Source: Methanotrichaceae archaeon
Lineage (GTDB): Archaea; Halobacteriota; Methanosarcinia; Methanotrichales; Methanotrichaceae
DNA: 64,000 bases
Direction: 5' to 3'
NCBI GenBank assembly: GCA_963813075.1
Contig: CAWEXU010000030.1
Span: 128,001-192,000, forward strand
Shown: positions 1 through 64,000 of the stretch, in pieces
Position numbering within the stretch: position 1 is the stretch's first letter
Layout of the letters: each line of letters starts with the position of its first letter
Translations under genes and position numbers: made by a program
Notes under the pieces: model-generated
Told to the model about the DNA's origin: nothing
What the model saw: the letters and a program-made list of their open reading frames with translations, nothing else
The model's database searches: none

Positions 1-869
1 CCGGCGGTGATCTCCCCTCTGCTGTTATCGATAAGGAGGTTGTCAGTGATATTATTGTAGCTGGACCAGTTGGTCACTAAAATGCCATAGTAGTTGTGAT
101 CAAGCCGGTTTCTCCTCACCTGATTAGAGGAGGCATTCCACAGGGACAGTCCGAAGGTACACTCAGAGATGGTGTTATCATCGAATACCCCTCCCGTCCC
201 CTCTCTTAAGAGAATACCGACATTGGAGTTGTTTATGATGCTGCTGTTCTTGACTGCTACCTCGCTGGACCATTCCATGTCCAGGCCGTATTTTCGGCAG
301 TTTATTATATTGCAGCCAAGGACATCGATCTTCCTTCCCCCATTGACCACCAGGCCCGTATCGCAGCTATCCAATGTGCAATTCTGCAGATTAATCCCCT
401 CTGCATCCAGGGCATAAACCCCGGCCTGGGCTCCATAGATGCTGCTGTTGATGAGGGCAAAGCCGCTGCCTTCGACAACTATAGCCGAGTTGGGCATATC
501 CAGGCGCTGGCCACTGGCTGCCTCCCGGTTTTCCATATAATACTCGAACTTGGAAGCGGTATCCTTTCCCACCCCGTGGATATCGAAGCCATCGATGGTA
601 ACTCCATCGCTTTTTACCGTTACCGCCGGATTCTGCATGGTGGCCTTCAGCACCGCTCTGCCCTCGCCGATCAGGGTTAGCGGCCGGTCTACGGTTATAG
701 AGCGGTAGGTTCCCGGGCCCACTGCTATGATATCACCCGCCCGGGCGGAGTCTATTGCTGCCTGGATGTCCTCGCCGGAGGGGATGACCTCAGCCGATCC
801 CTGGCCGGATAAAATAATAGCGGATAATAATAGATAAAGAAGGAGCATCATCAGCCCCAGCTCCTGCAT
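1..869 (-). CDS. Secreted parallel beta-helix (NosD/pectin-lyase-like) repeat protein, 3' end runs off the window
   Basis: Manual translation from ATG at 869: signal peptide MQELGLMMLLLYLLLSAIILSG, then IQAAIDSARAGDIIAVGPGTY and beta-helix repeats (NNSNVGILL, NYYGILV, NNITDN); no stop before position 1. Confidence 0.8.
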   Translation of the reverse strand, partial: MQELGLMMLLLYLLLSAIILSGQGSAEVIPSGEDIQAAIDSARAGDIIAVGPGTYRSITVDRPLTLIGEGRAVLKATMQNPAVTVKSDGVTIDGFDIHGVGKDTASKFEYYMENREAASGQRLDMPNSAIVVEGSGFALINSSIYGAQAGVYALDAEGINLQNCTLDSCDTGLVVNGGRKIDVLGCNIINCRKYGLDMEWSSEVAVKNSSIINNSNVGILLREGTGGVFDDNTISECTFGLSLWNASSNQVRRNRLDHNYYGILVTNWSSYNNITDNLLIDNSRGEITA

Positions 870-872
870 CCT

Positions 873-2225
873 TTAATGTCTGAAATGGCGCATGCCTGTG
901 AAGACCATGGCCATATCATGCTCATTGGCGGCATCTATCACCTCAGAGTCCCGGATAGATCCACCGGGATGAATCACCGCTGTCGCCCCTGCCTGGTAGG
1001 CCTGGTCCAGGCCGTCCCGGAAGGGGAAGAACGAATCTGTGGCGGCGACTGTGCCCTGTGTGGACAGGCCGTGCTCTTCCGCCTTCTCCGCTCCAAATCG
1101 GGCGGAGTCCACCCGGCTGACCTGGCCGGAACCTATGCCTATGGTCTGGCACTCAGTGGTGTAGACCAGGGCATTGGACTTAACGTACTTGGCTATCTTC
1201 CAGGCAAAGCGGAGCGCTCGGGTCTCAGAGTCTGTGGGAGCCCTTCTGGTCACCACCTTCCACTCCTTGATGTCGCCCGTATCATAATCCTGCAGCATCA
1301 TCCCCCCGAAGATGGTCTTTTGGTAATGGCCCCGGTACAGTTCCCTCTTCCTTTGCAGCAGGTCTCCTATGTCCAGGACCCGGCGGTTGGGCTTCTTCTC
1401 CGTGAGCAGCCTCAAGGCCTCGGGCTCGAAGCCAGGAGCTAAAAGGACCTCAACGAAGCTGTCGCCAATGCTTTTGGCCGTCAACACGTCCACCATTCGA
1501 TTGAAGCCTATCACCCCTCCGAAGGCGGACTTGGGGTCGGTGGCAAAAGAGAGTCTGTAGGCCTCGTCAAGGCTTGAGCCATAGGCCGCGCCGCAGGGGT
1601 TGGCGTGCTTGACGATGACGGACAGGGGCTTCTCGAAAGCCTTTCCATCGTACTCCGATAGGTCGATCAGCATCTCCAAAACCGTTTCCGCATCGACCAT
1701 ATTGTTGTAGGACATCTCCCTGCCGTTCAGCTTCCGGGCGGCGGGCAGCCCCAGGGTGTCATTACTTACATAGAGAGCGGCTCTTTGATGCCAGTTCTCC
1801 CCATAGCGCAGGTCCTGCACCTTCTCGTATGCAGTTGCCACATATCGAGGCAGTCCCTCCGCCCCGGACTGAAGGTCAGCCAGTCTCTGGGCATCCGTCT
1901 GCAGGCAACTGTAGAGCACCTGAGCCTCCATCATATCTCTCGTCTTCCGGCATAGGTCGCCCGTACTCCTGATCTCCTCCAGAACGGTGGGGCAGTTTGA
2001 GTTATACAATAGCACGGGACAGCCTTTTTCCATCGCCTGTCTGATCAGGGCCGAGCCATCCAGGGTTTTTACATATTCCGGATCGCATACTATGAGACAA
2101 TCCTCTCCATGATCTTGAGGAGAAAAGCATTTGCACATCTGCAGGCCAAGCTGCTCTAATCCCCTGGAAATGGAGCAATCAATATGGTTTTTGCCTGCCA
2201 GTACGACGACCTGTTTGATCTTCAT
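873..2225 (-). CDS. purH: PurH-family AICAR transformylase with a degenerate N-terminal IMP cyclohydrolase/MGS-like domain
   Basis: LRYGENWHQRAA, SYNN, VKHANPCGAA, SAFGG, VKSNA, GQVSRVDS, DSFFPFRDG, PGGSIRD, FTGMRHFRH. Confidence 0.9.
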   Translation of the reverse strand: MKIKQVVVLAGKNHIDCSISRGLEQLGLQMCKCFSPQDHGEDCLIVCDPEYVKTLDGSALIRQAMEKGCPVLLYNSNCPTVLEEIRSTGDLCRKTRDMMEAQVLYSCLQTDAQRLADLQSGAEGLPRYVATAYEKVQDLRYGENWHQRAALYVSNDTLGLPAARKLNGREMSYNNMVDAETVLEMLIDLSEYDGKAFEKPLSVIVKHANPCGAAYGSSLDEAYRLSFATDPKSAFGGVIGFNRMVDVLTAKSIGDSFVEVLLAPGFEPEALRLLTEKKPNRRVLDIGDLLQRKRELYRGHYQKTIFGGMMLQDYDTGDIKEWKVVTRRAPTDSETRALRFAWKIAKYVKSNALVYTTECQTIGIGSGQVSRVDSARFGAEKAEEHGLSTQGTVAATDSFFPFRDGLDQAYQAGATAVIHPGGSIRDSEVIDAANEHDMAMVFTGMRHFRH

Positions 2226-2350
2226 CGAACCTCTCCCCCTTCATCGCCGACGGTATTTTAACCTTTTCCCAATAACACTCCACCGGCCCAGTCCTTCCAC
2301 CAGGGCAAGAATATCGATAATATTTAAGCTCCAAGGGCAAGATAAAGCGC

Positions 2351-2680
2351 ATGGACTATGCAGATGCCCTCGATTCCCATCCCTCCGGATGCATCATCCG
2401 CTTTGAGGTGGTGCCCGACTCCTCCCGGCTGGCCGTTCCCTCGGGATTCAACCCCTGGCGGAGGTCTTTGGAGGCCAGGCTGACGGAAGAGCCCACTCGA
2501 GGCCGGGCCAACCGCCAGCTGGTCGAGGAGCTGGCCAGAACATTGGGCGTGCCTGAGTCCGGAATCCAGGTGATGAAGGGGGAGAAGAGCGGGCGAAAGC
2601 TTCTGCTGGTGAAGGGGATTAAAAAGGATGTGGCCGTCTCCATTCTCGGGAAGGTGCTGGAGGAGCAGAGGGAAAAGTGA
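2351..2680 (+). CDS. DUF167/YggU family protein
   Basis: VVPDS..., EEPTRGRANRQL, GEKSGRK pattern; 109 aa. Confidence 0.85.
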   Translation: MDYADALDSHPSGCIIRFEVVPDSSRLAVPSGFNPWRRSLEARLTEEPTRGRANRQLVEELARTLGVPESGIQVMKGEKSGRKLLLVKGIKKDVAVSILGKVLEEQREK

Positions 2681-3114
2681 ACAGGCAAAGGGCAAGAGAG
2701 ATGCAGGAGAGCAGAGAGAAGGGGACCTACGATCTGGAGGCCTTGGAAGAGCTCTTGGCGGCCCTCATCGAGGCATCCGGCCAGGGAGCAGCGACCATCG
2801 TTGAGGGAAGGCGGGATGAACTGGCTCTGCGCGCTCTGGGTCTTGTCGGGCCGGTGATCATGGCCTCGCGCCGATCGGCCCTTGAGCTGGCGGAGGATGC
2901 CGCCCGGAGCTACCGAGAGATCATCATCCTCACCGACTGGGACCGCAAAGGGGATGAGATGGCCAGGATCATCGAGCAGCACCTGCGGTCGGTGGGTTCC
3001 CGTCCCGACGGGGAGATTCGCTCTCGCATAAAAAAGCTGGTCCGAAAGGAGATTAAGGACGTGGAGAGCCTGAATCACTATATGGAGAGGATGAGGTATC
3101 TATATGGCCCCTAG
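2677..3114 (+). CDS. Small TOPRIM-domain protein (UPF0292)
   Basis: IVEGRRDELAL and LTDWDRKG TOPRIM motifs; C-terminal IKDVESL. Confidence 0.85.
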   Translation: MNRQRAREMQESREKGTYDLEALEELLAALIEASGQGAATIVEGRRDELALRALGLVGPVIMASRRSALELAEDAARSYREIIILTDWDRKGDEMARIIEQHLRSVGSRPDGEIRSRIKKLVRKEIKDVESLNHYMERMRYLYGP

Positions 3115-3613
3115 GATTGCGGTAACCGGCAGCCCAGGCATCGGCAAATCTACTCTGGTAGCAAAGGTGGCATCCAGGACAAAATTGAGCGTGGGCGGGG
3201 TTCTGGCCAGAGACAGGCGCTACAAAGACCGGCGCACTGGCTTTGAGCTGTTGGACCTTTCCACAGGAATGGTGGGGATACTGGCAGATGAGGCCGGGGA
3301 CGGGCCTCAACTGGGAAAGTACCGGGTCCATCTGGATGACCTGGAGCGAATAGGAGCGCAGGCAGTGGAAAACGCATTGAGCTGCGATCTGATCGTGGTG
3401 GACGAGATCGGTCCCATGGAGCTTTCCAGCCACAGCTTCGTACTTGCGGTGGAGAAGGCCATCGCCTCGCCCAAGCCCATGCTGGTGGTGCTGCATGAAT
3501 GGTCCAACCACCGCCTGGCCAAGAAGATCAGAGGATCCTTTCGGGTGGTGACAGTAACCAGGGAGAACAGGGATTCTCTGGTCGAAGAGATCGCCCAGGC
3601 CTTGAAGAACTGA
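3104..3613 (+). CDS. NTPase, THEP1/NTPCR family
   Basis: Walker A TGSPGIGKST, GKYRV, Walker B VDEIGPME. Confidence 0.9.
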   Translation: MAPRIAVTGSPGIGKSTLVAKVASRTKLSVGGVLARDRRYKDRRTGFELLDLSTGMVGILADEAGDGPQLGKYRVHLDDLERIGAQAVENALSCDLIVVDEIGPMELSSHSFVLAVEKAIASPKPMLVVLHEWSNHRLAKKIRGSFRVVTVTRENRDSLVEEIAQALKN

Positions 3614-3636
3614 TCCCGAGAGAAGATGATACTGGC

Positions 3637-4362
3637 TCAATTCAATCCCAGATCGAGGGCGATTCTAGCGGCCTCTTCTGCCTCCCGGTCGCGATGCAAT
3701 GACCGGAAGGCAACGGCCAGATTCTTCCAGGCGACTGCATACTGATTGTCGACCTGGATCGCCTTTTGGAAGCACACCACTGCCTCCTCCTGCCGCCCCA
3801 GAGCGGAGAGGGCCACCCCTTTGTTATTCCAGGGATACAGGTCGAAGGGATCGATCATTATCGCCTCCTCGTAGCTCTCTATGGCCTCCTCATGCCGGCC
3901 CAGGTTATCCAATGCCGCCCCCCGGTTGTTCCAGGCCCTCCTCCCGTCCGGTCCCAGGGGATTCAGCTCAATAGCGCGGGCATAGCTTTCCACTGCCTCC
4001 CCATACCGGCCGAGGAGGTGCAGGGCAAAGCCCTTCACAATCCAGGTCCGGGAGTTGTTGGGGTCGATGGCCAGGGCCTTCTGGCAGGATTTGAGGGCAT
4101 CCGCCCCCCGATCCAGCTGGTTGGAAGCCACAGCATGGTTTCTCCAGGCATCCGCGCTCTTTGGATTCAGGGAAAGGGCCTTGTCCAGGGCGATGAGGGC
4201 CTCTTCATACCGGCCGATCTTGCGCAGAGCCACCCCTTTCCGGTAATAGTGCTCAAAGCTCTCCGATTGCTCGTTTTCCCATCGCTCCCAGGCAGCAACT
4301 GCGCCCTCATAGTCTCCCAGGTGGTAGAGGCTATCCCCGCTTAAGCTGTCATCTTCCGACAT
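3637..4362 (-). CDS. Tetratricopeptide repeat protein
   Basis: Repeated 34-aa W-NKG-AL--LGRYEEA----KA pattern. Confidence 0.9.
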   Translation of the reverse strand: MSEDDSLSGDSLYHLGDYEGAVAAWERWENEQSESFEHYYRKGVALRKIGRYEEALIALDKALSLNPKSADAWRNHAVASNQLDRGADALKSCQKALAIDPNNSRTWIVKGFALHLLGRYGEAVESYARAIELNPLGPDGRRAWNNRGAALDNLGRHEEAIESYEEAIMIDPFDLYPWNNKGVALSALGRQEEAVVCFQKAIQVDNQYAVAWKNLAVAFRSLHRDREAEEAARIALDLGLN

Positions 4363-4517
4363 AACACCGCCTGACCTGTTCCATGATAATAAACAATTCC
4401 CAGATTCGAATTAGTAAGTTATATATATTATAAATATTACTAAAGTATTAGCAAATGTAAGGGAGTGGAACGGAGGGAGGTCCGACGAATTCGCAGCGAT
4501 CTGAGATACGGGGCAGA

Positions 4518-4790
4518 ATGATGAATTTCCTCGATCTGGACAGCGACGGTCTCAGGAGGGTGGTTCTTGAGTCCATGGTCCAGTCTCAGGAGTTCACCGT
4601 TTTATCTCTGCATGAAGAGGTATGTAAGGAGGTCAATGTCTCCAGAAAGGTGGTGGCCTCCATGACCGGTTATATCAGTTCCCGCCTGGGGATATTGCAT
4701 GTCAATAAGAAGTCGTATCGGGCACCCAGGACCTATGCCCTGAGGGACGAATATGCAGATATAGCCAGAGCGGTATTGGCTAGCTCATGA
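4518..4790 (+). CDS. Methanogen DUF2551-like winged-helix protein; the true start may be 4485
   Basis: D..GLRR, V.SM.GYI.SRLGIL pattern; in-frame ACG at 4485 follows GGAGG. Confidence 0.6.
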   Translation: MMNFLDLDSDGLRRVVLESMVQSQEFTVLSLHEEVCKEVNVSRKVVASMTGYISSRLGILHVNKKSYRAPRTYALRDEYADIARAVLASS

Positions 4791-5188
4791 CCCATGTGCT
4801 CAAGGCCCCAAGGACGGCCACCACCTTGAAGGTCCGCTCCAAATCGGAGTACGCAATCAGCCATTCGAGAGATCCATATCATGAGCTCATGCTGCGCCTT
4901 TTCCAGGAGGAGACAACGGCGGAGAGGGGACGGCGGTTTCTTTCCATGGTGGAGGAGAGGCAGAAAAGCGGCGATCCGTTGAGAACCAGAGAATGGAAAG
5001 AGCTCTTGGTCGAACTCGACGTGAGCCGATCTGCCTTTTATGCCATGAGAAACAAGCTGCTTGGTGCAGGCATGATCAGCAACAAGGGTGGGGAGTACAG
5101 GCTCTCGGGCATGTTCAGCCGGGATTTGATGGATATGGCCCGATGGTGGTGGACTGCGGTTCTGGCCAATAATCTGGAGAATTTATAA
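4787..5188 (+). CDS. Conserved hypothetical protein, probable winged-helix
   Basis: ATGA overlap with the upstream gene; VSRSAFYAMRNKLLGAGMI...GGEYRLS HTH/wing-like segment. Confidence 0.65.
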   Translation: MTHVLKAPRTATTLKVRSKSEYAISHSRDPYHELMLRLFQEETTAERGRRFLSMVEERQKSGDPLRTREWKELLVELDVSRSAFYAMRNKLLGAGMISNKGGEYRLSGMFSRDLMDMARWWWTAVLANNLENL

Positions 5189-5255
5189 TGGACCGTCCAG
5201 GAAATGGACTGTCCTGGTCCGAAAAATCCTGCTCAATAAAATTCCAGGGCAGGTC

Positions 5256-5753
5256 TCATATGCAGTCTTTTAAATCCTTGATCTGCCTTTCTATGGCCTC
5301 TACCACTTTGGCATTCTCCATGTACTCCAGGCTCCCCTGGCAGAAGGGACAGACGAAGTTGGCATCGCTCGCCTCGTCGAATATGAACCTGGCACAGCCC
5401 TCTGTGCAGGCATAAAAGATATTCTCCTTCTCATAGACCAGCCTCTCATCCAGCTTTCTCAGTAGCCTCTTAGCCTCAGACTCCAGCGCTTTATCGAAGT
5501 TCTCCGGACACAGCTGCCACAGGTATGTGAGCCAGCCGGAATCCGGATCACGCTTCCGCCTGTATATGGCCAGCCGGTGCTCATACAGGAGATAAAGAGT
5601 GCGCCTCACTGTGTTAAGGCTGATTCCAGTAAGCTCGGCCAGCCGCTCATCAGTTATCTCTTCTCCCGGAATGCATTCCACAATTCTAAGACCCTCATCA
5701 CCAACAAGCTTGTTTAGATAAGCCCTGTGAATAACCTCTTCAATGACCGCCAA
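5256..5753 (-). CDS. tfe: Transcription factor E alpha; probable TTG start at 5753 (the ORF track extends to 6014)
   Basis: TDERLAELTGISLNTVRRTLYLL, SGWLTYLW, Zn ribbon C...CPFCQGSL. Confidence 0.9.
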   Translation of the reverse strand: MAVIEEVIHRAYLNKLVGDEGLRIVECIPGEEITDERLAELTGISLNTVRRTLYLLYEHRLAIYRRKRDPDSGWLTYLWQLCPENFDKALESEAKRLLRKLDERLVYEKENIFYACTEGCARFIFDEASDANFVCPFCQGSLEYMENAKVVEAIERQIKDLKDCI

Positions 5754-6103
5754 TGAACCACTACCATGATACGAACTCTCTGCTATAGGATTATTGCCGA
5801 CCCCTAAAGCCGCATCAGGCCCGACTTTCAACTCTCTTGAATACGGCTGTTCGAATTGATTTTTCTCTTGTTCTTGCATATATCTCCCCGGACAAATGGA
5901 ACACATTGGCCCCTGATTGATTTCATTATTATAGGGTCCTTCTTCTATATAGCCCCATCGTGAAGATGTTTTTTGTATAGTCTGGGGGATTAAAGAGAAA
6001 ACCACAGGACACACAGTACCTTTTTGTGATAAATCATTTGGGAATTTGTGTTGATGAGAACCGGCAGAAACAAGTTAAAAAAATAAAAAAACAATATCCG
6101 CCA

Positions 6104-6493
6104 TCAAACCGTGCCCGCATCACTGAATAGAGACTTCAGCTTCTGGATGGACTGCAATGCCTGATTGGCCTCATTCAGCTTCTCTTGCTCATAGAAATGC
6201 AGGATCTCATCGATGGGCGTCTTGAGGCGGTAGACCTTCATCGGCCTCCCGGTCCCGTCGCTCCTGGAGATCTTCTCTTCGATCCAGTTATTCTTGCGCA
6301 GGGTACGAAGAGCAATGCTCACCTCCGGCTGGCGAAGATCTGAACCCCGCTCGATCTCCCGTGAGGTGGCCTCAGTTCCCCCGGCCAGGAATGCGATCAT
6401 GTTGGAGACCTTCCTTGGCACCCCCAGGCTTTTCAAAGTCTCCACAACCTCGATATCTTTCTCATCAAATCTCATCACAAACGATTCTTTCAT
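6104..6493 (-). CDS. Predicted archaeal winged-HTH transcriptional regulator
   Basis: ATSREIERGSDLRQPEVSIALRTL...GRPMKVYRL; GGAGGAG RBS before the ATG at 6493. Confidence 0.8.
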   Translation of the reverse strand: MKESFVMRFDEKDIEVVETLKSLGVPRKVSNMIAFLAGGTEATSREIERGSDLRQPEVSIALRTLRKNNWIEEKISRSDGTGRPMKVYRLKTPIDEILHFYEQEKLNEANQALQSIQKLKSLFSDAGTV

Positions 6494-6790
6494 TGCTATC
6501 TCCTCCATTATTTTTTTCCCTTGTAATAATTGAAAGTGCTTATGATATAAATAGTTTATTAATGTCAATAAATTTCTACTATTATTATTACATGCAGTAA
6601 ACGCTATACAGATAAATAACTTTGTAAAAATTTGCTGTAAATTATGCTAATCGGTTGAGGAAAGCGAATTTGATCGCTTCCAGGGTCCGGCAAAGAGCCT
6701 GCTGGATGATGCAGATGTAGAGAGGCAGAACCCGGGGACCGGATGAAGGGATCTCAGTCTGGCATCATCCGGATCTATTCCGGGCCCTTC

Positions 6791-8101
6791 TCAGCCCCTC
6801 CTTATCCTCTGCACAAACCTCTTTTTCTTCTCCACCGCATCTCTGGCCGCCATATCCACTTTCCCGGTCATCTCCGCCACATCCCGCACCGCCTCCTGGC
6901 CGATCGCCTTTTTGATGGGGGTGTAAGCCGCCTCGCGGAAGCGTGGGGAGAAGTCAACAAGCTTTCCATCGACATCAAGATACGCACCCTCGCCTTTCTC
7001 GACTCTGCCGATCTCGTCAATCTCCACCCCAGCACCCCGAATAGCCCTGGAGATGGCAGCCGCTTCCTCCGGCGGGGCGATGATGAGCAGGGCATCGATA
7101 GACACCCCGAGATAGTCGATCTCAAGATCATTGAGCATCTCCAGCACCCGATGGTTGACAAGCCTGCCCATCCTCTCCTCCTCGAAGATCAGCTTCACCC
7201 CGGCGGTATAGGAGATCTCCTTGGCGTCGCCGCGAATGCCGCCGTTGGTGACATCGGTCATGGCATGGATCTTGACATCCTCTTTGAGCAGAGCCTCGCT
7301 CGCCTCCAGGAACTTGATGTTTATAGTTTCATCCACCACTTCATGCCGGTCATAGTACAGGGCGGCAGAGCAGATCGTGCCCCCTCCTGCCCCCTCGGTC
7401 ATCATGATCACGTCTCCTGGCCGGGCGCTCTTTCTGGCGGTGAGCTTACTCGAGACCCCCACCGCACCCACGCATCCGGTCAGCCGGTCTCCGATCACCA
7501 TATCCCCGCCGATGCGCAGGGTGCTGCCGGTGATCAGGGGAACGCCGATCAGTTCTGAGACGGTGGCGATGCCGGCGATATGGTCGAAGAGCTTGGAGAC
7601 GTCCCCGTCATCGGCCAGATGAACATCCGATAGCAGGGCAACCGGCTTTGCACCCATGACATAGACATCGCGCAGTGCCGCTCGGGTTACATGGAATCCG
7701 GCCAAAAATGGGTAGTCGCTCAGCCGGGAGTGCATGCCGTCCACGGTCACAGTGATGTACTTGCCACCGGCCTGGACCACTCCTGAGTCGTCCAGCTGGC
7801 GGGAGTCGACCACCGCTTCTGTGCGGCCGATGACCTCGGCGATCTTGGTGTGGGTATAAAAGTCGCCGGAGCCGCGCGATCCCACCCCAAAGTCCCCCAT
7901 GCTCACCCCCACATTGTTCAGCTGGAAAACCTCTCCCCTGGGATCGAGGGTCGCTTCGGCCTCCATTAAGACCGCTTCCGCCAAAATAGTGGCCCGATCC
8001 GCGGGAATCTCCTTTACCTCTCTGATCAGATCGACGAGCTTGGACTTTATCTCGGAGTCCCGTCTCCTCAGGCCTCGCTTGGCAAATCCTTCCAGATCCA
8101 T
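6791..8101 (-). CDS. AIR synthase-related (PurM-like) protein
   Basis: GVGSRGSGDF, DGMHSRLS, GSTLRIGGD, TDVTNGG motifs. Confidence 0.85.
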   Translation of the reverse strand: MDLEGFAKRGLRRRDSEIKSKLVDLIREVKEIPADRATILAEAVLMEAEATLDPRGEVFQLNNVGVSMGDFGVGSRGSGDFYTHTKIAEVIGRTEAVVDSRQLDDSGVVQAGGKYITVTVDGMHSRLSDYPFLAGFHVTRAALRDVYVMGAKPVALLSDVHLADDGDVSKLFDHIAGIATVSELIGVPLITGSTLRIGGDMVIGDRLTGCVGAVGVSSKLTARKSARPGDVIMMTEGAGGGTICSAALYYDRHEVVDETINIKFLEASEALLKEDVKIHAMTDVTNGGIRGDAKEISYTAGVKLIFEEERMGRLVNHRVLEMLNDLEIDYLGVSIDALLIIAPPEEAAAISRAIRGAGVEIDEIGRVEKGEGAYLDVDGKLVDFSPRFREAAYTPIKKAIGQEAVRDVAEMTGKVDMAARDAVEKKKRFVQRIRRG

Positions 8102-8149
8102 AAGAGGTCAATTAACCTCCCCATAGATATTATCATCTCCTGCGCATGA

Positions 8150-9862
8150 TCATCTTCTGCCAAAGAGCCGCTCCAGCTGGCTCAAATCCTGGGTAACCAT
8201 CACCGGCCTGCCGTGGGGGCAGGTGGAGGGGTTGCGGCATTGCTCCAGATCTTTCAGCAGCTGTTCCATCTCTTTAAGGGTGAGCTCCTTTCCCGATTTT
8301 ATGGAGCCCCGGCAGGCGAGAAGCTTGAGGATCTCATCCCGGCTGACTGAATCAGGCCCCGGCTTTCCCCGCAGGAACAGGTCTTTTAAGACGTCATGCA
8401 CCGAATCTGCGCTCTCGGTCCTCTGGCCAAGAGCAGGAACGGACCGGACGCTGTAAGACCTCCCTCCAAAGGATGAGATCTCAAAGCCGATCTCCTCCAA
8501 GATCTCCTTCCAGGAACTGAGCATGATCTCCTCGCTGGCCGAGAGCTCGATCGTCACCGGACAGGCCAGCTCCTGGCGGATCGACCTCTTCTGGTACCTT
8601 TCACTCAGCCTCTCAAAGCGAATGCGCTCTGCAGCAGCATGCTGATCGATGAGAACCAGCCCCTGCTCGCTTTCCGCCACAATGTAGAGCCTCTTGATCT
8701 GGCCCAGGATCTTCAGCCTGGGCGCGGCCAATGGAGGCAGGACTTCATCCTGCGCAACCGGTTCAGTTGCCTCCAGGGGAAGAGTCTTCTGCTGGGAGTT
8801 CTGGGCTAGGGTTTCCTCCGAGGCAGCGATCTGAATGCTGGGCTCCAGGCGTTCAGCAGTCACAATCCTGGCATGAGTGGAAAGAGCCTGAGCCGCTTTT
8901 AGGGTGATGGCAGAGCAGATCTCATTCTCATGCAGCAGCCGGATCTCCCTTTTGGCGGGATGGACGTTCACATCCACCAGCTCCGAGCTTATCTGGAGGG
9001 AGAGGACAGCAATGGGGCTCTTTCCCGGGGGGATGATGTTTCTGTAGGCATCTCGCAGGGCAGCGGCCATAGGACGGGATGATACCGCCCGTCCGTTAAC
9101 GAAAATAAAAATCCTGTCCGGACTGCTCCTCAGGCTGAAGGCATCGCCGATCATTCCCTCTATCCTCCAGCCCCGGCCGGATGCCTGCATCGGGGTCAGG
9201 CCTGCCACTGCCTTCAGGCCGAAGAGGCGGGAGAGGACGTCGTCCCAGGAGCTGGATCGGGCTGATTTGAAGTGAGTGCGGGAGCCAGAGAAGAGCTCAA
9301 AAGCGATATCGTAATGGATGATGGCCAGTTCGGTGATGACATCGGTGATATGGACCAGCTCCGCCTCCGCTCCCTTGAGGTGCTTTCTTCTCGCCGGGAC
9401 ATTAAAAAATAGATCCCAGACAGTGATCGAAGTTCCGACGGGACTGCCCACCTCCTTTGCCTCGGCCACCTTCCCCTGCTCCAGGCGAAGATAGCTGCCC
9501 GAGAGAGCATCGCGGGTCTTGGTGCGCACTTCGACCGCTTTCGAGACGCTGGCGATGCTGGCCAGGGCCTCGCCCCGAAATCCCAGGGTGGAGATCTTTT
9601 CCAGGTCCTCCGCCCCGGCGATCTTGGAGGTGGCATGCTTTTGAAAGGCCAGGGGGAGGTCGTCCGGATCTATCCCCCAGCCATCGTCGGTCACCTTGAT
9701 GAAGCTCTTCCCGCCGTCCCGGACCTCGACCAATACCCTGTGGGCCCCGGCGTCTATGGAGTTTTCCACCAGCTCTTTTACCACCGAGGCCGGCCGCTCG
9801 ATCACTTCACCAGCAGCGATTTTGTTTACCGTCTCCTCGTCCAGTGCCCTGATTCTCTTCAT
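8150..9862 (-). CDS. mutL: DNA mismatch repair endonuclease MutL
   Basis: IAAGEVIERPASVVKELVENSIDAG, GFRGEALASI, DVNVHPAK, DQHAAAER, CPHGRP. Confidence 0.97.
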   Translation of the reverse strand: MKRIRALDEETVNKIAAGEVIERPASVVKELVENSIDAGAHRVLVEVRDGGKSFIKVTDDGWGIDPDDLPLAFQKHATSKIAGAEDLEKISTLGFRGEALASIASVSKAVEVRTKTRDALSGSYLRLEQGKVAEAKEVGSPVGTSITVWDLFFNVPARRKHLKGAEAELVHITDVITELAIIHYDIAFELFSGSRTHFKSARSSSWDDVLSRLFGLKAVAGLTPMQASGRGWRIEGMIGDAFSLRSSPDRIFIFVNGRAVSSRPMAAALRDAYRNIIPPGKSPIAVLSLQISSELVDVNVHPAKREIRLLHENEICSAITLKAAQALSTHARIVTAERLEPSIQIAASEETLAQNSQQKTLPLEATEPVAQDEVLPPLAAPRLKILGQIKRLYIVAESEQGLVLIDQHAAAERIRFERLSERYQKRSIRQELACPVTIELSASEEIMLSSWKEILEEIGFEISSFGGRSYSVRSVPALGQRTESADSVHDVLKDLFLRGKPGPDSVSRDEILKLLACRGSIKSGKELTLKEMEQLLKDLEQCRNPSTCPHGRPVMVTQDLSQLERLFGRR

Positions 9863-12498
9863 CTCTCTTCCTTTCCTCTCTCCTTTTGCATCCGCTGGTA
9901 CTGAGCCAGGCGGTCCAGGGCCTCCCTGGGGGTCATCATGTCCAGGTCCAGGGACACGATCTCCTCCAGGATGCTGTCCGTCTTCACCCTCTCCGCTTCC
10001 GCGGCCTTATTGCCATCATCATCGCCATCAAAGAATATGAGTTGGGTATAGCGAGCAGATCTCTTCTGCCCCCTCTTTCCTGATCCCGGCTGCAGAACGG
10101 CCTCCTTTTCTATCTCCCTCAAGATCTCGTCTGCCCTTCGGGTCACCACCCTGGGAACGCCGGCCAGGCGGGCGACATGCACCCCATAGCTCTTGTCCGT
10201 CGCCCCCGGGACCACTGTCCTCAGGAAGGTGATGGTGCCCTTGTCCTCCTTTACCGCAATGCTGTAGTTTCTCACTCCGGAGAGGATGCCCTCAAGCTCT
10301 GTGAGCTGATGGTAATGGGTGGCAAAGACCGATTTGCATTGAATGCTCTCATGCAGATACTCGGATATGGCCCAGGCCAAAGACAGACCGTCGAAGGTGC
10401 TGGTCCCCCGGCCCACCTCATCCAGCAGGACCAGGCTCTTTTTGGTGGCAGAGGTGAGGATGTGAGCGATCTCCGTCATCTCCACCATGAATGTGCTCTG
10501 TCCGGCAGAAAGGTCGTCATATGCCCCCACTCGGGTGAACACCCGGTCCACCAGGGAGAGTGAGGCATGGGCGGCAGGCACAAACGACCCGGCCTGGGCC
10601 ATGATCACCGCCAGGGCTATCTGGCGCATGAAGGTGGATTTACCCGCCATGTTCGGGCCGGTGAGGATGATCAGACGATTCCGGTCCCGGTCTAAGAGGA
10701 CGTCATTGGGCACAAAACTCCCTCGCATTGCTTTATCCAGGACCGGGTGGCGGCTGGCACGAAGGGAGATTCTGCCCTCCTGGTTGAACTCTGGCCGGAC
10801 CAGGTTGTTCTCCTTAGCGGTGGTGGCCAGGGAGGCAAGCACATCAAGCTCAGCTATTGCCGTGGCCCTCTCCTGGATGGCTGCTGCTTTTCCCGCCACC
10901 TCATCTCTCACCCGACAAAACAGCACCTGCTCCAGGGATACCGACCTCTCCTGGGCGGAGAGGACGCGGGATTCCATCTCTTTCAGCTCCGGAGTGACAA
11001 ATCTCTCCCCATTGGCCAGGGTCTGCTTGCGGATATATTCCGGGGGAACCAGGTGCAGGTTTGGCCGTGAGACCTCGATATAGTAGCCGAAGACATTATT
11101 AAAGGCGATCTTGAGCGATTTGATGCCCGTCCTCTCCTTCTCAGCGCTCTCCAGGCGGCTGATCCAGCCTCTGCCATCCCTCAAGAGCTCCCGGAGCTGG
11201 TCTATCTCCGGGTCATAGCCATCCCGGATCACTCCCCCCTCCCTCAGGTGGACGGGCGGGTCCTCTATTATCGACTTCTCTATCAGGGAGACTATATCAT
11301 CCACCGGGGAAAGCCTGGCCGAAAGATCCAGCAGATATGAGCTTTGAGCCGGGGACTGACCATTCTGGAGGATCTCCTGCAGGCGGGGCAGCCTCTCCAG
11401 GGTGCTCTTCAGGACAGCCAGCTCTTTAGGGCTGGCGGATTTGCATGATATCCGGCCTAAGAGTCTCTCCAGGTCGGAGGCGCCCTTAAGCTCCTCCGCC
11501 AGGCTGCGGTGCAGCAGGGATTTGGTGCAGAGTTCATCTACCGCCTCCAGCCTGCGGGCTATGCCTTCTTCGCTCTGCAGGGGCATTTGTATCCAGCGGG
11601 CCAGGGTTCTCGCCCCCATAGCGGTCCTGGTCTGGTCCAGGAACTCCAGCAGGGTGCCCCGGCGGGAGCGGTCGCGGATGTTTCTGGAGATCTCCAGGTT
11701 TCGCACTGTGACCTCATCCAGGAGCATATAGTCCGATCCCGAGTAGATCTGAACATCCTTCAAGTGCCCCAGGAGGTCGAATCTGGTGGAATTCAGATAA
11801 GAGAGGACGGCTCCGCAGGCTCTCTGAGATAGCTCCCTTTTCTCCAGCCGGAGCTTTTCTTTCCAGTCCGGTCCGTAGCGTTCGGCCAGGGCAGCCACCG
11901 TTTTTTCCCGGGAGAAGAAGGCCTCCTCCAGGAGCTGCTCATTTGTGCTCTCCCAGTGGAGGGGAAAAGAGGATAAGCACTCCGCCGGCCGGAACTTGGC
12001 AAGCTCGGTGTGCAGGCGGTTATGGGGGACCTCCGTGGTCAAAAAATCGCCGGTGGAGACGTCCACAAAGGCCAGGCCCACATTTTCATCCTCTTTCACA
12101 ATCGCCGCCAGGAAGTTGTTCTTGCCCTCCTCGAGCATGGAGGGCTCGATGATCGTTCCCGGTGTCACCACCCGGGTTATGGCTCTTTTCACCAGACCGT
12201 GGGCCTGCTTTGGGTCCTCCACCTGGTCGCAGATGGCCACCTTATGCCCCGCCCGGATGAGCCGGGCGAGATAGACGTCAAGAGCATGGTATGGGACACC
12301 AGCCAGGGGGATCTTCTCTCCCTGGTCATCCTTCTGCCTGGAGGTGAGGGTGATGTTCAGGTCGCGAGCCACGATGACGGCATCATCGGCAAAGGTCTCA
12401 TAAAAGTCGCCCACCCGAAAGAGGAGTAGGGCATCTGGATAGAGCTTCTTGTTCTGGTAGTACTGCTCCATCAGGGGAGAGAGCTTGGCTGGAGGCAT
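9859..12498 (-). CDS. mutS: DNA mismatch repair protein MutS
   Basis: FRVGDFYETF, TGPNMAGKST, STFMVEM, DEVGRGTST, SYGVHVA. Confidence 0.98.
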   Translation of the reverse strand: MPPAKLSPLMEQYYQNKKLYPDALLLFRVGDFYETFADDAVIVARDLNITLTSRQKDDQGEKIPLAGVPYHALDVYLARLIRAGHKVAICDQVEDPKQAHGLVKRAITRVVTPGTIIEPSMLEEGKNNFLAAIVKEDENVGLAFVDVSTGDFLTTEVPHNRLHTELAKFRPAECLSSFPLHWESTNEQLLEEAFFSREKTVAALAERYGPDWKEKLRLEKRELSQRACGAVLSYLNSTRFDLLGHLKDVQIYSGSDYMLLDEVTVRNLEISRNIRDRSRRGTLLEFLDQTRTAMGARTLARWIQMPLQSEEGIARRLEAVDELCTKSLLHRSLAEELKGASDLERLLGRISCKSASPKELAVLKSTLERLPRLQEILQNGQSPAQSSYLLDLSARLSPVDDIVSLIEKSIIEDPPVHLREGGVIRDGYDPEIDQLRELLRDGRGWISRLESAEKERTGIKSLKIAFNNVFGYYIEVSRPNLHLVPPEYIRKQTLANGERFVTPELKEMESRVLSAQERSVSLEQVLFCRVRDEVAGKAAAIQERATAIAELDVLASLATTAKENNLVRPEFNQEGRISLRASRHPVLDKAMRGSFVPNDVLLDRDRNRLIILTGPNMAGKSTFMRQIALAVIMAQAGSFVPAAHASLSLVDRVFTRVGAYDDLSAGQSTFMVEMTEIAHILTSATKKSLVLLDEVGRGTSTFDGLSLAWAISEYLHESIQCKSVFATHYHQLTELEGILSGVRNYSIAVKEDKGTITFLRTVVPGATDKSYGVHVARLAGVPRVVTRRADEILREIEKEAVLQPGSGKRGQKRSARYTQLIFFDGDDDGNKAAEAERVKTDSILEEIVSLDLDMMTPREALDRLAQYQRMQKERGKEER

Positions 12499-12558
12499 TG
12501 TGATCCATTGGTTTTCTGTTCTTTATATTTCAATTGGATAGAGAAAAGAAAATTGTGA

Positions 12559-12580
12559 GGATGCCGGTCTTTTGGCATCC
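12559..12580 (-). terminator. Hairpin followed by a T-rich tract downstream of the 12595-13299 gene
   Basis: GGATGCC-N8-GGCATCC inverted repeat, then TTTTCTTTTCT on the minus strand. Confidence 0.5.
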
Positions 12581-12594
12581 ATATACTCGCCCAG

Positions 12595-13299
12595 TTATGC
12601 GGTCTTCACTCCCTCAAAGCTTCCCGTCCAGGACTCTTTGCCGGCAGAGAGGGCATTGAACTCTCCATTGGCCATGTCTCCGTTCAGGTTGAGATAGAGC
12701 TTATAGAGGTCTATGGGGTTTATGGTGATGACATCCAGCTCCGCGCTTCCATTTCCATATACCTGTCCCGATACTGCCGCATCGATGGTGCTGTTATTCA
12801 CCCTCATCTTGCCCGCGCCAAAGACCTGGCCGTCATTCTGGAAGAGGGTTAAAGCCATGCTTCTCTGGATGCTGTCATTCAGGGAAAAGGACCAGCTCCC
12901 GCCCAAAGAGGGCAGCGCGACCTCGGCCGGGGGAAGCTCAGTCTCGGTCATCGCGGACGCATTCTCCTCTGCAGGGGGAGTGGTTGTGGGTGCGCTCTCC
13001 TCCTCGCTGCTTGCCGCCTCTGCCTCCGCCCGGGAGTCCAGGGGGTTCTTTGCGGTATCGCTCAGAGTCTTGGGCATAGTCCAGTCCATATCGCTCTTAT
13101 TTTCCTGAAGAGCCCTGGATTGCTGGGGAGTTGCCGGCGTTCCCCCGGGACCGGTGGGTGCGGCATACTCTGTGCCGCTGATCAGTTCATCAGCGCTCAA
13201 TGACTGTTGGCTGCCCCAATCGGCAGACAGTGCCGTCACTGCCAGGAAGGCAATGAAGAGCATGAATAATGCAATTGACGATTTGAATTTCATGGGCAT
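12595..13299 (-). CDS. Secreted hypothetical protein with a low-complexity linker and a C-terminal beta domain
   Basis: Signal peptide; P/T/E-rich linker; WSFSLNDS...LTLFQNDGQVFGAG domain. Confidence 0.7.
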   Translation of the reverse strand: MPMKFKSSIALFMLFIAFLAVTALSADWGSQQSLSADELISGTEYAAPTGPGGTPATPQQSRALQENKSDMDWTMPKTLSDTAKNPLDSRAEAEAASSEEESAPTTTPPAEENASAMTETELPPAEVALPSLGGSWSFSLNDSIQRSMALTLFQNDGQVFGAGKMRVNNSTIDAAVSGQVYGNGSAELDVITINPIDLYKLYLNLNGDMANGEFNALSAGKESWTGSFEGVKTA

Positions 13300-13378
13300 C
13301 TCGACCTTATTTCACATCCGGCATGAGCATTATAGTTGATAAGCTTAATGGTTATACGACAAAGGACGTATCTCTGAT

Positions 13379-13879
13379 CTAGACGATCCTTCCCATGGCG
13401 ATGCCGTTATCAGGCAGAAATAGGGCGCTATAAATATGGTAGTCTCCATAAATTGATTTCCCGTTCATGGAAAGAGATAAGCGGAATAAAGAGAGGTCTT
13501 CGGAGAGGACGTCCAGATACAGCTTGTTTCCCGAGGTCGTACCGCTGGCAGAGACGTTCTGAGCAACGCCTTCCGCCACAATCCTGCCCTTGCCGAACAG
13601 GACATCATTGGATTGGTACATATCCAGCTGCACCGTCCTGTCCAGGCTGTCCTCCAGCTCCAGCTCCCAGCGGACCGAGGGGCTTATGAGACGGGACTTC
13701 GGCCCGGTCGACTCCTGGCCTACTGCCGCTTCCCCCACATTCTTACCCATCAGAACGGGGGTGGCATTGCCCTTCAGGTCCTGTGAGGGTTTGGGGTCAA
13801 GGGCGCTGATGCCTGGTGTGAGCACCGCCGTCAGGAAAAGGAGGATGAGAATAATGATCGGATATCTTATCCATCCCAT
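13379..13879 (-). CDS. Secreted hypothetical protein, paralog of the 12595-13299 C-terminal domain
   Basis: Signal peptide; WELELEDS...LDMYQSNDVLFGKG...LDV...L aligns by eye with the neighbour. Confidence 0.7.
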   Translation of the reverse strand: MGWIRYPIIILILLFLTAVLTPGISALDPKPSQDLKGNATPVLMGKNVGEAAVGQESTGPKSRLISPSVRWELELEDSLDRTVQLDMYQSNDVLFGKGRIVAEGVAQNVSASGTTSGNKLYLDVLSEDLSLFRLSLSMNGKSIYGDYHIYSALFLPDNGIAMGRIV

Positions 13880-15690
13880 TCCGATCCCGACCTTTGCACC
13901 TCTATTTTCTCTCCCTTCTTAATCCTCTTTATGATCCTCTTGGCCATCTCCGAGGACTTGGCAATGCGGATATCTCCCCGCCGGCCAACCGTAGCGGTGA
14001 AGGCGGGCTCTTCACCCACCAGGACATCCACCGACTCCCCGGCCATGCCGTCCAGCCAGAGGATGATGTGCTTTGCCGTCTCCTCCATCCTCGGCTCGGG
14101 CACCGTCGGATGCTCCTCCTCCTTCGCCCGGACATCGATATGCATCCCAAGGCTCCTCTCGATCTGGTCGATGTTCTTTCCCGCCTTGCCGATAACCCTC
14201 GCCGCATCCTCCTGGGGCACATGGATCACTGCGCGGGAGTCCGTCAGCATCTCCACCTTGAAGGGACCGCGCACATGGTGAGAGATCTCCTTCTCGATCT
14301 CCCTGCTGGCCAGATTCCAAGAGGGCTTCTTTTCCTCTCTGCTGACAGGCATTACCACGATCTCCTCGCCGTAAGAGTACATCTCGTACTCCGCCTGGCC
14401 GGTCTCGAAGTCCTTGACCACGATCACCGGCCGGGCCAAATCCGCCTCCACCATTCCCGAGGGGACCTTGACCACAAACTCCACATCCAGAACCTTGGTG
14501 ACCTCCCCTTTCTCGATGAAGACCACGGTGTCTACCACCTGGGGGATCATGCCCATCTCCACCCGGCCAAGAAGTCGCTGCAGGCTGTCGATGGGCTTGT
14601 TGGCATGGACCACGCCGATCATGCCTACTCCTGCCAGCCTCATATCGGCAAATACCTGGAAGTCGCGCGTCTTTCTGACCTCGTCGTATATGGTATAATC
14701 CGGCCGGACAAGGAGCAGTATATCGGCCGATGCCTCCATACTCCCCTCCAGGGGACTGTACTGGGTGATCTCCGGAGGAACCTGCAGATCGCGAGGGGAC
14801 TCCAGGGTCTTGACCACATAGTTGCAGCTTAAAAGGTACTCGGCAACTCCCGCGGCAAAGGTGGACTTGCCCGATCCCGGCGGGCCGGCGATGAGAATTC
14901 CCCTCTGCCCCTCACGGAGCCGGGTCTTGAGCATGCCGCTATGGCGGTAGGAGTCGAAGCTCACCTTGGCTACCGGCCGGACGGCAGTTATCTCCAGGCC
15001 GTCGGAGAACGGTGGCTTAGCGATGGCGATTCTCATCGGCCCGATCTGAATTATCGCTGCCCCGATCTTCTCCATCTCCACATAGCCATCTGGGTCCGCT
15101 TTGGCCCGCTCATAAATCTCCCGCGAGAGGTCTCTGAGCTCCCTTTCCGAGGTGGGCCGATCGCCCAGCCGGACCAGGGAGAAGTCCCCCACATGGCCCC
15201 TCTTGGCCATGGGAATAGCACTCTCCTTGAGGTGAATGGATAGGGTATCCTCGGTGAAGTACCTCTCCAGGGACAGGGGCTTGACCGCCTCGCGCTGGGG
15301 GCGGACGTACTCCACATCCAGACCCATCGCCTCTGCCACCCGGGATTGGACCTGATCGCTGGTGAGAAAAGACGCGCCCAACTCCAGGGCCACATCCCTG
15401 ATCATGGCATCGATCTCTCCACCACCTGCGAGCTTGATCTGATCCAGGTTTGGCCTGATTCCCACATACTCCAGCTCGATCTTGCCGGCTTTGGCCAGCT
15501 CAGAGAGCTTTCTCAGCTCCTCCAATCCCTTCAAGCCGATCTCTCGGCCGTGGTTGGCCTGGGCCTCCAATTCCGCCACCACCGCCTCAGGAACTACAAT
15601 CCTCCGGCCCTGGAGCTCTCCTGATTTGATCCTGGCAGAGACTCTGCCATCTATTACCACACTGGTATCTGGCACTAGGGGTTGCGCCAT
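13867..15690 (-). CDS. PIN-domain P-loop ATPase with KH domain (PINA family)
   Basis: PIN VPDTSVVID, GEIDAMI; Walker A GPPGSGKST; RPDYTIYDE; KH VIGKAGKNI. Confidence 0.9.
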   Translation of the reverse strand: MAQPLVPDTSVVIDGRVSARIKSGELQGRRIVVPEAVVAELEAQANHGREIGLKGLEELRKLSELAKAGKIELEYVGIRPNLDQIKLAGGGEIDAMIRDVALELGASFLTSDQVQSRVAEAMGLDVEYVRPQREAVKPLSLERYFTEDTLSIHLKESAIPMAKRGHVGDFSLVRLGDRPTSERELRDLSREIYERAKADPDGYVEMEKIGAAIIQIGPMRIAIAKPPFSDGLEITAVRPVAKVSFDSYRHSGMLKTRLREGQRGILIAGPPGSGKSTFAAGVAEYLLSCNYVVKTLESPRDLQVPPEITQYSPLEGSMEASADILLLVRPDYTIYDEVRKTRDFQVFADMRLAGVGMIGVVHANKPIDSLQRLLGRVEMGMIPQVVDTVVFIEKGEVTKVLDVEFVVKVPSGMVEADLARPVIVVKDFETGQAEYEMYSYGEEIVVMPVSREEKKPSWNLASREIEKEISHHVRGPFKVEMLTDSRAVIHVPQEDAARVIGKAGKNIDQIERSLGMHIDVRAKEEEHPTVPEPRMEETAKHIILWLDGMAGESVDVLVGEEPAFTATVGRRGDIRIAKSSEMAKRIIKRIKKGEKIEVQRSGSEWDG

Positions 15691-15740
15691 TGTCAAAAAC
15701 ATCCTTTAATTATCAATTATCGTCTAAATCAAAAATAGAG

Positions 15741-16424
15741 CTAGAGATATACTATATCCATCTTTCGCTTTTTAGCAATCCACTCCAGGACATAGTCGAT
15801 ATCAAGCTGTCTTCTGATCTGCATGTTTGCCTTTACCGCCATTGCCGGGCCCTTCTTCAGAGCTTCGGAGATCTTGCGAGATGCCTCCTCGCCGAATTCC
15901 GGGTCAAGCCTCTTTATGATATACAGTCTGATATCGCTGCAGGTGAACCCTCCATCGGTGAGATGCCCAAACTCAATGCAGATCTTCCCCGGATAAGAGA
16001 GCATCCGGAAGGCTACGCTGTAGCTGGCGAATTTGTTTCTGTCGTACAGCTTTCTGTCGCTAAATCCGGTTGTGAGGTCCTCATCTAAAATCTCCTGGCC
16101 CAGCTTCAATAGCTCCTCAGTCTCCTGGCGGGAGTATTGACGGCAGCCGGCCAGCTTCAAAGCGTTCAGATTCTTCAGAGAGGTCTTCTTCTCATGGCAG
16201 TATTCATTGTTGTCCACTGCCCAGAAGTCTCCGCTCAGGGGAAATGATGAGGAAGCATAGTTATCGCAATTTCTGCATTTCAGTCCAGTTATGGCCTCTT
16301 TATCCAGAAACTGTGCAATGCCCTCCAGAGTATCCAGGGCATCAGAGATGCGAAAATCCGCACCCTCTCCTATATGCTTCTTCGCCTCCCGGACGGCAGA
16401 GAGAATTTCATTCGCATTGTCCAT
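15741..16424 (-). CDS. Hypothetical protein with a Cys cluster
   Basis: 227-aa ORF co-oriented with the PINA gene; CRNC...C...C. Confidence 0.6.
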   Translation of the reverse strand: MDNANEILSAVREAKKHIGEGADFRISDALDTLEGIAQFLDKEAITGLKCRNCDNYASSSFPLSGDFWAVDNNEYCHEKKTSLKNLNALKLAGCRQYSRQETEELLKLGQEILDEDLTTGFSDRKLYDRNKFASYSVAFRMLSYPGKICIEFGHLTDGGFTCSDIRLYIIKRLDPEFGEEASRKISEALKKGPAMAVKANMQIRRQLDIDYVLEWIAKKRKMDIVYL

Positions 16425-16652
16425 ATGCTGCCAACACCCTCCAGGCCCCGTGCCTGGTCACATGAATCCTATAAAGGAAGAGCATCTGAGATAAATAGCT
16501 TGCCGGGAGCCACCTTTAAGATGATTTCATACTAATTCTGAAATTATATCAAATATCCTTTTAATCCCGCCAATTGCAGCTCTAATCGGCAGAGTGCAAT
16601 CAGACATTTTGCTCTAAATGCAGTCTGCCGGCGTAAGTGCAGGTGATATGAT

Positions 16653-17862
16653 ATGCCAATAGACAGCGGAGACACAGCATGGGTCCTGGTATCAACCGCC
16701 ATGGTCATGCTCATGACCCCCGGGGTAGGCCTCTTCTACGGCGGGCTGGTGCGCAGCAAAACAGTGGTATCGATGATAGGCCTCTCCTTCCTGGCCTTCG
16801 CCCTGGCCAGCATCCAGTGGGTACTCCTGGGCTACAGCCTCTCCTTCGGCGCGGATATCGGCGGAGCAATCGGAGGTCTCGAACTACCTGGCCCTGAGCG
16901 GAGTGGGATTGGGCGAAGCTCCCCTGGCGGGAAATCTGCCCCATCTGCTATACGTCGCCTTCCAGATGGTCTTCGCCGCGGTGACCCTGGCCATCCTCAC
17001 CTCTGCGGTGGCGGAGAGGGTGCGCTTGAGCTCATTCATCGTCCTCGCTCTGCTCTGGACCACCCTGGTCTACGATCCCCTGGCCCACTGGGTCTGGGCG
17101 GGCGGCTGGATGGCTCAGATGGGTGCTCTGGACTATGCCGGCGGGACGGTGGTCCACATAAGCTCCGGCTTCTCTGCCCTGGCCATAGCCATGGTGATCG
17201 GAAAGAGGGTGGGCTTCGGCTCCTATGTGATGGAGCCTCATAACATCCCCATGGCCATGCTCGGCGCGGGACTGCTGTGGTTTGGCTGGTTTGGCTTCAA
17301 CGCCGGCTCCGCCCTGGGAGCGAATGGCCTGGCTGCCTCCGCTCTGGTGGTGACCAACACCTCCGCTGCTGCCGGAGCTTTAACCTGGCTCTTTGCCAGC
17401 TGGTATAAAGGGAAGCCCAGCGCCCTGGGAATGGTGAGCGGCGGCATTGCCGGCCTGGTGGCCATAACCCCTGCCGCCGGCTATGTGGATGTGCCAGGAG
17501 CCCTGGTCATCGGAGCGGTGGCCGGAGTCCTCTGCTATATGGCCCTCCTCTTCCGGGTGAGCCGGGGGCTGGATGAGAGCTGCGATGCCTGGGCGGTGCA
17601 CGGCATGGGCGGCCTTTGGGGCGCTGTGGCCACGGGCATATTCGCCACCTCCGCGGTCAACAGCTACACCGGCCTGATATACGGCAACTTTCATCAGTTC
17701 GCGGTGCAGATCATGGCTGCCGGCGCATCTGTGATCTATGCCTTCGTCATGACCTATATCCTGGCAAGGATCGTGGACTCCGTCATGGGCTTGCGGGTCA
17801 CGGAGGACGAGGAATACGTGGGCCTGGATATAGCCCAGCACGGCGAGAAGGCTTATGCCTGA
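16653..17862 (+). pseudogene. amtB: Ammonium transporter, split by a +1 frameshift near 16880 (pseudogene or sequencing error)
   Basis: [22 protein letters not shown] in one frame; [32 protein letters not shown] in another; junction GGT CTC G AAC TAC CTG. Confidence 0.88.
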
Positions 17863-18213
<351 letters not shown>

Positions 18214-18236
18214 CCTCTTTTTTGATCTTTTATTCT

Positions 18237-18380
18237 TCAATGAGCTGACAGGAGCCCTAAGGGCAGCCTGGGCACCAGCCAGCGCACAAACTCCTTATAA
18301 GACCTTCAGGCCCATTCCGGCTGCCATCCGGGCGGCGGTCGATCCGCGGGCCCTGCACCCACCACAATCAGGTCATACAC
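18237..18380 (-). pseudogene. Remnant of an FAD-dependent (geranylgeranyl reductase-like) oxidoreductase
   Basis: GTG start, then YDLIVVGAGPA and, after a 1-nt shift, STAARMAAGMGLKVL*; followed by a possible C-terminal stub YKEFVRWLVPRLPLGLLSAH*. Confidence 0.7.
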
Positions 18381-18603
18381 GAATATCAATCTCCGTACAA
18401 AGCGAATTGCCCAGATTCGGCAAGAATTGGAGAGAGAGGCATCTCCATAGCTCATTATGCATATCATATATTGCCAGATGATGTTAATAGATTTTTGCCC
18501 AACGGCACATGATGCCGATTCAGTCTCGATTATCCTTGAGATTATCTGGATGAGCCGATCACTCTTAAATAACCCTACCGTGTCAGATGATGCTGGTGAA
18601 GAG

Positions 18604-19887
18604 ATGGGAATAATAGAAGACGCACGAGCAGGCAGACTGACGGAAGAGATGAAGATCGTGGCCGAGGAGGAGGGAAAGACCCCTGAGTTCATACTCCGAG
18701 GGATCGCCAGCGGCAGGATAGTCATCCCTCGCAGCCCTTACCGATACACCAGGCCGGTGGGAATCGGCAAGGGCCTCCGAACCAAGGTGAATGCCTCCAT
18801 CGGCACCAGCAGCGATATCGTTGATGTGGAGATGGAGGTGGCAAAAGCGCGCACCGCCGAAGCAAACGGTGCAGACACTCTGATGGAGCTGTCCACCGGC
18901 GGGGAGTTCCTGGAGATCAGAAGAAGGGTGATTGAGGCCACCACATTGAGCGTGGGCAGCGTCCCCCTCTACCAGGCATTCATCGAGGCCATCAGAAAGT
19001 ATGGCGCAGGAGTGGACATGCCCGAGGACGACCTCTTCCGGGCGACGGAGGAGCAGGCTAAGATGGGAACCAACTTCATGGCCATCCACACCGGCATCAA
19101 TAGCATCTGTATAGAGCGGCTCCGCCGCCAGGGAGGTCGATTTGGCGGCGTCTGCAGCCGGGGAGGGGCCTTCATGATCGGCTGGATGCTGCACAACCAG
19201 AAAGAGAATCCACTCTACCGGGAGTTCGACTACCTCCTTGAGATCCTAAAAGAGCATGAGGTCACCCTCAGCCTGGGCAACGGCCTTCGGGCGGGGGCAG
19301 TGCACGACTCCACCGACCGGGCCCAGATCCAGGAGCTGATAATCAACTCCGAGCTGGCGGATAGAGCCCAGGAAGCGGGGGTTCAGACCATAGTGGAGGG
19401 GCCGGGCCACATCCCCATCGATGAGATCGAGGCCAACGTCCTGGTGATGAAGAGGATGACCGCGGAGCGGCCTTTTTACATGCTCGGCCCTCTGGTCACC
19501 GATATCGCTCCCGGATACGACCACATCGTGGCGGCAATCGGAGCCAGCCTCTCATCTGCCTACGGAGCGGACTTCATCTGCTATGTCACCCCGGCTGAGC
19601 ATCTGGCTCTTCCCAATGTGGAGGACGTGAGGACGGGCACCATCACCGCCAGGATAGCGGCCCATATCGGCGACATGATCAAAAACAACGATCGCCAAAG
19701 GGATCTGGATATGGGAAGGGCGCGGAGGGATATGCTCTGGGAGAAGCAGTTCCAGCTGGCCATCGATCCAGAGACGGCAAAGCTTGTCCGGGCTGACAGG
19801 ACCCCCTCAGACTCTGAGGTCTGCACCATGTGCGGAGATTACTGTGCCCTAAAAATAATAAAAGAGAATATTGACCTTGCCCGTTAG
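18604..19887 (+). CDS. thiC: ThiC-family radical SAM enzyme (HMP-P synthase, or a Bza-type paralog)
   Basis: KVNASIGTS, GADTLMELS, GSVPLYQ, SRGGA, EGPGH, PFYMLGPL, CYVTPAEHL, CTMCGDYC. Confidence 0.85.
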   Translation: MGIIEDARAGRLTEEMKIVAEEEGKTPEFILRGIASGRIVIPRSPYRYTRPVGIGKGLRTKVNASIGTSSDIVDVEMEVAKARTAEANGADTLMELSTGGEFLEIRRRVIEATTLSVGSVPLYQAFIEAIRKYGAGVDMPEDDLFRATEEQAKMGTNFMAIHTGINSICIERLRRQGGRFGGVCSRGGAFMIGWMLHNQKENPLYREFDYLLEILKEHEVTLSLGNGLRAGAVHDSTDRAQIQELIINSELADRAQEAGVQTIVEGPGHIPIDEIEANVLVMKRMTAERPFYMLGPLVTDIAPGYDHIVAAIGASLSSAYGADFICYVTPAEHLALPNVEDVRTGTITARIAAHIGDMIKNNDRQRDLDMGRARRDMLWEKQFQLAIDPETAKLVRADRTPSDSEVCTMCGDYCALKIIKENIDLAR

Positions 19888-20357
19888 CCAAAGAAGATAT
19901 TGTAGCCGAACTGCAGGACTGAGGTGCTGGAGAGAACCGCCTTCAATTTCGCCCTGGCGATCAGATCATTCGCCTCGAAGGTGATCCGGCCAGCATCCCT
20001 CTCTTTTTCGAAGGCTACTATTGGCTCTTTTGACATCCTGATGTTGTTTATCGCCTCCTCTGAGGCATTGATGGTGATGGAGGGATCGGCCCAGCCGCCT
20101 TCAATGGTCCCGTTTATTCGCGCCGATTTCATATCCAGGCCCAACCGGAAGACGCTGGCATTATTCCGGGGCACTTCCAGGTTGATCCTCTCGTCTCCCA
20201 TAATGGTCTTCAGAACTTCTGGCGCTCGATCGATATTCCGGTTATACGAGTCGATATGCTTTTGGGTCTCCGCCATGTCAATGTTAAAGGCACTGACAAT
20301 GGATATCAGGAGCACTAGAGAAATCGCAATGCATAAGATTGATCTTCTCATAGCCAT
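19884..20357 (-). CDS. Secreted hypothetical protein
   Basis: Signal peptide RRSILCIAISLVLLISIVSA; 157 aa. Confidence 0.65.
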   Translation of the reverse strand: MAMRRSILCIAISLVLLISIVSAFNIDMAETQKHIDSYNRNIDRAPEVLKTIMGDERINLEVPRNNASVFRLGLDMKSARINGTIEGGWADPSITINASEEAINNIRMSKEPIVAFEKERDAGRITFEANDLIARAKLKAVLSSTSVLQFGYNIFFG

Positions 20358-20458
20358 CCATCGCTTTTATTCAAATAAATATTTTTGGGACATAGGCTGC
20401 GCTTTTCTCTTTGTCTGCCACAGAATCATTTAAGTACAATCTTTTCAAATAGTAGACC

Positions 20459-21562
20459 ATGGATGTCCTTGTGCTCTGCATAGACCGGGACAATGACCTG
20501 GGCCGCAAGGGTGGGGTAATTACCCCCGTTGTGGGCAGAGAGGCCAATATAGAGGCCGCCCTGAAACTGGGCATGTCTGATCCGGAGGACTCGGACGTCA
20601 ACACCATCTTCGGAGGCATCAAAGCCCTGGATGAGATCATCGCCTCCGGCAAGAGCGTGGAGATCGCCTCCATTGCCGGAGACCTCAAGGTCGGCCTGAT
20701 CTCAGACAGTAAACTTGCCTCTCAGCTGGAGGATCTGCTGGCGCGCTTGCATCCCCAGGGGGTGGTCGTGGTCTCGGACGGGGCGGAGGACGAGGCAATC
20801 CTGCCCATCATCACCTCCCGGATCAAGGTAGAGGGTGTGCGCCGGGTTTTAGTCAAGCAGAGCCCCAACCTGGAGAGCACCTACTACCTTTTAAAGCAGC
20901 TATTCACCGACCCCAAGCTCAGCCATACCATCTTCATTCCTCCCGCGTTAGCTCTTCTCATGTTCGCCTTCTTCAGTCTGATCGGCTACCCCAGCTGGGC
21001 GATAGTGGCCATCACCGGCTCGGTGGGCCTGTACCTGTTATTCCGCGGTCTGGGACTGGACGACTCCATGGAGGAGGCAAAGCAGACCCTCAAGAAATCC
21101 CTCTATGCCCGGAAGATCGCCTTTATCACCTATATCCTGGCAGCGATGCTGGTGGTCATCGCCACCGTCAATGGGGTGGCATACTTCTGGCAGTACTTCC
21201 ATGAGGCCACCTTTCCCGGATACTTCACCCTGATCATGATCTATCTGTACGAGAGCATCTGGTGGTACATGGCTGCTGCCTTATGTGTGAACCTGGGAAA
21301 AGTTATGGACATGTATCTGGAGGGAGTAAGAGATGCCCGCACCATATCCTATCTCTTCTTCATCCTGGCCACCGGCCTGGTCATCTGGTCCGCCAGCAGC
21401 TTTATCCTGGCGAGCAACGCCGACTTGCAGTTCGGCATCGGCATGGTGGAATCGGTGCAAAAACTGGCTATCTCCGCCATCGGAGCCATCCTGATCACTG
21501 TGGTGGGAGTCAATATATCCAAGCGCATAGCCACCGATAAGGCATTTTTGCCCCTGAAGTGA
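20459..21562 (+). CDS. DUF373 family membrane protein
   Basis: LVLCIDRDNDLG, DPEDSDVN, VSDGAEDE, VKQS; multiple C-terminal TM segments. Confidence 0.88.
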   Translation: MDVLVLCIDRDNDLGRKGGVITPVVGREANIEAALKLGMSDPEDSDVNTIFGGIKALDEIIASGKSVEIASIAGDLKVGLISDSKLASQLEDLLARLHPQGVVVVSDGAEDEAILPIITSRIKVEGVRRVLVKQSPNLESTYYLLKQLFTDPKLSHTIFIPPALALLMFAFFSLIGYPSWAIVAITGSVGLYLLFRGLGLDDSMEEAKQTLKKSLYARKIAFITYILAAMLVVIATVNGVAYFWQYFHEATFPGYFTLIMIYLYESIWWYMAAALCVNLGKVMDMYLEGVRDARTISYLFFILATGLVIWSASSFILASNADLQFGIGMVESVQKLAISAIGAILITVVGVNISKRIATDKAFLPLK

Positions 21563-21568
21563 TTCCTG

Positions 21569-22459
21569 ATGCTAAAGGTCCTGGCTTCGGGGGAGAAGTG
21601 CCTTGCCGACAACACATTTGACTTTTACTGGCAGCACCAGGGCTCAAGGCTTTCTATGGATCAGACTGTGGGCGGCATCAGCCTCAGGCAGATCGTGGAA
21701 TCTCTCCGCCAGGGGGAGAAGGTGGAGATCTCAGGCGACGTGGGAAGCCGTTTGGGCTCAAGCTTAGGGGTGGACCTTATCCGGCTGGGGGGAAAGGGTG
21801 GACCAATTGAGAGGACGGGCAGCATCATCGTCGACGGAAACGTGGGCCGGCGCATGGGGATAAGCATGCTCAGAGGGGCGATCTATGTCTCGGGCAGGAT
21901 AAAGGAGCCCATGGGCAATGTACTCGAAGCTGAAAGCGACCTGACCGGATACAGAAAGTTCGTCTCCATAACCGAGGCTCTGGAGAAAGGAATGGAAGTC
22001 CTCCCACCAAACCATCTGGACGGGCAGGATTTGTTCATAGAGGACGGCATTCTCAGGGATACCCTGGGAGCGAGAAATCCCACCACCAAGACCATCCAAT
22101 TAATGGGCGATGCGGGGATGAGCACGGGAATTTTGATGCGCTCCGGCCAGATCATCGTCGAGGGATGCGCTCTGGAGAATACCGCCGTTCTATTGCGGGG
22201 AGGAAGGGTGGTGGTTAAAGGCAGCACAAAGGACTTCACCGGAGCGGAGATGAAAGGGGGCGAGGTGTTCATAGAAGGAGATGCCGGCAGCTTCACCTGC
22301 GCCCGGATGAGGGGAGGGGCGGTCTATGCCCGCCAGGCCCGGCCCCTGCCGCCGGCAAAGATCTATCCCCTGAGCCCGGCAGAGAGAACCATGCTGGCCA
22401 GGGCTCTGAATCTGGGGCCGATGCAGGCCCTGATGTACAGCCGGTTTGGCCTTCAGTAG
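21569..22459 (+). CDS. FwdC/GltB domain-3-like (GXGXG beta-helix) protein
   Basis: Repeats of I.V.G..G...G..M.GG.I.I.G. Confidence 0.8.
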   Translation: MLKVLASGEKCLADNTFDFYWQHQGSRLSMDQTVGGISLRQIVESLRQGEKVEISGDVGSRLGSSLGVDLIRLGGKGGPIERTGSIIVDGNVGRRMGISMLRGAIYVSGRIKEPMGNVLEAESDLTGYRKFVSITEALEKGMEVLPPNHLDGQDLFIEDGILRDTLGARNPTTKTIQLMGDAGMSTGILMRSGQIIVEGCALENTAVLLRGGRVVVKGSTKDFTGAEMKGGEVFIEGDAGSFTCARMRGGAVYARQARPLPPAKIYPLSPAERTMLARALNLGPMQALMYSRFGLQ

Positions 22460-23562
22460 ATCTCTTCCATATCCTCCAAATGGGCGAAAGCATCGTCCAG
22501 CTGCTTCCTGGCGCGCGACCTCTTCTCCTTCTCATCCTGCATTCCCCGTGCCGCCTGGGCATAGATGGATTCCAGCTCCGGTGCAGCAGCCATGGTGAAT
22601 ATGGATAGAACCCTTGGCTGGCCCTTCTTAACCACAATTCCTTTGAAAACGTGCCCCGCGCTGGCGGTGATCTTTTCCACCTCTTTGGTGATCTGATCCA
22701 CATCCAGAAGCTCCCGCGAGCCCTGGATGATGACCATCGCCCTGGCGGCGTCATCCGCCACATTCGCCGGATAGAGGAGGTTGTTGGGCTTCAGACTGTT
22801 CTCGATGGCGTCCTTGACCGAGGTGTTCTTCCCGTCAGCCTGATAGTATCCCATGGTGCCTATGCGCAGGCCCCCGTTCATGACCGTCTTGAAGTCGCCC
22901 AGATCTGTAACGGAGAGCATCTCACTGTCTAAAGACTCGATCAGGAACAGCAATCTCTTGGCAATGGTGCTGTTGATCTTGTCATAGGCACTGGCAATGT
23001 CACCGCTGAACCTTTTCATATACTGGTTGTCCGCCAGGATTATGCCCTCCGCGTCCAATTCCATCAGCTCCCTCATGCTGAATGCTGCATTCTGGAGGTA
23101 TATCGAGCCCTCCTCCCGGAAGGGCAGAATGGCGATGGTCACCACAGCGATGTTCGGGTACTGCCTTTTCAGCTCATTTATGAGAAGCGGTGAGAATGAA
23201 GAGCCGGTGCCTCCGGAGGTTGAGGTCAGGACAAAGGCGAGGTCGAAGTCCCCTCTCTTCTCGATCTCTCCCATTATGCTGTCCCGGTTGTCCATGAAGG
23301 CCTGCTTGCCCACGTTCCTGTTGGCCCCCATGCCATGCAGGTTCGGAACGTGCAATCGGTCTTTGGCGGTGGTGTATCTCAGTTCCTTGAGATCATTTAT
23401 CGCCGTATTGATCGCCAGGGTCTCCACCCGGCTGGGGAACTTGGGTCGCAGGCAGTACTTGGCGATCTTCGAGGCTCCTCCTCCACCCATCGCCTCCTTG
23501 TTCACTGCGTCCAGTATTCTATTTCCGCATTGGCCTACACCAAGGATAAGTACGTTAAGCAT
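22453..23562 (-). CDS. Tubulin/FtsZ superfamily GTPase (CetZ-like, non-canonical FtsZ)
   Basis: GVGQCGNRI, AINTA..DL, GMGANRNVG, SGGTGSS, LPF..EG, DN, T7-like TDLGDF. Confidence 0.88.
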   Translation of the reverse strand: MLNVLILGVGQCGNRILDAVNKEAMGGGGASKIAKYCLRPKFPSRVETLAINTAINDLKELRYTTAKDRLHVPNLHGMGANRNVGKQAFMDNRDSIMGEIEKRGDFDLAFVLTSTSGGTGSSFSPLLINELKRQYPNIAVVTIAILPFREEGSIYLQNAAFSMRELMELDAEGIILADNQYMKRFSGDIASAYDKINSTIAKRLLFLIESLDSEMLSVTDLGDFKTVMNGGLRIGTMGYYQADGKNTSVKDAIENSLKPNNLLYPANVADDAARAMVIIQGSRELLDVDQITKEVEKITASAGHVFKGIVVKKGQPRVLSIFTMAAAPELESIYAQAARGMQDEKEKRSRARKQLDDAFAHLEDMEEIY

Positions 23563-23595
23563 GAAATCAGCCTCGCTCTTTACTGTAGAAGTTTA

Positions 23596-24858
23596 TTAAT
23601 ATTTATATTCTTTGTGCCGTCTGTATAGCCAGGCGGCGATAATTATGATTGGGATCAGGAGTAGTAAATATTCATATTTATACTCTCGTTTCAGGACCAC
23701 TACCTCTGCAGATCCTTCTCTGATCGCGGAGCCGTCTCCACCATCGAATGTGGTCTTGAGGTGAATGGTATAGTTCCCTGAATCCTTTCCCGATAACATT
23801 ACGGAGTAATTAACCTCGCTGCCTGGTGGTATCTCAAAGAAGCTCCTCTCAAAGCCCGACGCCTCAAGGCCCACTGGCGGTTTTATGTCCCCTTTTGCCT
23901 CGATCCTGGTGGCAGGCGCCTTTCCAACATTCTCTATGCTGATGTTCACCATTCCTGTGCCGCCAAGAGGTAGCGGTCCGGGAGGTTCCATCCTTATCGC
24001 CAGGTCTGCCACACTCTTTGGATTGATGACGATGTCAAAAGGCTCGGAGCTGTTTGTCTTGACGTTATCCTTAGAATCGGTATAGCTGACATCTATTGCC
24101 GAGACCCGGATTGTGCCCTCTTTTATGGCATTCATCATATATACAGCCGAATCGGACTGCCCTGGGTCCAGGGTATCCTTGATCTTGGGCGGATAGCCGG
24201 CCACATAGGAGAACTCCGGCAGGGGTGGTGCATCATCCAATTTTATGTTCTGCGCTTTTCCTGTGCCCTGGTTCATGATGGTGACTGTGACCTTGACCTC
24301 ATCGCCCACATCCATCTCGCTCTTCTCGAAGCTCTTCTGGACGGTGAGAGCGGGCTTGTCGCCGGCGGATACAGGCCGGTCCGAGGCGCGCCTGCTGGGG
24401 GTTCCCAGGCTCTCCTGGTACTCGATTCGGACCCTGGCCGATCCCTCGTCGATGATATCGACAACCGTAAGGGTAATTCCCCCTTTCTCCGCCCCTCCGA
24501 TGAAGTTATTGGCCCGGTTCTCCAAAAATGCCCTCTGCTCGTCCAGTCCGCCTCCGGTTCTGGATACCTGCAGGACGGCTATGCCGTCGGTAACCGACTG
24601 GATCTCAATGAGCTCGGTTCGATAGTTGCTGATGTCGATTCTGTCGCCAATCCCCAGGGTAAAATCGTTATATGTTACCTGATCCTCATCCTCATCCTCA
24701 TCGTCGTCCTCATCTGCTCCCTGGACTGCTCCAATGCAGGCCATGGACAGCAAAAGAAGAAGGATGGCCAGGCTGACCTGGCTTAGGATATCAAGGCTGC
24801 TTTTGCCCCCATCTTTTTTAGGCCTTTGAGATTTAACTGTCAGCATTCTTGTCACCAT
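23596..24858 (-). CDS. Secreted, C-terminally anchored Ig-like domain (DUF11/BatD/CARDB-like) protein
   Basis: Signal peptide, acidic run, LTVQKSF...VGDEVKVTVTIMNQG repeats, TM helix plus basic tail. Confidence 0.75.
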   Translation of the reverse strand: MVTRMLTVKSQRPKKDGGKSSLDILSQVSLAILLLLLSMACIGAVQGADEDDDEDEDEDQVTYNDFTLGIGDRIDISNYRTELIEIQSVTDGIAVLQVSRTGGGLDEQRAFLENRANNFIGGAEKGGITLTVVDIIDEGSARVRIEYQESLGTPSRRASDRPVSAGDKPALTVQKSFEKSEMDVGDEVKVTVTIMNQGTGKAQNIKLDDAPPLPEFSYVAGYPPKIKDTLDPGQSDSAVYMMNAIKEGTIRVSAIDVSYTDSKDNVKTNSSEPFDIVINPKSVADLAIRMEPPGPLPLGGTGMVNISIENVGKAPATRIEAKGDIKPPVGLEASGFERSFFEIPPGSEVNYSVMLSGKDSGNYTIHLKTTFDGGDGSAIREGSAEVVVLKREYKYEYLLLLIPIIIIAAWLYRRHKEYKY

Positions 24859-25672
24859 TGTTCTTCATCTCCAGGCTCAAGTCAATCCATCTGGCATTTC
24901 TGGTGAGAGCACCAAGAGATATAACATCTACCCCACTCGCTTTATATTCGGTGATGTTATTCAGGGTTATGCCTCCCGATGCCTCAAGAATCAATTTATC
25001 TCGCAGACCCTCTCTTTCCAGGAGAGCAACGCCTCTAGCGATCTCGTCCGGGTCCATGTTATCGAACATGATGATATCCGCTCCCTCTCTTGCCGCTATG
25101 AGCATATCCTCGAGGCTTTCGATCTCCACCTCTATCTTCTTGGTGAAGCTGGTCAATTCCCTGGCACGGCGCAGGCATTCACTCAGTCCCAGGATCTTTA
25201 TGTGATTGTCCTTGATGAGGACGGCAGAAGACAGATTGAATCTATGGGGGTCGCCCCCTCCCAGATAGACTGCTCTCTTCTCGAATAACCGGAATCCTGG
25301 GGTGGTCTTGCGTGTGGCGGCGACTCGCACCCCTCCTGCCAGGAGGACGCAATTTCGGGTGAGGGTGGATATGCCGCTCATGCGTGCTAAAAAGTTGAGG
25401 ACCAGCCTTTCGGCCTGCAGGATCTTCCTCGCGCTGCCCGAAACCTCCAGAACGGTGCTCCCCAGGGGAGCGAACTCGCCATCATCGAATAGCAGATCGG
25501 CCTTCAGGCCAAAGTACTGGAAGATCTCCTCTGCCTCCGCCAGCCCGGAGATGATGCACTCCTCTTTGGCGATAATTACTGCGCGAACTGGCAAATCTGG
25601 AATAAGAGTGCTGGAATCATCCCATTCGCCCAGGTCCTCGCCTATAAATCGTTCCAGCTCTGACCTCAGCAT
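24833..25672 (-). CDS. nadC: Nicotinate-nucleotide pyrophosphorylase (carboxylating)
   Basis: ERLVLNFL..MSGIST, TRKTTPG, HRFNLS, IKDNH, EVE, DN, EASGGI, D.SL. Confidence 0.95.
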   Translation of the reverse strand: MLRSELERFIGEDLGEWDDSSTLIPDLPVRAVIIAKEECIISGLAEAEEIFQYFGLKADLLFDDGEFAPLGSTVLEVSGSARKILQAERLVLNFLARMSGISTLTRNCVLLAGGVRVAATRKTTPGFRLFEKRAVYLGGGDPHRFNLSSAVLIKDNHIKILGLSECLRRARELTSFTKKIEVEIESLEDMLIAAREGADIIMFDNMDPDEIARGVALLEREGLRDKLILEASGGITLNNITEYKASGVDVISLGALTRNARWIDLSLEMKNNGDKNADS

Positions 25673-25712
25673 ACCGCAAGGATTTTGATCCTTAATTGAT
25701 TTATAACCTGCG

Positions 25713-26524
25713 ATGCCTCTCAAGATCGGACTGGTGGGATGCGGTGCCATAGGGGCCCAGATCGCCAAAGCAATAGATTCTGGCCTCGTGGATGCGAATC
25801 TGGTTAGTGTATGCGATCACAATCCACAGACTGCCATCGCTCTGATCGAGAGCCTGCAGCATAAACCGAAAAAGACCGATCTAGAGGAGCTGGTGGAGCT
25901 CTCAGATGTGGTGGTGGAAGCAGCCTCCCAGAAGGCGGTACCTGCTGTAGCCAGGGCGGCATTGGCCAAAGGCAAAAGGCTGATGATCATGAGCGTAGGA
26001 GCCCTTGCCGACCCGGAGCTCTTCGGGGAGATAAAAAACCAGGCAACTCTCCACCACACCCAGGTCTATATCCCCTCAGGAGCGATATCGGGCCTGGATG
26101 CGCTCAAGTCCGCTCGCGCCGGTAGGATTGAAAGGGTGACCCTGACCACCACCAAAAATCCCAGTGGCTTGAGGGAGCGCCCTATATCCTGGAGAATAAG
26201 ATCGACCTGGATAGCCTCACGGGGCCGACCCAGATCTTTTCCGGCAATGCAATCGAGGCGGTTCGAGCATTTCCGGCCAATGTGAATGTTGCCGCCACCC
26301 TTTACCTCGCCTCTGGAGAGATGAATGTAGAGGTGAGGATAGTGGCTGATCCAAACATCACCGTCAACCGCCATGAGATCTCTGTGGAGGGAGACTTTGG
26401 GCGATTTACTACCCGGGTGGAGAACGTCCCCTCGCCGAAGAACCCAAAGACAAGCTATCTGGCAGCGCTATCTGCCATCGCCACATTGAAGTCCATTGTG
26501 GAGCCGATCAAGATCGGCACCTGA
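25713..26524 (+). pseudogene. nadX: L-aspartate dehydrogenase, split by a 1-nt deletion near 26172 (pseudogene or sequencing error)
   Basis: GCGAIG, VEAAS, SVGAL, SGAISGLD, TTKNP; continues in the shifted frame GAPY...FPANVNVAATL, NRHEI, NPKTSYLAALS. Confidence 0.88.
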
Positions 26525-26531
26525 TCTCCTC

Positions 26532-27653
26532 CTAAAAGAGGCCGTGAATCTCTCTGATTTTTTTCTTCAGGCCCTCAAGGGTCATGGAGAGTTCTTTATT
26601 GATCCTCTCCTCGGTCTTCGGGCCGACCTTCATCTCTATATCCGGATAAAATAGGGGCTCGTGGCCAGTGAGGTTCATGAACAGCTCCACCCAGTAGGGG
26701 GGCAGATACTCGGGCACCGGCTCGCCTCTCATAATATACAGGACACTGGTCCAGGCGGTGGGCACCACCTCCATGTTATAGCCCCCTCCGCCCAGGGCCA
26801 GCAGCCTGGACCCCGAATGCTTAGCGGCCAGATCGACGATCCGGCGGACCAGTTCGACATAGCCGTTCAGGGTCAGGTTCAGGCTGGTGAGGGGATCGGA
26901 GTAGTGGGTATCTATCCCCAGCTGGGCTACCACCGCCTGGGGCCGGAACCATTCAAAGAGGGAGGGAATGATCTGGTCGAAGGCCCGGAGGTATTGATCG
27001 TCTCCGGAGTACATGGGCATGGGGATGTTCACGCTGTATCCCAATCCCACACCCTCTCCCATCTCCTCTATGAATCCCGTTCCGGGAAAGAGGTACAATC
27101 CGGATTCATGCATGGAGACGGTCAAAACACTGGGATCGGAGTAGAATATTTGCTGAACCCCATCTCCATGATGGCCATCGATATCGATATACAGAACTCG
27201 ATCAAACCTCTCTCTCAGGACCTGGATGGCCAGAGCCGGGTCGTCAAAGACGCAAAATCCGGAGGCAATTGTGGGCAGTGCATGATGCAGTCCTCCTCCG
27301 ATATTAAAAGCGCTGCAGTCCTCAGCTATTATGCGGCGTGCGGCATCGATGGAGGCCCCGGCCAGCATTCTGGATGACTCATATATTCCCTCAAAGACCG
27401 GGGTGTCATCGCTCCCCAGGCCGAAGGCCAGGTCCGGCTCCTCCAATTTCACCGCCGCCAGGTACTCGGGGGTGTGCACCCGGAGAAGATCCTCTTCGCT
27501 CGCCGGGCTGGGCTCAAGCATGCATACCCTCTCGTCGAGTAGCCCCGACTCCTCCATAAGCCTGCAGGTGAGCATCAGGCGGGCGGGATTGAAAGGGTGC
27601 TCCGGACCAAAGTTATACCCTTGAAATTTCTCGCTGTAATATAGGTAGATCAT
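26532..27653 (-). CDS. Histone deacetylase family / AcuC-like deacetylase
   Basis: HPFNPAR, GGLHHA, SGFC, DIDGHHGDG, PGTG, DPL, GGGGY. Confidence 0.92.
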   Translation of the reverse strand: MIYLYYSEKFQGYNFGPEHPFNPARLMLTCRLMEESGLLDERVCMLEPSPASEEDLLRVHTPEYLAAVKLEEPDLAFGLGSDDTPVFEGIYESSRMLAGASIDAARRIIAEDCSAFNIGGGLHHALPTIASGFCVFDDPALAIQVLRERFDRVLYIDIDGHHGDGVQQIFYSDPSVLTVSMHESGLYLFPGTGFIEEMGEGVGLGYSVNIPMPMYSGDDQYLRAFDQIIPSLFEWFRPQAVVAQLGIDTHYSDPLTSLNLTLNGYVELVRRIVDLAAKHSGSRLLALGGGGYNMEVVPTAWTSVLYIMRGEPVPEYLPPYWVELFMNLTGHEPLFYPDIEMKVGPKTEERINKELSMTLEGLKKKIREIHGLF

Positions 27654-27847
27654 TTATAGCCTTTCTCTATCAGGCCGTCGCTCCAGTAGTTGTCACAGCT
27701 CTTGCAGTAATAGATGGTCTCAATCACAATCTTCTTCCAGTTATCTGCGTCCAGAGCCCGCCGGAGGTCTTTATGCTCGCACTCATTGCCGCATTTGGGA
27801 CAGAATGGTACGAAGTGTTCCAGGACTGCTTGGTCCTCATCTGCCAT
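27650..27847 (-). CDS. Small zinc-ribbon protein
   Basis: CPKC and YYCKSC pairs; ATGA overlap with the downstream gene. Confidence 0.65.
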   Translation of the reverse strand: MADEDQAVLEHFVPFCPKCGNECEHKDLRRALDADNWKKIVIETIYYCKSCDNYWSDGLIEKGYK

Positions 27848-27909
27848 TAAGTATTCCTCTTTAAAGGCAAAGTGTCGCGGGATAAGGCAAAAAGCTGTCG
27901 GTGCCAGGC

Positions 27910-28791
27910 CTAAAAGGGCGAGACGCCTGCGGCAAGGCAGCCGACTAAAAATCCCAGGATGACTCCTGAGTTCAGAAAAGGAAGGCCGGCCTGGGGACGA
28001 TCACGGGATGTGGTCATCAGCAGGAGAAAGCCGGCGTATGTTCCAAGCATAGCACCGATGCAGGGAAGGTTCAGGCCGAAGATCCCCCCTGATGGAAATG
28101 ACCAGCTGGCAGATATCACCAGGATGGTTGGTATGATGGCATCGCCCAGGCCGAGGAAATAGGCCCCTCTGTCGGTCTTGCCTTTTCCTTCCCCTTTAAA
28201 GATCGCGCCTGCATCCTGCCTTCTGAAGCTGTAGCCTTTGCTTTTAGGGACCACAAATAGCAAGGGAGCCTTCATCTTTATCGCCCCCTCTGCCAGGGAT
28301 ACCATATGGCGGGTCTTGTAGACGGAGATGGCATCGTAGACCGCCAGGATGACCAGCAGGACAACCACGGGCAGGATGGTCATGCTCAGCCCCAAGAGGG
28401 AGCTGATCCCGGCGCAAACCAAAATTCCGAAGGCATCCAGGATATACCACTCCGGATAGTAATGCAAGAGCAGCATAACCGCCACTGTGGGCAGGAGGGC
28501 GAGCCAAATGGGCATAACCGCCGCCAACACAATGAAGATGGTGACGGCAATGGATATCTGGATAAAGGCTTTGACCAGCCACTCTCCCTTAAGCCGGATG
28601 GCCAAGAGGAGAAGGGCAGTGAATATCAGGATGAGCAACACATAGATTATGGGATTGGAGACTGATGACGGATCCTCGAATACCCGGTTGTCTGTCGCGG
28701 ATATGGCCGGAGTTATGGCCAGGGCTATGATCTGCACCGCTACCAGGAATAGGAGCATAACCAGCACATGGAGCTTCGAGATGATGGACAT
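27910..28791 (-). CDS. Presenilin-family intramembrane aspartyl protease (PSH)
   Basis: Multiple TM segments; YDAISV, GLGD, PQAGLP motifs. Confidence 0.92.
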   Translation of the reverse strand: MSIISKLHVLVMLLFLVAVQIIALAITPAISATDNRVFEDPSSVSNPIIYVLLILIFTALLLLAIRLKGEWLVKAFIQISIAVTIFIVLAAVMPIWLALLPTVAVMLLLHYYPEWYILDAFGILVCAGISSLLGLSMTILPVVVLLVILAVYDAISVYKTRHMVSLAEGAIKMKAPLLFVVPKSKGYSFRRQDAGAIFKGEGKGKTDRGAYFLGLGDAIIPTILVISASWSFPSGGIFGLNLPCIGAMLGTYAGFLLLMTTSRDRPQAGLPFLNSGVILGFLVGCLAAGVSPF

Positions 28792-28804
28792 TAGATCATT
28801 TCCA

Positions 28805-29344
28805 TTATATCTTCTGTCGGTCCTGCTCAGCTCTTTTCTCCTCCAGCAGCTCCAGGTATGAGCGGCGGATGGTATCCTTCAGCTCGAGCTTTTTCAATAC
28901 CGATAAGACCCGCTCTTTTTCGTTCTCCCAATCCGCCTCCGCCTGGGCCTCCACCTCCAAAAAGGTGCCAAGCCCCTCCACCTCGTCCAGAGCGATGACC
29001 ATCCCCTGATAGGAGTATTTGGTCCTCCTCTTGCGAACCTCGGCGGAAAGGACGAATCCCAGAAAAGAGAGGATCTCCCTCATTTGGGTGGGGTCGTCGA
29101 TTTTCACCGTCAGCTCCCGGCGGGACTTGGTCTGCTGGTCAAGCCTGGGCCCTTTGTAGGTGAGCCGGGCACCATCCTCCTTTATGCGAATGCGCAGGGC
29201 TTCGTCGCTCTGCTTGAAGTCTCTGGAAGGGGAGTTGAAGTACAGATCCCGATGATTCTCCACCCGGAGAGGGGTGGCTCCCAGGGCGGCTATTCTCTCT
29301 ATAGTCTCCTTCTTCGCCCGCGCCTTGACCTCTACCTCGATCAT
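28805..29344 (-). CDS. cyaB: CYTH-domain / class IV adenylate cyclase-like protein
   Basis: EVEVK, DLYF, ALRIR, LTYKGP, LGTFLEVE, SYLELL. Confidence 0.88.
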   Translation of the reverse strand: MIEVEVKARAKKETIERIAALGATPLRVENHRDLYFNSPSRDFKQSDEALRIRIKEDGARLTYKGPRLDQQTKSRRELTVKIDDPTQMREILSFLGFVLSAEVRKRRTKYSYQGMVIALDEVEGLGTFLEVEAQAEADWENEKERVLSVLKKLELKDTIRRSYLELLEEKRAEQDRQKI

Positions 29345-31920
29345 CTTCGAACCAGCACTGTGGCATCCTTTGTCTTCAGTATATCCACGGCTTCGCCGGC
29401 GGAGAGGGTCTGGACCTCTACCTCCGCAGCCTCGATCGGAAGCTGGATGATCTCGCCATCCAGCTGGACTGCAATCGAGCCTGCCTCCTTCTGGCGGGCC
29501 ACATCAGCCGGGTCCATGGAGTTCAGAGCGGCTATGATCCGCTGGCTCTTATCTTTAAACCGGGGGCCTATGACCTTCATTTGGGGTTTAACCGCAATGG
29601 GCTTCATCTCCAGCAGGGGATTTCCCGTCCTGCTCTCCACCGGGGAGTTGGCCACCCCGGCCAGGTCCGCGGTCTCCAGGTCAAGGTCGGAGTACACCAC
29701 GATTCCCGGAAGAGGGGAGTTGAGAGCCATTCCCTTCTCTGCCTTATAGCGGCGCAGAGTGGCAGCGACCTCTTTTATCGCCAGGCCGCCTCGGTCTATT
29801 GGCCGATTCAGAGTTACAGGCCAGCTCTGCTCATGGACGCTCTTGCCGGTCAGAGTATGATAAATCTCCTCGGAGAGGAAGGGGGTGAAAGGAGCCATGA
29901 TCCGGGCAAGGGTTTCAAGAGCGGTGAAAAGGGTGTCCTGCGCCGCCCTCTTCTCCGGCCCATCGGAGCCATAGAGCCGGGCCTTGACCAGCTCGATATA
30001 GTTGTCGGCCAGGACATCCCAGGCGAAGGCCCGGATGGCCTTCAGGACCTCATCGAACTGGAATCCGTCCATGGCCTCTGTGGTCTTCTCGACCAGCCGA
30101 TCCAATTCACCCAACAGCCAGCGGTCGACCTGGCCGGGCGCGACATCATTTGGCGCGATCAGGGGCAAAGAGAACCGGAAGATGGACCAGAGCTTCTGCT
30201 GGAATCTGCTGGCGGCAGTTATCTCCTTCCACTGGAATGGTATGTCATTTCCCGGGCTGCCGCCGATCGCCGCCCACTGGCGGAGGGCATCGGCTCCGTT
30301 GCTCTCGAATACCTCCTCCGGGCGGATGAAGTTGTTCAGGGATTTGGACATCTTATGGCCGTCCTCGCCCAGAGCCATGCCGTTGATCAGAATGGCATCC
30401 CAGGGCCGGATCCCTTCCAGGGCTTGTGTCCGGAGGATGGTGTAAAAGGCCCAGGTGCGAATGATGTCGTGCCCCTGCGGCCGGAGCTGGGTGGGCATGC
30501 GCAGATCGGTCCGGTCAGGCCAGCCGGCCACGGCCAGGGCGGAGATGGAGCTGTCCATCCAGGTGTCAAGGACATCCTGCTCTGGAATGAACTCGGTGCT
30601 GCCGCATTTGCATTTCTTCAGAGGCAGGGTCAGGTTGGGGTCCAGGGGGAGCCAGCTCTCCTCCGCCACCAGGGCCTCGTGACACTGGCGGCAGTACCAG
30701 GCGGGTATGGGGGTGGCAAAGATCCTCTGACGGGATATGCACCAGTCCCATTCCATGGAGTCGGCCCAGTTCTCCAGGCGGACGCGCATGTGGGGCGGGA
30801 TCCACTCTATCTCCTCTGCCGTCTTTTTTATCTCCGGGGCATTGATCCGGACAAACCACTGCGGCTCGGAGAGAATCTCAATGGGGGTCTTGCACCGCCA
30901 GCACAGCCCCACATTCTGCTCTAAGGGCTCCTGCCTGAATATTATCCCCTGACTGGTTAGATCCTGAGTGATCCTCTTTTTCGTCTCCTCCACCGATAGG
31001 CCAGCATAAGGTCCGGCGACCGCCATCATCCTGCCGCTGCGGTCGATGGCCTGGCGGAGGGGGAGATGGTGCTCCATCCACCATCTGACATCCTGCTTGT
31101 CCCCGAAGGTGCAGATCATGACGAAACCCGTACCGAAGCTCGAGTCCACCGCCGGGTCGGCAATAACCGGGACCTGATAATCGAATATAGGCACCTTTAC
31201 TGTCTTGCCGATGTACTTTTTATAGCGTTCGTCCTCTGGATTTACCGCCACCGCCACGCAGGCGGGCAGAAGCTCGGGCCGGGAGGTGGCGATCTCGATA
31301 TTGCCGTCCTCGGCACAAAAGTGCATATAATTCAAGGTAGAGGTGCGGGAATCGTACTCCACCTCGGCCAGGGCTATGGCTGTGCCGCAGCGGGGGCACC
31401 AGTTTACCGGATGGTCCTCCCGGTAGATCTGCCCATTCTCATACATGCGCACAAATGAGGTCTGGGTCTTGACATAGTACTCCGGCTTCATGGTGGCATA
31501 CTCATTGGACCAGTCTATAGACAGGCCCAGCCTGCCCATGGACTGGTGGAAGCGCTCGATTGCCTCCTCGGTCAGCTTTTCGCACAGCCTTCTGAACTCC
31601 GCCCGGGGGACCTGGTTCTTGGTGATGTGGTTTAGCTGCTCGACCTTCACCTCGGTGGGCAGGCCGTGGCAGTCCCAGCCCTGGGGGAACATAACATTAT
31701 AGCCTCGCATGCGCTTATAGCGGGCAGCAAAATCTATGTAGCACCAGTTGAGAGCGTTGCCGATATGGAAGTTTCCCGTGGGGTAAGGCGGAGGGGTATC
31801 GATGATATATTGGGGCTTATTCGACTCCCAGTCGAAATAGTAAATGGAACTATCCCAGCTTTTCTCCCATTTTTCTTCTACCTGCTTGAAGTTGTACTCT
31901 TTGGACAGCTCGCTCATCAA
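29341..31920 (-). CDS. valS: Valine-tRNA ligase (archaeal type)
   Basis: DTPPPYPTGNFHIGN, GWDCHGLP, DWCISRQR, LDTWMDS, KMSKS. Confidence 0.97.
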   Translation of the reverse strand: MMSELSKEYNFKQVEEKWEKSWDSSIYYFDWESNKPQYIIDTPPPYPTGNFHIGNALNWCYIDFAARYKRMRGYNVMFPQGWDCHGLPTEVKVEQLNHITKNQVPRAEFRRLCEKLTEEAIERFHQSMGRLGLSIDWSNEYATMKPEYYVKTQTSFVRMYENGQIYREDHPVNWCPRCGTAIALAEVEYDSRTSTLNYMHFCAEDGNIEIATSRPELLPACVAVAVNPEDERYKKYIGKTVKVPIFDYQVPVIADPAVDSSFGTGFVMICTFGDKQDVRWWMEHHLPLRQAIDRSGRMMAVAGPYAGLSVEETKKRITQDLTSQGIIFRQEPLEQNVGLCWRCKTPIEILSEPQWFVRINAPEIKKTAEEIEWIPPHMRVRLENWADSMEWDWCISRQRIFATPIPAWYCRQCHEALVAEESWLPLDPNLTLPLKKCKCGSTEFIPEQDVLDTWMDSSISALAVAGWPDRTDLRMPTQLRPQGHDIIRTWAFYTILRTQALEGIRPWDAILINGMALGEDGHKMSKSLNNFIRPEEVFESNGADALRQWAAIGGSPGNDIPFQWKEITAASRFQQKLWSIFRFSLPLIAPNDVAPGQVDRWLLGELDRLVEKTTEAMDGFQFDEVLKAIRAFAWDVLADNYIELVKARLYGSDGPEKRAAQDTLFTALETLARIMAPFTPFLSEEIYHTLTGKSVHEQSWPVTLNRPIDRGGLAIKEVAATLRRYKAEKGMALNSPLPGIVVYSDLDLETADLAGVANSPVESRTGNPLLEMKPIAVKPQMKVIGPRFKDKSQRIIAALNSMDPADVARQKEAGSIAVQLDGEIIQLPIEAAEVEVQTLSAGEAVDILKTKDATVLVRR

Positions 31921-31994
31921 ATGGCTCCCTGCTATTGGCTGGCTAGGGGGTTGAACACAATGTTAATAGGATTATCGGTGGTAATCATCCTTGA

Positions 31995-32486
31995 ATGGAC
32001 CTATTGATCTATCATGCCAATCAGTGCGACCCCCGGAAGTGTTCAGGAAAGAAGCTGGCCCGCTTTGATCTGGTCCGGCTTACCCATCATATAAACCAGC
32101 TCCGGCCCTACATTGTCCTCAGCCCGTTCTCGGAGAAAGCCCTCTCGCCGGAGGATCGAGGAGCCCGCGGTCTCGCGGCCCTTGACTGCAGCTGGGCCCA
32201 TGCGGAGGAGGTATTCGCCCGGTTCAAGCTGCAGGAGAGGGCTTTGCCTTTTCTGGTGGCTGCCAACCCGGTCAACTGGGGAAAGCCCTTCAAGCTCTCC
32301 ACCGTCGAAGCCCTGGCTGCAGGACTGGTGATCCTGGGAGAGAGGAGTCAGGCCGAGCTGATCCTCTCCAAGTTCAATTGGGGTCACGTCTTCTTAGAGC
32401 TGAACCGCGAGCCATTGGCGGAGTACGCCGCGGCCAGGGATTCGGCGGAGGTGGTCCGGATTCAGAATGAATATATGTCGGAATAG
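31995..32486 (+). CDS. tsr3: rRNA aminocarboxypropyltransferase (DUF367)
   Basis: [45 protein letters not shown]...N. Confidence 0.93.
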
Positions 32487-32513
32487 ATTTAAGGGCCAAA
32501 GGCCCATAATATC

Positions 32514-33029
32514 ATGGTGTTGAAGATGACCGCAGGATTGATTCCGGCAGAAGAATTGCGCAAGCTGCAGATCAGGATGAATAAACTGATGGAGGAGCTG
32601 GGCCTGGATGCTCTCGGATCCAGGTATACCGATGAACTGGAACGGATGCAAAGGCGCATGGGAGACCTGGTGGAGGATGTGGAGGGCCCGAACCTGAAGA
32701 AAGGGGTGATACGGCCCCTGGCCGATGTTCAGGAGACCGATGAGGCATTGGTCGTGACCATGGATATGCCCGGAGTGGAAAAGCAGGATATCGATATCTC
32801 GGTGGTGGAGGATGAGCTGCGAGTCTCGGGCCAAAGAAAGAGCGAGGCGGAGGTAACCGAGCAGGACTACCACCGCCGGGAGAGGACCTACACCCGCTTC
32901 GAGCGAAGGGTGCTCCTGCCGGCCAGCATCAAGTCGGAGGAGGCGCGGGCAACATTGAACAACGGCGTCTTAGAGATCACCCTGCCCAAGGCCTCTGTCC
33001 CGAACCGCAAGCGAATAGTCATCGAATGA
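32514..33029 (+). CDS. Small heat-shock protein (Hsp20)
   Basis: DMPGVEKQDI, RRER...F.R...LP, A.LNNGVLEITLPK, terminal I-x-I. Confidence 0.93.
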   Translation: MVLKMTAGLIPAEELRKLQIRMNKLMEELGLDALGSRYTDELERMQRRMGDLVEDVEGPNLKKGVIRPLADVQETDEALVVTMDMPGVEKQDIDISVVEDELRVSGQRKSEAEVTEQDYHRRERTYTRFERRVLLPASIKSEEARATLNNGVLEITLPKASVPNRKRIVIE

Positions 33030-33079
33030 GGGCTAAGGGCCAATTTCCCCGGTCTTCCTTTTTTGCTTCCCGTTCCCTT

Positions 33080-34294
33080 TTATGGCCCCTCATTCTGGAG
33101 GAGAAGGTGGTGCATTTTGTCTCTCTTGGTCTCCAGGTATCGACGGTTGACATTATTTGGCTCGACCTCTAAAGGCACCCGCTCTGCTATCTTCAGGCCG
33201 TAACCCTCCAGACCGATCACTTTACGCGGGTTGTTGGTCAGGAGGCGCATCTCCTTTATGCCCAGATCGACCAGGATCTGAGCACCAATGCCGTAGTCCC
33301 TGAGGTCAGCAGGATAGCCGAGCTTATGGTTGGCCTCTACTGTATCCGAGCCGCCGTCTTGCAGAGCATATGCTCTTAATTTGTTGGCCAGACCTATACC
33401 CCTCCCCTCCTGGCGCATATAAAGGAGGACGCCATTGCCGTTCTCGGCTATGAGCTGCTGGGCCCGGCGAAGCTGCTCGCCACAGTCGCACCGTTTTGAG
33501 GAGAAGACGTCCCCAGTGAGGCACTCGGAGTGCACTCTGACCAGGGCATCAGGGCAGCTGGGGTCTCCGGCCACCAGGGCGATATGGCACTGGCCGTCCA
33601 GGATGGACTCATAGCCTACCGCCCTGAAGTCGCCATAAGCTGTTGGCATGATCACCTCGGAGATCCTCGAGATCAGCTTCTCATACTGCATCCGATAGCG
33701 TATCAGGCTCTCGATGGTCAGCATCTTCAGGCCGTGCTCCTGGGCGAACTTCTCCAGCTCTGGCAGACGGGCCATGGTGCCGTCATCGTTCATGATCTCC
33801 ACAATCACCCCCGCTGGCTGGAGCCCTGCCAGCCGGGCCAGGTCGACGCAGGCCTCCGTATGCCCCGTCCGCCTGAGCACCCCTCCCTCCTTGGCCTGCA
33901 GAGGAAAGAGGTGGCCAGGAGTGACAAGGTCGCTCCTTCCGGTATTGGGATCGATCAGGGCATGCACAGTCGTCGCCCGGTCGAATGCGGAGATGCCGGT
34001 GGTGGTATTGATCCTGGCATCCACCGATACAGTGAAAGCCGTGCCCATGGACTCGGTGTTCTGGCTGGTCATCAGGGGAACGTCCAGCTCGCGAAGGCGT
34101 TGGGCGGTCATCGGCATGCAGATCAGGCCCCGGCCAAAACGGGCCATGAAGTTGATGGCCTCCGGGGTCACATTCTCCGCGGCCATCATCAGGTCTCCCT
34201 CGTTCTCCCGGTTCTCATCGTCCAGGATTATTATGAAGCGGCCGGCGCGGATTTCCGCTATTGCCTCCTCTACAGTGCAAAATGGCATATGCAC
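33080..34294 (-). CDS. ribBA: Bifunctional DHBP synthase / GTP cyclohydrolase II
   Basis: [55 protein letters not shown]. Confidence 0.96.
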
Positions 34295-34326
34295 AAAGGT
34301 TTATGCGGTCTGATATTAAGATTTTG

Positions 34327-35346
34327 TCAGGACCACACTCCCGCCACCGCCGCTTTGCAGTTGGGGCAGTGCCCTTCCACCACCGAGTTTTTCATGATAT
34401 GGTATCCACGGCGTTCGATAAGGGTATTGCCGCAGGCCGGACATATGGTGCTCTCGCTCTCTCCGAGGATGTTTCCGGCATAAACGTACTTCAAACCCGC
34501 TTCGTGTCCTATGTCCAGGGCTCTTTTTATCGATTCTATTCCTGTGGGTGGGGCATCCAGCAACCTGTAGGTGGGGTAAAAAGCAGAGACGTGCCAGGGG
34601 ATATCCCGGCTGACCCCGGCCAGGAACTGGGCGATATCTGCCAGCACCTCAACTGAATCATTGTAGCCCGGGATGACCAGGGTTGTGACCTCCACCCAGA
34701 CCCCTGCCCGCCAGAACCTCTCGATGTTGCTCTTTACCGGCTCTTGCTTTGCCTTGCACACCTTGCGGTAAAACCGGTCGTCTCCCTTCAGGTCAATGTT
34801 AATGCCGTCAAGCAGGGGAATGATCCTGTCACCGGCCTCCTGGCCGATATAGCCGTTGCTGACGAAGACATTGCGCAGTTTGGAGGCGCGAGCAAGTCTG
34901 GCCACATCATAAGCGTACTCAAAGAAGATGGTGGGCTCGGTATAGGTATAGGCAATGGACTGGCAACCTCTGGAGATTGCCGCTGCCACCACCTCCTCCG
35001 GAGGAACATAATTGCCCGGCAGTTTGCCGGTCTCCTGGGGGAGCTGGGAGATATCCGCGTTCTGGCAGTGTAGACAACGGAAGTTGCAGCCCACGGTGGC
35101 TATGGAGTAGGCCAGGCTGCCGGGAAGGAAATGAAAGAACGGCTTCTTTTCAATGGGGTCCATATTGGCAGCAATGAGGTTTCCATAGACCAGTGTCATC
35201 AGTTTCCCATTCTGATTCTCACGAACTGCGCATATCCCTCTCTTGCCGGGACGGATGTGGCAGCTCTGATGGCAGAGGCTGCAGTCCACGTCCTCAGACT
35301 CCAGGTCCAGCCTCTTCCAGAATTGGGCCTCTCGAGTGCTCATCAT
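34327..35346 (-). CDS. amrS: AmmeMemoRadiSam system radical SAM enzyme
   Basis: C.LC...C, DPIEKKP.FHF.PG, GCNFRCLHCQN, YTYTEP. Confidence 0.9.
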   Translation of the reverse strand: MMSTREAQFWKRLDLESEDVDCSLCHQSCHIRPGKRGICAVRENQNGKLMTLVYGNLIAANMDPIEKKPFFHFLPGSLAYSIATVGCNFRCLHCQNADISQLPQETGKLPGNYVPPEEVVAAAISRGCQSIAYTYTEPTIFFEYAYDVARLARASKLRNVFVSNGYIGQEAGDRIIPLLDGINIDLKGDDRFYRKVCKAKQEPVKSNIERFWRAGVWVEVTTLVIPGYNDSVEVLADIAQFLAGVSRDIPWHVSAFYPTYRLLDAPPTGIESIKRALDIGHEAGLKYVYAGNILGESESTICPACGNTLIERRGYHIMKNSVVEGHCPNCKAAVAGVWS

Positions 35347-35577
35347 AGACTATTCACCACCTAATCTGCCTTAGTATATGTGGATACCAGATGTAATACT
35401 TATTCATGGCCGATCAGGCGCTACTCAATTGGAATCCTGCAGACCAGGATAATAGTAGAGCAGCGAATGTGGCAATATAACGAGAGAAAAACCGCAGACC
35501 ACAAGAAAATCTGAATATAACTCAGGCGAAAAAAGAGATAGTTCTGGAGAGCCTTAGCCCTCCAGCTATTTGGTCTT

Positions 35578-37695
35578 TCAGTCTCTCCTGCTAAGGACGA
35601 GGTAGGCAACTGCCAGAAGGCCAGTCAGAGCGAAGATGCTGCCAAATCCGGGTGTGACGTTGGTGGCTGCCTCAGCAGCTTCCTCAGCCTCGGCTTCGGC
35701 TGCAGCTACATCTTCTGTGGCTTCTTCAACAGCGGTTTCGGCTTCAGCTACCGTCTCTTTGGCTTCCTCAACGGCTACTTCGGCCTCTTCTACGGCTTCC
35801 TCAGCAGCAGCAGCAGCGACTGGAGCGGCGGCAGCGGGCTCAACCTCTTCGGTTGCGTTCTCGTCTGCGACACCATCTCCCTCGATGGTTACTGCCTTGT
35901 AGATGTAGTATCTGAGCTCATCGGCGTCAGCGGTCCTGATGGCCACACCAGGCATGAGGCTGATATCCTTGTTCTTGCTGAGGGTGATATCGTTGTCCTC
36001 ATTGTTCATGGTGACGGTATCAGCGGTGACCGTCTGGATGGTCATCTTATCGTACTCGGTGTTCTCAGAGACGTCCTTGGGGGTGTCAGAGAGCTGCCAC
36101 AGTCCATCAACGGTTGCCAGGTTCTGGTCAGCGCCGCGGAAGGCGTTCTTGAAGTGAGCAGCGACGAGCACTACATCCTTGGAGTCGCCGATATCCTTCT
36201 TGTAGTAGTAGGTCTTGTCCTTCATGTCGGCATTGTCGGCAGATGGGGAGATGACCTTGCTGTCAACGACCTCTCCGTCCTTGTGGAGCTCGAGGTAAAC
36301 CTTGTTACCATCGATATCAATGGACTGGATGGCCAGTTCGTAGCCCTCTTCCATAGCCAGAGGTGTGCCGGAGGTAACGGTTCTCTCATCATCGTTGTCC
36401 ACCAGGATCTGGAGGACCTGTTCATCGGAGAGAACATTCTCGTCGTCAGACTCCTCGAAGAGGACATCATTGGTGCTGTCCGCGGTGTCAAGGTATCCAG
36501 CGAAGTACTTGTCGGCCATGAAGCCGATCACATTGAAGGATCCCCATTCCTCGAACTCGAAGTCATCCTTCTGAGCGGTGGTGGTGTAGGTGACGCCATC
36601 GGGCTCCAGGAGCTTGTTGCCCTCAGAGATAGTGGCGGTCAGCTCTTCGGTCTTGATGTTGTCATCGATATCGTAGTAGAATCCAGCGAAGTTATCAGCG
36701 GTCCAGGTGTAGGTGTCAGTGGCCACATTGCCCCTCAGCTCATAGTCCCCGGCCTCGGTGATATCCTTGTAGATGTAGTATCTGAGCTCATCGGCATCAG
36801 CGGTCCTGATAGCGATGCCAGGCATGAGGCTGATATCCTTGTTCTTGCTGAGAGTGATATCGTTGTCCTCATTGTTCATCATGATGCTGTTGGCGGTGAC
36901 CGTCTGGATGGTCATCTTGTCGTACTCGGTGTTCTCAGAGACATCCTTGGGGGCGTCAGAGAGCTGCCACAGTCCATCAACGGTTGCCAGGTTCTGGTCA
37001 GCGCCGCGGAAGGCGTTCTTGAAGTGAGCAGCGACGATGACTACATCCTTGGAGTCGCCGATATCCATCTTGTAGTAGTAGGTCTTGTCCTTCATTCCAG
37101 CGTTGTCGGCGGATGGGGAGATGACCTTGCTGTCAACAACAGCTCCGTCCTTGCTGAGCTCGAGGTAAACCTTGTTACCATCGATATCAATGGACTGGAT
37201 GGCCAGCTCGTAACCCTCTTCCATAGCCAGAGGTGTGCCAGAGGTGACGGTTCTCTCATCATCGTTGTCCACCAGGATCTGGAGGACCTGCTCATCGGAA
37301 AGGACATTCTCGTCGTCAGACTCCTCGAAGAGCACATCATTGGTGCTGTCCGCGGTGTCAAGGTATCCAGCGAAGTACTTCTCGGCCATGAAGCCGATGA
37401 CATTGAAGGATCCCCATTCCTCGAACTCGAATTCGTCCTGCTGAGCGCTGGTGGTGTATGTGACGCCATCAGGCTCGAGGAGCTTGTTGCCTTCGGATAC
37501 GGTTGTTGTCAGTTCCTCGGTCTTGATGTTGTCATCAAGATCATAGTAGAAGCCGGCAAAGTCGTCTGCTGTCCAGGTGGCGCCTTCTGTGGCGACCTTC
37601 CCGCGGACCTCGACACTGTCAGCCGCTCCTACTGCCATCGCTGTTGCTAATAATAGCACCATCGATGTAAATGTAATTGCAGCTAATTTCTTCAT
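35578..37695 (-). CDS. Major S-layer protein (tandem duplicated S-layer domains, PGF-CTERM)
   Basis: Signal peptide; two ~290-aa repeats (FAGFYYD.DD); A/E-rich stalk; TPGF-TM-RR; strong codon bias. Confidence 0.9.
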   Translation of the reverse strand: MKKLAAITFTSMVLLLATAMAVGAADSVEVRGKVATEGATWTADDFAGFYYDLDDNIKTEELTTTVSEGNKLLEPDGVTYTTSAQQDEFEFEEWGSFNVIGFMAEKYFAGYLDTADSTNDVLFEESDDENVLSDEQVLQILVDNDDERTVTSGTPLAMEEGYELAIQSIDIDGNKVYLELSKDGAVVDSKVISPSADNAGMKDKTYYYKMDIGDSKDVVIVAAHFKNAFRGADQNLATVDGLWQLSDAPKDVSENTEYDKMTIQTVTANSIMMNNEDNDITLSKNKDISLMPGIAIRTADADELRYYIYKDITEAGDYELRGNVATDTYTWTADNFAGFYYDIDDNIKTEELTATISEGNKLLEPDGVTYTTTAQKDDFEFEEWGSFNVIGFMADKYFAGYLDTADSTNDVLFEESDDENVLSDEQVLQILVDNDDERTVTSGTPLAMEEGYELAIQSIDIDGNKVYLELHKDGEVVDSKVISPSADNADMKDKTYYYKKDIGDSKDVVLVAAHFKNAFRGADQNLATVDGLWQLSDTPKDVSENTEYDKMTIQTVTADTVTMNNEDNDITLSKNKDISLMPGVAIRTADADELRYYIYKAVTIEGDGVADENATEEVEPAAAAPVAAAAAEEAVEEAEVAVEEAKETVAEAETAVEEATEDVAAAEAEAEEAAEAATNVTPGFGSIFALTGLLAVAYLVLSRRD
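35896..37610. repeat. Intragenic direct repeat with 870-bp period
   Basis: AGATGTAGTATCTGAGCTCATCGGC at 35901 and 36771; long near-identical stretches throughout. Confidence 0.92.
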
Positions 37696-38228
37696 CTTTT
37701 AACCTCCTATTTACCCTTCATGATCACTTTCAGCAGCATACAGTCTGATTATTCTTAAAACTATTGCCTGAATAACGTCTCGAACCGCCCGCTAAAGGCA
37801 TGGCGCATGGTATCTCCTGCATTGCCATTGCTTTCGAGCGCATTTCTGACATGTGTATAGCTACGTCACCCTCCTAATCCCAAAATGGGACTATAGGGTA
37901 GTGATAGAGTATTTCCCTATTATATCTTTTTTGGTCACTGTTAGCAGCTTGGTGCCGGTCTTCCCTATTCTGAGAAGGCTATTCGACCAAAGAGCTTTCC
38001 AAGGCTCAAGGCCTGCATTATCATACCTCCTTAAAAGCTTATTCTTTGGGATCAAAAATCCCAGCGGAATTTTTGGCTATAACATGATGTATGCATTCAT
38101 CTGTATGCACCAACGGGGTTCGCATTAAATGAATCGATGATGTGGGAAAAAGCACTATCTTAGGGTATATTGAAAATTTTTGATATGGAGGGAAAACCGT
38201 TTTACAGCAGGCATTCGTATATGCGAAT

Positions 38229-39248
38229 ATGAGCGATAGGAAATTCGCCCTGATCTATCATCCCATCTATCTGGAGCACGATACCGATGGCCATCCAGAG
38301 AGAAAGGAACGCCTGACGGCAATCCTGGATAGAGTAGAATCCGAGGGTCTGGATATAGAATACATTACTCCAAGATACGCGACAATCGAGCAGGTCCAGA
38401 CGATACACGGACAGAAGTATATCGATCAGGTGAGAACCATCTGCGAGCAGGGCGGCGGCCACCTCGATATTGACACTGTCCTCTCCAAGGACTCTTATGA
38501 TGCTGCCCTGATGGCCGCAGGAGGAGCCATTGCCGCGGTGGATGCGGTAATTGATGGACATCGTGGAGCCTTTGCTCTGGTCAGGCCCCCGGGCCACCAT
38601 GCCATGGCCAATCGCGGCATGGGCTTTTGCATCTTCAATAACGTGGCCATAGCGGCGAAGCATGCTCAGGCCAGAGGTCTGGAGAAGGTTCTGATCGTGG
38701 ACTGGGATGTTCACCATGGAAATGGGACCAATGCCATATTCTACTCCGACCGCTCGGTGCTGTACTTCTCCACCCACCAGTTTCCCCACTATCCGGGCAC
38801 CGGCAGAATGGACGATGTGGGAGAAGATGGCGCTCAGGGAACCAAAGTGAACGTGCCCCTGCCCTCTGGAACTGGGGACGAGGGCTATCTGATGGCCTAC
38901 CGGGAGATCCTGTTGCCCATTGCCCTTGAGTTCTCGCCAGATATCGTCCTGGTCTCAGCGGGCCAGGACCCGCATAAAGATGATCCTCTGGGCGGGATGG
39001 GCCTCACTGCCAGCGGATTTGCCGCCATCGCCGGAGTGGTGGCCCAGGTCGCAGATCTCTGTTCAAATGGAAGGGTGGCTGCCGTTCTGGAGGGAGGCTA
39101 CAACCTCTCCGCCCAGGCGGAGGCTGTTGTGGCCCAGATCAGGGCATTTCAAGGGGATGTGCCGGAGATAGGAGGATTCGACCCCAAGGTCGCCCGGCGG
39201 ATAGATGAGATAAAGAGCATCCAGAAAGCCTACTGGAAGTGCTTCTAA
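38229..39248 (+). CDS. Histone deacetylase family protein
   Basis: HPE, RPPGHHA, GFCIFNN, DWDVHHGNGT, YPGTG, DPLG, LEGGY. Confidence 0.93.
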   Translation: MSDRKFALIYHPIYLEHDTDGHPERKERLTAILDRVESEGLDIEYITPRYATIEQVQTIHGQKYIDQVRTICEQGGGHLDIDTVLSKDSYDAALMAAGGAIAAVDAVIDGHRGAFALVRPPGHHAMANRGMGFCIFNNVAIAAKHAQARGLEKVLIVDWDVHHGNGTNAIFYSDRSVLYFSTHQFPHYPGTGRMDDVGEDGAQGTKVNVPLPSGTGDEGYLMAYREILLPIALEFSPDIVLVSAGQDPHKDDPLGGMGLTASGFAAIAGVVAQVADLCSNGRVAAVLEGGYNLSAQAEAVVAQIRAFQGDVPEIGGFDPKVARRIDEIKSIQKAYWKCF

Positions 39249-39283
39249 CCCGGGCAAAAAAATCGATCGGCTATCAATAGCTC

Positions 39284-40597
39284 TCAATATATCGGGGCCC
39301 GAAATTCAAGGTATTGGGCCAGAAATATCCTGAACTCCCGATCCCCGATCTTTAGGATCTCCTGGCCGGCATATATCGTATGCCCTCTGCGAATGGCTCC
39401 GGAGAGGTGCTTACCCAGGGAGAGCCCCTCCAGTTCTGCTGCCAGGAGATCCTGAGCCCGGGTATATTTGCGAGATTCCTCCACCACCACCTTGCCCTCG
39501 TTGACATAAGGCCCGGCCAGGGGATGGGGATGGGCAGCCAGGAAGCGGGCTGCATGCTCTGCCTCCCAGACGGGCGGCCCTGAGCGGCGGACAGCTTTGG
39601 ACAGCTCCCAGACCTCCATCTCAAAGAGCATCACCGCCCTGTCGCGATAGGCGAGGACATCGCTGCGCAGAACCAAGAAGCCGTTTCGAGTCAAGAGCGC
39701 CCGGATGGACTCTTCTGCTTTGCGCAGCTGGGGGTAGAGGACATCCTCCACCACATCCGGAGCCTGAAACTGGAGGATGATGGGCATTGTTCCTCGCGCA
39801 TCCATTCTGGATTGGACCTTTTCATCGGAGAGGGGCTCGTGCTCGGGAGGGAAGAAAAAATCCAGGTGGGGTCGGGCGAGAAAGGAACGGGCCGCGGCAC
39901 TGAACAGGAGCATCTTGTCCAGGGTCAGGGCTGCGGCCACATTCCGGTTGGGGTCCACCGGGTCTACCACCGTCAAAGGCTCATCATGCAACTTCGTTCT
40001 CTTTCCCTCCAGCTCCAGGAAGGTATTGGGCCTCCAGAGGGATGCGGCGCGGAGGACAGCGGGAAAGGAGCGGTAGAGTATCACCAGCAGCTCCGCCAGG
40101 TAGCCGGAAAAGCCGCCCGTCTTCAGTTCCGAGCCATAGACCCCGATTCCCTTGAGAAACTGCTTCAAAAGCAGGACCTCATCCTCCAGGCCACTGATCC
40201 TGGAGACGACATATCTGTTGTGGAAGGGGGTTCTGTCCACCGCCGACTTCAGCTGGCTGGCATCATCGACCAGATAGCAGGGGACCAGATCCACCTCATA
40301 GCCGTCCATCCGGGCATGGACATAGGGATGCTCGGCATACCTCTCCTCGTGCTCCGGAGCAGCCAGCCTGGCCAGATTCATGGCTTGGTCCAGGTCGCCC
40401 TTCTCCGGCACACCCAAAAATATGTCCAGATCATGGTCCTGGGCCAGCCAGGTGCCTCTGGCCGCAGAGCCCACCAGCATAACCTCAAGGGTCATGCCCA
40501 GCTCATCCGCCAGGCGCTCGATTTCTGCGATGATCTCTTTGGAGACGACTCGAAGCCTCTCCTTCTCCGCCGGGCTGGGCCGGACCCGGCTCAGCAC
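39284..40597 (-). CDS. cca: CCA-adding enzyme (class I, archaeal)
   Basis: VGSAARGTWL..DHDLD, YAEHPY, SAVDRTPFH, GFSGYLAEL, DPVDPNRNVA. Confidence 0.95.
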   Translation of the reverse strand: MLSRVRPSPAEKERLRVVSKEIIAEIERLADELGMTLEVMLVGSAARGTWLAQDHDLDIFLGVPEKGDLDQAMNLARLAAPEHEERYAEHPYVHARMDGYEVDLVPCYLVDDASQLKSAVDRTPFHNRYVVSRISGLEDEVLLLKQFLKGIGVYGSELKTGGFSGYLAELLVILYRSFPAVLRAASLWRPNTFLELEGKRTKLHDEPLTVVDPVDPNRNVAAALTLDKMLLFSAAARSFLARPHLDFFFPPEHEPLSDEKVQSRMDARGTMPIILQFQAPDVVEDVLYPQLRKAEESIRALLTRNGFLVLRSDVLAYRDRAVMLFEMEVWELSKAVRRSGPPVWEAEHAARFLAAHPHPLAGPYVNEGKVVVEESRKYTRAQDLLAAELEGLSLGKHLSGAIRRGHTIYAGQEILKIGDREFRIFLAQYLEFRAPIY

Positions 40598-40604
40598 CGA
40601 TTCT

Positions 40605-41156
40605 CTAATCTCCGAGAGGGAATACTGCCAGGTCTTCGTATATGGGCCCTCCGGGGGTCAGTGTACTCTTTTTAAGATAGAATTCCCTAACCGTGAAGCT
40701 TCCCAGGTCCACTGTGGATTGCGAGCTGATCTTGGCTAAAAGCTCCCGGCTGGTCCGGGCATCAGGCCGGCCCACCCTTCCTATTGTCACATGAGGGGTA
40801 AAACCCCGCTCCTCTGGGGGAAATCCCAGGGGCTTCAGAGCCGCTTCCACCTTACTGTAGAGGGGGGAGAAGTCTCCCTCCAGGCCCAGCCAGACCACCC
40901 GCACCGACCGGCCGGGAAATGCCCCCATGCCCGCCACCCGGGCGGTGAAGGGAGCCAGTTTGATCGTAGCGAGGGCCTCTTTGACCCTCTCCACCTTAGC
41001 CACAGGCACATCCCCCAGGAACTTAAGGGTGACATGGACCAGCTCCGGCCGGACCAGTCGCAGGCCTTCCGTGGCTATGCTACCCTCTAGAAGGCCGATC
41101 TGCTCGCGCATCTCCTGCGGAATATCCACCGCTACAAAGCACCTGATTCCGGTCAT
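40605..41156 (-). CDS. thpR: RNA 2',3'-cyclic phosphodiesterase (2H family)
   Basis: [35 protein letters not shown] at 41156 overlaps the ilvD stop. Confidence 0.93.
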
Positions 41157-42823
41157 CTGAGTACGCTGCCTTTGCTGGCTGAGGTCACCGAATTTCTGTA
41201 CCGGGCCAGAACTCCGGTCTTTATGGCATTCTCCGGCATATCCGGCATCTTCCATTCCCCTCTCCTCCGCTCCAGCTCCGCCATGTCCACCTGCAGATCG
41301 AGCTTGCGGGCAGGGATATCGATGCTTATCATATCACCAGGCCGGACTAAAGCGATGGGACCTCCTACCGCGGCCTCGGGCGAGACATGGCCTATGCAGG
41401 GACCTCTGGTGCCTCCGCTGAACCGGCCATCGGTTATCAGAGCCACGGATTCGGAGAGGCCTGCCCCGGCGATGGCAGAAGTGGGAGCCAGGGCCTCTCG
41501 CATTCCCGGACCGCCTTTGGGCCCTTCATATCTGATCACCACTACATCGCCCGGCTTTACCTCGCCACCCACTATCCCGGCCATGGATGCCTCCTCGCTA
41601 TCATAGATCACTGCCGGGCCGGAATGCACGAGCATAGAGGGGGATACTGCGGTCTGCTTGACCACCGCACCCTCCGGGGCCAGGCTGCCGAAGAGTATGG
41701 CTATACCCCCTTCGGCATGCACGGGTGAGCTGATGGTGCTTATGACCCGGGAATTGGTGAGGGGGTTGATCAGCTTGAATGAGTCCAGGTTCTCGCCCAA
41801 CTTCTGGCCGGTCACAGTCAGAGCATCCAGCGCCAGTTGAGAGCGAAGGGCACTCATGACTGCAGGAATCCCTCCTGCCCTCTCCAGGTCGATGATGTGG
41901 TGAGGTCCGCCCGGCCTGAGGTTGACCAGATGGGGCGTCTCCCGGCTGAGCTCGTCGAAGCGCTTGATATCCAGATCCAGGCCGAACTCCGCAGCGATCG
42001 CCAGCATGTGCAGGACGGTATTCGTCGATCCTCCGATGGCCATGTCCACCCGGATGGCGTTATCCAGGGATGATTTTGTGACAATCTGGCGAGCAGTTAT
42101 CCCTTTTTTCACCAACTCCATGATCTTCATCCCGGATAGCTTGGCCAGACGGATCTTTCGCGCATCGACCGCATGGACGGTAGCGCACCCGGGCAGGGAG
42201 AGGCCCATGGCCTCGGTGAGGCAGGCCATGGTATTGGCGGTAAAGAGGCCGGCGCATGAGCCTGCGCCTGGACATGCCATATCCTCCAGGGCATCCAGGG
42301 TCTCGCCCCCTTTCTGCCATTCCTCGAAGACATTGATCAGGTCCAGCTCCTTGTCGCAGGCAAATCCGGGCATCATCGGACCGCCGGTTATCACGATGGT
42401 GGGCAGGTCCAGTCTGCCCGCGGCCATGATGTGTCCGGGCACTATCTTATCGCAGGTAGGGATCATCACCAGGCCGTCGAGCTGGTGGGACTCGACCATG
42501 ATCTCAATGGTGTCCTCGATCAGCTCGCGACTGGGCAGGGAATATCTCATTCCCTTATGGCCCATAGCGATGCCATCGCAGACCCCGATGGTCTGGAACT
42601 CGAAGGGAATCCCTCCCGCAGAGAGGATACCTGCCTTGACCGCCTCCCCCAGCCGGTCGAGATGAATATGTCCGGGTATAAAATCGTTACAAGAGTTGAC
42701 AACGCCGATGAAAGGACGGCGAATCTCCTCATCGCATAGGCCGGTAGCCTTGAGAAGAGCCCTGTGTGGCGCTCTCTCTATACCGACCTTGGTGACATCG
42801 CTCCTCATATCCAAAGACCTCAT
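41153..42823 (-). CDS. ilvD: Dihydroxy-acid dehydratase
   Basis: [49 protein letters not shown]. Confidence 0.96.
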
Positions 42824-42889
42824 TCGCCTCTGCCACTTTTCCGTTTAAGTAGTTGCTGTTAAATACCACAAGATACTTGCCGCCAGGAG

Positions 42890-44797
42890 GTGTTTGAAAG
42901 CATGGATGCCTATTCATTGTTCCTGGTTTTCCTGGCAATCTACATAGCGATCTTGCTTGGGATCGGCCTTTATCTCTCCCGCAGACAGAGGTCGGAGACC
43001 GACTTCTGGCTGGCGGGAAGAGAGCTGGGACCGATAAGCATAGGACTTGCTGCCGCTTCTGCCTGGACCACAGCCAGTGCATTGCTCTTAGCCACAGGGC
43101 TTTTCCTCCTCTATGGCATAGGCTCGATCTGGATCTGGGTATTCCCGAACATAGCCGGCCTGGCCATCATCGCCGCCATATCGGGGAGGATCAAGAACAT
43201 CCCGGCGCTGACCCAGCCCGAACTGATGGAGATAAGGTATGACCCCATGATCAGAGCGCCGGTGGCCGTCGCCGTCACCATTATGATGGTTCTCTTCTCG
43301 GTTACCGATTTCATCGGCTTCAAAATGGTGCTGGGGACCTTCTTCGGCATAGAGCCAATCTATGCCATTGCCATCATGGCCGTCTCTGTTGCCCTTTACG
43401 TCGGTGTGGGCGGCTTTCGGGCGGTAGTCTGGACCGACATGATACAGTATTTTCTGCTGGTCGGCCTTGCCGCCTATGTGGCCCATATGGCTTTAGGCCT
43501 GTCCGCGAACAAGGGGATATCCCTCCTGGCCGCATCCTCAATGCTGGGAGCAGACTGGTGGGACATCTTCTCCATGGGCGGCATACTGGGCGCGCTGGTG
43601 TTCATAGTGGCCCTGGTGCCCGGCTGGGTGGCAGAACAGGACCCCTGGCAGAAGGTCTGGGCAGCTCGCGATGATCGCTCCGCGAAGAGAGGGCTCTTGC
43701 TTGGCGCTTCTTTGCTGGCACTGGTCTATATCTTCTGTCTTCTGGCGGCCATAGGCCTCTTTGTGATCTATCCCCGGCCTTCAGGAGAGGTGGAAGCGGA
43801 GATGCTCTATCTGCGAATCATAAGCGAAAACGTCCCGGAATGGCTCTTGGGCCTGCTGACCATCGGCTTTGCGGCGGCATCCATGTCCTGCACCGATACA
43901 TTTGCCACCTCCGGGGCATCCTGCCTATCCCGGGACCTGATCCAGCGGCACCTGTGGCCCACAGCCACAGTGAAAGAGATGCTGATCGTGAACAGGATAC
44001 TGATTGTGATCATGGTCTTCATGTCCGCATTTATCGCTCTGAATGTGGACAGCATCATGGACGCGGTGATCATCGCCACGGTCATCGGCACGACATCTTA
44101 CTTCTTTCCCATCATCGGAGGTCTTTACTGGAAGAGGGCCACGAAGTGGGGGGCTATGGCTGCCCTGGTTGTGGGCGGCGGGACCCAGATCATTCTCGTA
44201 TCCTATGAGCAGTTCTGGCTGAAAGCGCCCCTGGAAAGCCTCTCCCCCTATCTGATGGAGCACGGCGTCCTGGTCGGTTTATCTTTAAGCGCCCTCTTTT
44301 TCGTAGGGGTATCATTGGCCACCCGGCAGGCGGAGGATATCCGCCTCGCGCCCTTCTTCACCGATATTGCAGAAAGGGTCTTCAAAAGCGATCTTCCCCG
44401 AGCGGACAGGACGGACCCAGACTATCCAGGAATAGCTTCGAAGATCGTTGAGAAGCGGGCAGGAGAGCGCATCCATCTCAAGCTGACCATTGAGTACTCC
44501 AAGGACGATGAAGAAAGCGCGCACCAATTGCTGATGTGGAAGCCCTTTATAGAGAAGCTTCAAGAGAGGCATCCCGTATGGTTCACCCCTACCGGAAGCC
44601 ATGTCGCATATCGCCTCAGCCAGGCGGATATGCAGGCCTGCATCAAGATGGTGCACGGCACTTCCCGGCAGATCTGGCTAAATTCAGAGCCAATGCTCGA
44701 GGGATGCGACCGCCAGAGGGATGAGCTGGTCATCGCCTACCAGGAGATAAAAGAGGTTCTGCGGGAGTTCGGCCTGGCAGCATCACCAAGGACATGA
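42890..44797 (+). CDS. Sodium:solute symporter family protein with a soluble C-terminal extension
   Basis: DFWLAGR, GGFRAVVWTDMIQ, AASMS..D, GLYWKRAT; many TM segments. Confidence 0.9.
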   Translation: MFESMDAYSLFLVFLAIYIAILLGIGLYLSRRQRSETDFWLAGRELGPISIGLAAASAWTTASALLLATGLFLLYGIGSIWIWVFPNIAGLAIIAAISGRIKNIPALTQPELMEIRYDPMIRAPVAVAVTIMMVLFSVTDFIGFKMVLGTFFGIEPIYAIAIMAVSVALYVGVGGFRAVVWTDMIQYFLLVGLAAYVAHMALGLSANKGISLLAASSMLGADWWDIFSMGGILGALVFIVALVPGWVAEQDPWQKVWAARDDRSAKRGLLLGASLLALVYIFCLLAAIGLFVIYPRPSGEVEAEMLYLRIISENVPEWLLGLLTIGFAAASMSCTDTFATSGASCLSRDLIQRHLWPTATVKEMLIVNRILIVIMVFMSAFIALNVDSIMDAVIIATVIGTTSYFFPIIGGLYWKRATKWGAMAALVVGGGTQIILVSYEQFWLKAPLESLSPYLMEHGVLVGLSLSALFFVGVSLATRQAEDIRLAPFFTDIAERVFKSDLPRADRTDPDYPGIASKIVEKRAGERIHLKLTIEYSKDDEESAHQLLMWKPFIEKLQERHPVWFTPTGSHVAYRLSQADMQACIKMVHGTSRQIWLNSEPMLEGCDRQRDELVIAYQEIKEVLREFGLAASPRT

Positions 44798-45951
44798 GAG
44801 AAGATATACAGCTGGCAGTGGTGGGCGCGGGTCCTGCCGGGAGCACCGCGGCCCTTGCCGCGGCCCGAGATCTGGATGTAGTGCTCATTGACAGGAAGAG
44901 CGAGATAGGCAGCCCGGTCCAGTGCGGCGGCTTCCTCCCGGAGGCCTGGGAGCTGGAGGCCCTGCTGCCTCACGCCCGGCTGCCTGAGACCCTGAAGGAG
45001 ATCCCGGATCGCTGCATACTGCATAAAACCCGATTGCAGCGTATATATTCTCCTTCGGGAATGAGCAAGGAGTTTGCCGTCGCGGGGAGGGTTTTAGACC
45101 GGCGGAGCTTCGATCGCCATCTCGCCGGCCGGGCCGCTCGCGCGGGAGCCAGGATCCTTCCCGCCACCAGGGCAACGCTGGTGGAGGGAGAGCTGCGTCT
45201 CTCTGGCCGGTATGGCGGGACAATAAGCCCCAGGGTGATAATAGGCGCAGACGGCCCCAGCTCCGTCGTCTCCCGCTATATGAATAATCCCGTACAAGAG
45301 GTGGGCATATGCCTGGAGTACGAGATGGCCGATGTGGATATCGATAGCGATGCGGCAGAGATGTACTTCTCGGCAAGATATGCCCCCGGCGGCTATGCCT
45401 GGATAATCCCCCTGGGCCCGGACACAGCCAATGTGGGGGTGGGAGTGCGTGCATCCTACCTATCCCGCAAAAAATTGCCAGACATTCTGGATGGGTTTGT
45501 GCGAGAGCATCCCCTGGCCTCGAAGAAGCTGAAATCAGGTGAGGTGCTGGCGGTGATGCGCGGCCTGGTCCCCGCGGGCGGAACTCCTGGATCGATTCAG
45601 AAGGGCAATATGATCCTGGCAGGTGATGCTGCCGGCCATGTCCTGGCCAGCAGCGGGGGTGGCATACCACTGGCTATGGTGGCGGGAAGGATCGCAGGAG
45701 AGTCTGCTCTCGAGCACCTGTTGGGCGGCAAGCCTTTAGAGGATTATCCATCGCGCATTAGGAGAGAGTTCGGCAGGGAGCTGGCGCGGTCGGTGCAGAT
45801 CAGAAGAATGGTGGACGTGGCGATGAGAAGCGACCGGCTCATCAATGCTCTTTTTGCCGCCCTCAGCCCTGAGCAGATGAAATCGGTGATGCGCGCCCAA
45901 ATACCCTCGCCACTCAGTTCTCGCGAATGGTCTGGCGGCGCGGCAGAATAG
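44794..45951 (+). CDS. Geranylgeranyl reductase family FAD oxidoreductase
   Basis: VVGAGPAGS, IGSPVQCGG, DRRSFD, IGADG, PGGYAWIIP, GDAAG. Confidence 0.9.
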   Translation: MREDIQLAVVGAGPAGSTAALAAARDLDVVLIDRKSEIGSPVQCGGFLPEAWELEALLPHARLPETLKEIPDRCILHKTRLQRIYSPSGMSKEFAVAGRVLDRRSFDRHLAGRAARAGARILPATRATLVEGELRLSGRYGGTISPRVIIGADGPSSVVSRYMNNPVQEVGICLEYEMADVDIDSDAAEMYFSARYAPGGYAWIIPLGPDTANVGVGVRASYLSRKKLPDILDGFVREHPLASKKLKSGEVLAVMRGLVPAGGTPGSIQKGNMILAGDAAGHVLASSGGGIPLAMVAGRIAGESALEHLLGGKPLEDYPSRIRREFGRELARSVQIRRMVDVAMRSDRLINALFAALSPEQMKSVMRAQIPSPLSSREWSGGAAE

Positions 45952-45976
45952 TCTAATTGACAAATAAAATGACAAC

Positions 45977-46000
45977 AGGACGGCCGGCCCGTCCTTTTTT
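45977..46000 (+). terminator. Hairpin plus T-tract between convergent genes
   Basis: AGGACGG-CCGGC-CCGTCCT followed by TTTTT. Confidence 0.55.
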
Positions 46001-46008
46001 GATGCGAT

Positions 46009-46410
46009 CTATTCCGGGCTCTCTTCCTTGGGAGCCTTGCCCAGCAGCTCCTCCAGGGACTTGGCCCCTGCCTCCACTACCTTGACATTTATCTGGCCGA
46101 CGTCGCTAGATATATCCCTGCCATGAATGCTCTTCCTCTTCTTCTTCCCTTCAGCGGCGGGATGATAGCCAGTTCCAGTGGTGAGAAGGATCTTCCTTCG
46201 TTTGCTGCCAGGCAGGTCTGCACGCATGGGAAATCCTTCGCGATCACTGCCTCCGGTGACCTGCATCGAGTATCCTGGCATGCCCAGGATTTCTCCTTCG
46301 ATCTTGTCACCGATATGCTTTCCCATGAGCTTGGCCGCTCCGGGATCCTTAAGCTCTACCTGATAGGCTTTACCGCTCTTGGGATCTGAGACTACAACTC
46401 TAAAATCCAT
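46009..46410 (-). CDS. rps6e: 30S ribosomal protein S6e
   Basis: VVSDPKSG, TGGSDREGFPM, G.KKRKS.HG, QIN. Confidence 0.95.
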   Translation of the reverse strand: MDFRVVVSDPKSGKAYQVELKDPGAAKLMGKHIGDKIEGEILGMPGYSMQVTGGSDREGFPMRADLPGSKRRKILLTTGTGYHPAAEGKKKRKSIHGRDISSDVGQINVKVVEAGAKSLEELLGKAPKEESPE

Positions 46411-46484
46411 CTTTCTTCCTCATCAATGTAAATGTGACTTTCAGTCTAGGGATCGATGCCCTATAAAACCTTATCTTGTGGATA

Positions 46485-47477
46485 TCAGTTGAGACTGGTC
46501 ATCCGGGAGTAGTCCACCAGCGTGGATATGGGCAGGGTCTTTATCCTCGCGCCCAATTCCTCCGCAGCCACAGCCCCATTGACTCCGGCATAGAAGGCTA
46601 TACCGATCTTCCCTGCGGCCACTGGACAGCCCAGTATCGGCTCAGAGGGACCTCCGATATTTATCAGACCGCCAAAGCCCGCAGATCGAGATGCATCCAG
46701 TAGATCGAGGGCATTTTTAGCCGCCGCGACGGGCACCTCCCGCACATTGGCCAGCACTCTTCCAGATCCCCGGTGAATGGCATTGGCAACGCTTGTCACC
46801 TTCCTCCCCATGAAAACCTTCACCGGGTCCAGAGACGATCCGGCATAGGCTATGAGGTCAGTGAATCCGTATGGCTGCATCTCTTTGATCTCCGCCAGCC
46901 CGGCGAAGCTGGTGAGAACGGGAATTCCCTTCTTCATTAGAATTCCATCCATGGTTATGCTGCATACCGTCGCCACACCCAGGTATCCCGCGGGCACCTC
47001 CTGAGAGGAAAGCATGTCGCCTTCGTCGATAATCAATGCACGGCGGCTTATTGTATACCCCTCATCGAAAGCGCGAATAAGCATATCAATGACCTCGTCA
47101 GCATCCGTTTTATCCACGATGCTGGTATTGGCGATGACCTGGCCCAGGCCGCCGTGGGGATCAAAGCTGCTCTTGTACATATATTCCTCAATTCTGGTAT
47201 TCACAAAGCCCATCCGGTCGTCTATCAGAGCATCGCTCAGCTCTCTGGAGCCCAGAGGGGTGATCACCCGGCCGCTGTAGCCCTTCTTCTTGGTGAATCC
47301 CAGCTCATCGAGGATCTTGAGGTTATAGCGCACCGCCCTTTCGCCCAGATCGTAGCCACGGCTGCAAAGGATGTCTGAGATCGCCCTCGCCCCCACGGGC
47401 ATGCTGGCGCTCTCGATCACCCTGAGGATCTCTACTAGCCTTCGCTGGCTCATATGGGTCTTGGTGAGCAGCTTCAT
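46485..47477 (-). CDS. nrpR: NrpR-family nitrogen regulator (wHTH plus a single NRD/DUF128 domain, NrpRI-like)
   Basis: GARAIS...GERAVRYNLKILDELGFT; VIAN.S, TVCSITMDG, YAGSSLDP, AN.RE.P. Confidence 0.85.
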   Translation of the reverse strand: MKLLTKTHMSQRRLVEILRVIESASMPVGARAISDILCSRGYDLGERAVRYNLKILDELGFTKKKGYSGRVITPLGSRELSDALIDDRMGFVNTRIEEYMYKSSFDPHGGLGQVIANTSIVDKTDADEVIDMLIRAFDEGYTISRRALIIDEGDMLSSQEVPAGYLGVATVCSITMDGILMKKGIPVLTSFAGLAEIKEMQPYGFTDLIAYAGSSLDPVKVFMGRKVTSVANAIHRGSGRVLANVREVPVAAAKNALDLLDASRSAGFGGLINIGGPSEPILGCPVAAGKIGIAFYAGVNGAVAAEELGARIKTLPISTLVDYSRMTSLN

Positions 47478-47584
47478 CTACTCTGATCCTCCGGGAAAGA
47501 GAATATATATCTTATGGGGATAACGAGAGCCCAAGGCTCCAGGCGACAGGGGCCGCAGTGCCAATAAGAAGGCCAGGAGATGAT

Positions 47585-47657
47585 AGTCCCGTGGGGTAGA
47601 GGTCAATCCTGAGGGCCTTTGGAGCCCGCGACGGCGGTTCGAATCCGCCCGGGACTA
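47585..47657 (+). tRNA. tRNA-Gln(TTG)
   Basis: Acceptor AGTCCCG/CGGGACT (A1-U72); anticodon arm GGGC-CTTTGGA-GCCC; T arm GGCGG-TTCGAAT-CCGCC. Confidence 0.95.
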
Positions 47658-47728
47658 CTTTAAACCCGAAGATCATCAGAAATGTAGATATATCTGGTCG
47701 ATCTCATGGGAGAGGGCCAGGCGGGTTG

Positions 47729-47737
47729 ATTTATATC
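47729..47737 (+). promoter_or_regulatory. TATA-box-like element upstream of tRNA-Glu
   Basis: ATTTATATC starting about 20 nt before the tRNA 5' end. Confidence 0.45.
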
Positions 47738-47749
47738 GCCTGAACAATT

Positions 47750-47824
47750 GCTCCGGTAGTGTAGCCCGGCCAATCATTTCGGCCTTTCAAGCCGAAGACT
47801 CGGGTCCAAATCCCGGCCGGAGCA
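47750..47824 (+). tRNA. tRNA-Glu(TTC)
   Basis: Acceptor GCTCCGG/CCGGAGC; anticodon arm TCGGC-CTTTCAA-GCCGA; T-loop reads TCCAAAT. Confidence 0.92.
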
Positions 47825-48276
47825 TTTACCATAACTCATTCTGGATTGCTCTGCGCGGCTCTTTTGAGCCGGGGCGAAGATGGCCGCCCCGAACTCCAGC
47901 GCGCATTATTGTGATCTCTGCCCGAGAGAGGATGGCGACATCTTTCAATGAAAGCCAGGAAAAGGCAAAGGGCTATTTTGGAATACCAGAATGGCGAATA
48001 TGATCAATTGATGTCGATTTTTCAGATAAAAGCCCGATATGTTTATATTCCTGAAGGCGGTATTAGGTGCTCGTGCCTGAGCAAAATACTCAAATATAAG
48101 CCGATTAGCATGAGGATCAGGTACTCCATAAAGCAAGCGAAATCCGAGTTGCTCTGCACGAGCATGATGCTATGCAGAGAATGAGGCATCGTTGTCTTAT
48201 GGTGCCAATGGATTTGGGCCTCTGCGGACGGCTTAGATCCTAAGCATTGATGGTAAATCAAGGAGGTGGGAAAGAA

Positions 48277-48999
48277 ATGAGAAAACTAATAGCTGTTTTG
48301 ATTATAGTCGCCATGGCCGTAGTAGGCATGGCCGGTGCAGCTAACTATATGTACGAAAAGGCATCGGTCAAGGGCGTTGGATACAAGAACGTAGAGATGA
48401 TCATTTCCACCCAGTCTGGCTTTGCTGGCCAGAAGCTGGTTGAGAAAGAGTCCGGGTCCGGAAACGTGATCACCGAGAGGACCGAGCTGGAAGCCGAGAG
48501 GCAGATGGACGCCGCTGGACTTCAGATGCCCTGCACATACCCCAATACCTGCGCCATGGACTACATCAACTTCACCAAAGAAGCTGAGTTCGAGTACATG
48601 CCAGTCTCTTACCAGACAGGCACCTATGACCAGAAGTGGGTTGAGAAGCTGTGCGTGCAGAACTACAAGATCGGCGCTGTGCTGACTGAGATGTACAGCC
48701 ACGCTGAGCACCTGCAGAAGACCACCGAGGTCAAGACCAGAGGCTACCAGGACGGATGTGTAAGCAACTGCTGCACCGGTGTCCTCGAAGCTAACCTGAA
48801 CAGCAACGTCATCGGCGTTGCCCACATCGGCTGGATCTCCAGGGATCCACAGCCCAGCAGCGCTCTCAAGGGCCGCCATGCTGAGTACGGCAGATCGGTC
48901 GAGGACCTGACTGGCGTCTTCTCCATTGAGAAGTTCATCCAGCTCTGGGGCAACTCCACCTGCGGCGCCATCAGCGTTGATTGGCTGCCCTGCGTGTAA
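48277..48999 (+). CDS. Secreted Cys-rich structural protein, copy A (candidate sheath protein family)
   Basis: GGAGGTG RBS; signal peptide ending GMAGA; ANYMYEK...DWLPCV; S-layer-like codon bias. Confidence 0.85.
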   Translation: MRKLIAVLIIVAMAVVGMAGAANYMYEKASVKGVGYKNVEMIISTQSGFAGQKLVEKESGSGNVITERTELEAERQMDAAGLQMPCTYPNTCAMDYINFTKEAEFEYMPVSYQTGTYDQKWVEKLCVQNYKIGAVLTEMYSHAEHLQKTTEVKTRGYQDGCVSNCCTGVLEANLNSNVIGVAHIGWISRDPQPSSALKGRHAEYGRSVEDLTGVFSIEKFIQLWGNSTCGAISVDWLPCV

Positions 49000-49029
49000 A
49001 TAGCTAGAACTGCAAAAACTTGGATTATG

Positions 49030-49054
49030 ACTCCGGGCGGCAATGCCTGGAGTC
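49030..49054 (+). terminator. 3' GC hairpin after copy A
   Basis: GACTCCGGGC-GGCAAT-GCCTGGAGTC, then TTTTT. Confidence 0.55.
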
Positions 49055-49559
49055 TAGGCCACATTTTTCAAAGTGATACTATCAACTATTGTCTGTGATT
49101 TTTGCTAAATGCTCCTGAAAAGGACTACTTCAAAGGACCATTCCTGTGATGACTTCAAGATATCTCTCTGAAGATCACCGGGTCCCAGATACGACGAGAT
49201 TTGTTCAGGGCAAAACAGGCAGATGAGGGCAGAATCCTGGAATATAAAATTCTCTTATCCCTGCTCGATAGCTTTATATGCCAGTAATCTAATGAGAAAG
49301 GTTGTGCCTGAGACAATTGCTCAATTAATGTCTAGTGGTAATCCTGTAATCAGGCGCCTCACGCCGGATAGGATGACAGTTAACGCTTTTGGCTTATGTA
49401 CTGGAGCAGAGCGGGGCCTAGCGGCTTCATCTCTTCAGGTAAAGCGATCCTGGATCTCTGATCGAGGATCTGTATATCCAGCCGGGGTGATGTACTGAAG
49501 GATCATTTGTTGCTATCAATAGCAGCTTTCGATCCTCATGTAAAGGAGGTGGGAAAGAA

Positions 49560-50282
49560 ATGAGAAAACTAATAGCTGTTTTGATTATAGTCGCCATGGC
49601 CGTAGTAGGCATGGCCGGTGCAGCTAACTATATGTACGAAAAGGCATCGGTCAAAGGCGTTGGATACAAGAACGTAGAGATGATCATTTCCACACAGTCC
49701 GGTTTCGCCGGCCAGAAGCTGGTTGAGAAAGAGTCCGGGTCCGGAAACGTAATCACCGAGAGGACTGAGCTGGAAGCCGAGAGGCAGCTTGACGCCGCTG
49801 GACTTCAGATGCCCTGCTATTATCCCAATACCTGTGCCATGGACTACATCAACTTCACCAAGGAAGCTGAGTTCGAGTACATGCCAGTCTCTTACCAGAC
49901 AGGCACCTATGACCAGAAGTGGGTTGAGAAGCTGTGCGTGCAGAACTACAGAATCGGCGCTGTGCTGACTGAGATGTACAGCCATGCTGAGCACCTGCAG
50001 AAGACCACCGAGGTCAAGACCAGAGGCTACCAGAACACCTGTGTAAGCAACTGCTGCACCGGCGTCCTCGAAGCTAACCTGAACAGCAACGTCATCGGCG
50101 TTGCCCATATCGGCTGGATCTCCAGGGATCCCGAGCCCAGCAGGCTGCTCAAGGGCAGACATGCTGAGTACGGCAGATCGGTCGAGGACCTGACTGGTGT
50201 CTTCTCCATTGAGAAGTTCATCCAGCTCTGGGGCAACTCCACATGCGGCGCAATCAGCGTTGACTGGCTGCCCTGCGTGTAA
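49560..50282 (+). CDS. Secreted Cys-rich structural protein, copy B
   Basis: Same length as copy A (240 aa) and nearly identical; differences cluster in short loops. Confidence 0.85.
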   Translation: MRKLIAVLIIVAMAVVGMAGAANYMYEKASVKGVGYKNVEMIISTQSGFAGQKLVEKESGSGNVITERTELEAERQLDAAGLQMPCYYPNTCAMDYINFTKEAEFEYMPVSYQTGTYDQKWVEKLCVQNYRIGAVLTEMYSHAEHLQKTTEVKTRGYQNTCVSNCCTGVLEANLNSNVIGVAHIGWISRDPEPSRLLKGRHAEYGRSVEDLTGVFSIEKFIQLWGNSTCGAISVDWLPCV

Positions 50283-50360
50283 ATAGATAAAGCTGCAAAC
50301 ACTTGGATTGAGGCCCTGGGCGGCAACGCCCAAGGTCATTTTTTTTTATCAGAGGAGGGA

Positions 50361-51176
50361 TTGCAAATTAATAAAACAATAGCTGTTTTGATTATAGTCG
50401 CCATGGCCTTGATAGGCATGGCCGGTGCAGCCAACTACATGTACGAAAAGGCATCGGTCAAAGGCGTTGGATACAAAGATGTAGAGATGATCGTCTCCAC
50501 ACAGTCCGGTTTCGCCGGCCAAAAATTGGTGGAGAAGGAGTCAGGTTCGGGAAATGTGATAACAGAGAGGACCGAGCTGGAAGCAGAGAGACAGCTGAAT
50601 ACTGACGGAAGCCCTATCGGCTGGATTATAGATTCCGATGGATTCCCATGTCTTTGGTGCGGATGCGACTGGCCGACGGGAACGCTATGTCCCATGGACT
50701 ACATCAATTTCACCAAGGAAGCTGAGTTCGAGTACATGCCCGTCTCATATCAGACCGGCACCTACGATCAGAAATGGGTGGAGAAACTCTGTGTGCAAAA
50801 CTACAAGATCGGTGCGGTTATGACCGAGATGTACAGCCATGCGGAGCACTTGCAGAAGACCACCGAGGTCAAGACGAGAGGATACGGCACTTATAACAGA
50901 ATGGATCCAAACAAGTACATCTTCACCTCCTGTGGCTGTCCACCATGCTGTACCGGCGTGCTTGAGGCCAACCTGAACAGCAACGTTATCGGCGTTGCCC
51001 ATATCGGCTGGATCTCCAGGGATCCCCAGCCCAGCAGCGCCCTCAAGGGACGACATGCTGAGTACGGCAGATCGGTCGAGGACCTGACCGGCGTCTTCTC
51101 CATTGAGAAGTTCATCCAGCTCTGGGGCAACTCCACCTGCGGTGCAGTCAGCGTTGACTGGCTGCCCTGTGTGTAG
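50361..51176 (+). CDS. Secreted Cys-rich structural protein, copy C (extended Cys loops)
   Basis: GGAGG plus TTG start; same scaffold with two insertions (…PCLWCGCDWPTGTLCP, …TSCGCPPCC). Confidence 0.85.
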   Translation: MQINKTIAVLIIVAMALIGMAGAANYMYEKASVKGVGYKDVEMIVSTQSGFAGQKLVEKESGSGNVITERTELEAERQLNTDGSPIGWIIDSDGFPCLWCGCDWPTGTLCPMDYINFTKEAEFEYMPVSYQTGTYDQKWVEKLCVQNYKIGAVMTEMYSHAEHLQKTTEVKTRGYGTYNRMDPNKYIFTSCGCPPCCTGVLEANLNSNVIGVAHIGWISRDPQPSSALKGRHAEYGRSVEDLTGVFSIEKFIQLWGNSTCGAVSVDWLPCV

Positions 51177-51492
51177 ATGAAAGCCTGTCGAGCTATGAAT
51201 TATTGAATTCGGATGAAGGACGCAAAAAGGATTCCTGCTCCGGGCAAGTATGCCTGGGGCAGGCACTATTTTAATTTATTTTATCGGCCAGGCAGCGGAA
51301 AAAAGCAGCACACCCTCAATTACGAGCTAATTCCTGAACCAGCCTATGGAAGACGATTATAATCAACAGATAGATTTATATCGAATAAAAGCATCAGCTT
51401 ATAATTGTGGCTCAAGTCCTGCAAATAAGGCAGGATTACAACATCTAAAGGGATTAATAACTGTCACGTCACGCATCGGGGGTAATTGTATC

Positions 51493-52269
51493 ATGAAGGG
51501 AGTAACGATAGTAGTTATTATAGTAGCTCTAATGGGGCTAAGCAGCATTGTGCTGGCCAATCCTCCACTGGTACCGCCAGTGCAATATGAACAATTTTGT
51601 GAAAGCCATAAAGTATCCGGTTCCGGTATTATCGATGTCTCCAATTCCATTATCGATAAAAAGATAGCTCTAGAATACTTCGATACCATGAATGGGGACG
51701 GAGACTTTGAGCTGGATCAGGAGACGGCATATTCTCAGAATGCTGATGTCCTCAAAAGGAATGTCTCCACGGTAAATGGTGGAAACAAGTCCAACCTGAA
51801 CTTCGTCCAGAACACCAAGATGACCTACAGTGGACAGACACCCTTGACCGGAGGGCGGCTTCTTAATTCCAAGGAGTTTTATGGCGGCATCGGTGCCAAT
51901 GTGCAGGAACTGTTCTCGGTGACCGAGATGGAGCAGGATGAGACTGCGTTCTTCGCCTCCACCACCCCATACAACCCGCCAGGCACAACGCCAGAGAATC
52001 TAATAGGATCGCTCGCGAGCGCGGGAAGAGATCAGGAAGCAGTTGCAGCGTTGATGGGCAACAATCCTGCCCACCTGGTGGGAATTGAGACCAAGAACTC
52101 CTTCAACGGCACATGGGGAACAGACGCCACATGGCACAGGATATTCTACAAGGATATCAAGGCTCATGAGATGTTCACCGGAACGTTCGAGGCAGAGAAG
52201 GTTCTGAAGTTCCATGAGAACCCCGTGCCTGAGAGGCAACATGTGCCCTGCGAAGGCATAGACTGCTAG
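51493..52269 (+). CDS. Secreted protein, distant member of the same family
   Basis: Signal peptide; E..KVSGSG near the N-terminus; HEMFTGTFEAEK resembles VEDLTGVFSIEK; C-terminal PCEGIDC. Confidence 0.7.
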   Translation: MKGVTIVVIIVALMGLSSIVLANPPLVPPVQYEQFCESHKVSGSGIIDVSNSIIDKKIALEYFDTMNGDGDFELDQETAYSQNADVLKRNVSTVNGGNKSNLNFVQNTKMTYSGQTPLTGGRLLNSKEFYGGIGANVQELFSVTEMEQDETAFFASTTPYNPPGTTPENLIGSLASAGRDQEAVAALMGNNPAHLVGIETKNSFNGTWGTDATWHRIFYKDIKAHEMFTGTFEAEKVLKFHENPVPERQHVPCEGIDC

Positions 52270-52317
52270 GTCTAAACGACCCAGCTGCCTTTTTTCTATT
52301 TATTTCAGGGGGTTACC

Positions 52318-53496
52318 ATGATAAGATGTCTGATCATAACTGCAACAATATTGATCCTGACTGCATGCCAGGTGCAGGCTACGGTTGAGGATCCGGGAAT
52401 GGAGTTGGGTGACATTTCAGGCACCTGGTCAGGTCCCTCTACCCCATCCATTCCAGACTACCTGCCCAGTCCCTGTTCAGGAGATTCTGGTGCTCTATCC
52501 ATAGAGGTCAGCCTCACAGGACCGGAATCCGAGAAGGATAAGTCCTATACCACCCAGGGAAAGGCACTGAACTATGTGGTCACTGTAACCAATGAGGGCT
52601 CGACGGACGCCGAGGTGGAAGTGTGCGTCAAGCCGATGGACTGCGCACTGGATTGGTTTGGCTGGACCAGGACCTCCTTGAATATCCCGGCAGGAGGGAC
52701 CCGCTCCCAGGATCTGGCTGTGAAGCCGGATGCCAATGCAATCGCAGGCAAGTACAGGTTTGCAGTCGAGGCCTCGGCAAAATGCCGCACCTCTGCCTCT
52801 AAAGATGCGTCGTTCCGGGTGCAAGCATTCGATTATGCTTCAGAGACCGCAATCAGTGGCTCAGGCCAGTTCCAGATGACCAAAGACCTCAGGTCCATGG
52901 AATCGGGGATCAAGTCCACCAAGGATGTGATATTCAGCGGCAGCGTGGATGCCCTGGTCAAGAACGAGTACATGGTGGATGAAGCAAGAGGAAAGAACGC
53001 CAACTTCGTCGAACAGGATGCTGTTGACAACTACAATGCCGTGGCCAGCGGGGACGCGCTTGTGGGAACGGAGAGCTTCAAGAGCTCGGCCATATTTGGC
53101 GGCGTCGGATCCAAGGTCCGGGAGACCTATGATCTGCAACAGATGGAGTTCAAGAGCCAGGATTTCACATTACATCAGACTGGATCGCTGAAAAAGACGG
53201 CGGAGTTCAAGACGATGGACAACTTCACCGGATATTACCTCATAGATGCCAAACAGTCGATTCCCGGCCAGAAGAGTCTGAAAGAGCTTGAAGAGTACTT
53301 CGGATCCTTTGAGATCAACAGGAGGATTCTCTTCCGCAATAACGCCGAATCTGAGCCCGCCTGCCAGGATGGCGACTGCCAGGGTATAGCTACACCCGCC
53401 AACACCTCCAGGAGCCTGCCTGCTGCCAGCCCCTGCACGAGCAACTCATGCCACAACTTCGTAAATAGATTGAATAATTTCGCTCAGAAGGCATGA
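52318..53496 (+). CDS. Secreted protein with an Ig-like domain and a family-like C-terminal domain
   Basis: Signal peptide; YVVTVTNEG...AGKYRF.V.A Ig-like domain; YASETAISGSG...EEYFGSFEINR; Cys-rich tail. Confidence 0.7.
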   Translation: MIRCLIITATILILTACQVQATVEDPGMELGDISGTWSGPSTPSIPDYLPSPCSGDSGALSIEVSLTGPESEKDKSYTTQGKALNYVVTVTNEGSTDAEVEVCVKPMDCALDWFGWTRTSLNIPAGGTRSQDLAVKPDANAIAGKYRFAVEASAKCRTSASKDASFRVQAFDYASETAISGSGQFQMTKDLRSMESGIKSTKDVIFSGSVDALVKNEYMVDEARGKNANFVEQDAVDNYNAVASGDALVGTESFKSSAIFGGVGSKVRETYDLQQMEFKSQDFTLHQTGSLKKTAEFKTMDNFTGYYLIDAKQSIPGQKSLKELEEYFGSFEINRRILFRNNAESEPACQDGDCQGIATPANTSRSLPAASPCTSNSCHNFVNRLNNFAQKA

Positions 53497-53638
53497 GCCT
53501 CTTTTTTCTTTTTTTCTAAAATTTGCATTTTGCGACTTGAATATTTCGGCCAAAACCTTGAAATAGACTGCAGAGAAGCTTATAACGGGTGCTAGGGTTC
53601 TTAGTAGAGCGATCTTTCCGAAAAGGAGGTAGTGTGGA

Positions 53639-54349
53639 TTGAAAAGAGAATTGATTATTTTAGCGGTCATCGCCATGGCCCTGATAGGCATGGCAGGCGC
53701 TGCCAATTACATGTACGAGAAATCGTCTGTAAAAGGAGTGGGGTACAGAAGTCTGGAGATGGTCATCTCCACCCAGCCTGGCTATGAGGGCCAGAAGCTG
53801 GTGGAGAAGCAGTCCGGCTCAGGAAATGTCATCACCTCCCGGATAGAGCTGGAGGCGGAGAGGCAGCCAGCAGACTCGGATTGCGCGTGGACGAACGGCT
53901 ATCCCATGGACTACATCAACTTCACCTCGGAGCAGGAGCTGGAGTACATGCCAGTCTCTTATCAGACCGGCACCTACGACCAGAAATGGGTGGACAAGCT
54001 GTGTGTGCAGAACTACAAGATAGGAGCGGTTATGACCGAGATGTACACTCATGCCGAGCACCTGCAGAAGACAACCGAGGTCAAAACCCGAGGCTACAAT
54101 GCCCAGACCGAGACACCCTGCTGCAATGGCGTCCTTGAGGCCAACATCAACAGCAATGTGATAGGCGTGGCCCATATCGGCTGGATCTCCAGAGATCCAC
54201 AGGGCAGCAGCGCTCTGAAGGGCAGACATGCGGAGTACGGCCGATCGGTCGAGGACCTGACTGGCGTCTTCTCCATTGAGAAGTTCATCCAGCTCTGGGG
54301 CAACTCCACCTGCGGCGCAGTCAGTGTTGATTGGCTGCCCTGCGTATAA
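53639..54349 (+). CDS. Secreted Cys-rich structural protein, copy D
   Basis: GGAGGT plus TTG start; ANYMYEK...DWLPCV scaffold with shorter loops. Confidence 0.85.
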   Translation: MKRELIILAVIAMALIGMAGAANYMYEKSSVKGVGYRSLEMVISTQPGYEGQKLVEKQSGSGNVITSRIELEAERQPADSDCAWTNGYPMDYINFTSEQELEYMPVSYQTGTYDQKWVDKLCVQNYKIGAVMTEMYTHAEHLQKTTEVKTRGYNAQTETPCCNGVLEANINSNVIGVAHIGWISRDPQGSSALKGRHAEYGRSVEDLTGVFSIEKFIQLWGNSTCGAVSVDWLPCV

Positions 54350-54541
54350 AGCCCTGAATTAATAGACCATCAGGATGCGCCGAAAAAAAGCGGCGCAACT
54401 CTTTTTTTCATCAATAAGATGCAATCACCTACCATGCAAATGTAAAGCTGGCGGGGCCATTATCATTGATACAGAATTATTAACAAAAATGATTTATACT
54501 TAGTCTAGTCTTAATAACTACAGTTTATGAGAGGAATAGAT

Positions 54542-55654
54542 ATGAAATTACCACTGTTTTCCGCGCATGCCGCTCTTGGCCTGATAGTAATATTGCTACT
54601 AACATCGACATGTGGAGCGGCTGAATACCCCCTGACCATCACCGACTCTGCAGAGAGAGAGGTCACCTTCACCATGCCTGCAGAAAGGATAATCGTCCTT
54701 AACATGGATGCCGCTGAGGCGGTGTCCATGCTTGGCGCTGCGGATAAGGTGGTTGGCGTCTCGGAGCTGGTAAAGAGTAAGGGCTACTACTTCCCGGATC
54801 TCAAAGACAAGCAGAGTGTTGGGAAATGGAATGCCATTGACTATGAAATGATCGGAGAGATAGCTAGCGAAGGTAAGGATGCCATTGTGCCTGATATCGT
54901 GGTCATCGGATACAGCTATCCGGGAAAGAGCTATGGCATAACCGCGGTGGAAGAGGGCCTCAAGCCCTTCGGGAACATCAATGCCCTGGCCCTGGATTTC
55001 ACCAAGCCGGAGGATATGACCGGAGAAATTGAACTCCTCGGCCTGATACTGGGCAAAGAAGAGGAGGCTTCCGATTTCATCCGCTGGCATAACGAAAAGA
55101 TGGATTCCATAAAGGACGAAGTACAGGGGCTCAATATGCCCAGGGTCTATGTGGAGTGGAGCTCCACAGCAGAACTTGCCACTCTCGGTCCAGGCTCTGG
55201 ATTTGACCAGGTATTATCTGCGGCCAGGGGCTCGAACATCGCCAGAAGCCTGAGTGACGAGTACCCCAAGGTTGGCTGGGAATGGGTGGTCAGCGAGAAT
55301 CCAGAGACAATTATCCGAAGACAGACTCAGTCCTCCGGCCAGACCCAGATCGGCTGGCAGGCAGAACCTTCTACAGATACCGTAAAGCTTGAGTCGATCA
55401 GGAATGAACTGATGGCAAGACCAGGAGCAGAGGGAATTGATGCCGTCAAGTCCGACCGGGTGTATATCATGGACTGGGATGTGCTAAACGGCCTGGACCA
55501 GGCGGTGGGCGCGACCTACGTGGCTAAATTGCTCCATCCTGAGGTCGACTTGGATCCAGTGAAAATTCACAGAGAGTACCTGGAACGGCTGGGGCTTGAA
55601 TACCCGGATGGAAGAACACTGGTCTATCCGGAGATTGAGAACTTAGCAGGATAG
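54542..55654 (+). CDS. ABC substrate-binding protein, cobalamin/iron-siderophore (BtuF-like)
   Basis: YPLTITDSAEREV...PAERII, LGAADKVVG, W.V.ENPETII, AVKSDRVY. Confidence 0.88.
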   Translation: MKLPLFSAHAALGLIVILLLTSTCGAAEYPLTITDSAEREVTFTMPAERIIVLNMDAAEAVSMLGAADKVVGVSELVKSKGYYFPDLKDKQSVGKWNAIDYEMIGEIASEGKDAIVPDIVVIGYSYPGKSYGITAVEEGLKPFGNINALALDFTKPEDMTGEIELLGLILGKEEEASDFIRWHNEKMDSIKDEVQGLNMPRVYVEWSSTAELATLGPGSGFDQVLSAARGSNIARSLSDEYPKVGWEWVVSENPETIIRRQTQSSGQTQIGWQAEPSTDTVKLESIRNELMARPGAEGIDAVKSDRVYIMDWDVLNGLDQAVGATYVAKLLHPEVDLDPVKIHREYLERLGLEYPDGRTLVYPEIENLAG

Positions 55655-55942
55655 AAAGCAATTAGCAAGTGTCCCTTCCCAGGATGTTCTCCTGGCAGAA
55701 TTGGTGGCATATAACCATAATCAATTCTGCTCAGGCGAGCATCCGCTCATAACCAAGGTGCAAACCACGATAAGATCTGCCCGGCAGTTTTGCCCAGGAA
55801 AAAATGAGACCGACAGAATCTCTCCTTGGGCAGATATCATCATCGTCCCTAACCTCAGACCGTCTCATCTGAATGGCTATGGTTTGCTGCGGGGACCCAG
55901 GGTCGCTTCTATAAATAGAGCAGTCATCTCTTATCCGGAGGC

Positions 55943-57067
55943 ATGAGGCTATTGTCCGCACCCCAACCAGTGGAAAAGGCTTACACAGATCGGAAGGCTC
56001 AGCCCAGGGCGACCCCCGCTCTGGAGTTGAGGGCGGAGTACCAGAGGTTCATCGGCAGGAAGATGCTCTTTTTAGCCGCTCTTGTTCTGGGCATTGTCCT
56101 GCTGGCAGGCTATGCCGCCACAAGGGGTTCGGCGGATATCAGCGTCTTGAATGTTTACTCCACCATCCTGGCGAAGTTCTTTCCCCAGCATTTCCAGACC
56201 ACCTGGTTTGCGGACACCATCGTCTGGGGACTGAGGCTGCACAGAATTCTCCTGGCAATCGTGGGAGGAATCGGCCTGGCCATCGCGGGAGCGGTGATGC
56301 AGGGCATCCTCAAAAACCCCCTGGCCAGCCCCTTCACCCTGGGCATCTCCTCTGCCGCGGCATTTGGCGCGGCGATGGCCATAATCATGGGAGCGGGATT
56401 CGTGGGCGGGGAATGGCTGATCATCAGCAATGCTTTCGTATTCACCCTTCTCGCTGCGGGAGCGGTTTACGGACTGGCAAAATACAAAGGGATCACACCG
56501 GAGACCATGATCCTGGCAGGAATCGCCATATCCTACCTCTTCGGGGCCATGACCTCGTTTCTGCAGTATGTCGGCCATGCCGATCAGGTGCAGGAGGTGG
56601 TCTTCTGGTCGATGGGCTCGCTGGGCCGCTCCTCCTGGGATAAGGTCTGGATAGTGAGCGCAGTCATTGCCATCTGCTTTCCCTATCTTCTCATCAAGTC
56701 CTGGGATATCAATGCCATGGGGGCAGGGGATGAGACCGCCAAGAGCCTGGGAGTGAATGTGGAGAGGACAAGAGTGATTTCTATGATGCTGGTCTCTCTC
56801 ATAACCGCCTCGGTGATATGCTTTACCGGCACCATAGGCTTCATCGGCCTGGTCGCACCCCACATAACCCGGATGGCAATTGGAGGAGACCACAGGTTCC
56901 TCCTCCCCGCCTCCGCTCTGGTGGGGGCGCTGCTGCTCTTAGGCGCAGATACCCTGGCCAGGACCATTCTCGCTCCCGTGATTCTGCCGGTGGGGATAAT
57001 GACCGCTTTCCTCGGGGTGCCATTCTTCGTCTATCTGTTCATGCGCAGGAAGAGCGAGTTCTGGTAA
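55943..57067 (+). CDS. FecCD/BtuC-family ABC permease
   Basis: LRLHR, QGILKNPLASPFTLG, GDETAKSLG, GTIGFIGLVAPH, LPVGI. Confidence 0.93.
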   Translation: MRLLSAPQPVEKAYTDRKAQPRATPALELRAEYQRFIGRKMLFLAALVLGIVLLAGYAATRGSADISVLNVYSTILAKFFPQHFQTTWFADTIVWGLRLHRILLAIVGGIGLAIAGAVMQGILKNPLASPFTLGISSAAAFGAAMAIIMGAGFVGGEWLIISNAFVFTLLAAGAVYGLAKYKGITPETMILAGIAISYLFGAMTSFLQYVGHADQVQEVVFWSMGSLGRSSWDKVWIVSAVIAICFPYLLIKSWDINAMGAGDETAKSLGVNVERTRVISMMLVSLITASVICFTGTIGFIGLVAPHITRMAIGGDHRFLLPASALVGALLLLGADTLARTILAPVILPVGIMTAFLGVPFFVYLFMRRKSEFW

Positions 57068-57145
57068 GGGGGCTGCAGCGACAACCAGCTCCAATCTACT
57101 TATATCATGGATATCTAATAACAATATGGCTAATGGGTGGTAATC

Positions 57146-57463
57146 ATGAATAAAGAGGTATTCCTAAAGCAGATTGAAGGATATGTATTCCCCAAGATGT
57201 TCGACCAGGACCTCCTCGATCGCGCCGCTGAGATGTTCGGAAGGTGGGGAAAGAGCGCTCATATGGACGAGAAAGAGCACCTCTTCCAGAGCTTTGGCCT
57301 GGGCTCCCAGCCGGAGGATAGCGACGAGATCCGGGCGCAAAAAGCGGCCATAAGGCATGTATCTTCCAGGATGATGGACGCGCAGATCAACCGCAGGGAT
57401 GCTGCCGATCTCATTCGAAACTTCAACCGCCTGAAAGATCCTGGCTACAAGTGGCTGGATTGA
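57146..57463 (+). CDS. Hypothetical protein
   Basis: 105-aa ORF with typical codon usage, RBS-like GGTGG and an upstream TTATAT. Confidence 0.6.
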   Translation: MNKEVFLKQIEGYVFPKMFDQDLLDRAAEMFGRWGKSAHMDEKEHLFQSFGLGSQPEDSDEIRAQKAAIRHVSSRMMDAQINRRDAADLIRNFNRLKDPGYKWLD

Positions 57464-57514
57464 AATACAATTGAGATTGAAAAGGCTTCCGGATAGGATA
57501 GTTCGAGTGGCTCT

Positions 57515-58351
57515 ATGAAAGGGAAGATGCCAAAAGAGTCCTTATGCCTGGACAGAGAAGAGCTGGCCTTCTGGGAGCAGCAGAAGAGGGAAGGAGACGA
57601 CTGCGACCTCAAGATAGCGCGGGATCTGCCCGATGATACTCCGGAGTTCATTTTAAGCCTGCAGAGAGAGTTCGAGGAGAAGGCAGCTTCCTTCTGCTTC
57701 TCCGGTTCGAAGGGAGTGGTCCTGGATGCAGGCTGCGGCAACGGAAACCTGCTCATAAGGGCCCTTGAGAGGGAGACGATAAGAAGCAGTGAAGCCAGGC
57801 TCATCGGCATGGACTTCTCTAATAATATGCTCGGCCGGGCCAAATTCCGGGCTTCGCACCACCCCAGGGCAGCATTTCTTCGGGGAAGCGTAACCTCACT
57901 GCCCTTTCAGGATAAGTCGTTCGACTGGATTGTAAGCAGCGGAGTTTTAACCTGCCTATCCTCAACCCGCTCTATGCAAATGGCATTGCAGGAGTTCAAC
58001 CGCGTCCTTTGCCCGGGTGGCGTCCTGGTGGTGGACTTCTTCAACCGCCTCTCCCATTACACCCTGGTGAGAAGACACCTCTTCCAGGAGAGAATAGAAC
58101 CGCCTGAGTATCTCTCTTTTTCCGAATTCAAAGATCATCTGGATAATGCCGGTTTTCGGATTGAGGAGCATCTGGGGTTTGACTACAAGCTCTGCCAGGG
58201 CTACTTATTCATGAGCCGATACAGGCCGGTGGTCGACCCAGCCTATCTGCAGGAGCGCATCTCCAGATTTTTAGAGAAAAAGGTTATCCCGGCATGCCCC
58301 TGGCTTGATCTTTTGGGATACAGGATATATTTAAGATGCAAAAAAAGATAA
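57515..58351 (+). CDS. Class I SAM-dependent methyltransferase
   Basis: VLDAGCGNG, GMDFS..ML, LPFQDKSFD, RVLCPGG. Confidence 0.9.
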   Translation: MKGKMPKESLCLDREELAFWEQQKREGDDCDLKIARDLPDDTPEFILSLQREFEEKAASFCFSGSKGVVLDAGCGNGNLLIRALERETIRSSEARLIGMDFSNNMLGRAKFRASHHPRAAFLRGSVTSLPFQDKSFDWIVSSGVLTCLSSTRSMQMALQEFNRVLCPGGVLVVDFFNRLSHYTLVRRHLFQERIEPPEYLSFSEFKDHLDNAGFRIEEHLGFDYKLCQGYLFMSRYRPVVDPAYLQERISRFLEKKVIPACPWLDLLGYRIYLRCKKR

Positions 58352-58426
58352 AGCTCTCTATTATCAGAAAAATTTAACTATAATGATATGTATAAAGGAC
58401 TGAGAGCATAACAGGGGGATTTAAAC

Positions 58427-59269
58427 GTGAATTATGCGAAGGAGAGGAATTACCGTAAGGTTTTTCTTATATCGGCTTTGCTGATAGCATTAATTTTCAG
58501 CTCAGCTCAGGCTATAACCACCAGAGACCTGATATTTGCCAGGAGCCCGGAGACCTCACAGCCTATCACAACTGCGGTAGCAGACGCCATGAACCAGGCA
58601 CCAGTGGTCAAAGGCCTGACTCCAGATCAGGAAGCTCCACAGACTGCAGGCTCAACAGTGGTCTGGACTGGGGACGCATTTGATTCAGAGGGCGATGAGC
58701 TGCTCTATCAGTTCTGGCTGAACGGGCCGATGACTGGAAACACCTGGATGCCTATGACCACCTGGAGCAAGAACAATACCTGGGTCTGGGCTACAAGCAC
58801 AGCGGACATTGGAGTTAATGTAATCGATATGCGAATCAGAGATGGGCGACATGAACCCCCCTGGGGACATGACAGCCATCTGGGCGCTGAATACGCCATA
58901 AGCGAGAATGCAGGCATTGCCGGCAGCTCGAAATCCAACTCCAAACCAACTCTGGTCAGCATGAAATCAGATAAACAGAGCCCGCAGGATAAGGGTGTGA
59001 CAGTAACCTGGACGGCAAAGGCGACAGACAGGGACAGGGATACGGTCCTATACCGCTATGTCCTCAAAGGGCCATCTACAGAAGAGCAGTGGGAGCCCAT
59101 GACCGACTGGACTACAAACGATGTCTGGACCTGGGAAACGAGCAAGGCAAAGGCCGGCATATACATGATCGAGGTATGGATAAGAGACGGATACCATGCC
59201 GACACCGACAACTGGGACGACTCCAAGAGGACGCCATTTGTCCTGATGCAGAAGGGAATAATCAAGTAA
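58427..59269 (+). CDS. Secreted protein with two Trp-rich Ig-like (Y_Y_Y-like) repeats
   Basis: Signal peptide; two copies of N..P...PQ..G..V.WT..A.D...D..LY...L.GP.T...W.PMT.W...W.W.TS...IRDG.H. Confidence 0.75.
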   Translation: MNYAKERNYRKVFLISALLIALIFSSAQAITTRDLIFARSPETSQPITTAVADAMNQAPVVKGLTPDQEAPQTAGSTVVWTGDAFDSEGDELLYQFWLNGPMTGNTWMPMTTWSKNNTWVWATSTADIGVNVIDMRIRDGRHEPPWGHDSHLGAEYAISENAGIAGSSKSNSKPTLVSMKSDKQSPQDKGVTVTWTAKATDRDRDTVLYRYVLKGPSTEEQWEPMTDWTTNDVWTWETSKAKAGIYMIEVWIRDGYHADTDNWDDSKRTPFVLMQKGIIK

Positions 59270-59384
59270 ATAAGGGAAATATAATCTGAACGGCCTGCAG
59301 ATCCGGTCTATATGACCTGTCTGCATGCCTATTCTTTTTCTCTGGACGGATATGATTAGGGAGATGAATTGGATGGAAGACGCC

Positions 59385-60065
59385 ATGAGGTCGAAAGAAT
59401 CGGATTTGGGGAATGCGGTCGTCTCCTGGACGGGAGGAAAGGATGGGTGCTACTCCTGCTATAAAGCGATGCAGGAAGGATGGCGGATCACTTATCTTCT
59501 CAACTTCAGGAACATATCAAAGATCGGATCGCATGATATCAATCCGGACCTGATCAGGGCGCAATCGGAGGCAATTGGAATTCCCCTTATCCAGAAGGAC
59601 TTCACCTCTTATGAACAGGAGTTCAAGAGGGCGGTTCTGGAGCTTCGAGCCCGAGGGGAAAAGGTCGATGGCGCAGTCTTTGGGCACATCCAGACCCATA
59701 AGAATCTGGTGGACAGGATCTGCATGGATCTGAATCTTATGCTTCTCTTGCCCCTCTGGAAAGGGGATTCCAGCAATATCCTAAAGGAGATCATAGATTC
59801 AGGATTTGAGGTACTTGTGGTCAGTGCCAAAGATGGACTGCTGGGCAAAGAGTGGCTGGGCAGAAAAATTGACCGCGGATTCCTGCAGGATTTAAGGGAC
59901 GGGGATGGATCCATAGATCCGTGCGGCGAGAACGGGGAGTTTCATACCATTGTCACCGACGGCCCGATATTCAAGAAAAAGATAGTAATATCGAAAACCG
60001 ATCCCGTATTGAGGGAAGGCTATTGGTTTCTTAATATAACCGATTTTTCTCTCCAGGAAAAGTAG
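59385..60065 (+). CDS. DUF71/Dph6-family PP-loop ATPase (diphthine-ammonia ligase-like); start uncertain
   Basis: SWTGGKDG, QSEAIGIP, PLW, DPCGENGEFHTIVTDGPIF. Confidence 0.88.
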   Translation: MRSKESDLGNAVVSWTGGKDGCYSCYKAMQEGWRITYLLNFRNISKIGSHDINPDLIRAQSEAIGIPLIQKDFTSYEQEFKRAVLELRARGEKVDGAVFGHIQTHKNLVDRICMDLNLMLLLPLWKGDSSNILKEIIDSGFEVLVVSAKDGLLGKEWLGRKIDRGFLQDLRDGDGSIDPCGENGEFHTIVTDGPIFKKKIVISKTDPVLREGYWFLNITDFSLQEK

Positions 60066-60375
60066 AGGGCCTCCGCCGGTGAGCCAGTAAATAATAAAAC
60101 TAAAGTCTAATTTATATCGACTCCGTGCGGGATTTTTCGTAAATTTATTTGACGGTATTTCTCTCTTCGAGTACAGTTTTGAGCGAGATATGGAGTAATG
60201 CAGTATATTCTTCTATATAGAGCAAGATTAGCAATAGCAAAATATTTTTATCACTTGTACACAACCACTATTACATGCCTGGATTTATTCACACAAAAAA
60301 AAGGCTAAATATGAATAGACATGATTACATTCGCTAATATAGGCGAATAACGGAGGGATTTATACGAGAAAAGTA

Positions 60376-61323
60376 TTGGTTAAGATAGGGTTAGTGCTAA
60401 TTTTTTTACTACTGATCGCCGGCATTTCCGGGGCGGGAAAATATGATATGAATCCGGGAAGGGAAGCGATCAAGTACAAGCATGAGATGACCGACGATGT
60501 CACAGGGCAGGGTTTTGCTGTGGAATACAAAAGCGTAAACACGAATAACCTTTCCCTGCTGGAGTACTACCACGGCAGCGGAAATGTGGACATGGCCGAT
60601 ATACTGAACTCCGAGCAAAAGACAACTGACAGCTCCTGCTATTATTACCTGGATTACGATGGCACAATGAAGAAAGCCTCAAAAGGGGCCAATAGCATTG
60701 TCACCTACACCAGGCAGTATGATAATATCCAGTCACCCACCGCATTTGCCTATGGCACCGGCTGGTATGCCAATCATCCCATTGAGTACAACTCTCTTAT
60801 CAAGGATAAGACCGAGGCCAAGAGCTATCAGGAGTCGGCATCAATGCACCGCCAGGTGGAGTATGCCCATGCTCTGAAAGGGGACATCGCTGTAGAGATC
60901 AACTGCACCGGACCCACAGACAAAGCAGATGGCAAGGGCATTTTAAGCATGAAGATCGATGATGATATGACTCAGGGTACCCTGCACATCGGCGAATTGC
61001 TGTTGAGCCCCAAGGAAAAGAGCCAGCCGAAGACGTTTGACCCCATAATCGAGGTGGACAACGACTACATCGGCGACTTCCAGGTGCAAAAGACGATGAA
61101 ACTGGAGATAACCAAGAGCAAAGAGAGCTCTCAGGTGGACTGGCTCCCCTGCTGCTCAGGCGGATTCTTCGACCTTCCCTCCTATGACTTCGATAAACAG
61201 TACGCTGGCTGGAAGGGAATCTTCGACTGCACCTGCCGGGAGAAATCCATCTCCTCCATGAAGCCGGAGTGGAACACCACTCGCGCTCAGTTCCCGACAG
61301 AAGAGTACCGGTACAAGCCCTGA
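60376..61323 (+). CDS. Secreted protein, distant member of the Cys-rich family
   Basis: Signal peptide; VTGQG, EYYHGSGNV, DYIGDFQVQK, VDWLPCC. Confidence 0.72.
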   Translation: MVKIGLVLIFLLLIAGISGAGKYDMNPGREAIKYKHEMTDDVTGQGFAVEYKSVNTNNLSLLEYYHGSGNVDMADILNSEQKTTDSSCYYYLDYDGTMKKASKGANSIVTYTRQYDNIQSPTAFAYGTGWYANHPIEYNSLIKDKTEAKSYQESASMHRQVEYAHALKGDIAVEINCTGPTDKADGKGILSMKIDDDMTQGTLHIGELLLSPKEKSQPKTFDPIIEVDNDYIGDFQVQKTMKLEITKSKESSQVDWLPCCSGGFFDLPSYDFDKQYAGWKGIFDCTCREKSISSMKPEWNTTRAQFPTEEYRYKP

Positions 61324-61420
61324 TGAAGGATTTATCTTTTTAGTTTAGATGAGGTCGATGTGGGAAAGCTGCCGGAGCGGGACAAGAGCGGCTTGTCGCC
61401 CTCATCTGCCCTCAACCCTG

Positions 61421-62869
61421 CTAGGCCAGCATCTGGGCCCTCTCCCGCGCTTCCTGGGCTTCTGTCGCCCGACCGGCCAGTTCCAGGGCATTGGCTTTGT
61501 TCGTCCAGGCCTCCAGGGAGCTGGGATTGATCTCGATGGCCCGGTCAAAGCTTTCCAGGGCCCCGGCAATGTCCTCGGATCCAAGCACCTGAGCTATCCC
61601 CCGGTTGTTCCAGGGCTCCATGTAGCTGGAGTTCAGCCCGATGGCTCTGTCGTAAGCCTCAATGGCGCTGCTATACAATTCCTGTCTGGCAAAAGCCAAT
61701 CCCAGGTTGTTCCAGCAGACGGCGCATTCAGGATGAAGCTGCACAGTCATGTTCAGAACGGCAGCCTCCTGGCGGTAATCTCCCAGCTTGTTTAAGGCCA
61801 GGGCCTTGTTGTACTGAAATCCGATCTCATCGGGATCGATTTCAATAGCCTTATCAAACCTCTCTAAGGATTCGTTGTACCTTTTCATCTGCACATAGCT
61901 GATCGCCAGGCCGTTCCAGGCCTCAGCGTTCTTTGGCTCCAGCTCAACTGTTCGGTTATAGGCAGCGATGGATTCGTTATATCTGCCGGAAAGGCGTAAA
62001 GTCAGTGCCCTGCCATACCAGGCTTCGGCATCGAAGGGTTCGATCTTGGAGGCCCTATCGAAAGCCTCACTGGATTCTGCCGCCCTCCCCAGGATGAGGA
62101 GGACTTCACCCTTCTTGACCCAGGCATCGGCATTTATCGGATTCAACTGGGTGAGATTATCATAAGCGGCAAAGGCATCGCTGTAGTCTCCCCGGCTATA
62201 CAGAGCCATCCCCAGGTTCAGCCAGGCTTCCTCACTGCTGCTGGCCAGATACACCGCTTTTCGGAAGGAGTCTATGGACTCGTTCCCCCGGTCCAGCTCC
62301 GCCAGGACCAGGCCCCGGTTGAGCCAGACGCCAGATAGATTTCCATCCAGGGAAGCGGCTCTGTCCAGGGCCTGCAGGGATTCATTGAAAGATCCCATAT
62401 TGGCGAGGCTGATACCTTTGCTGAACCAGGATAGGGCAACCTCCGGTTGGATATCGATTGATTCGTCAAAAGCGACAGTTGACTCATTGTACCGGCCCAG
62501 ATTGGCCAGGGCCAGCCCCTTGCTGTACCAGGTAAAGGCCTGCTGGGGATTGAGGCGAATGGATTCGCTATAAGCAAAGAGCGCATCAGAGTGCCTTCCC
62601 AGGCCGGTCAAGGCCTGTCCCTTCTTTATCCAGGCGGAGGCATTGCTGCCATCCAGCTCAAGGGATTTGTTATAGCAGTCCAGGGCGATATCAAAGGAGG
62701 AGTTCATCAGGAACTCATCCCCCTTTTGCAGCCAGTACTCGGCGGTATACTCGTCGCTGCATGAGCCCATATAGCACATGGATTGGGTCAGGGCTATCAG
62801 AATGAAGATGAAAGAGGCTTTGATTGTATAATCCCCCGGCAAATCGGTCCTTTGAGGATATGGATTCAT
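61421..62869 (-). CDS. TPR-repeat protein with an N-terminal hydrophobic segment
   Basis: More than ten 34-aa TPR units (AW..KG.AL..LGRYNES..A.D.A). Confidence 0.9.
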   Translation of the reverse strand: MNPYPQRTDLPGDYTIKASFIFILIALTQSMCYMGSCSDEYTAEYWLQKGDEFLMNSSFDIALDCYNKSLELDGSNASAWIKKGQALTGLGRHSDALFAYSESIRLNPQQAFTWYSKGLALANLGRYNESTVAFDESIDIQPEVALSWFSKGISLANMGSFNESLQALDRAASLDGNLSGVWLNRGLVLAELDRGNESIDSFRKAVYLASSSEEAWLNLGMALYSRGDYSDAFAAYDNLTQLNPINADAWVKKGEVLLILGRAAESSEAFDRASKIEPFDAEAWYGRALTLRLSGRYNESIAAYNRTVELEPKNAEAWNGLAISYVQMKRYNESLERFDKAIEIDPDEIGFQYNKALALNKLGDYRQEAAVLNMTVQLHPECAVCWNNLGLAFARQELYSSAIEAYDRAIGLNSSYMEPWNNRGIAQVLGSEDIAGALESFDRAIEINPSSLEAWTNKANALELAGRATEAQEARERAQMLA

Positions 62870-62893
62870 CCTATATGAGATGTGCAGTTCTGT

Positions 62894-63316
62894 CTAAAGC
62901 TCTCTTCCCAGGGAGGTGGTGGTCAATTTTACATGCTTTACTCCCTTAAGGGCCATCATCCTCTCTGCCGCTCTCCTCACATCAGGACCCTGCCCTCGGA
63001 GAACCACAACCTCCAGGCATATGTCCTGGTCCAGGTGAACATGCAAGCTGGACTGAATTGTGCTGCCGAAATCGTGCTGAATCTCAGTGAGGTTATCCTC
63101 CAGACCTCTTTGAGAGTGGTCGTAAACGATGGTGATCACACCCACCCTCTCCCCTTCCACGTCGCTCATCCATTCGAAATTGACTATATAATTTCTGATG
63201 GCATCCCTGACGCCCTCGGAACGGGAGGAGTAGCCCCTATTCATTATTATCTCATCGAACTTGTTGAGAAGACTCTCTGGCAATGAGATGCCTATCCTCA
63301 TCAGATCCTGTTCCAT
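62894..63316 (-). CDS. nikR: Nickel-responsive regulator NikR
   Basis: RIGISLP...[20 protein letters not shown]...CLEV. Confidence 0.96.
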
Positions 63317-63496
63317 CTTTATCGCAATTGCAAATATGGTATTACATAGTAATAAGCTTATTGGAATAGGCCTTCAAAAGGGAGAATTTAATGACAAGAC
63401 CGGTCTCTGAATATAAGATAATTGCATATTTTTCAGAAGACTCGCAAATTTCATATAATAATTGCCATTATTAGTAGCAAAAAAGGTGGAAAATTT

Positions 63497-64000
63497 ATGA
63501 GACAATCTATGCGCAAGTTGGTATCTGCTCTCATCTTCTCCCTTCTCGTGCTGGGCTCAGCCTGCCTGACGGCAGAGGAGGCGAGCGGAGCGGTTCTGAA
63601 GATTGGCACTCCCAATGTGGTGAAGTCTGCCAGCATCCACGGAGACAGCAACATGGGCGTCTTTTCCCATCTCTCCAATCCGACATTGATGAAGATGGCA
63701 GCCGATGGAAGCATCCAGGGCCTTGCGGCTGAGAGGTGCGAGGTCTCAGAGGACGGCAAGACCTGGAGCTTTATCATCAGAGACGACCTGTACTGGAGCG
63801 ATGGAAATAGGCTCACCCCTGAAGACGTGCAGTTCACATTCAACTACCTCCAAGAGAGATATCCAGCAGCAGGCTGGATGAAGGATATCGTGGAGGATAT
63901 ATCTCTTGAAGGTGAGGACCTGGTTGTCTTCAGGCTGACAAAGCCCTACTCTCGATTGAGCCTGGAGTTCGCCACCTATCCCCTCCTGGCCAAGCACATC
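63497..64000 (+). CDS. ABC substrate-binding protein family 5 (nickel/peptide), 3' end runs off the window
   Basis: Manual translation: signal peptide, GLAAE.C.VSEDGKTWSF.IR...WSDG..LTPEDVQFTF; divergent from nikR. Confidence 0.85.
   Translation, partial: MRQSMRKLVSALIFSLLVLGSACLTAEEASGAVLKIGTPNVVKSASIHGDSNMGVFSHLSNPTLMKMAADGSIQGLAAERCEVSEDGKTWSFIIRDDLYWSDGNRLTPEDVQFTFNYLQERYPAAGWMKDIVEDISLEGEDLVVFRLTKPYSRLSLEFATYPLLAKHI

What the first reader, a model, noticed from the sequence alone, without database searches (positions are those of the whole stretch)
48277..54349. Tandem locus of secreted Cys-rich paralogs: candidate multi-subunit sheath/extracellular polymer system
Seen: six co-oriented genes with signal peptides and no TM anchor or PGF-CTERM. 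Four share a near-invariant scaffold (ANYMYEK...GVLEAN.NSNVIGVAHIGW...EDLTGVFSIEKFIQLWGNSTCGA.SVDWLPCV) with alternating beta-strand patterning and many Cys. Copies A and B have the same strong codon bias as the S-layer gene, which suggests very high expression. Established: Methanothrix/Methanosaeta filaments sit in a proteinaceous, disulfide-stabilised amyloid sheath (MspA in M. thermophila). Inference: these genes encode major and minor subunits of such a polymer. I cannot confirm homology to MspA from memory.
Basis: partly seen in the sequence, partly recalled or inferred. Interest (0 to 1): 0.85.

Follow-up and report, generated by a model that had tools for sequence, protein, structure and literature searches.

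The report
Methanothrix sheath-protein gene cluster
These six neighbouring genes of a methane-making archaeon (Methanothrix) belong to a protein family published in 2024 whose members are predicted to lock edge to edge into the tough tube that likely encases its cell filaments, so the find is real but already described.

Summary
Real, and already described. All six co-oriented, signal-peptide genes are present. They are the main cluster of SH (sheath-forming) proteins of Methanothrix defined by Medvedeva et al. 2024 (PMC11576556), not MspA. A, B, C and F match the paper's rows for the Mthe_0668 type, D the Mthe_0667 type and E the Ig-bearing Mthe_0666 type (tag mapping inferred from gene order). 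The same A-A-D-E-F array of a named relative is in its alignment. My models give A and D six long beta-arches each. A predicted A-D complex pairs A's last arch with D's first (0.69, best control 0.00; one of three runs failed). A and B have codon bias like the S-layer and mcr genes; D and E do not. Both types occur in 77 of 77 genomes of the order. Modest additions: two Cys-rich loops vary on a near-fixed core, Cys counts are nearly always even, and the 3' ends of A and F look homogenised by gene conversion (AU p=3e-5). The scan reported this cluster before on other genomes. That these proteins build the sheath is still predicted, not shown by proteomics or cryo-EM.

The parts
48277..48999 (+). 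Gene A: SH protein, Mthe_0668 type, likely major subunit; signal peptide 1-21, six predicted beta-arches, 8 Cys
   Evidence: strong ribosome site GGAGGTG
48502..48555 (+). Variable Cys loop 1 of A (mature residues 55-72)
   Evidence: 103 distinct loop sequences in 114 segmented relatives, median 22 aa
48742..48777 (+). Variable Cys loop 2 of A (mature residues 135-146)
   Evidence: 11-40 aa, 98 distinct in 114
48880..48957 (+). Last beta-arch of A (mature 181-206): predicted docking edge; lies in the 3' block that looks gene-converted
49560..50282 (+). Gene B: second copy of A, 96.7% identical protein, likely major subunit
50361..51176 (+). Gene C: A-type copy with longer loops and an odd Cys count (11); likely minor
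   Evidence: 47-57 of 1553 ORFs score higher
51493..52269 (+). Gene D: SH protein, Mthe_0667 type; six predicted arches plus a two-helix cap; first arch (51589-51660) predicted to pair with A
52318..53496 (+). Gene E: SH protein, Mthe_0666 type; N-terminal Ig-like region then an SH core from about residue 166
   Evidence: row 00701 core start matches; NPCBM_assoc E=0.0012, under cut-off; core vs D profile 96%, E=2e-9; not folded here
53639..54349 (+). Gene F: old, separate A-type lineage with its own N-terminal arches and 6 Cys; likely minor
60376..61323 (+).
   Evidence: A1 profile E=1.7e-10; hhalign 95%, E=2.8e-8
35578..37695 (-). S-layer gene (context); eight genes separate it from A, as Mthe_0677 from Mthe_0668
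47585..47825 (+). tRNA-Gln and tRNA-Glu just upstream (context)

Best explanation
This is the main cluster of SH-family genes of a Methanothrix, and their secreted products likely build the tubular sheath around the cell filament. Each protein would be exported by its signal peptide and is predicted to fold into six beta-arches forming two sheets; subunits are predicted to join head to tail, the last arch of one pairing antiparallel with the first arch of the next, to give continuous cross-beta rings that would stack into hoops as shown for Methanospirillum. A and B are likely the bulk subunits; C, D, E and F would be mixed in at lower level and bring different caps (long Cys loops, two helices, an Ig-like domain). 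The Cys-rich loops are likely stapled by intrachain disulfides. Gene conversion likely keeps the tandem copies, and the docking end of F, alike within a genome.
For: Shown: the paper's SH alignment rows GCF000014945_00703, _00702 and _00701 begin as A, D and the core of E do, and rows GCA013178225_01275/01277/01278/01279/01280 match the A-A-D-E-F array of the named record L029. Four viral SH-like proteins printed in full there carry the scaffold. A-type genes in 77 of 77 and D-type in 77 of 77 genomes of the order, but 16 of 301 across the phylum, 0 of 43 in the other sampled large family of the class. Order D-E-F after A copies in 23 of 27 loci that show D; three are cut by contig or locus ends, one lacks F. 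Published: Mthe_0668 and Mthe_0667 rank first and third in the M. thermoacetophila transcriptome. Predicted here: A pLDDT 85.5 and D 72.8, each with six long extended elements; A-D complex score 0.69, best of 3 controls 0.00, mark reached by 116 of 157 solved complexes and 2 of 215 mismatches, runs agree in at least 0% of contacts, partner pLDDT at least 65, interface A 181-206 with D 11-34. Codon bias of A and B. Conversion.
Against: No proteomic or cryo-EM identification of this family in a Methanothrix sheath turned up; the one protein identified by mass spectrometry there is MspA, itself fifth in that transcriptome. One of three complex runs scored 0.01 and the runs need not share contacts. 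A and D are barely alignable by sequence, so their kinship rests on models. D lacks high-expression codon bias here (500-829 of 1553 ORFs score higher), unlike the 100:67 ratio published for the thermophile. Only about 25-30 N-terminal residues of the paper's host rows were visible, and the row-to-Mthe mapping is inferred. Only DSSP strings, not coordinates, were returned, so the two-sheet packing and disulfide pairs were not measured.
Confidence: 0.87

Rival explanations
1. The proteins polymerise, but into another envelope part (spacer plugs, an inner layer or free fibres), while MspA or another protein forms the sheath wall.
For: MspA was the protein found by mass spectrometry in M. thermophila sheaths and is highly transcribed; plug proteins are unknown; no direct localisation of this family was found.
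Against: MspA homologs occur in a few strains only while this family is in 77 of 77 genomes; the predicted six-arch fold and head-to-tail pairing match the cryo-ET-supported Methanospirillum subunit.
Confidence: 0.09
2. They are non-polymerising secreted proteins such as enzymes, adhesins or pore formers.
For: The top Foldseek rows are beta-pore proteins and E has an Ig-like region.
Against: Those rows have E above 0.001 and TM-score about 0.14; no fold match reaches Z 8; no catalytic family; models are open-edged arch stacks that pair edge to edge.
Confidence: 0.03
3. On the array's history only: the near-identical copies are recent independent duplications, as the 2024 paper suggests, with no gene conversion; shared 3' changes in A and F would be parallel evolution.
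For: One of 18 loci with both anchors has a single copy and copy number runs from 1 to 5; in 12 of 45 upstream copies the nearest sequence is in another genome; F is closer to its own A than to other genomes' A at silent sites in only 10 of 14 loci.
Against: 17 of 18 loci have two or more copies yet own copies differ at 0-6% of silent sites against 18-33% between genomes; the 3' block rejects an all-F split (AU p=2.9e-5) and gives 5 own A+F pairs of 14 at 85-100 support, while the 5' block does not reject it (p=0.50).
Confidence: 0.2

Closest known systems
SH proteins of Methanotrichales, Mthe_0666-0668 of M. thermoacetophila PT (Medvedeva, Borrel, Gribaldo 2024, PMC11576556)
   Same: Same three types in the same order next to the S-layer region; matching N-termini and lengths (243/271/362 aa against 240/258/392); clustered near-identical copies; viral copies (32 viral loci).
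   Different: Here three A-type copies precede D and an F-type copy follows E; D shows no high-expression codon bias. In the main-text parts I read, the paper does not treat the two variable Cys loops, Cys parity or gene conversion.
Methanospirillum hungatei sheath protein SH, WP_011449234.1 / Mhun_2271 (PMC6242892, PMC10593813)
   Same: Signal peptide, predicted six beta-arches, joining of first and last arches between subunits.
   Different: 40.6 kDa with a large helical cap and one or two Cys proposed to link rings between chains; A is about 24 kDa with 8 Cys in small loops. No direct sequence or structure comparison was possible (only EMDB maps are deposited).
MspA of Methanosaeta thermophila, ABK14853.1 / Mthe_1069 (Dueholm 2015; seen only as cited in other papers)
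   Same: Secreted, highly transcribed, amyloid-like sheath candidate of the same order.
   Different: 575 aa, two Cys, patchy distribution, reported as structurally unlike SH.

Membership tests
SH proteins (Medvedeva 2024) | N-terminal signal peptide, no membrane anchor | tested here: met
   Hydropathy for all six; no PGF-CTERM; SignalP not available
SH proteins (Medvedeva 2024) | Core of six beta-arches (two six-stranded sheets) | tested here: met
   A and D models, read from DSSP; E core by homology to D only
SH proteins (Medvedeva 2024) | Sequence membership in the published SH set | tested here: met
   Supplement rows and full viral sequences; host rows visible for about 25-30 residues; the published HMM was not run
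SH proteins (Medvedeva 2024) | Edge-to-edge pairing of unlike subunits | tested here: met
   Prediction only: 0.69 vs best control 0.00; runs 0.74/0.69/0.01; agreement at least 0%; partner pLDDT at least 65
SH proteins (Medvedeva 2024) | Very high expression of the main subunit | tested here: inconclusive
   Codon proxy met for A and B; RNA runs were contigs and cannot give levels
SH proteins (Medvedeva 2024) | Confined to sheathed lineages | tested here: inconclusive
   77 of 77 in the order; 6 of 291 genomes outside the family match, but those families are unnamed
SH proteins (Medvedeva 2024) | Structural superposition on M. hungatei SH | tested here: inconclusive
   No such model listed in the PDB searches; data deposited as EMDB maps
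SH proteins (Medvedeva 2024) | Present in purified sheath; amyloid behaviour | not testable with these tools
   Needs proteomics, dye binding, cryo-EM
MspA (ABK14853.1) | Sequence homology to MspA | not tested
   No MspA sequence was in hand; the 2015 paper is not held
MspA (ABK14853.1) | About 575 aa and found in few strains | tested here: not met
   236-392 aa, universal in the order against Table S3
Methanosarcinales-type S-layer protein | PF07752 domains and PGF-CTERM | tested here: not met
   Absent from all six; present in 35578-37695

The most novel reading that the evidence does not exclude
The array is a self-homogenising sheath cassette: gene conversion holds the docking arch identical across major and minor subunits, while two disulfide-stapled outer loops diversify fast, perhaps under pressure from viruses that carry their own copies; F, with a conserved but different first arch, would be a dedicated ring-closing or ring-stacking subunit.
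Probability: 0.3. Interest if true: 0.45.

Novelty: already known. Interest (0 to 1): 0.2.

Why it matters
Methanothrix is a major acetate-consuming methane producer and its sheath is the surface that partners and viruses meet. Which protein builds it is still unsettled: mass spectrometry named MspA, while structure prediction and transcriptomes point to this family. The locus gives exact targets (A/B as bulk, C-F as minor) to settle that, but it does not add a new system.

Tried and rejected
Pfam, NCBIfam and PDB sequence searches gave nothing above cut-off. ESM Atlas gave no usable hit for A and E was not searched there. Fold searches: no match at E<=0.001 in PDB or BFVD, none at Z>=8 for A or D; this does not exclude kin. 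Self-consistent CAI tracked GC content, not expression, and was dropped. Searches read the S-layer gene, and one search also the S6e gene, on the wrong strand; those results are discarded and redone. RNA: 4 of 23 listed runs were laid; contigs cover A-F, with pieces nearly identical to D (741 bases, 1 difference) and E (1023 bases, 0), and none covers 46668-47335; summed depth is far higher over A/B than D/E, but contigs cannot rank genes, so I draw no level from it. Terminator-like hairpins follow A, B, C, E and F (12 found, 5.6 +/- 2.4 expected), but the scan is built for bacteria, so operon structure stays open. The careful protein tree did not finish; the quick tree is used. Accessions for the database hits could not be listed, so the link to published ids goes through the supplement rows. 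Pore-former and S-layer readings rejected as above.

Full report
Observation. The six + strand genes exist as described. A, B, C and F share the scaffold at 72-97% identity; D and E are distant (D-E BLAST E=7e-8; no significant match to A). All have one N-terminal hydrophobic stretch and no later one, and no family hit. Close database relatives are named Methanothrix hypothetical proteins (2399 hits among 2519 candidates). With the S-layer gene read on its correct strand, A and B rank beside the S-layer, mcr and cdh genes in codon use (2-6 of 1553 ORFs higher), C and F are in the top 3-7%, D and E are ordinary.

Identity. Medvedeva et al. 2024 (PMC11576556; I read main-text parts 1-4 of 6, all text of supplement 3, passages and part 47 of supplement 2, rows and parts 1 and 7 of supplement 4) define SH proteins by structural likeness to the Methanospirillum sheath protein, report them clustered with up to 100% identity, and set MspA aside as probably misidentified. 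Their alignment holds three consecutive M. thermoacetophila rows whose visible starts match A (00703, 243 aa), D (00702, 271 aa) and the core of E (00701, 362 aa). Their SH list holds three consecutive tags, Mthe_0666-0668. I infer 00703 = Mthe_0668 from order; in support, eight genes lie between the S-layer gene and A in this window, as between Mthe_0677 and Mthe_0668. The paper's rows GCA013178225_01275, 01277, 01278, 01279 and 01280 match the A-A-D-E-F array on the named contig L029. Long rows were cut in the supplement view, so only N-terminal letters of host rows were compared; four viral members were seen whole. Mthe_0668 and Mthe_0667 rank first and third in the published transcriptome, MspA fifth.

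Distribution and layout. A-type and D-type genes occur in 77 of 77 genomes of the order. Across 301 genomes of the phylum the A profile matches 16: the own genome, 9 of 9 in the family, 5 of 39 in one other family and 1 of 52 in another. Among 77 fetched loci (the best 80 of 470 matches plus two chosen stretches, so biased to close kin), 27 show D; 23 continue D-E-F, three are cut short, one lacks F; 17 of 18 with both the S6e anchor and D have two or more A copies. The own genome holds 19 SH-like frames by my profiles, one at window 60376-61323. Thirty-two viral loci carry A-type genes, as the paper reports.

Structure and mechanism. Mature A folds with pLDDT 85.5 into six long extended elements, the two loops sitting after arches 2 and 4; D gives six such elements plus two helices at pLDDT 72.8. 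This fits the six beta-arches described for the Methanospirillum subunit, whose rings form by joining first and last arches (PMC10593813, parts 1-2 of 6 and passages). A predicted A-D pair scored 0.69 against 0.00 for the best of three controls (mark reached by 116 of 157 solved complexes and 2 of 215 mismatches; runs 0.74, 0.69, 0.01; agreement at least 0%; partner pLDDT at least 65), with A 181-206 antiparallel to D 11-34. The paper made a like prediction, so this repeats rather than extends it. No solved fold matched. Export, ring closure, stacking and subunit ratios are inferred.

Cysteines. In 114 of 121 distinct relatives that could be segmented, the three core blocks average 92-95% identity to A with fixed Cys counts (0, 1, 2), while the two loops vary in length and sequence. 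Totals are even in 117 of 121, 118 of 120 close hits and 25 of 25 viral proteins; loop Cys counts move together (1+2 in 34, 2+3 in 71 of 114). These are kin, not independent cases, but the pattern suggests intrachain bonds. C here has 11 and could supply an interchain link (speculation).

Array evolution. In 17 full arrays the F copies form one clade (17 of 17, SH-aLRT 100, quick tree), while 33 of 45 upstream copies are nearest to a copy in their own locus. After dropping three near-duplicate loci, own A copies differ at 0-6% of silent sites against 18-33% between genomes. For F, the 5' block does not reject the all-F split (support only 27; AU p=0.50) but the 3' block does (p=2.9e-5), with five own A+F pairs among 14; F is closer to its own A at 3' silent sites in 10 of 14 (0.20 vs 0.32). 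The blocks are short (162 and 189 bases). Partial gene conversion is the best reading, and the converted block contains the predicted docking arch. A search on these terms listed no paper on it for sheath genes among the 20 rows shown of 1,164; an earlier scan note reported the same pattern.

Comparison with MspA. From passages of PMC6242892 (12 of 22) and PMC10470525 (8 of 8), MspA is a 60.9 kDa, two-Cys protein found by mass spectrometry; Table S3 gives 575 aa and five homologs beyond the species. Dueholm 2015 was not available. I did not align to MspA, but size and distribution do not fit.

Verdict. Observation confirmed; interpretation right on the sheath, unsupported on MspA. The system is published and was noted before by this scan on other genomes. 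What stays open is experimental proof that this family, not MspA, forms the Methanothrix sheath (none found in searches). Interest 0.2.

Noticed in passing
window 60376-61323 (+): Seventh SH-like gene with signal peptide and a DWLPCC motif, 6 kb downstream of the array; ordinary codon use.
   Followed up: partly
window 58427-59269 (+): 280-aa secreted-looking protein with two internal repeats and no Pfam hit.
   Followed up: no
G000 C10:66983-67456 and C17:96712-97188: Short (about 158 aa) A-like proteins holding only the last three or four arches; similar short forms are common among the 50%-cluster hits.
   Followed up: no
G000 C10:31108-31920, C27:47894-48778, C30:339952-340719: Three more D-type genes elsewhere in the genome.
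   Followed up: no
P0122: An A-type core preceded by a ubiquitin-like domain instead of a signal peptide; may be an assembly chimera.
   Followed up: no
L091-L122: Viral A-type copies differ from host A mostly in the first arch, as F does, and several have a short hydrophobic C-terminal tail.
   Followed up: partly
L012, L020, L057: A-type genes on contigs labelled Methanomethylophilaceae, Methylobacillus and Acholeplasmataceae; probably mis-binned or viral (L012 and viral L099 share contig length 19868).
   Followed up: no
G000 C31:68508-69026: An ORF whose start resembles a phage-tail-tube or contractile-injection protein (recalled).
   Followed up: no
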